A DNA stretch of 64,000 nucleotides from Octopus vulgaris (Eukaryota). The notes beneath the pieces were generated by a model that did no database searches, was not told the origin of the DNA, and saw only the letters and a program-made list of their open reading frames with translations. This document shows positions 1 to 64,000 of this stretch, piece by piece (position 1 is the stretch's first letter; each line of letters starts with the position of its first letter). The position numbers and the translations under genes are program-made. Where the stretch lies: NCBI GenBank assembly GCA_951406725.2, contig OX597815.1, forward strand, positions 214,706,001 through 214,770,000, read 5' to 3'.

Positions 1-760
1 AAACTCCATAAGATGTACCCAGTGTAAGCTATGGATGCATAAGAGGTGCAGCAACATCAAGGGAAATTAACTGATAAGATAGCTTTCATGTGCGGCAGAT
101 GCACAGGGACAATAGACACCACAGATACTCAGAAAACAGATTCCATCACACTCCAGGGGAAGAAACTAGGAAGTAGTTGATAGTTTCCGCTACCTGGGTG
201 ACCAAGTTAGTAGTGGAGGTGAATGCTCAGAGAGTGTCACCACTAGAATACGAATAGCCTGGGCAAGGTTTAGAAAGCTCCTACCCCTACTGGCGACAAA
301 GGGTCTCTCGCTCAGAGTTAAAGGTAGATTGTATGACGCATGTGTGCAAACTGCCATGCTTCACGGTAGTGAAACATGGGCTGTGACTGCAGAGGACATG
401 CTTAGACTTGAAAGAAATGAAGCTAGCATGATCCGCTGGATGTGTAATGCCAGTGTGTGCGCACGACAGAGGGTAAGCACCCTGAGAGAAATGCTGGACA
501 TAAGAAGCATCAGATGTGGTGTACAAGAGCGACGCTTTCGATGGTATGGTCATGTACTGCGGATGGATGAGGAGAGATGTGTGAAGAAGTGCCTCTCCCA
601 AACAGTTGAAGGTATCAGGGGGAGAGGTAGACCCAGGAAGACATGGGATGAGGTAGTCAAGCATGACCTCAGAGCGTTGGGCCTCACAGAGGCAATGGCG
701 AAGGACCGAGATCTCTGGAGATATGCTGTGACTGCAAAGACCCGGGCTGCCCATTCAAAG
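1..760 (+). mobile_element. RTE-clade LINE, 3' part of RT and C-terminal domain (frameshifted, 5' end outside window)
   Basis: Translates, with two compensating frameshifts near 64 and 169, as NSIRCTQCKLWMHKRC...FMCGRC...EVVDSFRYLGDQVSSGG...RIRIAWARFRKLLPLL...LYDACVQTAMLHGSETWA...RWYGHVLRM...GRGRPRKTWDEVV. These are typical RTE post-RT motifs (ORF 329-820). Confidence 0.9.
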
Positions 761-854
761 TACCTTGGATTCCAGAACATCCCGCTGTGCTTGAGGAGAC
801 CTTTTGAGTCAAGTACATGAACATCGAAAATAAATATCAATGGAAATAGTAGAT

Positions 855-1156
855 GTGGTACCTGTGCCGGTGGCACATAAAAAGCACCATCCGTACGTGG
901 CCGATGCCAGCGCCACCTCGACTGGCTTCTGTGCCGGTGGCACATAAAAAGCACCATCTGAACGTGACCGATGCCAGTGCCACCTTGGCTGGCTTCCGTG
1001 CCGTTGGCACGTTAAAAGCACCAACCGATCATGACCGATGCCAGACTCCACTGGCACCTGTGCCGGTGGCACGTAAAAGGCACCCACTACACTCGTGGAG
1101 TAGTTGGCGTTAGGAAGGGCATCCAGCTGTAGAAACACTGCCAGATCAGACTGGCA
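855..1156 (+). repeat. RTE-associated 3' region: four tandem ~62-67 bp units followed by the TTGGCGTTAGGAAGGGCATCCAGCTGTAGAAAC module
   Basis: Units begin GTGCCGGTGGCAC(A/G)TAAAA at ~865, 931, 998 and 1060. The same module recurs at ~9605, 11713, 18895, 22512, 22764, 24953 and 40936, often ending in GCATGGAAAACGGACGTTAAA(C/T)GAT(GAT)n. Confidence 0.75.
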
Positions 1157-1159
1157 GAT

Positions 1160-1264
1160 TAACATTGTGGAGTAAGTGTGAGAGGCCAAATCTGACCAGT
1201 TCTAACATAAACCAGTTAGAATATTTTGGTCAGATATATCCAGTTAAAATGTTAAAAGGTTAAG
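1160..1264 (+). mobile_element. partial piggyBac-type MITE (3' half of the element at 39253-39471)
   Basis: Aligns by eye to 39373-39475 and ends GTTAAAAGG-TTAA. Confidence 0.55.
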
Positions 1265-2208
1265 ACTCAAAGCAGGATAGAAATAATCTATCAATACATT
1301 GGATAATTTCGAATTTGCAAAACACAAGAGGTGGATATTCACGTAATTGATTTGAACTATATTTTCTTCCATAATTTTCTTGTTGCTTAAACTAGTACCA
1401 CATTCAAACACACAGGTCTATGTCCCTATATGTGCGTGTAAATATTTCTAAATTTTTTTTAAAGCCAAATCAATGCTAGTTAAAACAAATAATATAAATC
1501 AAGGATTTGTACTTCTACCTTGTGTTTTGATATTTTGAGGTTAGGACCCTTCTTCAGGAAATCTTCAGAGATATGGTGTCGTGAGTTAAGAAACATGCAC
1601 ATACAATTTTGTGATTTGAATAACAATTATTCATTTTTTTTTTCACAGATAAAGAGGTGGTGTGGGGTGGGGAAAGGGGCTGTTCTCCTACTGAATGAGC
1701 TATGAACTCATGAAGCATGTCAAGACATTTTTTACTTTCCCCTGATATAGAGAATAACGTATTTACATCTGATGAAGTCCAACTCTAAAAGCTTTTCAAA
1801 GCTGTCGTTTAACTAGAAATTCACCCAGTTTTATACATATGTATTTATTTCCCATGCACACAAATGTATATGTGTATATTTATATATACATATATACATA
1901 TTTGTGCATCTGTGTGTGTGTGTGTGTGCACGTTTCTGAATTATGAGATGTGGTTCCGATTAATCCTTCTCCAATCTCTTTCTATGTTTGGCTTTAGATT
2001 TATTGATTAAGTAAATTGTAGTTTTTAATCCCAGCAGTTTACACTTACTTATGTCTGAGATTAAAGACAAAATAGAAAATTAATCTGTGTTAATGGCTGC
2101 AGATGGCATATCTGAGTAGCTGAAATAGTGTCTATCATCTAGATTATAAAATGTATGTTTTTCATGGGCACTCTCTCTCTCTCTCTTTCTCTCTTCCCCC
2201 TCTCTCTC

Positions 2209-2257
<49 letters not shown>

Positions 2258-2434
2258 GTGTGCATGTATATGAGTTTCCAGTATTAAGACATATACATAG
2301 ATCACAGGATACATCCAAATTAATCTTAGCAGGGTATTTTCCGTCAGTAGTTCACTCAACAAATGTTCATATGAATTATTTGTGGCCAGATGAAAACTAG
2401 AAAAGAAGTTTTATTTGTGTGTGTGTGTGTGTGT

Positions 2435-2755
2435 AGGCATGGCTGTGTGGTTTTGGATTCAGTCCTACTGCATGGTACCTTTGACAAGTGTCTTTACTTT
2501 AGCATCAGGCTGACCAAAGCCTTGTGAGTGTATTAGGTAGGTGGAAGCTGAAAGAAACCTGTCACATCCATGCATATGTCTGTGTGTGTTTGTGTTTGTC
2601 CCTACCACCACTTGACAACTGGTAACTTAGCAGTTTGGCAAAACAGATTGATAGAATAAGTAATAGGCTTAAAAAGACTAAGTGCTGAGGTTGATTCATT
2701 CGACTAAAAATTCTTCAATGCAGTGTCGCAGTATGGCTGAAATAAGTAAAATATA
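2435..2755 (+). mobile_element. tRNA-derived SINE, family A (OK-like), diverged
   Basis: GGCTGTGTGG...CAGTCCTACTGCATGGTACCTT...GACCAAAGCCTTGTGAGTG...ATAGAATAAGTA matches the family A consensus. Confidence 0.75.
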
Positions 2756-3401
2756 AAAGATCTACTATAATGTGTTTTTCTCCATCACAACAAATAAATG
2801 AGAAAGGAAGGGATGATAATTGAATAAAGAAAGAAGGAAGGGGTGATGGCAAACTGGTAATGGGATGGTGAAAATTCTATAGTGGAAACAGAAATCAAAC
2901 AGCGTTTCAACTCTGTGCGAAGATATGTGTGTGTATGTAAAAGGGAGGCATGTGAATGTTGTGTGTGTGTGTGTGTGTGCAATGGAAGTGGGATGGTGAA
3001 TAGTCAACACTGAAAAGAAAAATCAAACAGTGTTTCAACTCTGTGTGAGTATATGTGTGTATGTGTGTACATGTACAAGGGAAGTATGTGAATATTTGTA
3101 TGCATGAACCAGTGTTCTTTCAGTAACAAACAGTGATTGATGTCACATCTCAAAAGACAACCACTAGGTAGCATTGACAAGGGTATTAATTTGATTTACC
3201 ATTGATATTCTATCTGTTATATTAAAAATAATTATTACACTCACACACACACACTTTCACAAATATATACACATACAAACTCATTAGAGAAAATAATTAT
3301 TGCCTGACTGTATCAAGAATATAAAACGACTGCAGTTGAAAGATAAATCATAAATTTGGTAATAAAAGAATTATTAAACTAAAAACTTGGTTTTGTACCT
3401 G

Positions 3402-3725
3402 ATTACCTCTGCTAAGGCAGAGGTATTGTATTCAGCCGTGTTTGTTTGTTTGTTTGTCTCTGGACAAGATATCGCAAGAACCACTGCATGGATTTAAATG
3501 AAACTTTTGTGACTGGCACAAAGTGATTAGGTTTTGGGATTGATCCCATACTGGACAAGGATTCTGGATTATTTTTCCTGTTTATTTGCTTAATTTTTAG
3601 AGTAGTTGGGTTCATTTTTAGTATTCTTGTTTGTAAGAGCAGTTGAGTTTATTTCAGATAATATTCTCATTTTAAAAATCATCTCTGGCTAATCATTGAG
3701 AGGACATTGGTGTTGCCTTTTGATG
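3402..3725 (+). mobile_element. Helentron-associated (HINE/DINE-1-like) non-autonomous element
   Basis: 5' hairpin TACCTCTGC-TAAG-GCAGAGGTA, then a (GTTT)n microsatellite, then AACCACTGCATGGATTTAAATGAAACTT. The 3' boundary is uncertain. Confidence 0.6.
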
Positions 3726-4272
3726 GCAAGGGCCAGCTAGTATATATGATAATATTGAACAGTAAAATGAGTACACACAACTGCATTTGATGGATAAATA
3801 TTCTTTATTTGTGCATTAATAAGGCTACCAATGGTTTTATGTGGTATTAATTTCCACAATTCTCTAATGATCCTCTTAAAAATTATGATTATCACCTCCA
3901 TTTTGAATGAGAAAACATGAGACAATGTAAAATGAATACATAGATGAGAAGAGGCAACATTATATGTATGTATGATTTTTCCTTGAGTTTTATTTAAGTT
4001 CTTGAGAAAGTTCAACCAGTCACTAACAAAGTGACAAAACTTGTTAAGGGAGTTCATGGTGTTTGTAAAAATGTGGTTGAGTTGGTATGTTAGTTTAATT
4101 CAGAAGTTACAACTGATACATAGAGGTCTTACTAACATCTCTCTTGCCAACGAATTACCTGTGCCTTTGATGCTTTCAAAACCATGCAGAATAAGGGATC
4201 CTTTATTTGAGAAACAGATAAGGATTAGCAACAAGAAGGAGAGCCAACTGTAAAACAATTCCACAATAACGT

Positions 4273-4685
4273 AGGCATAGGAGTGGCTGTGTAGTAAGTA
4301 GCTTGCTTACCAACTTCATGGTTCCGGGTTCAGTCCCACTGTGTGACACCGTGGGGCAGTGTCTTCTACTATAGCCTCGGGCCAACCAAAGCCTTGTGAG
4401 TGGATTTGGTAGACAGAAACTGAAAGAAGCCAGTAGTATATATGTATATGTATATATGTATGTGTGTATATGTTTGTGTGCCTGTGTTTGTCCCCCCCCC
4501 CCAACATCGCTTGACAACCGATGCTGGTGTGTTTACATCCCCCGTAACTTAGCAGTTCGGCAAAAGAGACTGATAGAATAAGTACTAGGCTTACAAAAAA
4601 TAAGTCCTGAGGTCGATTTGCTTGACTAAAAAAGGCAGTGCTCCAGCATGGCCACAGTCAAATGACTGAAACTAGTAAAAGAGTA
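4273..4685 (+). mobile_element. tRNA-derived SINE, family A (OK-like), full length
   Basis: A-box-like TGGCTGTGTAGT, B-box-like GGTTCAGTCCC, internal (TATG/TG)n, and 3' end CTCCAGCATGGCCACAGTCAAATGACTGAAAC..GTAAAAGAG. Confidence 0.9.
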
Positions 4686-5134
4686 ACATTCATCTAATCC
4701 ATGCTAGCATGGAAAAAATAAATACCAGACGTAAAACAAACAAACAAAATCAAACACAAACTAAAATATTTGTTTCAGTAATGGTTAATTTGCATATCAT
4801 GCATTTGTTAACGACACGATTAAATAAATAATGAATATTCATGCAAAACATTGTGTATTTGGAAGTGCAAGTCAAACCAATAAACATAATCTTTTGTCCA
4901 TTCAAATGTACAAATACCTATTTATAGTAGATTACACTATTGAACTTTAATACTTCTGTGAAAGTAGTGGGGATTTTTTTTCTTGCTTGATTTTGCAGCT
5001 CTCAATCCAGTTGTAATTCAGGTGAAGTGACATTAAAATAAGCAACTTCTGATATTGGCTGCAAGTTATAATTATGTTATTCTCTACACTCAGTAGTCAA
5101 ATGTTTGGGTTAGACTTCTTTTCCTTTGATCTTT

Positions 5135-5574
5135 CTATTACTTGTTTCAGTCTTTGGACTGCAGCCACGTTGGGGGTTCCGCTTTGAAGGGTTTTAGTTG
5201 AACAAATTCTTCCTCTTCTTTTTTGGTTTGCTTTATAATTTGATACTTATTCTATCAGCCCCCTTTTACTGAACTGCTAGGTTATGGGGACGTAATTACT
5301 GGTACATGAACAAACCAACTCTGGTTGCCAGATGGTCAGAGAGTAGGCGACAAACACAAACATAAAGATACAAACACATAGACACACACACACACATACA
5401 CACATGTACACTATCACACACATATATGTATGTATATATATATATATATGTATGGTAGCACACTTCTCACAAAAACATAGAGGTGGAGGTTCGAGTTTCA
5501 TGTGTACGGAAAACCCTACTTTTTTAAGGTGGTGCTCCGGCATGGCCACAGACAAATGCCTGAAACAAGTAAAA

Positions 5575-5614
<40 letters not shown>

Positions 5615-5785
5615 TTGATGGTCTTTCACAGAGTTTCAATCAACCAAATTCCTTCACAAAGTATTGATGGGCCCAAAGGTATAGTTGAAGGCTCTTGCTC
5701 AAGGTGGTCATGTTGAGGGATTGAATCTGACCTGAAGCCACATGGCTGCAAGGCAAACTTCTTAACCTAACAGCTATGCTTGCAC
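5135..5785 (-). mobile_element. two family A SINE remnants in minus orientation
   Basis: Reverse-complement matches such as CTTGTTTCAGTC, TACTTATTCTATC and CTTGCTCAAGGTGG. Confidence 0.65.
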
Positions 5786-6078
5786 TTCTGTGTCTAAAAT
5801 AACTTTCTCTGCATTCAGCTGTCACTATCTACTGCACCTGTAATGCACCTAACATAACAGTGCAGTGAAATAACCATCTTACAGTTACATTAAATACAAT
5901 TCATAATGATTCCACATGCTGTGTTGGTTAGATTTTTCTCTGCCCTGAAATCCACCTCCATCAACTGTGACATTTTTTTCAGCTTCCTTGACATCTCCGT
6001 CATAAGCTACAGCAACCAGCTTTCAACTTTTATACATTACAAACCTATAAAGACTCATTTCTACTTATTATTAATATT

Positions 6079-6259
6079 ATTGTGAAGTATATTTGCCACT
6101 TAAATGTGACTAACCCCTAAGGGTGGATGCGGCTGTAGCTTGTAGCCCCAGGAGGACACCTCCTCCGGCTGGCTATTGACACACTTTTGGGGCTACAAGC
6201 TACAGTAGCATCCACCCTAAGAGGTTAGCCACATTTAAGTGACAAATATACTTCACAAT
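6079..6259. repeat. ~72-bp inverted repeat (fold-back)
   Basis: ATTGTGAAGTATATTTGCCACTTAAATGTG...GTAGCCCCA (6079-6150) pairs with TGGGGCTAC...CACATTTAAGTGACAAATATACTTCACAAT (6188-6259), with a few mismatches. Confidence 0.9.
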
Positions 6260-6340
6260 GTCGTGCAGCTTCTGTTTATACTTCACTCAGAGATTTATTA
6301 TTGATTATTATCATCATCATTATCATTATCATTACTATTA

Positions 6341-6630
6341 GTGAGGGCACATGGCTTAGTGGTTAGGGTGTTGCACTTGCAATCTAGCAATCATGATTTC
6401 AACTCCTGGACTGGGTGGTACGTTGTGTTCTCGAACATAAACCACTTCTTCATCTCATGTTGCTCTGTGATCACTTTGACACTTGACACATGGTTTACCG
6501 TGCACCTGTTCAATGTTGATTTAATGGAGGCTGTGAGTTTAATGTGCAGCATGAACTCTCGATCCCTATAAAGAAATCCTCTCTACAGGTTGTTCAGCAA
6601 AAGCTGAATGCTCATACGTTGTCTTCAATG
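6341..6630 (+). mobile_element. tRNA-derived SINE, family B (OR-like)
   Basis: TGGCTTAGTGGTTAGGGTG A-box and a degenerate B-box; same head as the copies at 10144, 41048 and 53685. Confidence 0.65.
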
Positions 6631-6950
6631 GGAGAGTCCATCATGATTATTATTATGATTAGGGTAGTAATCTGGCAGAATCATTGGGGTATTGAACACA
6701 ATGATTGGAAGCATTTCATTCAGCTCATTCTGTTCTGAATATTCAAATCATGCCAAGGTCAATTTTGTTTTTCATCCTTTCGGGACTGGTAAAATAAGGA
6801 CCAGTTTAGTACTAAGATCAATGTAATCAATTTGCCCCAGTATGCTCCTAAAATTGCTGGCCTTGTGCCAAAATTTGAAACAATGGCAGTGAGCTGGTAG
6901 AATTGCTAGCATGCTGGACAAAATACTTGGTGGCCCTTCTTCTAGCCTTA

Positions 6951-7256
6951 CAGTTCTATATTTATTTATATATTTAACCACTACGCCATATGCCCGTGGG
7001 CATATGGCGTAGTGGTTAAGAACGTGGGCTACTAACCCCAAGATTCCATGTTCGATTCCAAGCAGTGGCCTGAACAATAACAACAACAACAATAATAATA
7101 ATAAAAACATCGAAAAAACCTTAGAAATGAGAACCCCAGTTCAAAATTTCCCCAAGACACCTGAAGAAGGCTGGAGGGTATATCAGCCAAAACGTTGTGT
7201 AAACAACAAACAAGATGAGGACAAATATCCGTCGAATGTAAATAATGTAAATAATA
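6951..7256 (+). mobile_element. Penelope-like element terminal fragment: tRNA-like head, (AAC/AAT)n, hammerhead; 5' end folded back
   Basis: Perfect 22-bp hairpin at 6974-7019; A-box TGGCGTAGTGG; B-box GTTCGATTCC at 7050-7059. Homologous to both ends of the PLE at 36250-37790. TSD CTAGCCTTAC. Confidence 0.8.
7156..7201 (+). ncRNA. minimal type I hammerhead ribozyme motif, G12>A inactivated
   Basis: GACAC-CTGAAGA-A-GGCTG..CAGCC-AAAA-CG-TT-GTGT: helix I GACAC/GTGT, helix II GGCTG/CAGCC, palindromic AACGTT helix III. Confidence 0.7.
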
Positions 7257-7555
7257 CTAGCCTTACGTTCTGAGTTCAATTTCTGCCAAGGCCAACTTTG
7301 ACTTCCTTCCATTTGAGGTCAACAAGTTGAGTACTGAAGTTGATATTATTGACTGGCTGTCTCCCTACTAATTTCAAGCTTTTGCCTATAGTAGAACAAG
7401 TTAATATTATTATGACGGCAGTGGTTTGACAAAGTTGTTACATTGAACAAAATGCTTTGTAGTATTTCTTCCAGATCTTTACATTCTTTGTTCTTGTCCC
7501 ATTGAGGTGAACTTTGCCTTTCATCACTATAGGGTTAATAAAATGAAGCTATCAG

Positions 7556-7953
7556 GTGTAGGAGTGGCTGTGTGGTAAGTAGCTTGCTTACTAACCACAT
7601 GGTTCCGTATTCAGTCACACTACATGGAACCTTGAGCAAGTGTCTTCTACTATAGCCTTGGGCCGACCAAAGCCTTGTGAGTGGATTTGGTAGATGGAAA
7701 CTGAAAGGAGCCTGCCATATATATGTATGTATATATGTGTGTGTTTATATGTTTGTGTGTTTGTGTTTGTCCCTCCAACATTGCTTGACAACCGATGCTG
7801 GTGTTTACGTCTCTGTAACTTAGCGGTTCAGCATAAGAGACCAATAGAATAAGTACTAGACTTACAAAGAATAAGTCCTGGGGGTCGATTTGCTCAACTA
7901 AAGGTGATGCTCCAGCATGGCCACAGTCAAATGACTGAAACAAGTAAAAGAGT
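7556..7953 (+). mobile_element. SINE family A, full length
   Basis: Colinear with 4273-4685. Confidence 0.9.
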
Positions 7954-8941
7954 CAAGTACTAGAGTCAATTTCAATCCTCCACATGACACATGAACTTAT
8001 TCTATTTTACAAACTTTATATATATATATTTTTTTATGCTGACCACATACCCTCGTGGGGTCTTTGTGGAATCAGAGCAAAGATTGATCCTTTGTTAATA
8101 GGCTGTAGATATGAAAATGCAGACCAACTGAGTGGATAGTTTATTGGACTTCCAGCTCAAAAGGTTATGAGCTCATATCAACTGCACATATTTCATAGAA
8201 CCTTTCTAACAGTTGGGAACTACTACTATATCTTTCTGAGAATATTATTTATGGCATCCTGGTGTTCTATTCAAGGGAACAATCATTGTATCTGTATGCA
8301 GCTTAGTGTTGCTTATTGTGAAATTGCATGACTCATGCCTTGGTCTATTCAATTTTCAACTATTACATCATTCACAAATATTGGCTGAGCCATTGCACTT
8401 GTAATAATACCAGATATCAGTACAACTTTTTATTCAAATTTGAACCCCTTGTCAAATCATTACTAGAAATATATTAAATCAAAATCCCATTTTTTTAAGG
8501 CTTAGTCAGAAGAAGGACAGTACCTGTGGCCCTTTGCAGAGATTCTGCGAATGGTGGAAGGAAGGGAGGTAGTTATCCTTACAACAGCCACCTTGCTTGA
8601 ATTCTTCTAACAGGGTACACTTCATTTAAAGGTACCCCTGGTGGGATGGAATTTTTTTACACTAGACGATGGACTAAGTTTGCCACTCAAAACTTTTTCG
8701 ACTATTGGCTGATTTCCTGTCTATCTGTTAACAGATGTTAAGCTTTGATAAATTCAGCTATGTTTATTTTGTCATCTAATGCCAACAAACACATTTTGAT
8801 CTTTGTTTTAAGTCCAGAGATTGTCTTTGATAGCTCGTAATATTTTTAACTTTTTAAAAATATTTGACTTGTGTGTGTTCATGTTTGTGAAATTTACATT
8901 TATTCATATAATGAGGAACAATATTTTTTTAGTTCCCTTTT

Positions 8942-9297
8942 ATATGAGGGGATGCTGAAAAGTTCCTGGCTTTGAGTAAAAGAAAATACAGAAAGATCAG
9001 TTTATTCTGTTGTGCCTGGGGAGAGTCATTTTCTTTTTGTGCCTTATGATTTAACACACTCAGTGGTAAAATTTCCACTTATCTCTTATTTTCATTTTCC
9101 TAAAATTTTCGTTGCGTCTTGCAAACTTTTCACACAACAGAATATGCTTCAACACAGGAACTCAGTTCAGATTCACACATTTATGGCAGCAGTCCTTCAG
9201 TTTTTCTAAGCCCTGCAACAGGACTCAGTATGTCAAGCCTCCAACTAGGCTTTTCATGATACCCTTAAAGCTAGGAACTTTTCAGTACCACCTTATA
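8942..9297. mobile_element. mariner-type MITE with an internal insertion
   Basis: Terminal inverted repeats TATGAGGGGATGCTGAAAAGTTCCTGGCTTT and AAAGCTAGGAACTTTTCAGTACCACCTTATA, flanked by TA. Confidence 0.65.
9005..9124 (+). repeat. unclassified ~120-bp interspersed repeat, copy 1
   Basis: Near-identical to 13237-13354. Confidence 0.8.
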
Positions 9298-9656
9298 AGT
9301 TACCACACTTTTATTATCATTTACTTTCCTTCTTTCACGTCTTTAACTCTTTCAAAGCTATTATACAGATGATCAGGAGACTGCCCATGTGTTTCAGTTA
9401 GTTTCCAGTATAATCAAGATTTCAAATAGGGTTTCATGAAATACCTAGCTCTATGCATTAGTAAGAGCCATCCTCCACAGCAGAAGTCTTAATGCCACTC
9501 TCCTTGATGAAGTGGATTGTCCTGAAAAAGCCTTGTGCTGGTGCCACAGGAAGGTGCTCATGTCAAAGTCATGATAAAAGCACCCATCAAAAACTGCAAA
9601 GTGGTTGGCATTAGGAAGGGCATCCAGCCTGTAGAAACAAAGCCAAATTAGCCAAA

Positions 9657-9890
9657 GGTAGCGAGCTGGCAGAAACGTTAGCACGCCAGGCGAAATGTTT
9701 AGCTGGTATTTCGTCTGCCACTACGTTCTGAGTTCAAATTCCACCGATGTCAACTTTGCCTTTCATCCTTTCGGGGTTGATAAATTAAGTACCAGTTACG
9801 CACTGGGGTCAATGTAATCAACTTAATCCCTTTGTCTGTCCTTGTTTGTCCCATCTGTGTGTAGCCCTTTGTGGACAGTAAAGAAATAAG
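9657..9890 (+). mobile_element. SINE family C, full length
   Basis: GAGCTGGCAGAAACGTTAGCACGCC head, GAGTTCAAATTCC B-box, central GCCTTTCATCCTTTCGGGGTTGATAAATTAAGTACCAG domain. Other copies at ~6660, 7415, 17584, 39475, 40248 and 52308. Confidence 0.85.
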
Positions 9891-9921
9891 AAACAAAACC
9901 AAATCAGACTGAAACCTGGTG

Positions 9922-10006
9922 CAGCTCTCCTGCTTGCCAGCTCTCCTGCTTGCCAGCTCTCCTGCTTGCCAGCTCTCCTGCTTGCCAGCTCTCCTGCTTG
10001 CCAGCT
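9922..10006 (+). repeat. 16-bp minisatellite, 5 copies
   Basis: (CAGCTCTCCTGCTTGC)5 inside an RTE-tail-type element. Confidence 0.95.
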
Positions 10007-10143
10007 CCAGTCAAACTGTGAAACTCATGCAAGTATGGAAAACACATTCAAGGATCATAATAATGAGGATGATGATGATTATATATATATTTATATAAAT
10101 ATTTATATATATACGTATATATATATGTGTGTGTGTGTGTGTG

Positions 10144-10480
10144 TGAAGGCACGTGTTTCAGTGGTTAGAGCGTTGAGCTTATGATCGTGAGGTTGTGAGT
10201 TTGAATCCCGGACCGGGCTATGTGTTGTGTTCTTGAGCAAGACACTTTATTTCACGTTGCTCCAGTTCACTCAGCTGTAGAAATGAGTTGCGATGTCACT
10301 GATGCCAAGCCGTATTGGCCTTTACCTTCCTCTTGGATAACACTGGTGGCATGGAGAGGGGAGGCCGGTATGTATGGGCGACTGCTGGCCTTCCATAAAC
10401 AACCTTGCCTGGACTAGTGCCTGATAGGGTAACTTCCTAGGTGCAATCCCATGGTCAGTCATGACCGAAGAGGGTCTCAG
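10144..10480 (+). mobile_element. SINE family B (OR-like)
   Basis: CAGTGGTTAGAGCG A-box, GAGTTTGAATCCC B-box, CORE-like GTGTTCTTGAGCAAGACACTT, and 3' GGCATGGAGAGGGGAGGC...TGCAATCCCATGGTC. Confidence 0.85.
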
Positions 10481-10689
10481 CAACTCAGCAATATATATAT
10501 ATATATAAAAGTAAATAAATGGCACAACGAAGTACCAATATTTACTGGAAAATAGCGAACGTAATAAACACGACGCTAATGTATAGCTTCACTGCATATG
10601 TACTAGTAAAGATGCGTGTGTGCAACAAACATGAACATCTGAAAGATCTAGGAAGAACATCTGAAAAATGAAAAACCTAGAAACGGATA

Positions 10690-10761
10690 ATGCAGTACCG
10701 GTTTCAGATTCTTCAAAATACGTTTGCCAACGTATATTTGATTTATCTTCATCAGCTGCAT
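10690..10761 (-). ncRNA. intact minimal type I hammerhead ribozyme
   Basis: Minus strand: ATGCAG-CTGATGA-AGAT[internal loop, CAAATATACGTT-GGCA-AACGTATTTTG]ATCT-GAAA-CCGG-TA-CTGCAT. All core nucleotides are present, with a 6-bp helix I, palindromic ACCGGT helix III and a GUA cleavage triplet. Confidence 0.85.
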
Positions 10762-11934
10762 ATACCTCGACAATATTTCAAATGTTGCCACATCTATGCC
10801 AGTACACTCGTCTGAATGCCAGAATAAGAGAGAGAGAGAGAGAGAGGAGTTGACTAAATGAAGTTTCATATTGGTCATTTTATACTGATGTTTTCATTGA
10901 GATATTAATTTAAATAAATATAAATATATTAGGTGGTTAAGAACTTTGCTTTCCAACAACATGGTTTCAAATTCTGTTCCACTGTATGGCACCTTGGGCA
11001 AGTATCTCCAACTACAATGCCGGTCCAACCAAAGTCTCATGAGTAGATTTTGAAGACCAAATCTGAAAGAAAACTCGTGTGTGTGTGTGCACATGTACGT
11101 GTGTGTGCATGTGTACGTGTGTGTGTGCGCGTGTACATGTGTGTATGCGCGTGTACGTGTGTGTGCGTATTTTCTCCTTGTAATGACTATCATCGCATGA
11201 TAGTTGTGAGTGTCACCATCATGCAAGCGATGTCATTCATTTCAAATCTTCCATGAAAACATGTCCAGCCAAAGATAAATTGTACCTTACTTGCAATCTG
11301 GTGAATATTGGTAACAGGAAAGGCCTCCAACCACAAAAACACTCCTTCAATAAATCCATCTGATTTCATGCAAGCAAGGGAAAGTAGATGTCAAAATAAT
11401 GATGACAGTGATGATGACATTAGTAGAAGGGTTTCTTGGGATGGTTAGTACTAGAATGCTTCTAAATATAATCTCTTGGTTTTTTTTTATTTAAGTGAAA
11501 GATATATTATAGTGGAGGATAATTGAAGCTGTCTAAAGTCTGTCAAATTATGGATATATTATATATTATCACAAGTACCATTATTTTATTCTGGCCAAGA
11601 ACCATAATCTGTGCTGGTTTTACTTTTAGTATTAAGTTCCCAACATCAGCAAATACTTTGTTGTTATTCTTAAAATTCCTTTAAAATAACATTCCTCAAA
11701 TTAACCTTTATGAAGGGCATCCAGCTGTAGAAACACTGCCAGATCAGACTGGAGCCTAGTGCAGCCTCCTGGCTTCCCAGACCCCAGTCGAACTGTCCAA
11801 CCCATGCCAGCATGGAAAACGGATGTTAAACGACAACGATTTTATTGCCTTCATAAAGCATGCACATGCACACACACTTTCACACACACACATACATGCA
11901 AGCACTCACACACACACACACACACATATAGGAC

Positions 11935-12830
11935 AAACTTCTTTCAATTTCCATCTACCAAATCCATTCACAAGACTTTGGTCAACCCATGGCTATAGTA
12001 GAAGACACTTGCCCAAAATACCACTCTGCAGGGACAAACCCCAAACTATGTGGTTGGGAAGCAAACCTTTAACCACATAGCTATACCTTCACCTATACAC
12101 ACACACACACACACACACACATACACATGCATACACAACATACATACACATAGACATAGTACAACTTATATCATTTCTAGTTAGATCTTTTTTGTCTTTA
12201 AATCACTTTTTTAAGAAATTAATAGCAAAAATAAACCTCAACTTCACTCAATTTATCTGACTTTATGTCAATCTCGGTGAACCTATTTAAAACTAATAAT
12301 TATAAAGACACCTAAATAGCAACACTGAGGTGGAAAATCAAATAAAATACATGTGAAAATAGGCATAAAACCATTTATTAAAACAGATATAAATTAATAA
12401 ATTTTCTTTTTTGTTTTGACATGTCACATTGTTTTCTGAGATAAGCTGCATATCTCCGAACCAATTACTGACTTAAATAGATATATGCTTGGTTATATAT
12501 ATCTGGAACACTGCCTTTAGTCAAACAAATCAACCTCAGGACTTATTCTTTGTAAGCCCAGTACTTATTTTATCAGTCACTTTTGCTGAACTGCCAAGTT
12601 ACAGGGACGAAAACACACCAACATCTGTTGTCAAGTGATGGTGGGGAGACAAAGACAGACACAAATACATACATACATACACACACCCACACACACACAC
12701 ATATGTATATATACAACGGGCTTCTTTCAGTTTCCGTCTACCAAATCCACTCATAAGGGTTTGGTCAACCTGAGGCTATAGTTGAAGACACTTGCCCAAG
12801 GTGCCATGCAGTGGGACTGAACCCAGAATC
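11935..12830 (-). mobile_element. two family A SINE copies (11935-12095, 12505-12830)
   Basis: CCATCTACCAAATCCA..GAAGACACTTGCCCAAGG reverse-strand signatures. Confidence 0.8.
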
Positions 12831-12875
12831 AATACACACACACACACACATATAAAGCATACAAATGGGTTAAGT

Positions 12876-12958
12876 TTCACTACAGCTGTTTCAGATGCAT
12901 TTTTTATTGATGAATAAAATATAATTACATTATGGAGAAAAACGTTTTCTTCGGTGAA
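12876..12958 (-). ncRNA. decayed minimal hammerhead motif
   Basis: Minus strand: TTCAC-C(T missing)GAAGA-...-TCT-GAAA-CAGCTG-TA-GTGAA, with helix I TTCAC/GTGAA and palindrome ACAGCTGT. Confidence 0.55.
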
Positions 12959-13236
12959 TTAAAAACTTTAAATTTAAAATTTGTTTGGAAAATACCAAGA
13001 TGTGAAATGTGTGTTGACCATCTCATTTTGGTAAGAAGTAAGAGAGTATATACATGGCTACGCTAATCTCAGCCTTAATTAATGTTGTTATTCTTAAAAT
13101 ACCTTGATTTAATGAATCCTACAATGGTGCTTTTTATGTGCCACAGGAGCCAGTCAGGCAGTTTCTAGCAGGTAACAATTAATTTGTTACTGTTTTCTTG
13201 TGAAGATGGGTGATTCATCCAAAATATATAAGGAGT

Positions 13237-13397
13237 TTCTGTTGTGTCTGGGGAGAGTCATTTTCTTTTTGTGCCTTATAATTTAACACTCACTGGTAAA
13301 ATTTCCACCTATTTCTTATTCTTATTTTCCTAAAATTTTCGTTGCCTCTTGCAACAAACTCATATAAAGAATCTTGCAAACCAAATCCAAAAACGAA
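13237..13397 (+). repeat. unclassified interspersed repeat, copy 2, with apparent target-site duplication
   Basis: Matches 9005-9124; flanked by direct repeat ATATAAGGAGTT (~13226 and ~13398). Confidence 0.75.
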
Positions 13398-13744
13398 ATA
13401 TAAGGAGTTGTTATATCATTAATTCTCTCTTCACTTGGTAAGAAAATCTCTGCATTATTTCTTTACTCTTTCACTCCGGTTCAAGCGAATTACTATTCAA
13501 TTTCTTACACACACACATCTCAAAAGTACATAGACAACACTTTTATTTGTGTGTACATTTCTCATAAGTACAATGTTCAAACAAATTAAATCATTAAAAA
13601 TTGCACAAGACATTTTCTACTAACTAGATCAAGTATTTAAATGCATCAAATAACATTATTTTCATTTCTAGAAATATATCTTTAACACAAAAGGTGACTA
13701 TTTACTTTTGAGGTGTGCATGTGTGGATACATAAAAAGGGTTAA

Positions 13745-14084
13745 GACACCCTTCAGTCATGAAGAACCATAGGATTACACCTACAAAGTTCCCCTCCAAA
13801 GAACAAGTCCAAGCAAAGATGTTTTTTATGGAAGACCATCAGTTGCCCATGCATACCAGCCTCCCTTCTACACAACACTGGTGTTATCCGAGGGAAAGGC
13901 AAAGGGGCCGATACAGCATGGCACCAGTGGTGTTGCAACTCATTTCTACTGTTGAGCGAACTGGAGTAACGTGAGATAAAGTATCTTGTTTAAGAACACA
14001 ACACACAGCGCCATCTGCGTAATTGTACTCACAATCTCATGATTGTGAACCCGACATCCTAAACACAGAGCCATGCGCCTTCAC

Positions 14085-14085
<1 letters not shown>
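13745..14085 (-). mobile_element. SINE family B
   Basis: Reverse complement of 10144-10480. Confidence 0.8.
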
Positions 14086-14131
<46 letters not shown>

Positions 14132-15417
14132 TGTAGTTGTTAATAAATACATGATAAAGTAATCGATAGTAGAATACAATTGTATAATTTGTTTTATCTG
14201 TTATTCTGGGTATCCTTGGGGTACTGTTGGTTTCTCAGACCAAGAAAAAATAGCTACATTTGCCTGCCTGGGAAACCTGTTACACATTAGGGAAACTCCA
14301 GAGTTTTAAGCTCCTAGCTCAATTAAAATATATATATATATATGTATCAACATCATCATCATCTTTATCATTTTAGCATCTACTTTTCCATGTTTGCATG
14401 GGTCAGACAGCATTTGTTGAGGCAGATTTTCTACAGTTGGATGCCCATCCTGCCACAAACCCTTTTCTCTTTCCAAACAAAGCAATATTTACCCACCAAG
14501 GTCAGACATGTTTTCATGGAAAATTGGAAATGGACACCGCTTGTATGACGGTGGCATTTGTTTACAACGATCATGTGATGTCAAGACAAAGAAACACAAA
14601 TACACTTACACCAACAATAGGTCAAGCTAAATTTGTCACAAGCTCAGAAGGAAAAAAGAAAAACAATTGTAAGCTTTCTTATATGTCTTCTTCAGGACTT
14701 ATATGGCAAACACCAGAATTTGTAGGAATAAACAACCCTTGCTAATATGCTAAATGAGGATTTTGCTTCTTTATATATATATATATATATATATATAACA
14801 GATCACCTATATAGCTTTATTGTAATACCAAACCCTCTGTAATTAATCATACGCAATTTGTGACAATGCAACTTATCTGTCAGATATCTTATCTATTACA
14901 TCCTGTAATTTTAAGACTTCAAAAACAATTTTTGTAGTCTCCAGTATTTACACACAAAATATACATACACTATGGTTATATGCACACTTAAACTTTTCTT
15001 AGTGTTGTCATAGTTTTGAATTAGACATATTTTAGTTTTCTGTGCCTTAGATCAGTGTTTCTCAGTGATTTTACTTTCAAAGCACATTGGAAATCAAACA
15101 ATGAATTACTGTTATTCTTTGAGTGGGAAGTTTTGAAAAGTAAAGAATTTAAAAGATGTAGAAAACTGTTGTTTGCTTTGATTTGTTCTCAGGTGCAGAT
15201 TTGGCTGTGTAGTTACAAAGTTCACTTCCCAACCGCACGGCTTCAGATTAAGTCCTACCATATTGCCTACTTGCCCACCTTGAGCAAGTATTGCCAACTC
15301 TTTAACTATTAAACCTGGCTGACCAAAGCCTTGTAAGTGAATTTTGTAGATGGAAACTGAAAGAAGCCTGCCATGTGCCTCTGTGTGTGTGTATGTATGT
15401 ATGATGTGTAATATATA

Positions 15418-15663
15418 CAGGGTTGGCCAAAAGTCACCTGACAGTAAATCAAAATTCCTTAAATATTTAATATTCAATTTTATTTATTCATTCCAATTAC
15501 ATACGAATGTTTGATGATTGAATGCTGTGAATTAAAAATCACCATTTTTTTTTTTACAGCATTTGTCTATTTATTAGCAAAATCTCATATAAAATAACTT
15601 TTTGTTTTAATCTTGGAATTAAATGGGATTTGATTTACTGTCAGGTGACTTTTGGCCAACCCA
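15418..15663. mobile_element. Tc1/mariner-type MITE
   Basis: 34-bp perfect TIR GGGTTGGCCAAAAGTCACCTGACAGTAAATCAAA (15420-15453 / 15629-15662), TA-CAG start, AT-rich interior. Confidence 0.85.
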
Positions 15664-15699
15664 TGGCTGCATGGTAAGACGCTTGCTTCCAAATCACAA

Positions 15700-16015
15700 G
15701 TGTCTTCTACTTTAGCCTTGGGCCAACCAAAGCCTTGCGAGTGGATTTGATAGACGGAAATTGAAAGAAGCCCGTCGTGGATATATATGTGTGTGTGTGT
15801 GTGTCTTTGTGTCTATGTTTGTCCCCTCATCACTGCTTGACAACCAGTGTTGGTGTGTTTATGTCCCCATAACTTAGCAGTTCAGCAAAAGAGACCAATA
15901 GAATAAGTACTAGGCTTTAAAAGAAATAAGTCCTGGGGTCAATTTGTTTGACTAAAACTCTTCAAGGTGGTGCTCCAGCATGGCCAGAGTCTAAGGACTG
16001 AAACAAAAAAAACAA
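15700..16015 (+). mobile_element. SINE family A (5' deleted)
   Basis: Colinear with the family consensus from AAGTGTCTTCTAC onward. Confidence 0.8.
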
Positions 16016-16501
16016 AAGAATACATACACACACACACACACATGTGCATGCATTTGTTTCCTCTTCAGTGTACAAAAGTTTCAAGGTATGAACAGTGCTG
16101 TTGTCACTTCTCCCATCAACAAATTGGCTGCTCACTTCATGCCTTCTCAAACAAGTAAAATAAGAAATCCCTTATTTAGAATACAGGCAAGGATTAGTAA
16201 ACACAAAGGGCACCTAGTTGTAAAGCAATACCTCAGTAATATATTAATCTAATCCATGCCAGCAAAGAAAATAAAATAAATGTAAAATAAATGGGAAAAC
16301 ATGTATACATGACAAAATTATGAATATTATTATATTTCAGGATACTCTGTCAGGAATTAGTATTGATTTCTAAAGCCTTAAATTCCACTCACAAGACTTT
16401 GGTCAACCCAGAACTATTTTGGACGACACTTGCCCAGGACCTCATGATTGAGAAGCAAATTTCTTACCATTCAGTCTCACTTGTACCTATTGTTCGCAAA
16501 T

Positions 16502-16885
16502 AGGCACAGGAGTGGCTGTGTGGTAAGTAGCTTGCTTACCAACCACATGGTTCCGGGTTCAGTCCCATTGTGTGGCACCTTGGGAAAGTGTCTTCTACTA
16601 TAGCCTCGGGCCGACCAAAGACTTGTGAGTGGATTTGGTAGACGGAAACTGAAAGAAGCCAGTCACGTGTGTGTGTGTGTTTGTGTGTCTGTGTTTGCCA
16701 CCCCAACATCGCTTGACAACTGATGCTGGTGTGTTTACGTCCCCGTAATTTAGCAGTTCGGCAAAAGAGCCCGATAGAATAAGTACTGGGCTTACAAAGA
16801 ATAAGTCCTGGGATCAATTTGTTCGACTAAAGGTAGCACTCCAGCATGGCCGCAGTCAAATGACTGAAACAAGTAAAAGAGAGTA
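16502..16885 (+). mobile_element. SINE family A, full length, young
   Basis: Near-consensus and retains CpGs. Confidence 0.9.
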
Positions 16886-18016
16886 AATAATAAATAAAAA
16901 AATCAAAGCTTTGTTTTATGTATATCGTTAACCTCCCACTGTCTTGTCTTCAGTCAACCTAGTTAAAATGTTAAGTCCGGATGATTTTAGAATGGGTATT
17001 ATTTAGTTATTAAAACATATACTGTTAGATTTCATACTTGGTGAGCTCCCTTAATTTACAGCAGAGTGGGACACTTTAGTCAATGCTAATAAAACTACCA
17101 TTTTACAGTCACTTTGACCTGTTTGATATACCCTCAAAATTATATCCACCTACAATCTCGAAAAAATAAAACGTAGTTTAATGAACTCCTGAATATAAAA
17201 CGATGGGATGGTCAGCACTTGAATGAAATTAATCATAGGTGTGCTCAGTTGTAACTGACCTGAGGCTAAACAACAACCTGATTTAATTTCAGCATGGAAA
17301 GCTGAGATGAAATTACATATAAAAGAGAAAGGATTGCCTTATGACAGTTTGGAGTTGTAGTTTATAAAAGAAAAGAAACAGGGGGTCTCTAAAGCTAAAC
17401 ATTAATATCTGCATGTATTTAATCTAATGAGGCGAATTTTACAGTGAGTCTAAATGTATACAGAATTTAGTCCATACATGCATACACACATCTGCAAAGC
17501 ATGTGTAAGTTTATTTGAGGTTATAAAGGAATTAAAGGTAATGCTATGCTATATCGTAATAATCCTTATTATTATTATTGATAAGGTGGCAAGTTGGCCG
17601 AATGGTTAGCATGCTGGATGAAATGCTTAGTGGTATTTTGCCTGTTACTCCATTCTGAGTTCAAATTCTGTTGAAGTCGACTTTGCCTTTCATCCTTTCA
17701 GGGTTGATAAAATAAGTACTGTTTGAAAACTTGGGTTGGTGTAAATGACTCATCCACTCCCCCAGAACTGCTCTCCTTGTGGCAAAATTTTAATTGTTGA
17801 ATTCACCATACAATGCAGACGATCATTCCTGTTATATCAACATATTCAGATACAGAAAATATAATTCAAATTCATATATCCAAAAATGTATGTTAGCACA
17901 AGATTTTCAAAGTGATCCAAAATTAGAAATGATTGTTCACATTGTGTGGTGAATTCAACAATTATAGACATGATTTTCTCTATAGATATTTTTGTTATAT
18001 ATATATATAACAAAAA

Positions 18017-18495
18017 TCATCATCATCATCATCGTTTAACATCCGCTTTCCATGCTAGCATGGGCTGGACGATTTGACTGAGGACTGGCAAACCAGATGG
18101 TTGCACCAGGCTCCAATCTTGATCTGGCAGAGTTTCTACAGCTGGATGCACTTCCTAATGCCAACCACTCCGAGAGTTTAGTGGGTGCTTTTACGTGCCA
18201 CGTGCACAGGGGCCAGTCAGGCGGTACTGGCAACGACCTCGCTCGAATGTTTTTTCACGTGCCACCAGCACAAGCGCCAGTAAGGTGACGCTGGTAACGA
18301 TCACGCTCGAATGGTGCCTTTTAGGTGCCACCGGCACAGAAGCCAGTTAGTCGCTCTGGCAACGATCACACTCGGATGGTGCTCTTAGCACCCTACTAGC
18401 TCGGGGCACAAGTGCCAGTAAGGTGACACTGGTAACGATCACACTCGAAAGGTGCCTTTTATGTGCCACTGGCACGGAAGCCAGTTAGTCGCTCT
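18017..18495 (-). mobile_element. RTE-tail-type element with ~6 tandem ~60-bp units
   Basis: (CAT)n tail, TTTAACATCCGCTTTCCATGC, TTTCTACAGCTGGATGC, and repeated GGTGCCTTTTA(C/T)GTGCCAC units (reverse complement of the 855-1085 units). Confidence 0.75.
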
Positions 18496-18639
18496 TTCAA
18501 CAATCACACTTGGATGGCGAAAACAAGTGAAGAAGTATTGCTTTCACATTTATTCTATTGTTTACAGTTGTTTCGACAATGTATGGGTGACAGACCATAT
18601 AATAAGTTGCTAAACCTGGAAGAGAAAAAAAACCACCCA

Positions 18640-18808
18640 TGCTGGCATCAGGTAGGAAGCACTCATGCCAATGCCATGTGGGAAAGTGTCTATGCCTGTG
18701 CCATACAAAAGGCACTTATGCTGGCATCAGGTAGGAAGCACTCATGCCAATGCCATGTGGGAAAGTGTCTATGCCTGTGCCATATAAAAGGCACTTATGC
18801 TGGCATCA
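18640..18808 (+). repeat. ~78-bp tandem duplication inside an RTE-tail-type element
   Basis: TGCTGGCATCAGGTAGGAAGCACTCATGCC... occurs twice, at ~18640 and ~18719. Confidence 0.85.
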
Positions 18809-19137
18809 CACAAAAGGCACCCATGTCAGTGCCACGTAAAAAGCATCCATGCTGGCACTACATAAAAAAGCCCCAGCTACACGCTGTAAAGGGGTTGGCA
18901 TTAGGAAGGACATCCAACCATAGAAACCATATCAAAACAGACAACAGGAGCCTGGTGCAGCCCTCCAGCTTGCCAACCCTTGTCAAACTGTCCAACCCAC
19001 GCTTGTAACAAAAACGGATGTTAAAGGATAATGATGGTGATGATTCATCCCAGTCATGAGTCTGAACCCTGATGAATAAATAAATATTTGTGTTTGCAGG
19101 AGTGCTGCCTAAGGCAACTGCCTAGATTTCCAGATCG

Positions 19138-19205
<68 letters not shown>

Positions 19206-20639
19206 TCACTCACTCACACACTCACTCACTCACACTTTACAAGGATATGGAGTTCACTTAATGATTTTGGGTTCTATCCCATTATGTAATATCTTGGACA
19301 TGCATTTTCATCTCTGTCTTCAGGCTGACCAATGCCATATGAATAAATTGGTAGATAGAAACTGTATGGAAGCTTGTGTGTGTGTATATGTATGCCTATG
19401 TGTAAGAATGTTTGCATTCTGCTTGTCTTCATATGACAAAGAGCAAAATACCAATACCATGTTTAAATCTCCTATAAATGATATATCCTGAGGCTCTGCA
19501 TTTTCAACTGACATAAGCCTGTTGAATTAATATCCAAAGAAAGGTGAGAGTTGGCAACAGGAAGAGCGTCTGGCCATAAAATATGACTAGCATGGTTAAG
19601 CTGACATAAAAATAGCAACGGTGATGACAACAGTTATATAATAAATTAGGAATTTTGAAATTAATTTTCAGGCCAAAACAACTTTTTAATTACATTCAAA
19701 TATCTTTAATTACTTTCTATCTGTGAAATCATAATATTTGTAGTTTTAGAAAAAAACAACTTAAAATCAATAACATCAATAGAAATCAATTTTTAAGATT
19801 TCCAGTCAATATTAATAGTTCTTTCTTCAATGGATTGAATTGTATTACAAACAAACAAATCAAAAATATTAAAATTCGGTGAATAAGGTGATAAATTTTA
19901 GATTTCACATGATTTCAAATGTGCTGGGTTGATACAACCAATCATCATCATCGTCATCATCGTCATTATTATCAACACCATAGTTTTAACATCCACTTTT
20001 CCATGTTTGCATAAGAATTCAAGAGAAAATTTGTTGAGAAATTTCTATGGTTCGATACACTTCCTATCAGCAATCCTCAGCAGATTCCAAGTAAGGCAAT
20101 ATTTCTCCATAACCGAACATGTTTCCACAAGACCTTTAGAATGAAGGACACTGCTAGCATGATGGTGACACTCATTTACAACTCTCATGTGAAGTCAAGA
20201 CAAGGAGACAGTAACACACACACACACACACACGCAGTCATAATAGGCTTCTTTCAGTTTCTGTCTACCAAATCCACTCATAAAGCTTTGATTGACCCAG
20301 GGTTGTAGCAGAAGACTCTTACCTAAGGTCCCACACAGTTGGATTGAACTGAGAGATATGTGGTTAGGAAGCAAAATTCTTACCACACAGCCATGCCTGC
20401 ACCAATGCATATTAGATTAGATCAAATTTACAGGAAACAAAAGGCAAAGACAGGTGAGGGAACAACGAACAGGTGTATTAGTTCGATGCTCAGGAAGAAT
20501 GGAAAAGTATGTGACTGACATTCCAAGCACATACTCTTTGTCAGAAACGGCTGAGAATAGAAAAATTGGAGAGAGAATGAAAAAAAACATGGAGAGAAAA
20601 GATGTGTAGGGATTAATGGTTAAACATGATGAAATGACC

Positions 20640-20858
20640 ATGTGTATGTGTATGCATGTATGTGTGTGTATACATGTATGTGCATGTATGTGTGTATGCA
20701 TGTATGTGCATGTATGTGTGTATGCATGTATGTGCATGTATGCGTGTGTATGCATGTATATGTGTGTGTGTATGTGTATGTATGTGTGTGTATGCATGTA
20801 TATGTGTATGTGTATGTGTGTGTATGCATGTATATGTGTGTGTATGCATGTATGTATG
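20640..20858. repeat. compound (TG/TATG/TGCA) microsatellite
   Basis: Directly visible; explains the overlapping His/Thr and Cys/Val ORFs. Confidence 0.95.
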
Positions 20859-20954
20859 ATCATCATCATTAGCACCCTTGTTTCATGCTGGCAAGGGTTG
20901 AACCGCATATCACCAACCACTACAGATTTTTTATTACTTCCTGTATAAGAGGCA

Positions 20955-21185
20955 ACATTTTCAGGCCACCTTTCCTCACTTTGTCTTACATCTCCCTAGC
21001 TCTTTCTCTTCCACAAATTTCACTAACTTGGAGGATGCACCACTTCATTATGAAGCTATCCTCCTCTATGAATCACCTGCCCATATTATCACACTCTTCC
21101 CTCTTGGACACTCCATCTGGCTCTCCTGATACCTTGTTTGCCTCTCAGCTCATTTCTGCTCTTACATCCATACACACTGACATTA
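20955..21185 (-). mobile_element. highly decayed RTE LINE 3' fragment
   Basis: Reverse complement aligns by eye with 450-680 (the ICGRxRxRxxxDKV region). Confidence 0.55.
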
Positions 21186-21267
21186 CACATACTTCTCAGT
21201 ATATTTGCTTTGTTTCTTTCTGGCAATCACAACTCTTCTTCATTTATGTCTCTTCTATGCAGCATAA

Positions 21268-21600
21268 AAATAATAATGAAATTATTGTGTACAGTGCTCA
21301 GGTGCACCACAACTTGTCAAAAGTGCGTATAAAGCATATACAGTAATGTAGAAATGTCTGGGAAGTGAACAGTGTATGAGTCAGATAGATGCTTGCGTGT
21401 GTATGGAGGGGAGAAAATCAGGTGTAGTGTTGGTGAATCTCAGAAAGCATGAAAGTTTTGAAGGATGCAGTGCTCCGACAACTAACAACTGATGCCGGCA
21501 GTTTGTTCCATGCTTCAGCAACTCTTTGCATGAAAAAATGTTTCCGAAAGTCATGGAAGGAGCTGTGCTGTTTTCTGACTTTGTAAATATGGTATGAACA
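21268..21600 (-). mobile_element. CR1-type LINE 3' end
   Basis: ORF 21418-21603 KHFFMQRVAEAWNKLPASVV...ASFKT, then a 3' UTR ending in (ATT)n. Confidence 0.85.
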
Positions 21601-23307
21601 CAAGCATCATACAGTCTGAGGGAGAAGGCCTTTATTGCGAAAAGAGTTAACAGCTACTAGCCTTCTCTCTCTCTCTCTATCTCTCCCTCTTCTCTTTTTC
21701 TGCAGTGCATAAAGATGGCTACTGTGGTTTCAATATTTTTGGTGATCTTGTGTATTTTGTATGAATCAAGTTATATATGTTGTTGTTGTTGTTACATCCA
21801 GTGCAGAATTAGTTTTTTGTGCTAGAATTTAAAAAATGTGTTTTGTTCCTCAGTTGTTGTTGTCTACCTTCAGGTATTACATTTGGTGCAGGAACAATTA
21901 CTTATGCCTTATGCTTTCCCAATTTGCATAAGAAATATCTTGCAGCCACTCCTTATTAGTTATTATCATGTATAGTATAATATACAACGAAGAAGGTATA
22001 CATATAGGTATAAAATATAAGTTTCTGTTTAGTGATCTGCATACATACTTAAAATGTGCCTATGTTGAAAGCCTTTTAAACAGCAGTATTCATTCTGAGA
22101 GAGAGACATATAGTGTTAAGACATAAAAAAATATCTATTTCCTTATTGCCCACAAGGGGCTAAACACAGAGGGGACAAACAAGGACAGAAAAAAGGGATT
22201 AAGTCGATTACATCGACCCCAGTGCGTATCTGTTAAAGGCAGGCATAGGTCACCCAATGTTGATCATAACATTGCTGTATTTTTAACACTATATATCTAT
22301 AAGAGATACTCTCTCCAGGTGAATACCACTGTTTAGGTTGTCAACATATATGCACTTGTATACACAAGTATGTATACAGATTGCTAAGCTTCAACTAATA
22401 CCCACCACAACAGAATTGAGATCCTAAAACCAAGGTGCCATGTGCCAGTGCCACGTAAAATGCACTGGAGATGGTGTTACATAAAAGGCATCCAGTACAC
22501 TCTGTAAAGTAGTTGGCATTAAGAAGGGCATCCAGCTGTAGAAACCAAGCCAGAATCAACTGGTGTGGAACTGGTGTGGCCTCGGGCCTTATCAGTTCCT
22601 ATCAAGTTGTCCAACTCATGGCAGCTTGGAAAATGGGTGTTAAATGTTGATGATGATGACTGCTTCCATTGCTAATAATAAATCTTTATATAGACACACA
22701 CATACACACTTATACAATTTTATATATATATATATATAATCATCCTGTACACTCAGTAAAGTGGTTGGCACTAGGAAGGGCATTCAGCTGTAGAAACCAT
22801 ACCAAAACAGACAATTTGAACATGGATGGCTCTCTGGTTTGCCAGCATGGAAAATGGACGTTAAATGACGATGACAATGATAATGAATCATTGTTGTTTT
22901 GGCATCCACTTTTCCATACTTGCATCATTCAGATGGAGTTTATTGAGGCAGAATTCTTATAGCTAAATGTCCTTCCTGTCACCAACCCGCACCTGTTTTC
23001 AAGCAAGTTAATATTTCTCCATGGACAGACATGTTTTCGTAGAATATTGAAAATGACTGACACTGCATGTATGACAGTGGACTTGTGTGACTGTCATTCA
23101 ATGTCAAGATAAGGCAACTCAAACACACACACACGTGTGCACATGATGGGCTTTATTGAGTTTCTGTCTATCAAATACACTAAGGCTTTGGTCAGCCCAA
23201 GGCAATAGTAGAAAACACTTGCCCAGTGTGCCACAAACTGGGACTGAACATGTAACCATGTGGTTGGGAAGCAAATTTCCTAATAATGCATCAATGCTTG
23301 CACCATT

Positions 23308-23347
<40 letters not shown>

Positions 23348-23352
23348 TAGTG

Positions 23353-23643
23353 CAGTGCTACTCAACGTGGAGGTCCCTGGACTGGCACCGGTCCATGAGC
23401 CATCAGCTGCCTGTACACAGCGAGTTTCCAGAAGAGAAACATAAAATGCTTATAAAATGCTTATGTAATATTGTATTATTCGCTTACAAAATACATATAA
23501 GTTAAAAAAAATTGTCAACTTTTATTATATTCATTATATATATTGTTTCCAGTATAAATTAATATTTCTAAGAAATATTACCAGACCCTGGCACATTGGA
23601 AAAAACTGCCGGTATACCACACAAGATAGTTTGAGAAGCACTG
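23353..23643. mobile_element. hAT (Charlie-like) MITE
   Basis: TIRs CAGTGCTACTCAA / TTGAGAAGCACTG and 8-bp TSD ATTTAGTG / ACTTAGTG. Confidence 0.85.
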
Positions 23644-24670
23644 ACTTAGTGGATCCAATCCCTCCCAAGGTTTGCACACTGCTTTTATCCAGAGAGGATG
23701 TGAGAGAGAATGGGGGTGGGTATCTTCCTTAGTAAATAACTGGTACTTTAATTATTGACTTTAGAAGGATGAAAGACAAAGTTGACTTCAGCAGAATTTG
23801 AACTCAAAACACAGTAAGTTAGAATGAATACCACAAAGCAGCATTCCTTCTGAAGTACTAATGAATCTACTAATTGACCATATACACATGATGAACTTCT
23901 GTACAGTTTTCATCTGTCAAGTTTGACAAAGTGTTGACCAAGATGGGCTTACTTGGATCTAAACAGCAACATCTGTAATATCTTAGAATGGTACACAGCC
24001 ATATAACAAGTTGTTTAGCCATCACTGCCCAAGTCAGACATATTGTAAAAGCCATTTCAGCCATGACAGTCCCATCTTCTTTTATGACCTAGTACATTTA
24101 GGTTTTCCTCTTATTCATCTGAGGGGAAAAGGATTTGACTGCTATTTCTAGCAGATTAAGTAACTACATAGGAGTTCCCCTTGAGAGCTATATAACCAAT
24201 TTGCATTCAGGGAGAGGAAAAGCTATGTCAACCTCCATCAATATTGGAAGTCAGAAAGTAGGACACAACTGTGTATCATTCTAAGTACTGTGTAAGACAC
24301 CATTTCTGCTACTTTGTTTCTTTTCAACTACAGCTGCAATAGTAATAATAATGGTAATGATTTGTAATAGAATCACAAAGTCACGAGTGTTGCGGGTTAG
24401 GATATAGTTGACTCATTAACTGAGCTGGTTTGGGTCTAATATGATCAAAGTAAGTACATTGCACCTTCTAGTTGGCTTTGTAAACAAACACAGGTGTGGC
24501 TATGTGGTAAGAGGCTTGCTTTCTAACCACATGGTTCCAGGTTCAGTCCCATTGCATGGCACATTGAGTGAGCATCTTTTACTACAACCTCAGGCAGACC
24601 AAAGCCTTACGAGTGGATTTGGTAGACAAAAACTGAATGAAGGCCATTATATATGTGTGTGTGTATATAT

Positions 24671-24729
<59 letters not shown>

Positions 24730-25004
24730 TACACTCAAACACATATATGTATATGTACTCATGCTGGCTTCATGTAAAAATCACCTTTCGAGCGTTGGGT
24801 CACACAGAGGCTATGACAAATGGCCAAGACTTTTGGCAATATGCTATGCATGATAAGACCCATCAAGCCAAGTAGTCTTGGCGGATACTGGTGTCATGCA
24901 ACTGACACCCATGCAGGTGGTACGTAATAGCACCTATCACACTCTTGGAGTCATTGGCATTAGGAAGGGCATCCAGTCATAGAAACCATGCCGAAATAGC
25001 CCTA

Positions 25005-25468
25005 TTGAATACTACTGGTCAAATGACCTTGCTTAAATTCCTCATTCTCCTGTGTGCGTTCCTCCCTATTTTGGCCAAAATAACTCTGTTGAACACTACC
25101 GGTCAAATGACCTTGCTTAAATTCCTCATTCTCCTGTGTGCGTTCCTCCCTATTTTGGCCAAAATAACTCTGTTGAACACTACCGGTCAAATGACCTTGC
25201 TTAAATTCCTCATTCTCCTGTGTGCGTTCCTCCCTATTTTGGCCAAAATAACTCTGTTGAACACTACCGGTCAAATGACCTTGCTTAAATTCCTCATTCT
25301 CCTGTGTGCGTTCCTCCCTATTTTGGCCTAAATAACTCTGTTGAACACTACCGGTCAAATGACCTTGCTTAAATTCCTCATTCTCCTGTGTGCGTTCCTC
25401 CCTATTTTGGCCAAAATAACTCTGTTGAACACTACCGGTCAAATGACCTTGCTTAAATTCCTCATTCT
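25005..25468 (+). repeat. 84-bp tandem repeat, 5.5 near-identical copies
   Basis: Unit starts at 25005, 25089, 25173, 25257, 25341 and 25425. It contains the palindrome TATTTTGGCCAAAATA. The + frame reads MTLLKFLILLCAFLPILAKITLLNTTGQ. Confidence 0.97.
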
Positions 25469-26226
25469 TCTCACTCCCTAGTCTTTTTCTTTTTTCCTTC
25501 TTTTAATCCTAATTTCTCTCTCCATTTATATTCTCCACTCCTACTGTGCTCTCTACACATTCTAATTGAATCTTCCATGCTAACATATACCTCATTTAAT
25601 CAAGATATCCTTGGCCTGAAGTGTAGTCTATGGTTTACACCTCGTTCGGATATTTACCACTTCTGAGGTTCCACTCACTATAAAACATATGTAACCCAGA
25701 TCTTATCTACTCTACTTCTTAACTTTTGTATATATATATTTGAACTCTCCATTTTCCTTTTATTATTGCATATTGTGTATATATACCCATTCATATTGGA
25801 GAAATTTTTATACTAAATATTATATATTGGGTATTGAGCAGTTAACCAGTCAAAATTGGATGTTTCCTTGCATATGATATATATATATATATATGTATCT
25901 ATATATAGATATATATATACATATATATATGTTTATGTATGTATATATATCTGTGTGTCTGTATTTGTCCCCCAGATCACCACTTGCTAACTGGTGTTGG
26001 TGTGTTTATATCCCTATAGCTTAGCAGTTCAGCAAAAGAGACTAGTAGAATAAGAACTAGGCTTTTAAAAAAAAGTCCTAGGGTCGAATTGTTCAATTAA
26101 AGCCCTTCAAAGAAGTGCACCAGCATGGCCACAGTCAAATGACTGAAACAAGTAAGCAAAAAACGAAGAAAAGAATATGAACACCTATATGCGAACACAC
26201 AAATGTACATACAGAAATACACATCG

Positions 26227-26372
26227 CTAACCACTAAACCTTTTTCTATTTTCTCTGTTTATTTCTGTGTTCCTTCCTGTCAAAGAGCACAGGCTTGAAA
26301 TGTAAAAGACTTTTCTTACTTCCCGAGCATTACACACCCATCTTCGTCTTGTGTTTTTGTAAATTCTCACCA
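26227..26372 (+). mobile_element. PLE-type terminal repeat with decayed hammerhead (related copies at 20420-20610 minus and 47495-47650)
   Basis: CTGTCAA-A-GAGC-ACAG-GCTT-GAAA-TG-TA here; CTATTGA-A-GAGC-ATAG-GCTT-GAAA-CA-TC at ~47532. Reconstructed consensus CTGAYGA-A-GAGC-N4-GCTC-GAAACGTH. Confidence 0.55.
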
Positions 26373-26975
26373 TATACATAGACACATGGATAGGTGCACA
26401 ATATAAAGTGATATGAGAGATGAGATAAGAGAGGGAAAGAGAAATGAAACAGCAGAAAGACTCTGCATAAATATGGGCAGATTGAATTTTTGTGGCTGAA
26501 TGCAGAGACAGATGACCAGAAGTAGAGCAAAAACCCCAAAATCTGAACAGAAACCAACATTTGAATAGAACTATAAATAAGATACACACTAACACACACA
26601 CACAACACATACACACATGCACACATCCTCTTTTATTCATAAACATGTACATTCCTACATAGGCACACCCATACCGGGCAAATAAGTCCTACAACGAAGT
26701 AATCTGGAGCATTTGCAAACATTTTCAATGAAGAGAATCAACTGGAGAAGACCTGCTTTCTGCTTTGTGCAATATAATTGGCAACTGGAGATGTTGGAAT
26801 GAGATTCAGACGGGAGGTGGTGACGAAGTTTATTGAAATAAAAGAATAATGGAAAGGAGTGGTTGTGAGTTTATACGTTAACAAGGTGTTACTTAGCAAA
26901 ATATTTCAAGGTGAAAGGGCAATCTTTCAATTTAATGTAAGATTGTTTTTATTATAACATAAAACCTAGCATTTG

Positions 26976-27011
<36 letters not shown>

Positions 27012-27247
27012 TCACACATATATAATGTTATAATAAAAACCAAAAATCTTTTGAGCAGATTCTGCTCGAAAAACAACTAACAAATCGTCTTGTTCTCAGC
27101 TTGTAAAATGGCAAAATAAATCATTACTTTGACCAGGAAACCCTGGGTAGCTGCTTTTTAACAAAACTTGTGATTTTTATTATAAAGTTATCTTTGCTCT
27201 CTTAGCTGATTAAGTGCTATTCTATTTGTTGTGCCTTACCACATAAT

Positions 27248-27294
<47 letters not shown>

Positions 27295-27751
27295 CACCTT
27301 TCAGAGACTTTAGGCAGAAGGCTGGAAATTTCGTGGAGAGGAGTCTGTCAACTACTTTGCCCTAGTGCTCACATAGTATTTATTTCACAAACCATAAAAT
27401 AATAAAAGGCAAAATCGAGCTTGGTTAAATTTGAAATCAGAACATGAAGCTGGAAGATATGCCACTAAGCATTTTCTCCAGTGCGCTAAGACGTCTGCCA
27501 CACACATGTCTCTCTCTCTCCCTCTCTACCTCTCCCTCCCTCTCTCTCTCTTTCTCCCTCTCTCTCACACACACATTTCTATCTGAAATCCCAGGTGAGC
27601 CACATCACAACAGGAGGCACAAGGAAGAGCAGCTTCGTCCAACTTGCTTCCTCTCCAAAAACAGTTCTGAAAGGAGACCCCAAAACACTGAAAGGCAGTG
27701 CTCCAGCATGCCTCCCCCCCACCCTCTGACTGAAACCAGTAAAAGAATAAG

Positions 27752-27800
<49 letters not shown>

Positions 27801-27959
27801 CATATGTACACACATACATTTACACAAGAAAATGTAATCAGTGTAGAAGTGGGGTGCAATTATTTATTGTAGTTTTTCAGATCACACATTTGTGCTACTC
27901 TGAGTTTCAATAGTATCCTTGCAGACCACACACATGCAGATACACTTACATATATATAT

Positions 27960-28076
27960 ATTTAGCTTTACAGCATTTCTTCAGACTCTAAAACCCATAG
28001 GCTAATGGGTTTTAGGCTCTGAAGGAATGTTGTAAAGCTAAATGCTTTACGAACATGAAACTCAGGGTAACCCCAT
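27960..28076 (+). ncRNA. degenerate hammerhead preceded by its own inverted partial copy
   Basis: CTGAAGG-A-ATGTTGTAAAGC..GCTTTAC(G)AACAT-GAAAC-TC at 28019-28063; 27960-28042 forms a hairpin. Confidence 0.55.
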
Positions 28077-28222
28077 AGACCAGCCATATCTATCTTTACC
28101 TATATACTCTACTGCTCTATAATTTAGAGTGCACCTCTATTTTGGATTTATGATTTACTGAATACATATATATATATATATAGTTGAAATAAGATTAGAG
28201 ATGTGTACAAATCAAATTTTTA

Positions 28223-28559
28223 TATATAAAAAATGAAGGTGGAAATAGCACAGAAGTAAATCTAAGACGTTTCAGTTTAGAAAGAATTTAATAAAATGAT
28301 TTTAAATTTATATAAAGAAAATATTACCAGTTTCGATGAGGAATCTCATCTTATCAAATGTTTTTGATCCCCAGACAGAAGATAAACTGTTTTCACTTCA
28401 AATTTTTATAAAATTTTACTAATATTTGATAAGATGAAATTCATCATTGAAAACGGTAATATTTTCTTTATATAATTTTAAAATCCTTTTATTAAATTCT
28501 TTCTAAATTGAAATGTCTTAGACTTACTGCTGTGTTATTTCCACCTCCATTTTTTTATA
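28223..28559. repeat. ~135-bp inverted repeat, each arm carrying a hammerhead-like motif
   Basis: Arms ~28223-28360 and ~28422-28559. The left arm on the minus strand reads CAT-TTGATAA-GATGAG-ATTC-CTCATC-GAAA-CTGG-TA-ATAT. Confidence 0.85.
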
Positions 28560-29282
28560 CATACATACATATATATAAAAGCTCTTATTCGCCAGTCTAA
28601 TGGTGCCAACTGGCAATACCAGATTTTTGGGGTTGCACTGAGCTATGCCGATATATTGTAGAACAAATGTAGTAATAACAATGATAATCCTTGGATGAAC
28701 TTTTAAGATATTTATGAATTCCAGCCAATGATTATTATTGTTATTACTACATATATATGTGTGTGTGTGTACAAAATATTATATACAGAGAGAGAGAGAG
28801 AGAGTGGGAGAGTGTGTGTGAGTGTATGTATCTGAGAGTGTATATGAGAGAGAGAGAGAGAGAGTGTGTATGTGTGTATATGTGTGTGAGAGAGAGAGTG
28901 AGTGTATGTTATGTGTGTTGTGTGTGTGAGTGTTTCTGCACACACGCTTATATTGGAAACAAGTAAAGACATAAGAAGCACATCAAGTAATTGAAAGACA
29001 TTTGCATTTAGCCATTTCTCAAACCAAATTCTATAGAAACTGATTGAGATATTTTACAGAGAACTTTACTGAGAAACAGAAAATGGTTTTTAGAAGCCGA
29101 TGATTTATTGGAGAAAAAAGATTTTCAGTTTTATTTTTTGTCCCCTAAAACTGGTTCTCTGCCAAAGATAGATATAGACAGATTGAAAAGAATTAAATTC
29201 AAAGATTTTTAATTTAAATAATGTTAGACCTTTTAAGCACAGATTAATAGCATTCATTGTAAAGGGATTGTATTGTGTCACT

Positions 29283-29580
29283 GTGAAGGCAGATGGCTCA
29301 GTGGTTAGGGTATTCAGCTCACAGTCATAGGGTCATGAGTTTGACCCCCAGGAGTACATTGTATCCATGAACAAGACGCTTTATTTCACATTGCTCCAAT
29401 TAACTAAACTGGTGAAAATGAGTTGTACCTCTATTCCAAGGTGCTAGTTTTGTCCCTTTCTGTGTCACACTGAATCTCCTTGAGAACTATGTTAAGGGTA
29501 CACGTGTCTGTGGAGTGCTCAGCCACTTGCACATTAATTCAACAAGCAGCTGTTCCATTCATCAGATCAACTGATCTTCG
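29283..29580 (+). mobile_element. SINE family B variant
   Basis: TGGCTCAGTGGTTAGGG head; 3' part GAGAACTATGTTAAGGGTACACGTGTCTGTGGAG as in 53685-54010. Confidence 0.75.
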
Positions 29581-29789
29581 TAATTCTATTCATCAGATCT
29601 TCATAATTAAGAGGGTGAGTTTCACAGTCTGCTCTGTGTTGATTCTGTTAAGCAAATCAGTGGTGTTCTATCAGTTGAGATGCCTCGATTCTTTATGAAT
29701 CTTATAAAACCAAAAGTATGCAGAGAGTATTATTAGAACAGGAATACAGAGAGTCTTTAACTTCAAAGTTTTGTCAGCCAGCTGTTACC

Positions 29790-30005
29790 TTTTATCTTTG
29801 ACTTGTTTCAGTCATTAGACTGTGGCCATGCTCCAGCATGGCCACAGTCTAGAACTTTAGTCAAACAAATCAATCCCAGTACTTATTTGTTTAAACCTGG
29901 TACACTTATTCTATCGTTCTCTTTTGCCAAACCACAAAGTTATGGGGACATAAAGACACCAACATTGGTTGCCAAGTGGTGGTGGTGGTTGATAAGACAC
30001 ATGTG

Positions 30006-30040
<35 letters not shown>

Positions 30041-30222
30041 CACATGCACATCACATGCTTCTTTCAGTTTCCGTCTACCAAATCCTCTCACACAGCTTTA
30101 GTCAGCCTGAGGTTATAGCAGAAGACACTTGCCCAAGGTACCATGCAGTGGAACTGAAACTGGAATGATATGGTTATATGGTTGGGAAGGAAACTTATTA
30201 CCACTCAGCTATGTCTGTGCCT
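29790..30222 (-). mobile_element. SINE family A
   Basis: Reverse-complement match along its full length. Confidence 0.8.
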
Positions 30223-30999
30223 TTGTTCAGAAAAATGTGTAACTGACAATCGTCAATAAATATACAATAGTTTTTGTCCATGTTTAGATTCAGCCAAACA
30301 TCTATATTAATGTATGCGTATTTGTGAATCAACGCACACTTGGATAATTGTGTCTTGTTTGAGGGTGGGGTGTTGATATAAAGAATGTTTGAAATACTTC
30401 AGTTGACCCTTCACTGATGGGTCTTCAGGATGTGAATCAGTCTTTTTCTGTTTTTTTCCTTCAAAATAACCCAGCCTTTCTGAGTAACTATGTAAATATT
30501 TTCTTACATAGCCTTTCACTATTGACTTAGATATCAATGAGATCCTATAATCACCAGGTTCTCTATTAGCTTGCTGTATATATATCATTTTGCTCTCAGC
30601 AGCAATCAACAAGATAGCCACATCTGCTGGACATCTGATCTCCAAAACACAGTCCATCGTATTTGCTTTTGGTCCCTTAGAATCTTCACTCTTTGTTGTC
30701 TTTGCACCAAGTGAATGTTTTTATTAAACTGTTCCACCAATGTTTATTTTTATTGTTTTAAATGTGTCTATTGTACTTTTGGACTTACGTCAATGATATC
30801 CTTCCATTATACGTAGGCTTTGCTGCCTGCAACATCATACATCATATGGCAATAATACTCTGTTGGTGAACCAATGAAAGAGCTTCTCCATGGTAGCTCA
30901 ACCTGGTAGAAATAGCAGCCAAATCTGTCTAAAATCACACCGTACCATCTTATAAATAAAAGAATGCATTGATATACTATGTTTGGTAAAAAAAATTAG

Positions 31000-31395
31000 G
31001 TGCAGGAGTGGCTGTGCTAACCAACCACATGGTTCCGGGTTCAGTCCCACTGCATGGCACCTTGGGCAAGTGTCTTCTACTATAGCCTTGGGTCGATCAA
31101 AGCCTTGTGAGTGGATTTGGTAGACAGAAAATGAAATAATCCCATTGTATATATGTATATATATGTGTGAGTGTTTGTGTGTCTGTGTTTGTCCCCCCAA
31201 CATCACTTGACAACCAATGCTGGCATGTTTACATCCCCGTAACTTAGCGGTTTGGCAATAGAGACCAATAGAATAAGTACTAGGGTTACTAGGGTTACAA
31301 AGAAGAAGTCCTGGAGTCGAGTTGCTCAACTAAAGGCAGTGCTCCAGCAAGGCTGCGGTCAAATGACTGTAACAAGTATAAGAGTAAAAGAGTAA
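31000..31395 (+). mobile_element. SINE family A
   Basis: Colinear with the consensus. Confidence 0.85.
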
Positions 31396-32509
31396 AATAG
31401 ATGAGGTTGGATGGTTCCAGCTGGAACACCTTTTATTTTAGGTTTATTTGATTTAGTTTTGACTTCAGGATGAACCATGCATTCGTTATATTTAGGGCAG
31501 CTGCTGCTAATGATATTTATCATCGAATCCATCAAAATTTGGTGGCTGTCTCGTGTATTGAAAAGTTGTTTTTATTCATTCATTTAATATATTGACAGTA
31601 CTTTTATACTCAACATAATTCATATTACAAATGTCCATTTAAACCAGTGAGGAGTATGGTTTTTAAGAAATTGAAATAAGTGAAGATAGCTGGATACAAT
31701 TGAGTGCTCTTGTCTCCTGGAAACACCAGACCTAAATGATATTTCACTATTACATCACAAATGTTGTTTACATCAGTATCAAAGTCGAATGAAACACTTG
31801 TTTTGAGAATGTTATTCTACATCAGGATAGGTGCATAAGGATATATTTACAAGCAAAAATGCTGGTTCTAAAATCTCTCTAAGAGATCAAGGCTGTAGTT
31901 GTACTGACAAGTAATATTCAAAACCACTTTCACATGGCTGTCCGTTTGAGTAGACTCTGCTGTGATTTTTTAACCCCAAGAGGACATCTCCTCATTTTAG
32001 ACTATATTACCATCTTCCTTGAAAAAATATGCAATATGGTATATTAATGCTGGTTAGCAAAGGTACACTTTAGGTAACTAAGCAGAATTTAACTGAGACC
32101 TCAAAGCAGTGGAACAAATGGCACAAGGCATTCAGTCTATAATTCTTACAGTTCTGCCATTCCATTGACCTAGATTGATCCCTTTTTTTTATCAACCCAA
32201 AACAGATACACCCATCCATCTTTACCTGGTAGTGTCATGGGGGTAGAGTCCTCAGGTACCTTCTCGTAGAGTCGTATAAGAAATAATCGTCATCAGTTTT
32301 TCTGGCTGGATTACCAAGTGTGTCTACTGAGACTGTGAATCCTTGTTCTTGATCTCCCACCAATTAGCTTTGCTTGAATAATCAGTTTTCTGATTCTTTC
32401 CATTCTAATCACATATCCATAGTACTAGATATATAACTTCTCAATTCAAAGAAGAAGTAGATTGATCTGCAGAGACTTCCTTATCTCTGAGCTATGTACC
32501 CTGTTGAGT

Positions 32510-32970
32510 AAGGTGTGGCTTCTGTCCTGGATGCAGCACAACTGACCAGAAATTCACACTATGGTATGTTTTCAAGAAATCATAGGAATATTTCCAAGAG
32601 GTGTGTGCTTGTTTTGTAGACCCCATAAAGGCATATGAGCATGTGCTGCAAGACATGCTGTGGGGGGTTTTGCAGAAGTTTGGGATTAATGGGCAACTGT
32701 TGGTTGCCATGAAGTCCCTATATGAATGCCCAAATATTTGAGTTTGGGTAAATGGTACTGAGTCGAAACCCTTCAATGTGAGAAGTGGACTTCAGTATTG
32801 TAACCTCTCCTTATCATAATTTTTATCAACTAGAATGATATGAACTGTTGTTGTGGAAGTGGTATCACAATCAGTGGGTGCAGGATTAGTCAGCTAATAT
32901 TTGCAGATGATATGGGGCTACGTGGCTCATCTGAAAATGATCTCCTGTCTGCACTGAATGGATTCACTGC
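32510..32970 (+). mobile_element. decayed non-LTR reverse transcriptase fragment (RTE/Expander-like)
   Basis: GFCPGCSTTDQKFTL..FVDPIKAYEHV..LWGVLQKFGI..SLY..VNGTESKPFNVRSGL..ISQLIFADDM, with stops. Confidence 0.85.
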
Positions 32971-33117
32971 CCAAAATGGTGAAAGGCAAAAATGAACTCA
33001 TTGAGATTTGATCTTTAGAGTCTAAGTGTGACTGTATGTTTAAGAAGTTTGTTTATTAATTTCCAGTTTCCCATGTAAAACAATGTTTGCCCATGAGGAA
33101 ATATTAACTGGCTTGGA

Positions 33118-34164
33118 AGTAATGCAATGGAAAGTGCAAGGAATATTCATGCAATATATGGGGATCAGACAATAAGTGTAAGCCAATATCAACGGTGGTT
33201 CCAGAAATTCCAAGCAGGAAACTATAGCCTAGAAGGCAAGCCTCATCCTGGAAGATCTGTAGAGCTCGACGAAGATGTCCTACAAACCCTGGTCGAATAA
33301 AATTCCATCATAACTGTTGAGGAACTAGGAGAAAAGCTTGGATTTGGTCATTCAATCATTCATTGACACCTGTGTACAATCAGAATAGTCAACAAATTGA
33401 GTCAATGTGTTCCTCGCAAACTCTCCAAGTCTAATCACATGCAGAGAGTGAATGTGTGCTCTTCTTTGCTGTCACGTCTCATGAATGAACCTCTTTTGAA
33501 CCGAATAGACACTGGTGACGAGAAATGGGTTCTCTATAAAAATGTCGAGTACTGAAGACAGTGGGTAGGGAAAGGAGAAACACTGGCACCCCAGGCTAAA
33601 GGCGTTCATCACCCACATATGGTATTGCTATCTGTTTGGTGGGATATGAAAGGTTTAGTCCACTTTGAACGTTTTAAACCCAAACCAAACGATAACAAAG
33701 GAGATCTAACTGCAAGCAGCCTGAGTGGCTTAAGCCAGTGCTAGAAGAAAAACGGCCATCTTTGGTTTCAAGATGAAAGGTGTTCTTCCATTAGGATAAT
33801 GCTCAGCTGTGTACATCGAGGATGACATTCCTAAGGCTGGAGCAGTTTGAATAGGAAATGATGCCCCACCCACCATATTTGCTGGTCATTGCCCCATCTG
33901 ATAATCATTTATTCTGCAGTCTTCAAAATCATTTGGACGGAAAATATATGAATTCTGTAGACGAGGTCAGAACAGTACTGGAGGAGTATCTTGCATCACA
34001 GACAAGTGAATTTTGGAAGAGGGACTTTGCAAGTCTACCAGAGAGATAGAAGAGCATTGTAGAAAATGAAGGAGAATATATTTTAGATTAGAAAAGAACT
34101 TTATCTTAACTTTGAAAAATAAAAGAAGTATAAAAAACCGCATTATTTATGGGATGACCCAATA
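33118..34164 (+). mobile_element. mariner transposon relic (DD34D-type transposase pseudogene, 5' truncated)
   Basis: RWFQKFQAG..HPGR..CVPRKL..RIDTGDEKWVLY..VWWDMKG..H*DNA..PHPPY...APSDNHLF..YILD*, with several stops and frameshifts. The 3' TIR CGCATTATTTATGGGATGACCCAATA is followed by TA. Confidence 0.93.
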
Positions 34165-34215
34165 TATATATATATATATACAACAAAATTAGAGAATGGA
34201 GAAACATACTTAAAT

Positions 34216-34253
<38 letters not shown>

Positions 34254-34254
34254 G

Positions 34255-34695
34255 TTGAGACGCAATGACCCACTGGTTAGGGCAGTGGGCTCGCGGTTTC
34301 GATTCCTAGACCGGGCATTGTGAGTATTTATTGAGCGAAAGCACCTAAAGCTCCACGAGGCTCCAGCAGGGGGTGGTGGTGAACCCTGCTGTACTCTTTC
34401 AACACAACTTTCTCTTGCTCTTTCTTCCTGTTTCTCTGTGTCACGCTGAATCTCCCCGAGAACTACGTTAAGGGTACACATAACTGTGGAGTCCTCAGCC
34501 ACTTGCACATTAATAAATGAGCTGCAACATTACTGGTGCCTTTTCGTCTCCCTTTGATAACATCGGTGGCATGGAGAGGGGAGGCTGGTATGCGTGGGTG
34601 ACTGCTGGTCTTCCATAAACAACTTTGCCTAGACTTGTACCTTGGAGGGTAACTTTCTAGATGCAATCCCATGGTCATTCATGACCAAAGGGGGT
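34255..34695 (+). mobile_element. composite of tRNA-derived SINE (family B-related) segments
   Basis: GGTTTCGATTCCT B-box, plus both family B 3' variants joined. Confidence 0.65.
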
Positions 34696-36251
34696 CACAA
34701 CAATATATATACATTCATGACAGGCTTTTTCCATGTGTGTGTGCATGTATGTATGTGCGTGCATGTGTACATGTGTATGTCTTGGTTTGTGTTTTTATTC
34801 GTCCCTTACCACCAGGGTTTCTTTCTTTATGTCCCCATAACTTTGGGGTTTGGCAAAAGTGAATGATAAAACAAGTACCAGGTTTGAGTAAGTTCGTATG
34901 TGTGTGTATGTTTCCATGTGCCTTTGCATATCCTTGTCATATATCATAGTCATTGGCTCTTATCAGTCTGGTGGTGTTAGGGAGGTAGGGGCAAGCGTGA
35001 GAGCATGGGTGGGAGCAGGGGAGAGCTTGGAGGAAACTATATATATATATATATGTGTGTATGTATATTTATGTCTGTGTTTGTACCCCCATCACTGTGG
35101 GACAGGTGTTGATGTGTTTACATCCCTCTAACTTAACAGCAAAAGAGACCAATAGAATAAGTACCGGGGTCAATTTGTTTGACTTTGACCCTTCAAGGTA
35201 GTGCTCCAGTATGGCTGCAATCAAATGACTGAAACAAGTAAAAGAATAAAAGAATACATACACACATACAGTCACACACACATGCCTGTATATATACACA
35301 TGTATATACCCACACACACATATATAGATAAGTGTGTGTGTATGTATGTGTGTGTGAGTAAATCAACCCCAGAGCTTATTCTTTGTAAGCCTAGTACTTA
35401 TTCTATCAGTCTCTTTTGCCAAACCGCTAAGTTATGGGGACGCAAACACACCAGCATCGGTTGTCAAGCGATGCTGGGAGACAAACGCAGACACACAAAT
35501 ACAAACTTTTACGTGAGTGTTTATATAAAATTTCTTTAACTTTATTTAATTCCTCATAAATTACTTTCATTATTAATTTCAATGGCTTTTAACAACAACC
35601 AGCTGTCAACTGTTTAAAATATTTATTTTACCACTCTGAAAATTTGGAGTGAAGAACCACATCAATTGGTGTTGTTGTTGTTATCATCATCATCATCATC
35701 ATCATCATCATTCTGTGTTTACTATAATTTTGCAAGAAATTAGAGAATCTTACTGGTGAGAGCAGTTTTATTACAGAACTGTTCTAATTTCAAAAACTCC
35801 TTACTCATCATGTTTTTTGTTTAAGTAGCAGTGTGTGTTGGAAATATTTATTTCATGGCTGTGTGGTACCAAGCTTGGTAAACTCATTTTGCTACTACTT
35901 GGTTTTGGGTTCAGTCCCACTGTGTTGCACATGTGGCTTGTATGTTCTTCAACTTTGGGTTGACCAATATCCTGAGGGAATTTAGTGGATGAGAATGGAG
36001 TGCAAACCCATCATGTGTATGTGTTTCCTGTGTCAGTGTTCTCTCCTCGCCATTTAACAACCAGTGTTGGTTTGTTTCTGTTTATGTAACTTAGCAGTTT
36101 GGTAAAAGAGACTGTCTTGTAAATGAATTTGTTAGATGCAGAGTGTGAAAGCCCATCATGTGTGTGTGTGTGTGTGCATGTTTGTTCCAGTATTGGTTTG
36201 TTTATGTTCCCATAACTCAGCAGTTTGGAAAAATAGACCATAGAATAACTG

Positions 36252-37787
36252 ATTTACATTATTGACATTTGATGGATATTTGTCCTCATCTTTTTTGTTG
36301 TTAAGGTATTTTTCGATGTTATTATTATTATTCAGGTCCCTGTCTAGAATTGAACTCAGAATCTTGGGGTTAGTAGCCCACACTCTAAACCACTATGCCA
36401 TATGTGGGTAATTATGGAGTGAATTTTAGGGCTTATAAATCTAATATTTTCCTATCCTTCCTTAATGCCGGTTCCCATATGCTATTCATATCTGCATTCA
36501 GTCTGCTTAGGAGGTTGTTGTGTTCTAACATATGTACTGTTTCTTTGAGTTTTCATACTTTCCACTGGTGTTCTCCTTCATCTCACAGGGGGAGGTGCTC
36601 TCCATTTTTCCATACATGATCAGCTATACCCAACTTATCAATATCTTCTCATGTCACAGCTTTGCGATGTTCATCTACCCTTATTTTAAGGGGTCAACAT
36701 GTTTCGCCTTTGTATAACCTACCACAGCTGCATGGGATGGAGTACACACAGTTTTTGATCATATTCTCTTCTATTGGTAGTTTTACTCAAAGGAGATATT
36801 TGCGAAGTGTTGTATTACTCTTGAATGCTGTCCTGATGTCATATGGGCTGCATACCTTTTGTCTCTTTTCAGAGAGGCCTTTCACATAAGGTGGATTGTC
36901 TGAGGACAGTTTATTGGTTTCATCCTCTCTTTTCTTTTCAATTGGAGTGGATAGAATGCTTTTGGGGTAGTTGTTACTTAATAGATTGTTACTGAGCTTC
37001 ATCATTTCTTCATGGTGGGTATCACAATCGCTACTTATATTCTTTGCTCAATGCTTTAGGCACTGAGAAATCCCTCAATGCTTTAGGCACTGAGAAATCC
37101 CAATGATATTAATACGCCCAGGAAATCTAGCTGATTGTCTTTTTCCTTTTCCCCTGTGAACTGTATGGATGACTTTATTGAGTTCACATGATCTAACAGC
37201 ACTTGGACATCTTCCTAGTGGGGTCAGAGTATAAAGCTGCTGTCAACATATTGCGGCCATAGGGTTGGTTTTAGTGGTGTTGATCCGAAAGCCAAATTCT
37301 CAAAGTATTCCTTGTATATATTGGCTATTATCGGTGATAATGGCAAACACATAGCTAAACCCTCTTCTTGTCGATATATATCAGCGTCCATACTGAAGTA
37401 GATAATTTCTACACAGAAGGTCAACATCTCCATCAGGTTTCTTATTGGTATACTAGTGCGTTCTTTTAGATGGGTGTCTCTATCACTAGTTTCTTTTGAA
37501 TCACCGATAGTACTTCACTAGCTGGGACTTTGGTGAACAGACTTATCACATCTAGACTCACTATCTGGTTGGATTCAATGGGAGTATCCTTGATCAATTC
37601 TGTGAAGGAAAAATACTTTAGGAATGAGAACCCAAGTTCGAAATTTCCCCCATGACACCTGATGAAAGCTGTGGGGTACATCAGTCGAAACATTGTGTTA
37701 ACAACAAACAAGATGAGGACAAATATCCATCAAATGTAAATAATATAGATAATGTACATAATTCCTCATCTCTTAAATATGGAACCG
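36252..37787 (-). mobile_element. Penelope-like element (RT + GIY-YIG, decayed) with an inverted terminal repeat, nested in a family A SINE
   Basis: Minus-strand ORF pieces: SLDVISLFTKVP; YRQEEGLAMCLPLSPIIANIY..WPQYVD; PYVKGLSEK..AFKSNTTL; VYSIPCSCGRLYKGET. The 3' region (36252-36402, minus) is repeated inverted at ~37610-37787. TSD ATAGAATAACT on both sides. Confidence 0.9.
37654..37699 (+). ncRNA. minimal type I hammerhead motif in the PLE terminal repeat
   Basis: GACAC-CTGATGA-A-AGCTG..CAGTC-GAAA-CA-TT-GTGTT. The core is intact, but helix III shows CG>CA decay. Confidence 0.75.
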
Positions 37788-37971
37788 AATAGAATAACTT
37801 CTAGACTTACAAAATAAGTACTTGGGTTGATATGTTAGACTGAACCTTTAAAGTTGATGCCCCAGCATGGCCACAGTTCAGTGATTGAAATGTGTGAAAG
37901 ATAAAAGATATTCGTGTGTGTGTGTGTGTCTGGTTCACAATTGTTAACTGTAGATATTCAGTGATTTACTC

Positions 37972-38365
37972 TCTTTACTCTTACTCTTTTACTTGTTTCA
38001 GTCATTTGACTGTGGCCATGCTGGAGCACTGCCTTTAGTCGAGCAAATCGACCCCAGGACTTTTTCTTTGTAACCCTAGTATTTATTCTATTGGTCTCTT
38101 TTGCCAAACCGCTAAGTTATGGGGATGTAAACACACCAGCATCGGTTGTCAAGCGATGCTGGGGGGACAAACAAAAACACACACACACACACACATACAT
38201 ATATAAGACGGGCTTCTTTCAGTTTCCGTCTACCAAATCCACTCACAAGGCTTTGGTCGACCCGAGGCTATAGTAGAAGACACTTACCCAAGGTGCCACG
38301 CAGTGGGACTGAACCCGGAACCATGTGGTTGGTAAGCAAGCTACTTACCACACAGCCACTCCTAC
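37972..38365 (-). mobile_element. SINE family A, full length, young
   Basis: Near-exact reverse complement of 16502-16885. Confidence 0.9.
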
Positions 38366-38610
38366 GACAATATCTTGTCTCTTCTTGTTTAGCTCATCTT
38401 CCCCTACAGCACAAATCCCTGCTCCATGCACACACACATACACACTCTACACTGAAACGTACTAAAGACTTGGAAACATGTCATTGCCACCAACAACAAC
38501 AACATATGTAGATGCATACATGTTGTGATATTTCTTGTGCGTTAGTGTTATAAATGAAATTACACAGCTTGACATGAGCTGACCTGTTTTCTTTGGTACT
38601 CAACATGTAC

Positions 38611-38647
<37 letters not shown>

Positions 38648-39252
38648 GCATGTATTTATAGATATAATCATAAATACATTTATACAATCTATTTGCTTAT
38701 GCTTACATGAGTATGTACACATGCATATCTCTCTCTCTCTCACATGCACAGTTTATATGTATATATATATATGTGTATACACACACACACACACACACGT
38801 GTGTGTGCCAACACACTTTTCAGTGCACTTGCTTGGCATATAAGAAGATAAGAGCAGCTCAGTCATGAAGCACTGGGTCACTGACCATAGAACTAACTGG
38901 TAGCTAATCTACCATCTATACCGTGATCAAATCCTCCATCAAAACGCTAGTAACAGGTTAAACTCTTGACTATCCTTTCTTCTTTGCTAATTGCTGGGTG
39001 GAGGTGCATATATCAAATATCTTAGATTATCCACAGAGATTGTGGTTTGTTGACAATAACAGTGAGTTCATTTTACTTTTTTTCAAATGGTAGGTCATGA
39101 ATAAATATATGTACTACAAATTGTGATCTCATTCATAGGTATTTAGTCTAGATGTGAAACCAAGCCTATGAGGACAGAGGTGGGGCTTTATTTGCTGCTT
39201 GTGTTAGGGATTGAACTGGATAGGGCTTCGTTATTATTTAAGAATTTGTTAA

Positions 39253-39471
39253 CCCTTTAGCGTTCAGATTACTCCGTCAAATGTAATGCCTATTTATTCA
39301 CATTGTTTTAAAATGACATGTATTAACTTGTAGCTTTGAGATTTCAATGATGTGATTGTTTATTTTTAAAATGACATTGTAGGGTGAGTGTGAGAAGCTG
39401 GATCTGGTCAGTTTGAACATAGAACAGGTAGAATACTTTGGCTGGATATGACCAGTTTAAATGCTAAAGGT
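39253..39471. mobile_element. piggyBac-type MITE
   Basis: TTAA-CCCTTTAGCGTTCA ... TAAATGCTAAAGGT-TTAA. Confidence 0.8.
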
Positions 39472-41047
39472 TTAAGGTGATAAGCTGGTGGAATCATTAC
39501 CATGCTAGACAAAATGCTTAGAAGCTTTTCTTCTTTACATTCTGAGTTCAAATGCCAGCAAGGTTGAATTTGCCTTTCATCCTTTCGGGGTCAGTAGAAT
39601 AAGGCACCAGTTGAGTACTGGAGTTGATGTAATTGACTTCCCCCTCAAAATTACTGCCTTGTGCCAAAATTAGAAAGGATTATTTAAGAATTCATTGAGA
39701 TTTCTTCACCTCTCCCTTTGTATTAGCTCTAATTCTCTGTGTTATAAGTTCAAATCTGACTGGGGTCAACTTTATCTTTCATCCTTCCAGGTTCACTAAA
39801 AAATACCTCTGGATGAGCAGAGCTGGAAGAAGAACAGATATAATGTTTTATTTACTCTGGTTCTTTATGTTCTGAGACCAAATCCTGGCATGGCCACCCA
39901 ATCCTACTTGTGTGGTAGACTTAATCCACCACCCAGTTTAATATAAACACCTTCCTTGCATCTTGGGTGCCTTTAGTAGAGACCATTCTGTTTTCTAGTG
40001 TCAGGATATCTTCCTCCGTTCTCTCATCGGTCTTAGAGGCCCTCTAAAAAATCATGAGCACTGCTTTCTGCTCATTACTTTAAAAATAAAAGAAAAACTA
40101 TCAATGATAGCAACTGAAAGCTATTGATTGTTAACTCTATCAGCACCTAGCACAAGAAAATAACTAGTGTCTATATCTAAGCTCCACACCCAGAACATAA
40201 TATAGGTGCAGGCATGTCTGTATGGTAAGAAGTTTGCCTATTCGTAGATGGTGAGCTGGCAGAAACATTAGCACACCAGGGGAAATGCTTAGCAGCATTT
40301 CGTCTGCCCTTATGTTCTGAACCAGCCAAAGCTTGGTGAGTGGATTTGCAAGGCAGAAACTGAAAGAAGCTTGTCACTTGTGTGTGTGTGTGTGCGAGCG
40401 TGTGTGTGTGTGTGTGCGAGCGTGTGTGCATGCGTGTGTGGATGCGTGCGTGTGTTGGTTCAAAAATTACATAGAAGGATAACAAAGGAACACATGGACA
40501 AGATCTGTACCTGCTCATCCTTCATCAGTTCTTATCCAAAAATCATAACAATTTTGTGCCTTTAACAATTAGGTTGTTTGTTTTGGTGGCATCAACAACA
40601 ACAACAACAAATGAGTGAACAGAGAGGATGGGGACAAAAATAAACAAACAAAAGACAAAAACAGAGTAAGACAAGACAGAAAATAATACAGGGAGTTGGT
40701 GTGTATAAAATATACACATACAAATACAAGCCTTATGGCCATGAGACAGCATTGAGACAGCATTGAGACAACACTTTGATATGCATTTGCGGTTCTTTGT
40801 GTTGACCTAGTAAAATCATTGTAAAAAAGCAGAACTGCCATGGAAGTGGGGTGCACAGGGCATTCATTTCCAGTCTTCTGTAAAAACATGCCTGCTTATG
40901 GGGAAATATCACCTTGCTTGGTAACAGGTGAGGTTTGGCAACAAGAAGGGCATCCAGATGTAGAAAATCTGCTTCAATGAATCCCAGCTGACACATGCAA
41001 ACATAGAAAAGAAGACATTAAAAGAATGTTGATATATATATATATAT

Positions 41048-41305
41048 GTGCAGGCGTGTGGCTTAGTGGTTAGGGTGTCAGCATCATGATCGTAAGGTTG
41101 TGGTTTCGATTCCTGGACCGGGCGATGCATTGTGTTCTTGAGCAAAACACTTCATTTCACGTTGCTCCAGTCCACTCAGCTGGCAAAAATGAGTAACGCT
41201 GCGATGGACTGGCGTCCCGTCCAGCTGGGGAACACATACGCCATAGAAACAGAGAAACTGGGCCCATGAGCCTGGCTAGGCTTTAAAAGGGTGCATTTAT
41301 TATTT
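41048..41305 (+). mobile_element. SINE family B variant
   Basis: TGGCTTAGTGGTTAGGG A-box, GGTTTCGATTCCT B-box, then CTTGAGCAAAACACTT and GCGATGGACTGGCGTCCCGTCCAG. Confidence 0.85.
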
Positions 41306-41818
41306 TTATATATGTCTGTGTGTGTATGTATGTACCATATATAACATCTATATATGCAATTATATAAAATACTCACACACACACATTGATATTATCATGT
41401 TATTGAGCAATTCTAAATTTATATGATTTTTAGAAACATATAGAGTAGAATTAATCCGTTTAATGGATAAGTGAAGGAATTTGTGACATTTTAAAATAAT
41501 TATATTCTTGATTTAATTAATTTTCAATATGTCCACAGTAATTACATATAAAAGCTGGGTGTGAATGTGAAGTTATAAAAACACAATTTGCAGCTGATTT
41601 TGAGCTAACCAGAACCACATCAGCTTATCCTAGAATAAAGTTGAAGTAATTATTAAGAAACAGTTACAATAAACTTTTTGATTGATAGTTTCCAAATGTT
41701 TTTTATAGAATATTTTTGCCCCATACTGAAGTTATACAAATTTGTAATTTAAAATTGCACAGGGTCATTATAATAACCTCGTGTTTGTGTATGTGTGTGT
41801 GTATACATATACATACAT

Positions 41819-41849
<31 letters not shown>

Positions 41850-41894
41850 CCATATATATATATACATACATATATATGCATATATCATACACAT

Positions 41895-41925
<31 letters not shown>

Positions 41926-41934
41926 CATATATAT

Positions 41935-42330
41935 AGGCGCAAGAGTGACTGTGTGGCAAGTAGCTTGCTTACCAACCACACAGTTCCGGGTTCAGTCCCA
42001 CTGCATGGCACCTTGGGCAAGTGTCTTCTACTATAGCCGCGGGCCGACCAAAGCCTTGTAAGTGGATTTGGTAGACAGAAACTGAAAGAAACTGGTAGTA
42101 TATATTTATATGTATATGTGTGTGTGTGTGTGTTTGTGTTTGTCCCCTCCAGCATCGCTTTACAACTGATGCTGGTGTATTTATGTCCCCGTAACTTAGC
42201 AGTTCAGCAAAAGAGACTGATAAAATAAGTACTAGGCTTACAAAGAATAAGGCCTGGGGTTGATTTCCTCGAGTAAAGGCGGTGCCCCAGCATGGCCTCT
42301 GTCAAATAACTGAAACAAGTAAAAGAGTAA
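41935..42330 (+). mobile_element. SINE family A, full length
   Basis: Colinear with the consensus. Confidence 0.9.
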
Positions 42331-42500
42331 TACACACACACACACACAAACACACACATATGTTTGTGTGTGCACATGTTATTTAGACATTTTTCATTTA
42401 TTTATATTTTGACACATTGTGGTCATTGTGTTTTAAAGTTTTGGTGGGGTTTTTTTTGCAAGTGAATAAAGAAATTAATATTTCTTATCACTCATTATTA

Positions 42501-42533
<33 letters not shown>

Positions 42534-43004
42534 GTTATTATTGTTATTAAACAATGTTTCTCACTAATCTCGCTGCTACAATTGGGAATTAAGCAAACTC
42601 AATACGATGTAGATGAAAAACAAATAAAGATAATGTCAACTGTTTGAATTCACAACAAAGTTAACTTTGATAGCATATACCTACCGCAAACACACATTTT
42701 AGGAAGGGAGGGAGGGTCCCTTCTTATCAAATTTAAACAAAATAGGGCAAGATAAGTAGCATAGCTTGATAAAAGAGATTTCGGTAAAAATATAACCGGT
42801 GTAAATTTACAGAAATATTTTTGGAAGAAAATCTATAGATTTATTAAAGTAATTTAAGACATTAAAAGATTTTTTCCTCCTGTTTAGGTTCCATTAGTTG
42901 TGAAGTTGGAAGCATTTTTTTTATTTGTTAGTTATTTTTTTATTTTTATATAATTTCAAATCCTTTTTATTAGCCAAAATAGGGGGCAGCAAAAATTGTT
43001 CATT

Positions 43005-43380
43005 TAGGCTATGTGGTTAAGAAGTTTGCATTGCAGCCACATGGCTTTGAGTTCAATCCCAATGTGCAGCACCCTGGTCAATTATCTTCTACTATAGACC
43101 CAGGCCAACCAAAGCCTTGTGAATGAAATTGGTTGATGGAAACTGTGTGGAAGCCTAACGTGTGTGTGTTTGTCTGTGTTTGTCCTTCACCCACTGCTTG
43201 ACAACCTTTGTTGGTTTGTTTATATCTCTGTAATCTAGCAGTTCAGCAAAAGAGACATATAGAAATAACTACCAAACTTAAAAAGTAAGTTCTGAGATTG
43301 ATTTGTTCAACTAAAACCTTTCAAAGCAGTGTCTCAGCTTGGTTGCAGTCCAATGATTGAAACAAGTAAACAATAAAAGA
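43005..43380 (+). mobile_element. SINE family A, older subfamily
   Basis: Diverged but colinear. Confidence 0.75.
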
Positions 43381-43539
43381 TGTAGTGAACTCTTTCTTTT
43401 TTTTACTTTCAAACCAACTCTTTGATCAAACTATTTGTTTTCTCTTTATGAGGCACTATCTTCAAAGAAACAGCTAGCTTAAACAATCCTGCTAATTGTA
43501 GATTGGTATCCTAAGAGTGGCAATGAAATTTGTTTTGTG

Positions 43540-44998
43540 GGTACAAACTCAAGGACTGAAACCACCCAGGTGTTGATAGCTTCGATCTTATTCTGTCCAT
43601 TTAATTTCAACTTAAGGATCAGGATCAGTCTGAGCAAGTACTGCACCTTAAATTTTTGTCATTTCTTTCTCCATCAATTTATCCATTTCCCAAATCCTTA
43701 AGTACTTATAGCCTGTCTCTTCTATCTGCTTCATAACCTCCCCCAACAGTATCGTTAGCCCATCCATACATTTGATTTTGCCTCTCTTGAAGACTAATAC
43801 ACCACACTTTCACAGTCCAAACTCTATTCTGATATTAGCACTGAAGGTATACACTGTATCAATGAGGAAACTGACTTGGGTTTCATCTTTATCATAAACT
43901 TTGATGTCATCCATGAATAACAAATGGTTGACGTTTTGTTGGCGACTTTTGAATAAATACCCAACTTTTGCTTTCCTCAGAATCAGTGTTAGTGGTATCA
44001 AGCACAGTACAAAGATCAGTGGGGACAGGCAGTTCCCTTGGAAGATGCCCCTCCTAATTTCTACTGTCCCTAAACTTCTTCCGTATGGTGTGAGGTCCGT
44101 CCTCCAATTCGCCATACTTTTTCCAAGTAATCGCTCAACATTCAATGCAATACCAAATAGGTTCAAACATTCCATAATCCAAGAGTGTGGGAGCATATCA
44201 TACGCCTTACAATAGTCGATCCACGACATGGCTAAGTTACTTTTCCTCCTCTTGTAGTCTCTAAGTACAGTTTTGTCAATCAGGAGTAGATCCTTGGTAC
44301 CTCTGCACTTACGCTTGCAACCCTTCTGCTCGTGTGGCTGGACTCCATTTTTTTTCCAGATGTTTGTACATTGACTCTGCGAGTATTCCAGTCAATAACT
44401 ACCACATGAGTAGCAAACAGGATATCAGCCTGTAATTGCCTACCATATTGCCTTTTTCAATGTTTTTCTAGCACGGCACTGTCCTACCAAATGTCAACCA
44501 CTCTGGTGTTACTTGGTTGGTGTTCAGTTGTGTGGCTATTAGTGCATGACATTCACCAAATCTTTTGATCCAGTACCCTTGAACTCCATCTGGTCCTGGG
44601 CCCTTCCAGTTGCTAATTTTTTTGCTGATTTCCTTCACTTCTCTAACTGAAATGACTAGTTCTGCCTGTTTTGGACAGACTACTGTTTGTTTCAGTTCTT
44701 GCAACCATTCAGCATCCTTCTTGTGCTCCTTGTCTTTGCTCCAGATGTCACTCCAAAACCTTTGACTTTCATTGTTATCTGGTATCAACTTTTCACCTGT
44801 ACACTCTCCACTTATTTCTTTATAAAATCTCTTCTGATCTACTCTGAATAACCTATTCTGGTGGTAACCCTTCATTCTTCGGTAGTATCTTACCATCTTT
44901 CCTTTCTTTGCCATGAGGCTCTGTTTCAGTTCCTCTATTACTACTTTCAGGCCCTTTCTTTCAATATTATCCTTTCTTTTCAGCGCCCTGTAGAAAGG
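43540..44998 (-). mobile_element. R4/Dong-clade non-LTR retrotransposon fragment (RT region)
   Basis: NWKGPGPDGVQGYWIKRF; [20 protein letters not shown]; [22 protein letters not shown]; [12 protein letters not shown]; LNGQNKIEAINTW. Its 5' junction abuts an (AAT/AAC)n run. Confidence 0.9.
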
Positions 44999-47004
44999 AT
45001 TATTATTATCATTATTATTATTATTATTATTATTATTGTTGTTGTTGTTATTATCACCACCATATTTGTACATCATTTAAATCAGATAACTCTAATAATA
45101 GAAAAGTAATGTTTCAAATCAGTTCAAAAATGTCTCTATGCTTGTTCGTTTTAGCAGTGAAGCTTTTCAGGATGATGTTCAAAGTGTTTTCATTGCCCCC
45201 AACCCCTATGAGTGGTATCTATTTTATCAAATCCCTAAAAGTTTACCCTAGCAGGATTTGATCCCAGAAAGTAAAGGAGGCAATTCTGCATATATCTATA
45301 GATCAATACTTGGACACATCATCAGTATTGTTTTCTGAGGTCACTGATTGTTTCAGGTTTTACATGCTCCCTCACCCAGGCAACCTAACCTTGGTTGACC
45401 AACCCTAGACCTGTGTCCAAGGAACATTCTACTGACCCCATAGATCATCTCTTTTCTGCCTGAACTAAAACATCTTGTCAATTATTCTACCAATTCTGTC
45501 TACTATAACCACTATAAAGAGAGAGGATATTTTGGAAGCATTTATTTTGTTATTGTTTAGCCCCAGGTTAGTCAGATCAAGCTGACCTGTGATCAAAAAC
45601 ATTCCAGCCATACCAGTTTGATCTTCTTGCCAGACAGTTACCCTGAACAACATCAGCATTTTGTTTTTCTTCCCTCGATGCAGTGGAGCAGGTATGGGCA
45701 TCTTTTTATGAGATGTGGGCTCCATAAGAGATGGTTCATCATCAGGTGGGCCACACTACTAAAATACATTCAAGGTAATTGTTTGTTGGTGTGCTATTCA
45801 GAAAATCCTACATGTGGGTTGTGGAATACAGTTTGTCAGTGACTGGAGTAGAGTATCATTTGAGGAAGATTTATCTCTGCTGCTGTGTACAGATGGTCAA
45901 GCAACCACATTGCAGCTCAGCTCCCTTGCTGAGTTACAAGATAAATTATGCTGCCAAAAACCAAAATCTGATAAACAACTAGGATGGGAATCAAAATTAC
46001 GAAATAAATCATAACTACCTACAATATTGTTGTTGTTTAGCAACAAGACAGGTAAGGGTGATTAGGTGATGGTCTAGGGTTTAAGGACGGGAGACCCCTG
46101 ACCTTGGAAAAAAAAAAACTTTGGTCGTCTTGTTGTAGTCGAGGGCTCTTCATTGACGCCCGGCACCACTGGGAGGTGGCCCTCAAAGTCGCTGGAAATG
46201 GAGATCTCCAGGTCCAAATTCTTGAACGGCTACCTACATTATTGAAACGTGTGTGTGTAGATAGATATATAGACAGACATATACGTAACACCAAGAACAC
46301 GTACTGATTAATATACATAAACCAAACATCAAACAACAATAATATAGAACATCAGAAACTTATCAATACTGCATAAAACTAGTGAGAGAGACATCAGTAA
46401 CACCTAAACATCAGAACACATCAGTAACAGCTGAACACATCATTAACACCTTAATACATTGCTAACACCTTAACACATCTATAGTAGGCCTACACTATGA
46501 TAATTTGGATGTCTCATCTCATAAGTGCAATTGGTCCCTAATTCGCACTCATCTGAGATTTTGTCATTCTGGTGTTTGTCAAACTTAAATTTCTGCAGAT
46601 AAGCCCAGATCTTCCTAAGATTTTCTTTAAACCTTTTAAGAACTAATCACAAGATATCTAGTGTCAACTAAGATATTGTTGCGCCCTGATAACAAAATAG
46701 TATTTGCAAAAAAAAAAAATGCTCACTGACAGCTACAAAGATATCTTGAGATTGCAACTTTCTATATTTCTTTATAAAACTTTATTTTATTGGTTTATAT
46801 ATTTAGTTACCATAGAAATTTTCCATGTTGGCCAATCCAAAAGCATTTTACAATTACTATTAGTAACTTATGGTGTGTGCATATTTAGTACCTAATAGGT
46901 ATTTTGAGGTTTTTGTTTTGTATTTATGGTTTTATTTTTTAAACAAAATAATGCAGGCTACACACCAACTTGTTTTAAAGACACATGAATTCTCTCTCTC
47001 TCTC

Positions 47005-47205
47005 TTTTATCTCTTTTACTTGTTTCAGTCATTTGACTGTGGCCATGCTGGAGCACCACCTTAAGTTGTGCAAATTGACCCCAGGACTTATTCTTTGGAA
47101 GCCTAGTACTTATTCTATTGGTCTCTTTTGCCGAACCGCTAAGTTACGGGGGCGTAAACACACCACCATCGGTTGTCAAGCGATGTTGGTGGGACAAACA
47201 GACAC
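47005..47205 (-). mobile_element. SINE family A, 3' half
   Basis: Reverse-complement match. Confidence 0.85.
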
Positions 47206-47679
47206 CCTTTTTGCTTCACACCCTTCATCTGATCCCCAACTTGGAATACCCTATCTGCCTATATATACTTATTGTCTTTGAAGCTATAACCTCTTAAAAA
47301 TAACAGCAGCTCTTGCATAAGTTTCCTGTAAATCATTAAAAGATAAATATGTTTGTTTTTTTATTTTGTGTGTTTTCTGGACCAACAGGTAGAGCTAATG
47401 TCTTTTTTGTTTTGGGGGTTTTTTTAAAAATTTTATATGTATATATGTTGAACCATTAATCCCTAGACACTTTTTTTTCACTCTGCATTTCTTTTTTCAG
47501 TTTCTCTCCTTGTTTTTCCTTTCAATCCTTTCTATTGAAGAGCATAGGCTTGAAACATCAATGACTTTTCCATTCTTCACAAGTGTCAAACTAGTACACC
47601 TGTTTGTTGTTACCACAACTGTCTTCATCTTTTGTTTACGATAAATTTGATATATATATATATATACATATGTACATAT

Positions 47680-47811
47680 GTAGGTAAGTAGGTAGGTAGG
47701 TAGGTAGGCAGGAGAGGCAGGCAGGCAGGCAGATAGGTATGCAGGCAAGCAAGCAGGCAAGCAAGCAGGCAGGCAAGCAGGCTGGTTGGTTGGTTGGTTG
47801 GTTGGTTGGTT
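47680..47811. repeat. compound tetranucleotide microsatellite (GGTA/GGCA/GCAA/GGTT)
   Basis: Directly visible. Confidence 0.95.
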
Positions 47812-48639
47812 TCACAGACTTCCTTCAGTTTCCATCTAACAAGCCCACTCATGAGGCTTTGGTCAGCTCGAAGCTAAAGTAGAAGACACTTGCCCAAAGT
47901 GCCACGCAGCAGGGTAGGATTGAACCCAAGAACACATGGTTGGGATGCAAACTTCTTAACTACACAGCTATGCCTGCACCTGCATATAATATATCAGGGT
48001 TGGGATAATAAACAAGAAACCCCTGTATAAAATGAACTTCTCTCACATTAAATTACTGTTTTTAGGGATTTTATTTTCTCCCCCCAAAATGAAGAAGAGT
48101 AATTTGTAAAACACCTTTTGTTAAAAGGGGTTTCAGAAGCTACATATGATTGAGAACCCCTGATGTTGTTTTTTTTTTTGTGTGTGTGTGTGTGTGTGTT
48201 TGTGTGGATTAAGTGGTTGGTTTTGTTGAATGTGATACTAGGTACAAGATGATGATATTTAATGTTGCTTGTGAATAATTGATTTTGATCAGTGGATTTG
48301 CTTGATGCTTCTCTTAATCTGTTTTTTGTTAAGCTAGGATTCTAGCTTATGAATATGTGGTTGAAGGTAGTATGTTGCTTTTCCATAATATAGATGTAAT
48401 TGCTATCATGTCATCTACATAGAATGCTATGCATTGATAAATCATTATCAAAGGAAAGGAGATCATATATATATATATATATATATTATGTGAAATAGAA
48501 AGATGAATAATTTTGTAGTAGATTAATCAAAAGTTTAACCGATACCTTAGTAGCAAAAATCACAGCAGTAAACAGCACGGTTGGAGGTACAACCATATGG
48601 TGTTGCAACCATGCGTTGGTGCGGATAATTGAAATTAAA

Positions 48640-48824
48640 ACATTATTGGTGAATTGAAGAAATGGAGCTGAACGCAGATTGAACAGAAATCGTTTTATTT
48701 CATTCTACATGTGTTTCGAATCGGATTTTGGTAATTTGTGCCTTTCGAAACACGTGTAGAATGAAATAAAACGATTTCTGTTCAATCTGCGTTCAGCTCC
48801 ATTTCTTCAATTCACCAATAATGT
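48640..48824. repeat. 81-bp inverted repeat with 23-nt spacer (PLE-type fold-back)
   Basis: 48640-48720 pairs with 48744-48824 with one mismatch. The right arm starts TTC-GAAA-CACGTG-TA-GAATG, the 3' half of a hammerhead. Confidence 0.95.
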
Positions 48825-48851
48825 GTTATATATATATATATATATATATAT

Positions 48852-49413
48852 ATAAGATGAGCAAAACGCCCTCCCCCCATCCAATGGACGGTGCTGAATC
48901 ATATCTGCTGAATAAAAAGCAATCGGTGTTTTCTTTTCATTAAAAAATAATTAAGCATGCCTTTATTTCAATAGAATTTTTGGTTTTGTTAAACAAAGCT
49001 AAGACAGAAAAAAAACTTCTTGAGAAACCAAATAGTCTTTCCTTCCTTCATGCCAAGTTTGAAGAAAATATCTCTTTTGCATCTTACTTTTTTGGTCTCT
49101 TAAATATACTGCATTTTGTGGCATTATTTCAAGCCAGCCAGCTTTTTTTTGCGCAAATTGCACATGCATTTTTCTCGCGTACATGTACTATTGATCGCAA
49201 CAGCTGATGTACTTGTGCATACAAATGCATGTTCCCACAGCTTTATTGATCACATTCTCACCTGGAATCGATTTTTGTAATTTTTTCAAGATTTATACAC
49301 GCCCTGATACCATCAGTATATACATATCAAATATGAGCGCAATCGGATGGAGGATGCCCGAGATCCTAGAAGACACACACACAGATGGACAGAATGGATT
49401 TTATATAATAGAT
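48852..49413 (-). mobile_element. non-autonomous Helitron/Helentron-like element
   Basis: The minus strand begins A|TCTATTATATAAAA, then a (CTGT/GT)n tract and CCGATTGCGCTCATATTTG, a layout typical of Lep1/DINE-like rolling-circle derivatives. The 3' end is not clearly canonical. Confidence 0.6.
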
Positions 49414-49992
49414 GAGGAGTAATAGTAAAAGAACACGTGTGTAACTCCCCATTTTGCAGTGGTACTCTTAACTAAGAGAACATTAACTATTTTTGTATAA
49501 GATGGTCATGATGATCATCATCATCTTCAACATTATCTAAGGTTCACGTTTCATGCAGGTATGGACTGGGTGGTTTGAGAGGACTGCATTGTGCTCCAGT
49601 GTCTACTTTGATATGGTTTCTTTGATTAGATGCCCTTCCTAATGCCAACCATTTTACTGTGTATATTGGGTACTTTTTTCATGCTATCAGCTCTGATGAG
49701 GCCATCATGCAGTTTGCAAAATTAATCAATAAAGAGCTTTGATGATTTCTTCGAGCGGTTGAGCAAAGCAATGGTAATATTCACATTCTTGATTGACATT
49801 ATGACTTGTCACTCTGCTCTTTTAAAAACCTATGGAATGAATTAACATAAATCCCTACACAACAAGATTAGTGTCAAGGACAGTATTCAGTAGTGAAGTT
49901 CCTACCTCAAATCTCTGACTAAATTCATACAGCACTGAGAAATAGATGTTAAATGAATGAAGAAATATTTGGTTTAAACATAATAAACATAA

Positions 49993-50395
49993 GCGCAGGT
50001 GTGGCTGTGTGGTAAGTAGCTTGCTTACCAACCACATAGTCTCAGGTTCAGTCCCACTGCGTGGCACCTTGGGCAAATGTCTTCTACTATAGCCTCGGGC
50101 CGACCAAAGACTTGTGAGTGGATTTGGTAGATGGAAACTGAAAGAAGCCCATCATATATATGTGTATATATATGTATATGTGTGCATGTATATGTTTTGT
50201 GTGTCTGTTTGTCCCACCAACATCGCTTGACAACCGATGCTGGTGTGTTTATGTCCCCGTAACTTAGTGGTTCGGCAAAAGAGGCCGATAGAATAAGTAC
50301 TAGGCTTACAAAGAATAAGTTCTGGGGTCGATTTGTTCGACTAAAGGCGGTGCTCCAGCATGGCCACAGTCAAATGACGGAAACAAGTAAAAGAG
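49993..50395 (+). mobile_element. SINE family A, full length
   Basis: Near-consensus. Confidence 0.9.
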
Positions 50396-51286
50396 GTTTG
50401 TTTGAGTATGTTATGTGTGTGTTGATCAAAATTACAAAAGAGAATCTACAGAGGACCATGTTAAAAAAAATTAAAAGCAATATTGTTTTTATGGTACAAT
50501 TAATTCTTATTTAATTATTTACTCAGCTATTTGCAACTTGATAATGTTTGCATACACGATAAACCCAACTTTGAACTATTTTTCAATTGTAAGCTTCTGT
50601 GCTTTTGCTACAGAGACACATTCAACTCTCTCCCTCTCTCTCTCCCTCTCCCTCTCCTCTCTCTCTGTCTATCTATCTGTTTGTCTGTCTGTTTATATAT
50701 TTATCTATCTATCTGTCTATCTTTCTTATTCCTCACTAACACTCAATCTCTCTCTCAGTCAATCCTTTCTGATTCAAAGATTAATTGTTGAACACCTCAT
50801 GTATATGCATGTTTGTGTGTGCATGTGTGTATGTGTGTATGTGCATGTGTGTATGTGTAGGTGTGTGTGCGTTTGTTTGTCAATATAAACAAAGCACTAG
50901 AGGACAATTAATTGGCAGAGAATGTTAACATAATATCACTGATTTCTGCTCAACATTTTCATGTGAGTACATGAACATAAATATTTGCATAAGCACCCAC
51001 AAATATACAATGGGCTTTCATACAGTTTCCCTCTATCAATTTCCCTCACAATAATAGCTTGAGGATACAATTAAAGGCATCTGCCAAGGTGCCACGCTAC
51101 AAGATATAATTTACAGCCACATCGTTATTAAGCAAATATCATATCCACATAGCTATACCTGTGCCTATGCACACACACACACGTGCCTATGCACACACAC
51201 ACATACAATGTACACATACATTCACACATACACAACTCCTAAAGCAAACTTTTGGTCAAAGGTATTCTAGTAATGCCTCTCTCATC

Positions 51287-51885
51287 TTAGTTAGTTAGTT
51301 AGTTAATTTGGCTCAAAAGCAAATAGCAAGGCCATGTAGGGGGACATGGAGTTAAGTACAGGGTGGTGTTCATGTAAAGAGTTCAGGCCACTTGAGGTCC
51401 AGGGAGGTTTTGAACAAAGCGGTCGTTGGCATCTTCACCATCTCGTCTGGCAGCTTGTTCCACGGATCCGCAACCCGGACGGAGAAAGCTCCTCTCCTTC
51501 GATTGAGATGAAATCGTCGCAGGTAGAGCTTTCCGGAATGACCCCACAGCCGACACTCTGGAGCAGGAGTGAAGAACAGCTCTTTCGAGAGGTTACACTT
51601 TCCGCTTATGATGTTGTGGGCGAGAATGAGATCACCACGGCGGCGGCGTTTTTCAAGAGAATAAAGGTCGAGCGTCCTCAGCCATTCTTCGTAGGACAAA
51701 TTTTTGAGACCATGAACCATGCGGGTAGCCAGCTTCTGGACTCTTTCGAGATGCTGTATGTCTTTGAGGAGATAAGGAGAAGAGGCTTGAATCCCATATT
51801 CCAATATGGGTCTCACCAGTGTGACATAGAGTGGTAGGAATATGGCTGCTGTGAGCATTCCGAATGACCGTCGAATCAAGAACAT
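51287..51885 (-). mobile_element. CR1-clade LINE, 5'-truncated young copy
   Basis: Open ORF 51370-51885 LYVTLVRPILEYG..LERVQKLATRMV..LSYEEWL..LYSLEKRRRRGDLI..FSVRVADPWNKLP, short 3' UTR, (CTAA)n tail. Confidence 0.93.
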
Positions 51886-52154
51886 ATCTGCAAGTACATT
51901 ATCAAATGTGACCTATCCTCTTATAAGACAGTCCTTGTACAGAGTGGGGTTTGAGAAATATTTGGTTGCTATTTACAGCTGGTCGAGCGCTTGTATAGAC
52001 AACCTATCATCCAACTTCCAGTTGCATCACATGGTATATTTTTGTGTTGTAGTATCGTTGTTCCTTTTTTAAAAAGACATATCACTCTACCTGTCTTCCT
52101 AAAAACTTTAATGCCTTATTAAGAAATACTATATTGATTGTTTCACCTTAATTA

Positions 52155-52214
52155 CAATGACTAAATTTGTAATAATAATAATGATTGTTTTTCTTTTCTT
52201 TTGTCTTTTTGCAG
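52155..52214 (+). promoter_or_regulatory. strong 3' splice site (branch-point candidate, polypyrimidine tract, CAG)
   Basis: TGACTAAA at ~52158; TTGTTTTTCTTTTCTTTTGTCTTTTTGCAG ending at 52214, in non-repeat sequence. Confidence 0.65.
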
Positions 52215-52260
52215 GTGAGTATTACTAAGTTTCTTCTGTAAGTAATGGCGAATCAGAGCT
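52215..52260 (+). other. candidate 46-nt exon starting with a 5' splice-site motif; contains ATG GCG AAT CAG AGC T (MANQS, phase 1)
   Basis: CAG|GTGAGT at 52215, internal GTAAGT at 52238, GTAATGG start context at 52245, donor GTGAGT at 52261. Confidence 0.55.
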
Positions 52261-52557
52261 GTGAGTAAATCTTATATTTCTTCATATTATTATTATTTCT
52301 TATTATAAGTTGGTGGGCTTGCAGAATTGTTTGCACACTGGACAAATTGCTTTGCAGCATTCCATCCGTCTTTACATTCTGAGTTCAATTCCTGCCACCT
52401 TTCATTCAACCTTTCAGGATCGATCAGCTAAATATATCCCTCAAATCACACTTTGCTATCTTAAAAGAAACACACTGAATTATGTGGTCTCACTTTGTAA
52501 CTTGCAAAACTAAAGGGACACCTCAACTGGGAGGGGGAATAAGTAGTAGAGTCTCTG

Positions 52558-52720
52558 CAGCGTTTCTCAACCGGGGCTCCCCAGAACCCTAGGGTTCCGT
52601 AAAAGATTCCTTGGAGTTCTGCAAGAAAGAGTGAAATAAGCTAATACTAATTTCATGGTCATAATATTACTATTCATGAACAATGTATTGGTTATTGTAA
52701 TATTGTAATAGAGACATCAT
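52558..52720 (+). mobile_element. hAT (Charlie-like) element 5' fragment
   Basis: Starts CAGCGTTTCTCAACCGGGG..CCCTAGGGTTCCG; no partner TIR seen. Confidence 0.55.
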
Positions 52721-52755
52721 CCTGTTTAACCTATTATATTATCAAAAATATATAA

Positions 52756-52794
<39 letters not shown>

Positions 52795-52797
<3 letters not shown>

Positions 52798-53135
52798 CCC
52801 CCTTCGGTTATGACACAGACCATGGGATTGCAGGATTGCACCTAGAAAGTTACCCTCCCAGGCACAAGTCCGGGCAAGGTTGTTTATGGAAGACCAGCAG
52901 TCGCCCATGCATAACGGCCTCCCCTCTCCATGCCACCAGTGTTATCCAAGGGAAAGGCAAAGTGAGAGAAAGTTGTGGTGAAAGAGTCAGCAGAAGTTCA
53001 CCATTACCTTCCGCCAGAGCCGCGTGGAGCTCAGGTGTTTCGCTCATAAACACATACATCGCCTGGTCTGAGATTTGAACCCGCAATCCCTCGACCACGA
53101 GTGTGCTGCTCTAACCACAAGGCCATGTGCCTCCA
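52795..53135 (-). mobile_element. composite family B-related SINE
   Basis: Reverse complement of segments at 34255-34695 and 10330-10480. Confidence 0.75.
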
Positions 53136-53684
53136 CTATGTTGCATTTACTTGAGTAGAGTGCAATCTCAAATATAATGCAACCTCCACCTGTTGTCATT
53201 AAAAGTTGAAAGTCAATGATATAATTTATCTGCTTATATAACGAGACTTTTATTATAAGTGTGTCAACAGGAAATTCTTTCACAACCTGCATTCATACCA
53301 TAATGTAAGATACACATTTGAAACTGTAATCTTTCAAATAAAATAATCACTTTTAAACAATGAAATGTTTAACAACACACACTACCAACATGCTTATAGA
53401 ATTAGCAATTGCCATTGGAGTTATTTGCTAGACAGAGTTTCATAGCCACAGGCAATGACACGATTACATTAGTCAATAGATGTTTTGATCATATCACTTT
53501 CAGTATCTTCATTTCATCACATTTGTTGTTATGCTTACTTTCTTTCTCTTTATTTTCTCTCATTCAATTTTTTACTCTGTTTTTACTTAATTTCTCACAA
53601 TGTACAGAAGTAAATACTGTAGAGCTAAATGAATACGATTTTTATTGAGACGTGGTAATTTGCCTATTATATATAATATATATT

Positions 53685-54009
53685 GTGAAGGTGTGTCACT
53701 TAGTGGTTAGGGCATTCGCCTCATGATTATAAGGTCGTGAGTTCAATTCCCGATGACGCGTTGTGTCCTTGAGCAAGACACTTTACTTTCACGTCGCTCC
53801 ATCCACTCAGCTGGCAAAATGAGTTGTACCTGTATTTCAAAGGGTCAGCCTTGTCACACTCTGTGTCCCACTGTATCTCCCTGAGAACTACGTTAGGGAT
53901 ACACGTGTCTGTGGATTGCTCAGTCACTTGCACGTTAATTTCATGAGAAGGCTGTTCCGTTGATCGTATCAGCTGGGACCCTCGTCGTTGTAACCAATGG
54001 AGTGCTCCC

Positions 54010-54010
<1 letters not shown>
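53685..54010 (+). mobile_element. SINE family B, full length
   Basis: TAGTGGTTAGGGC A-box, GAGTTCAATTCCC B-box, GTGTCCTTGAGCAAGACACTT. Confidence 0.85.
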
Positions 54011-54045
<35 letters not shown>

Positions 54046-54207
54046 ACTCACCCATCAAAGATGACTTATGAGTGTTCAGTCTTTACCAAACAACCTGAAC
54101 AAATGATTTTGTTTATAGTGATCAAATGTTCATGCTGGATGTGGGGGTGGATTAACGTCTTGGATCAATGCTGTCATCACCTTTGATGGGCTGTCTTAAA
54201 CAAGTAA

Positions 54208-54277
<70 letters not shown>

Positions 54278-54886
54278 ACATATATATATATATATATATA
54301 TACTTTATTAATAAAGCTGAAAAGATATTGCAAAAACTGTTACTCAGAGATTCACGTTTCTGTTCATTGGACAGTTTTGGTTTAGAATGTGTATCTATCA
54401 AAGTAATTGTATATTTATACATATAACCATATTTTGTTCCATTCTAAACCAAAACTGTTCGATGAACGGTAATGTGAAACTCTGAGTAACAGATTTTGTG
54501 ATGTCTTATATATATCAGGTACATCCTTATCATAATGCAAAACATTAAAGTTTTTGTGGTTGAGTTTCTGAAATGGCAGTGATGCAGCCAACACATTTTT
54601 CTGTATTCTTTTAATGCAGTAATTCATAGAACTGATTCTCCTTTGCCCCAGCATGGCCGTGGCCTTCGGGCTAAAACCTTTTTAAGGATTTAAGTATAAA
54701 GTGACCTAAAAAAAAAAAAAAAAAACAGAAGTGTTTACTACATAAAGATTTTCATAGATTGGTACACTTGGTGTTACTCTATTTGATATTCAGTACAACT
54801 TGTATTGAGCTCTTTTATGAATCATATATTTTTTAGATTGAGAACTTTACATATATCTGTGAATGTATGTAGGCAAGTGCATGCAC

Positions 54887-54925
<39 letters not shown>

Positions 54926-54929
54926 TATA

Positions 54930-55500
54930 CTCTTTTACTTGTTTCAGTCATGTGACTATCAGTTTCCGTCTACCAAATCCACTCACAAGGCTTTGGTCAG
55001 CCCGAGGCTATAGTAGAAGACACTTGCCCAAGGTGCCATGTAGTGGGACTGAAACCAGAACCATGTGGTTTGTAAGCAAGCTACTTACCACACAGCCACT
55101 CCTATATATATATATATATATATATCTTTTATCTTTTACTTGTTTCAGTCATTAGACTGTGGCCATGCTGAGTCTTGAAGAGTTTTTAGTCAAATGAGTT
55201 GACACCAGTACTTTCTTTTTAAAGCTCTTTTGCTGAGCCACTAATTTATAGGGTTGTGAACACACCAACACTGGTTGTCAATCAGTGGTGGGGAGTGAAC
55301 ACAGACATAAAGACACATACACACGTATATGTATATATACAACAGGCTTCTTTCAGTTTCCATCTACCAAATCAACTCACAAGGCTTTGGTCCGCCCGAG
55401 AGTATAGTAGAAGACATTTTACCAAGGTGCTTCACAGTAGGACTGAACCCAGAACCATGTAGTTGGAAAGCAAACTTCTAACCACACAGTCATGCCTATA
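54930..55500 (-). mobile_element. two tandem family A SINEs (the first internally deleted)
   Basis: Reverse-complement matches at 54930-55105 and 55130-55500. Confidence 0.8.
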
Positions 55501-56299
55501 TGTATCATCATCATCGCTGTCATCATTTAACATCCGTTCTTCATGCTGGCATGGGTTGGATGGTTTGACTTAAGCTGGCAACCTAGAAGACTGCACCAGG
55601 TTTTGGCATGGTTTCTACAGCTGGATACCAACACCATCCACCTTACAAAGTGGACAAGGCTTTTTACATGGTACCAGCACCAATGAGGTCTGTCTTGGCA
55701 TGGTTTTTACAGCCTGACGTCTTTCCAAATTTCAACCACTTTACAGTGTGGACTGGATGCTTTTTACATAGCATCAGCATTAGTGAGGTCACTAGGTAAC
55801 TTGCAAAACAAAGGGGGGAGGGGCATTGGAGGAGGTAACCTTTTGCCAGGTGATGAGAGGTTAGAGTGATACAGAGGGAGAGAAACAGGTGCCTTGCTGT
55901 AGAGGAGATACATAGTTACCCGGTCAGAGGAGAGAGCAAGAAAGAGAGAGAGAGATGGTGGTGAAGTGCCAGGGCATACCCTCAAGGTACAGGGATCAGA
56001 ATATAAGTGGGATGGTAGAGTAAGGATGCATGAGTAGGGAGTAGGCGCTTCATCTGAATGCAAAGAGCAGTAGGTGGGGGAATGCTGTGACTAATGAAAC
56101 CTAGGTATTTAGAGGAGGTAGGAGACAACAGGATAGCAATGATACTGAAGACAGGATTGGGGAGCAATGAAAATGAGGAGATGTGAAAAAGAGAAAAGGA
56201 GGTGTAGTTTAGTCTATCAGGGTAGGATATGTGAAAAGTTTTATTGTTACATGTGGCTTGAACACACAGTGCTTCCAGAATTCAGTTTCACTGAAGTAG

Positions 56300-57870
56300 G
56301 CATCTTCTGAAGAATCCTATGTAACCAGATACCTATATAACCATTGTCATCTCCTCCATGAGGCCCAACATCCTGAAATCAATCCTCACTACTTCATTCC
56401 ATGTCTTCTTGGGTCTCCCCTCGTCTGCAGGTGCCATCCACTTTAAGCCATGCAGCTGTCTTCATTCATACACATCATATGTCCAAACCAACAGTCTTCT
56501 CTCTTGCATGCTGCATCTGATTCCTCTTATGCCCAACTTTTCTCACAGCACATTTGCACTTTGTTGTATATGCACCCTGATGATGCACATCCAATGGACC
56601 CTAACCCCTAATCTATGAATTTCTTCTGCATTCAGAGCTCATGTCTCACTACCATAGAGAATAGTCGTTTGTACACAAGCATCATACAATCTGCTGCTTT
56701 TCAGTCTGAGAGAAAGTCCAGCTCCCTGAACTTCCTCCTTTCTATTCTTATTCTAGCAGCAATACTTTCAGAACATCCTCCTCTATTGCTAATCTGGTCA
56801 TCTAGGTAACTGAAACTATCTACAACCTCAAGAGTTTCCTGGGCATTTCAAAGAGTCTAATTCTTGTGTGTCATATGAAGGTGACTTTTTCTGTTAATCT
56901 ACATCTGATTCTGCTGTACCTCTTATGTGTTCATAGCTTACACTGCATGCAATGGATGGAATTCCTTCCAACTCCTTTCCTGCATATTGAGCAAGTCCAT
57001 TTACTTGAAGGAAATAGAGTTTTATCTCTTTTCTTGCCCATAACAACTTTGATCTTTACCAGGTTAACTTTAAAGCCATTTGATCCCAGGTTTTGGTTCC
57101 ATACCTGGAATTTCTTCTTTGATTCTGCAGATTCTGAAGTAAGAGCAAGGTCATCAGTATATAGTAGTTCCCATGGGTAGCTAGTTTTAAATTCCTCTGT
57201 TATGGCCTGGAGGATTATGGTAAGAGTGGACTAAGAACTGAGCTCTAGTGAACCCCCATTTGTATGCTAAATACATCACTGTATTTGTGGCTGATTTTCA
57301 CCTTACTGACAGCACCACTGAACATAGCTTGTACAACTTTAACAGGCAGCTCATCTACTCCGAACTTCCTTAAAGATCACTAGATAACAGAGCGAAGGAT
57401 TCTGTCAAATGATTTCCAGCTGATAAAAGTCAGGTACAATGTTTACTTTTTGCCAAATACTTCTCCTCCAGTTGTCTCACCAGGAAAATGGCATCTATCA
57501 GATTCTTCCCAGATACAAAAGTGAATTCCATCTCATCTTGCTTAATTCTATTCCTGCTCAATGGAGTTATAACTCTCTCTGTAACTTTCATGACCTGGTA
57601 CTGCAGTTTGATACCTCTGTAGTTATTTCTCTCTAAGGCATCACCTTGCGACAGCTAAATATAATATTACTACCCCAATCATTGGGGTTCATGCCTTCCT
57701 GAATAACCCAATTAACTGTATGAGTGACTAGGCTGTATCTTACACCGCTAATTATCTTAATCATATCGGCAGTGATTCCTCATAGTCCAAGGGTTTTCTT
57801 GGTCTTCATATCCTTAATTGACTTCCCTATTATATTGCTGTCAAATCTAACGGTTGGTCCCCCAGTTAGT
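56300..57870 (-). mobile_element. decayed RTE-clade LINE, RT through C-terminus
   Basis: Minus strand: SIKDMKTKK..GITADMIK..GDALERNNYRGIKL..ELLYTDDLAL..WTCSICRKGVGRNSIHCMQCKL..VVDSFSYLD. Same family as 1-760. Confidence 0.88.
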
Positions 57871-58627
57871 TCAATATTTGAAAGATTCTTCAGTTTCATT
57901 TCGAATCCATAGTGTTGATATATTACCATTATGCATAACTTTAGAATCATTGATATCAAGGTATGACATGTCATATTCATATGTACAATGGACGCAAGAC
58001 CAGACAAGTAGTGTTTCATATTTGGTATTTCTTCAGTATGCGGAGTGACATTTCCTCCCAACTCACACACACATACACAATGGCCTCCTTTCACTTTTCA
58101 TCTACGAAATCCACTCAATAGCTAGAAAGCTGGTTCTTCTGATCACCAGCCAGCCTCAACTTTGAAGCATAAGTAGAGATAACCATAACTATTAATTAAA
58201 CTGAGACAAGTCTCAGTTTAATTATACTATCACTTACTCTGTCTACCTCAGTTACCTCATCTCCTCACTTTTCAGCTAAAATTATGCCTTTGCTAGTCAC
58301 TCCATCACTCCTATCTACTCACTTTTCAGTTAAAAGTCTCCCTAAACTACCCACTCCATCACACCTCTCTACCCAGAACAATTTCAACCTCTGTTTCTTA
58401 ACCATGAGCATTCTAGCAGAGGCTCCCATCCATCATTCTTATTGCACACCACACGTCTACATGACATCACACCAGCATTTCAATAATATCACCAGTCCGT
58501 TTTTGTCATTGTGCCAATATTCATAGTAGTGGAATAGTGATTGTATAGCTCAAAGTAAAAGTGTAAATGCAGTAATAGTGGACATTTTTTTAACACTGTT
58601 ATTTTCCAAATAGTTTCTGTTATTTCT

Positions 58628-58979
58628 TAATACATGTACAGAATGAGGGCAAATAGAATTCTAATGTCCAGGCTAATTCTGGCTCAGATGCTGCTTGTTC
58701 CTGATGCATCAGCATCAAAATTTTTCCTTCTAGTATTCATATATTTATCTTCAAATGTCTTTTGACAAATTCGAGGACGTCATTAGAAAACAGCCAAGTT
58801 AAAGATTCTTCAGTTACATTTAGTATCAATAATGGTGATATAATACCAATGCATAATTTTAAAAGTATTCATATCGAAGTATGTCTTGTCACATTCAAAT
58901 GTACGATGGACACAATGCTGGACAGGTAGAGTTTTATATTTGATATTTCTTCAGTCCGAAGAGTGGCATTTTCTCCCAA
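58628..58979 (-). pseudogene. decayed coding segment for an Ig-like domain with hydrophobic C-terminal tail (one per array unit; others at 57881-58060, 59487-59839, 60348-60699, 61205-61651)
   Basis: Consensus across copies: LGENVTL..(frameshift)..KTLLVWxCVHRTYECDKTYFDINxFKVMHNGNISTLWIRNVTEESLTWLFSDDILEFVKRHLKIK..ADESGTSSI*ASISLDIRILFALILYMY*. Confidence 0.6.
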
Positions 58980-59034
58980 CTCGCACACATATAAACAATA
59001 GTCTTCTTTCAATTTCCATCTACCAAATCCACTC

Positions 59035-59430
59035 ACTGTAAAACTGGTCCTTCTGATGAACTGCCAGCCTCAACTTTGAAGCATAGGCAAAGATAACAGT
59101 AACTATTAATTTATCTTTGATAAGTCTCACTTTAATTACCCTATCACTTACTCTGACTACTTCAGTTACCTTATCTGCTCACTTTTCATCTAAAAGTATA
59201 CCAACACTACTCAAGTTATCACTCTTATCTACCCAGAACAATTTCAACTTCTGTTTCTTAACCATCAGCAATGTAGCAGAGGCAACCATCCATCGTTCTT
59301 ATTGCACACCACATGTCTGCATGGCATCACACCAGCATTTTTCAATAATCTCACCAGTCCTTCCTTTCATTGTGCCAATATCCATGGTTGTTGCACTGTA
59401 ATTGTGTAACTGGGAGTAAGAGTGAGAAGG
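59035..59430 (-). mobile_element. RTE apurinic endonuclease N-terminal fragment (one per unit; also ~58125-58570, 59900-60290, 60755-61150)
   Basis: Minus strand: DIGTMKGRTGEIIE..KLFWV..VGILLDEK*ADKVTEVVRVSDRVIKVRLIK..VTVIFAYA..QKDQFY. Confidence 0.85.
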
Positions 59431-61657
59431 AAGTCATTGTGGACATTTTTATAACACTGCTATTTTCTGAGTTTCTGGTATTTCTTTGTACATGTACAAA
59501 ATGAGATCAAATAGAATTCTAATGTCCAGGGTCATGTTGGCTCAGATGCTGCTTGTTCCAGATTCATCAGCCACAACATTTTTCTTTCTTGTATTCATAT
59601 ATTTTATCTTCAAATGCCTTTTGACAAATTCGAGGATGTCATCAGAAGACTGCAAGTTAAAGATTCTTCAGTTACGTTTCGAATCCATAGCATGGAGATA
59701 TTATTGTTATGCAAATCTTTAAAAGCATTCATATTGAGGTATGTTTTGTTACATTCATATATACGATGGACACAATGCTGGACAGGTAGTGTTTTATATT
59801 TGGTATTTCTGCAGTCCGAAGTGTGACATTTCCACTCAAATTACACACACATCCAAACAATTGTCTCCTTTCATCTTCCATCTACCAAACCACTCACTAG
59901 CTGGAAAGCTGCTCCTTCTAACTACCAGCCAGCCTCAACCCTAAAGCATAAGCAGAAATAACTGTACCTATTAATTTATCTGTTATATGTCTCAGTTTAA
60001 TTATCCTATCACTTACTCTACATGAGTTACATTATCTGCTCACTTTTCAGCTAAAAGTATGCCTATACTACCCACTCCATTACTCCTATCTGCCAAGAAC
60101 AATTTCAACCTTTGTTTCTTAACAATGAGCAATCCAGCAGAGGCTCCCATCACTCTTTCTTATTGCACACCACATGTCTACATGGCATTGCACCAGCATT
60201 TCAATAATCTCACCAGTCTTTCCTTTCATTCTGCCAATATTGATTATAGTGGTACTGTAAATGTGTAGCTGAGAGTAAAAGTGTAAACGCAGTAATAGTG
60301 GACATTTTTTTAACACTGTTATTTTCCAAATAGTTTCTGTTATTTCTTAATACATGTACAGAATGAGGGCAAATAGAATTCTAATGTCCAGGGTCATGTT
60401 GGCTTAGATGCTGCTTGTTCCTGATGCATTAGCATCAAAATTTTTCCTTCTAGTATTCATATATTTATCTTCAAATGTCTTTTGACAAATTCGAGGACGT
60501 CATTAGAAAACAGCCAAGTTAAAGATTCTTCAGTTACATTTAGTATCAATAATGGTGATATAATACCAATGCATAATTTTAAAAGTATTCATATCGAAGT
60601 ATGTCTTGTCACATTCAAATGTACGATGGACACAATGCTGGACAGGTAGAGTTTTATATTTGATATTTCTTCAGTCCGAAGAGTGGCATTTTCTCCCAAC
60701 TCGCACACATATAAACAATAGTCTTCTTTCAATTTCCATCTACCAAATCCACTCACTGTAAAACTGGTCCTTCTGATGAACAGCCAGCCTCAACTTTGAA
60801 GCATAAGCAAAGATAACAGTAACTATTAATTTATCTTTGATAAGTCTCACTTTAATTACCCTATCACTTACTCTGACTACTTCAGTTACCTTATCTGCTC
60901 ACTTTTCATCTAAAAGTATACCAACACTACTCAAGTTATCACTCTTATCTACCCAGAACAATTTCAACTTCTGTTTCTTAACCATCAGCAATGTAGCAGA
61001 GGCAACCATCCATCGTTCTTATTGCACACCACATGTCTGCATGGCATCACACCAGCATTTTTCAATAATCTCACCAGTCCTTCCTTTCATTGTGCCAATA
61101 TCCATGGTAGTGGCACTGTAATTGTGTAGCTGGGAGTAAGAGTGAGAAGGAAGTCATTGTGGACATTTTTATAACACTGCTATTTTCTGAGTTTCTGGTA
61201 TTTCTTAGTACATGTACAAAATGACAGCAAATGGAATTCTAATGTCCAGGCTAATGCTGGCTCAGATGCTGCTTGTTCCAGGTTCATCAGCCTCAAAACT
61301 TTTCTCTGTTATATTCTTATTTTTTTATCTTCAAATGTCTTTTCACAAATTCGAGGATATCATCATAAAACAGCCAAGTTAAAGATATTTCAGTTATATT
61401 TCAAATCCATAGAGTTGACATATTACCATTATGCATAACTTTAAAACATTGATATCGAAGTATGTCTTGTCACATTGCATTTTGGATCTAGATAGTATAG
61501 ATGTTGCCAATATGCATGTCTTTAAAAGTGTTGATACTAAAGCATATCCTGTAACATTCATATTTCTAGTGGCTGCTATGCCAGAAAAGCAGTCATACAC
61601 ATTTGATATTGCCTTATTATAAAGAGTGACATATTCTCCCAAATGAACTGGTCAAAA

Positions 61658-61720
<63 letters not shown>

Positions 61721-61722
61721 TG

Positions 61723-61754
<32 letters not shown>

Positions 61755-62216
61755 TGTATATATATGTATGTATGTATATATATATGTATATGTATGTCTT
61801 TTATGTTTTGTCTTTTACTTGTTCCAGTTTTTAGGCTACAGCTATTCTTGGGCTGTGCCTTTAAGAATTTTTAGTTTCATGTATCATCTACACTACATTT
61901 TATTTTTTAAAGCCTGGTACTTATTTTATTAGACATTAAACAATGATGATGATGATGATGATATATATTTATATATATATATACACACACATACACATAT
62001 ATACATATGACAGTATTTTTTTCAGTTTAGTAGAAGATACTTGCCCAACGTCCCACACAATGGGACTGAACCCAGAAACATGTGGTTTTGAAGTAACCAT
62101 TTTATCACACAGCCATGCCCATGCCTAGTACACGTGTGTGTGTGTGTGTGTGTATATGTGTATGTATGTATATATGTGTGTGTGTGTGTATATATATGTG
62201 TATGTATGTATATATA

Positions 62217-63241
62217 TCTATATATATAAAACTGAGAATGTGTGTCTGTCTGTCTGTCTGTCTGTGTGTTTCCCTAAAACTTGAGAACTACACAACCAAT
62301 TTCATTCAAATTTTACACATGCCTTACTTAGGGTCCATGTACTTTCATGGGCAAAAAAAGTGTTCAACTTCTTGCCTAGAGCGAGCCCATAGCAATATCA
62401 TATCTTCTCCACTATTTCAGTATTACATGTTAAAAGTGAAACAAAAACATTTCTCTATTTTATGTCAGATACTTTCACTTTAACAATAAAAATAATAATA
62501 ACAATTGAATTATATGTAGTAAGTAATAATTAAAATCAAACTAAAGTATAATGTAATCATAACATAACAAAAGTAAAAATAGCAATTGGTATAAAATTGC
62601 ATCAATAACTTGAACTTGAATAAGTGGTTTCACATGAATGGGAATAAATTAAAAATAAAATTAGCGTGCAGAAATGGAATAGTCCAGATGGATAATAAAA
62701 AATTTAATCAAAGAAAAGACTATTGTCTATAAAGTATACAATGTAGAGAAAAAAGATTTGAACACCTGGAGGAAAGCACCATCGAAAAGTGTCTTGGTGC
62801 GACTATGAAAGATATCTAACCAGAGGCGGTAAATTCACCACAATGGAAGCAAGGTTCGAGTCAACAGAGCGTGCAAGGGAGTACTCGACTCAAACTTGCA
62901 AAGTGGAAATATTTTATTTTTACCTTTATATCTGGGACATAGGACGTCCCGGATAAAAATTTAAAATGTTCCCCCCACCCCAGCAGTAGAGGTAGGCTGG
63001 ATTGTAGCCACACTTCTATACAAGAGGGAGGACAAGATACAATTGATCGAAATTGCAAGAGACGGGCTTACAATTCCAGTCTGTTATATATTTTGAGTAT
63101 TGTTATCACTAGCGATATCAAGATATAACTTTGTATTTTGTATTTTATGTGTAGATGTATATATATAGATGTACATGTAATATATACACATATATACATG
63201 CACTAGCACTATGACCCAGCAACGACGGGTCATAATGCTAG
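62217..63241 (+). mobile_element. non-autonomous Helitron
   Basis: A|TCTATATATATAAAA 5' end with a (TCTG)n tract; subterminal hairpin TATGACCC..GGGTCATA (63210-63234); CTAG|T 3' end. Confidence 0.85.
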
Positions 63242-63559
63242 TATATATATATATGTATGTGTGTGTGTATAATATATGTATATATACGTATGTGTGTGTG
63301 TCTGACGAAGCCTTCCAGCTTCACAGACCCCAGTTGACCCGTCCAACCCATGCTAGCATGGAAAGCGGACGCTAAACGATGATGATGATGATGATGATAT
63401 ATATATATATATATATGTTCTGCTGTCTAAAAATCAAAATAACCACCAAACAGCTCAACTTTATTAAGAATTGTACACCAAGGCCATCTACTCAGCTGTC
63501 GGATGACTCAGGCTCCAGAGGGTCAAGCTAGCAGACTAAGGTGCATGCTACTGATCAAC

Positions 63560-64000
63560 ATCAAAAAGATCATACACAATGAAATTAGCCTTTTACCGAA
63601 AGAGAAAAAGAATCCTGCAACATAGATTTAGAAAAATCCTGAAGGATACTAAGTTGAACATAAAAGTCATGGAAAAACCAAGGAGATCTATCAGATCAAT
63701 AATATGCAAAACATGCCCCTTCAGAAAGACCATGTATGTTGAGGAGAACTGTGTAATTTGCAAATATAGCCCTGGTGTCAACTGCAAAACCAGAAATGTA
63801 ATTTACCAAATAAACTACATGGATGGTGATTGTAAAACCAGAAGACTTCATATATAGGTGAAATGGCAAGAAGTTTGGCCTAGCATATAAATGACATTGG
63901 AGGGAGTACAAGGATCAAAGACAAAGCTTGATACTTTACCAGCTTGCCAAAGAACAACATGGTGGTGTGCTGAAGTGGATTAGCAGAGAAATCCTGTCTA
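63560..64000 (+). mobile_element. Penelope-like element GIY-YIG endonuclease fragment (decayed)
   Basis: KVMEKPRRSIRSIICKTCPF..CVICKY..NCKTRNVIYQI, then (frameshifted) YIGEMARSL. Continues beyond the window. Confidence 0.8.

Follow-up and report, generated by a model that had tools for sequence, protein, structure and literature searches.

A candidate recursive splice site, read as an intronic ratchet point, in the genome of Octopus vulgaris

Evidence for recursive splicing exists for flies, mice and humans (PMC13149111; 10.1101/2024.12.11.627982; accessible parts of both), and enrichment of its motif extends to mosquito, bee, beetle and sea urchin (PMC2773006), while the ratio in vertebrates is 0.9–1.5, that is, almost no enrichment (PMC2773006). 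The species surveyed, 13 in PMC2773006 and 7 in PMC6224609, include no mollusc. A literature search for recursive splicing in octopus, in which subscription journals are thinly covered, found no report; its counterpart for squid or molluscs returned only single mentions in papers that, by title, deal with other subjects, and pairing recursive splicing with spiralian terms gave none among the matches listed. The best described systems are the intronic ratchet points of the Drosophila genes kuz, Bx and Ubx (PMC8605326, PMC6110457). They are followed by a cryptic exon of ~50 nt that is generally out of frame, and their ratchet donor is usually the stronger one, which predicts skipping of the exon, with exceptions reported (PMC8605326). 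For most of them another donor lies at most 100 nt away (PMC6224609). The fly site table contains CAGGTGAGT 48 times, CAGGTAAGT 27 times and AGGT 560 times; these are counts of strings and not of rows (PMC6110457 supplement).

The window analysed here, a stretch of 64,000 nt of Octopus vulgaris DNA, carries on its + strand a site that shares with the Drosophila ratchet points a pyrimidine tract joined to CAG|GTRAGT, a short predicted out-of-frame cryptic exon of about 50 nt, a ratchet donor stronger than the downstream donor and exon-poor surroundings. It differs from them in its mollusc host and in having two downstream donors at an exact spacing of 23 nt, and it is known from sequence alone. 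A second group of fly elements, the expressed RS-exons (Ubx m1 and m2, msi, heph, ps, sm, mub; PMC8605326), has in common with the octopus site a short exon that opens with a donor motif; these exons are included or skipped by donor choice. The Ubx microexons m1 and m2 are 51 nt long and preserve the frame, whereas neither octopus segment (23 or 46 nt) has a length divisible by three; as the 46-nt form is moreover closed, neither has the make-up of a frame-preserving neural microexon. Vertebrate RS-exons of the CADM2 type, which are repressed by the exon junction complex, share the order of events proposed here, exon definition followed by competition between the regenerated and the downstream donor; in human they are mostly annotated constitutive exons, with only about ten efficient intronic sites (PMC6224609). 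Dual-specific splice sites share the AGGT core, whose letters fit a donor as well as an acceptor; according to the available part of PMC10809524 they are used alternatively and are typically weak, whereas the octopus site is strong on both sides.

A direct check of the sequence located every splice element and the ATG of the original prediction where it had placed them. The site is preceded by a zone of 89 nt free of AG (52124–52212, + strand), which contains branch-point-like words; the closest candidate, an imperfect match, is an A ~51 nt upstream of the junction that would have to act as the putative branch point. The U-rich polypyrimidine tract (52190–52211) has 80% T in the scored 20 nt, and 19 of the 20 nt ahead of the CAG, with one base skipped, are pyrimidines. 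The CAG is the predicted 3' splice acceptor (52212–52214, its AG at 52213–52214) and abuts directly the ratchet, or regenerated, donor GTGAGTAT (52215–52222), whose GTGAGT starts at 52215. Two more donor-like sites follow on the same strand, GTAAGTA at 52238–52244 (+23, GTAAGT at 52238) and GTGAGTA at 52261–52267 (+46), the latter being the predicted RS-exon donor for exon definition. The predicted cryptic RS-exon of 46 nt, so called by analogy with fly RS-exons, would extend from 52215 to 52260. Read from its 5' end, it meets stop codons in each of the three frames, while the 23-nt segment that ends at the second donor has one open frame and a length that is not a multiple of three. Between the second and third donors lies a stretch initiated by ATG (52245–52260, + strand; ATG at 52245–52247 in GTAATGG) that reads MANQS plus one base and whose function is doubtful. 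The three donor-like sites each read GTRAGTA and are spaced by exactly 23 nt; tandem triplication was considered as the source of this spacing and is not supported, similarity beyond the heptamers being at chance level (shuffle p 0.14–0.97). A search for RNA structure over 52120–52330 gave no signal (z = 0.18), and the 64,000-nt window had 0 Rfam matches.

The strength of the individual elements was ranked within the window. CAG|GTGAGTAT is the rank 1 U1 match among 7,729 GT sites, where U1 match is a simple count and not a trained score; of a possible 11 the ratchet donor reaches 10.5, the second donor 7.5 (rank 560) and the third 6.5 (rank 1,775). On the acceptor side, a tract of at least 95% pyrimidine is found at only 3 of 3,556 YAG sites, the fused site among them, and its AG-free zone is the third longest among 26 sites with a strong tract. 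The locus thus combines three features of ratchet points: a pyrimidine tract with YAG|GTRAG, in which the acceptor abuts a strong donor; donor-like sites within 100 nt downstream, at +23 and +46, identified by their sequence; and a ratchet donor that exceeds the RS-exon donor by U1 count. Note that a second strong acceptor-like site is present on the + strand at 21705 (20/20 pyrimidine, CAG, 43 nt free of AG), with no good donor within 300 nt of it.

Four of 24 listed sequencing runs, none of the 24 entered as RNA, were compared with the window as assembled contigs, a form of data that cannot reveal splicing intermediates. DNA run X3, whose organism label differs from that of the best-matching run, provides a single ungapped contig across 51915–52383 at a depth of 5.6, with 4 differences; the 3 that are identifiable (51985, 52029 and 52182) fall outside the tract, the junction and the donors. 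The splice core is probably intact in this relative, which is ~99% identical, and its integrity therefore says little about selection. From this one relative and from the absence of a self-match the site looks single-copy. The difference at 52182, read in one contig, creates an AG that leaves 30 nt instead of 89 free of AG, which speaks against strict constraint on the upstream zone. A single contig of 162 nt over 52407–52568 comes from run X1, which is RNA only by guess; it is a weak hint, for the contig may be DNA. Among the matches listed for X1 and X5, which are RNA by guess and whose contig gaps are uninformative, 52205–52262 is uncovered, and no GT..AG joint or loose end falls at 52214, 52237 or 52260; the matches of both runs are dominated by repeats at 52321–52397. 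DNA run X4 has no contig over 52234–52262, which as a contig gap is equally uninformative. Seven metagenome loci with a three-donor layout (L001–L007) were examined as possible homologues and rejected, since 7/7 lack a pyrimidine tract (0.35–0.55) and have no BLAST match to the window. They have a CAG|GTGAGTA donor followed by simple repeats that are themselves donor-like.

Non-repeat sequence had been claimed for the surroundings of the motif. This holds for the site, which has no self-hit and a flat single-contig depth over 52234–52262 in X3, but a repeat remnant begins ~50 nt past the third donor. The segment 52317–52397 is a diverged remnant of a very high-copy repeat. Self-matching repeats account for at least 25,352 of the 64,000 nt (at least 40% of the window). 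A LINE remnant at 51373–51912, 300 nt upstream of the site, shares 93% identity with a protein that carries the label Octopus vulgaris, the next match being at 57%, which upholds the cephalopod assignment of the DNA. This and the other LINE or reverse-transcriptase remnants (43813–44391, 56934–57230, 21457–21591) are all on the - strand, antisense to the candidate host strand. A LINE-like frame at 170–820 is on the + strand and has a partial copy at 56353–56829 on the - strand. Repeat orientation is uninformative on the host strand. A Mariner-type transposase remnant with HTH_48 and Transposase_1 lies at 33097–33741 on the + strand. The tandem array at 57881–61476 consists of four units of ~860–910 bp (seed positions 58173, 59087, 59952 and 60807) and has a second, higher-order periodicity at 1,721 bp, where identity is 93% versus ~83% between neighbours; its units 2 and 4 encode the same 104-aa frame. 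Finally, an 84-bp tandem repeat occupies 24990–25468 (5.7 copies, 97% identity); its + strand is free of AG for 480 nt and open frames are found on both strands.

A host-gene Pfam family above cut-off was found in 0 of 111 non-repeat ORFs of at least 48 aa, a screen that short coding exons could escape; the 3 Pfam matches above cut-off in the 111 ORFs are all transposon domains, and 3 others lie below it. An exon search by simple rules returned 16 candidates, none of them convincing. Strand counts were made with repeats and the site masked, which left 31,087 nt. AATAAA is depleted on the + strand (42 versus 73 on the - strand, p = 0.005), and 5/5 control hexamers of the same composition are without strand bias (p at least 0.165). 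ATTAAA (29 on the + and 28 on the - strand) and GTRAG (45 versus 44) are balanced, and a T-over-A skew is borderline (p = 0.05, 33 of 55 blocks). The strand signature is mixed, AATAAA depletion standing against weak other measures. Depletion of polyadenylation signals on transcribed strands was described in human (PMC1391917, accessible part). By analogy, the AATAAA depletion would fit a long intron on the + strand, the strand on which the motif reads, and the window is presumably intronic.

The frequency of such a motif in unselected sequence was estimated from the window. The two strands together have 185 YAG|GT junctions (+, 95; -, 90), and a tract of at least 80% pyrimidine together with GTRAG is found at 1 of the 185, the site at 52214|52215. 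Such a fusion arose in 7 of 300 order-2 Markov simulations, and 0.002–0.06 chance fusions are expected per window, depending on the threshold and treating tract and donor as independent. One additional GTRAGT at 15–80 nt downstream is a 2–4% event, and two a 0.02–0.2% event; fusion and downstream donor together have a chance of roughly 1 in 1,000 to 1 in 10,000 per window. Triple GTRAGT clusters alone are not rare, being found in 26 of 300 simulations, and microsatellites produce them. The unusual part is therefore the placement of the triple donors behind a fused site and not the clustering itself. The motif is real and statistically unusual, and unlikely by chance.

A coincidence in which a T-rich tract abuts donor-like words in DNA that is under no selection and never spliced is nevertheless the best surviving alternative, though rather unlikely. 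It keeps its place because of the published background of recursive-like sites, which at a score threshold of 80% is ~0.1 per strand in 100 kb (PMC2773006) and amounts to ~0.13 threshold-passing sites per window, and because the original prediction picked out the window's most striking motif, itself selected among many windows. The tract could be, for instance, a decayed poly(A) tail of the - strand beside a TAA microsatellite; the repeat-derived share of the window and the AG-creating variant in the X3 relative point in the same direction. Against coincidence stand a site well above the generic threshold, with the rank 1 donor and a top-3 tract, the low joint probability with a downstream donor given above, and an orientation that matches the AATAAA-depleted strand.

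It is moderately probable, from sequence and by analogy with flies, that the motif serves a + strand gene as an intronic ratchet point, with a 46-nt cryptic exon that would be mostly skipped. As a candidate, the recursive splice site put forward in the original prediction agrees with the anatomy, with the chance estimates, with the Octopus origin of the DNA and with the transcription signature of the + strand. The order of events we infer from the three ratchet-point features is exon definition, a first splice that brings the upstream exon to 52215, and a second that starts from the regenerated donor. If the Drosophila process applies, U2AF and U2 would occupy the tract and the AG, and U1 on the downstream donor at 52261, or at 52238 as a spare, would define the short exon. 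The upstream exon would then be joined to 52215, which would regenerate a donor at the new junction. This donor, to whose strength the final bases of the upstream exon will contribute, would beat the weaker downstream donors, and a second step would take out the cryptic exon together with what is left of the long intron, leaving no trace in the mRNA. Sawtooth coverage should fall towards 52214 and rise at 52215, the reverse of the drop at 52214 originally anticipated. Some inclusion of the cryptic exon is possible, because donor strength in flies did not always predict the outcome (PMC8605326); an occasional inclusion of the 46 nt would shift the frame or add stops.

The locus could also encode an expressed, regulated RS-exon in which the choice of donor sets the exon at 0, 23 or 46 nt, with the longest form bringing a start codon, for MANQS or for an upstream ORF; this is improbable. 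The ATG has a G at +4, an in-frame stop just upstream and a frame open to the third donor, its 16 coding-like bases have 50% GC versus 17–30% around them, and flies do possess a small set of expressed RS-exons, with donor strength an imperfect predictor (PMC8605326). The good context attributed to the ATG is however only partly its own: the +4 G stands, but the -3 purine, G at 52242, belongs to the second donor as its +5 G and is not independent. Any ATG occurs in 39%, an ATG in such a context in 6%, and one that is also open to the end in ~4%, of 386 overlapping 46-nt stretches, an over-masked sample. The downstream donors rank far below the ratchet donor (560 and 1,775 of 7,729), and the fly count is above 500 for intronic ratchet points and below 50 for expressed RS-exons (PMC8605326). 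Unspliced, the MANQS ORF closes after 7 codons. The 0/23/46-nt switch as a control of the start codon was thus found conceivable and nothing beyond that, with donors of 10.5 versus 7.5 and 6.5. The full version, which joins octopus recursive splicing in long introns to a three-way recursive exon that switches an N-terminus or an upstream ORF, is marginally less probable still; skipping or the 23-nt form would leave the transcript without the ATG, and the 46-nt form would add the start codon. If true, this would place a recursive site in a mollusc and put translation initiation under the control of a recursive exon.

A very improbable alternative is a small exon of the usual constitutive kind, made up of 5' UTR and the first codons, whose donor-like start would be masked once splicing has taken place, for example by the exon junction complex. 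Putative RS-exons make up 3.6% of human exons, and 93.8% of these are constitutive (PMC6224609); closed in three frames, the octopus segment could only be UTR or bear a start, and an ATG is present. Such an exon would need the donor at 52261, the weakest of the three, with the two stronger ones inside it, and in Drosophila the junction complex did not appear to act as a repressor of recursive splicing (PMC6224609), a result from fly and not from octopus. Fainter still is the chance that the site is mainly a true 5' splice site behind a U-rich UTR or an alternative first exon, or else dual-specific, for although it tops all donors of the window and its CAG is already there in the genomic sequence, and human dual-specific AGGT sites are documented (PMC10809524, available part), such sites tend to be weaker than single ones in the same source, the opposite of what is found here, the tract and the AG-free zone are acceptor features, no acceptor lies within 89 nt upstream, and the upstream DNA is the LINE remnant 51373–51912.

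The intronic ratchet point, as the preferred reading of the motif, bears on a group of animals with large genomes and long neural genes (PMC7222433, accessible part). Hundreds of cryptic ratchet points are in use in flies and few in vertebrates, and the octopus site offers a precise primer target for asking cheaply whether cephalopods follow the fly or the vertebrate pattern. The mechanism itself is not new; if confirmed, the candidate would add an octopus case to the known recursive splice sites.
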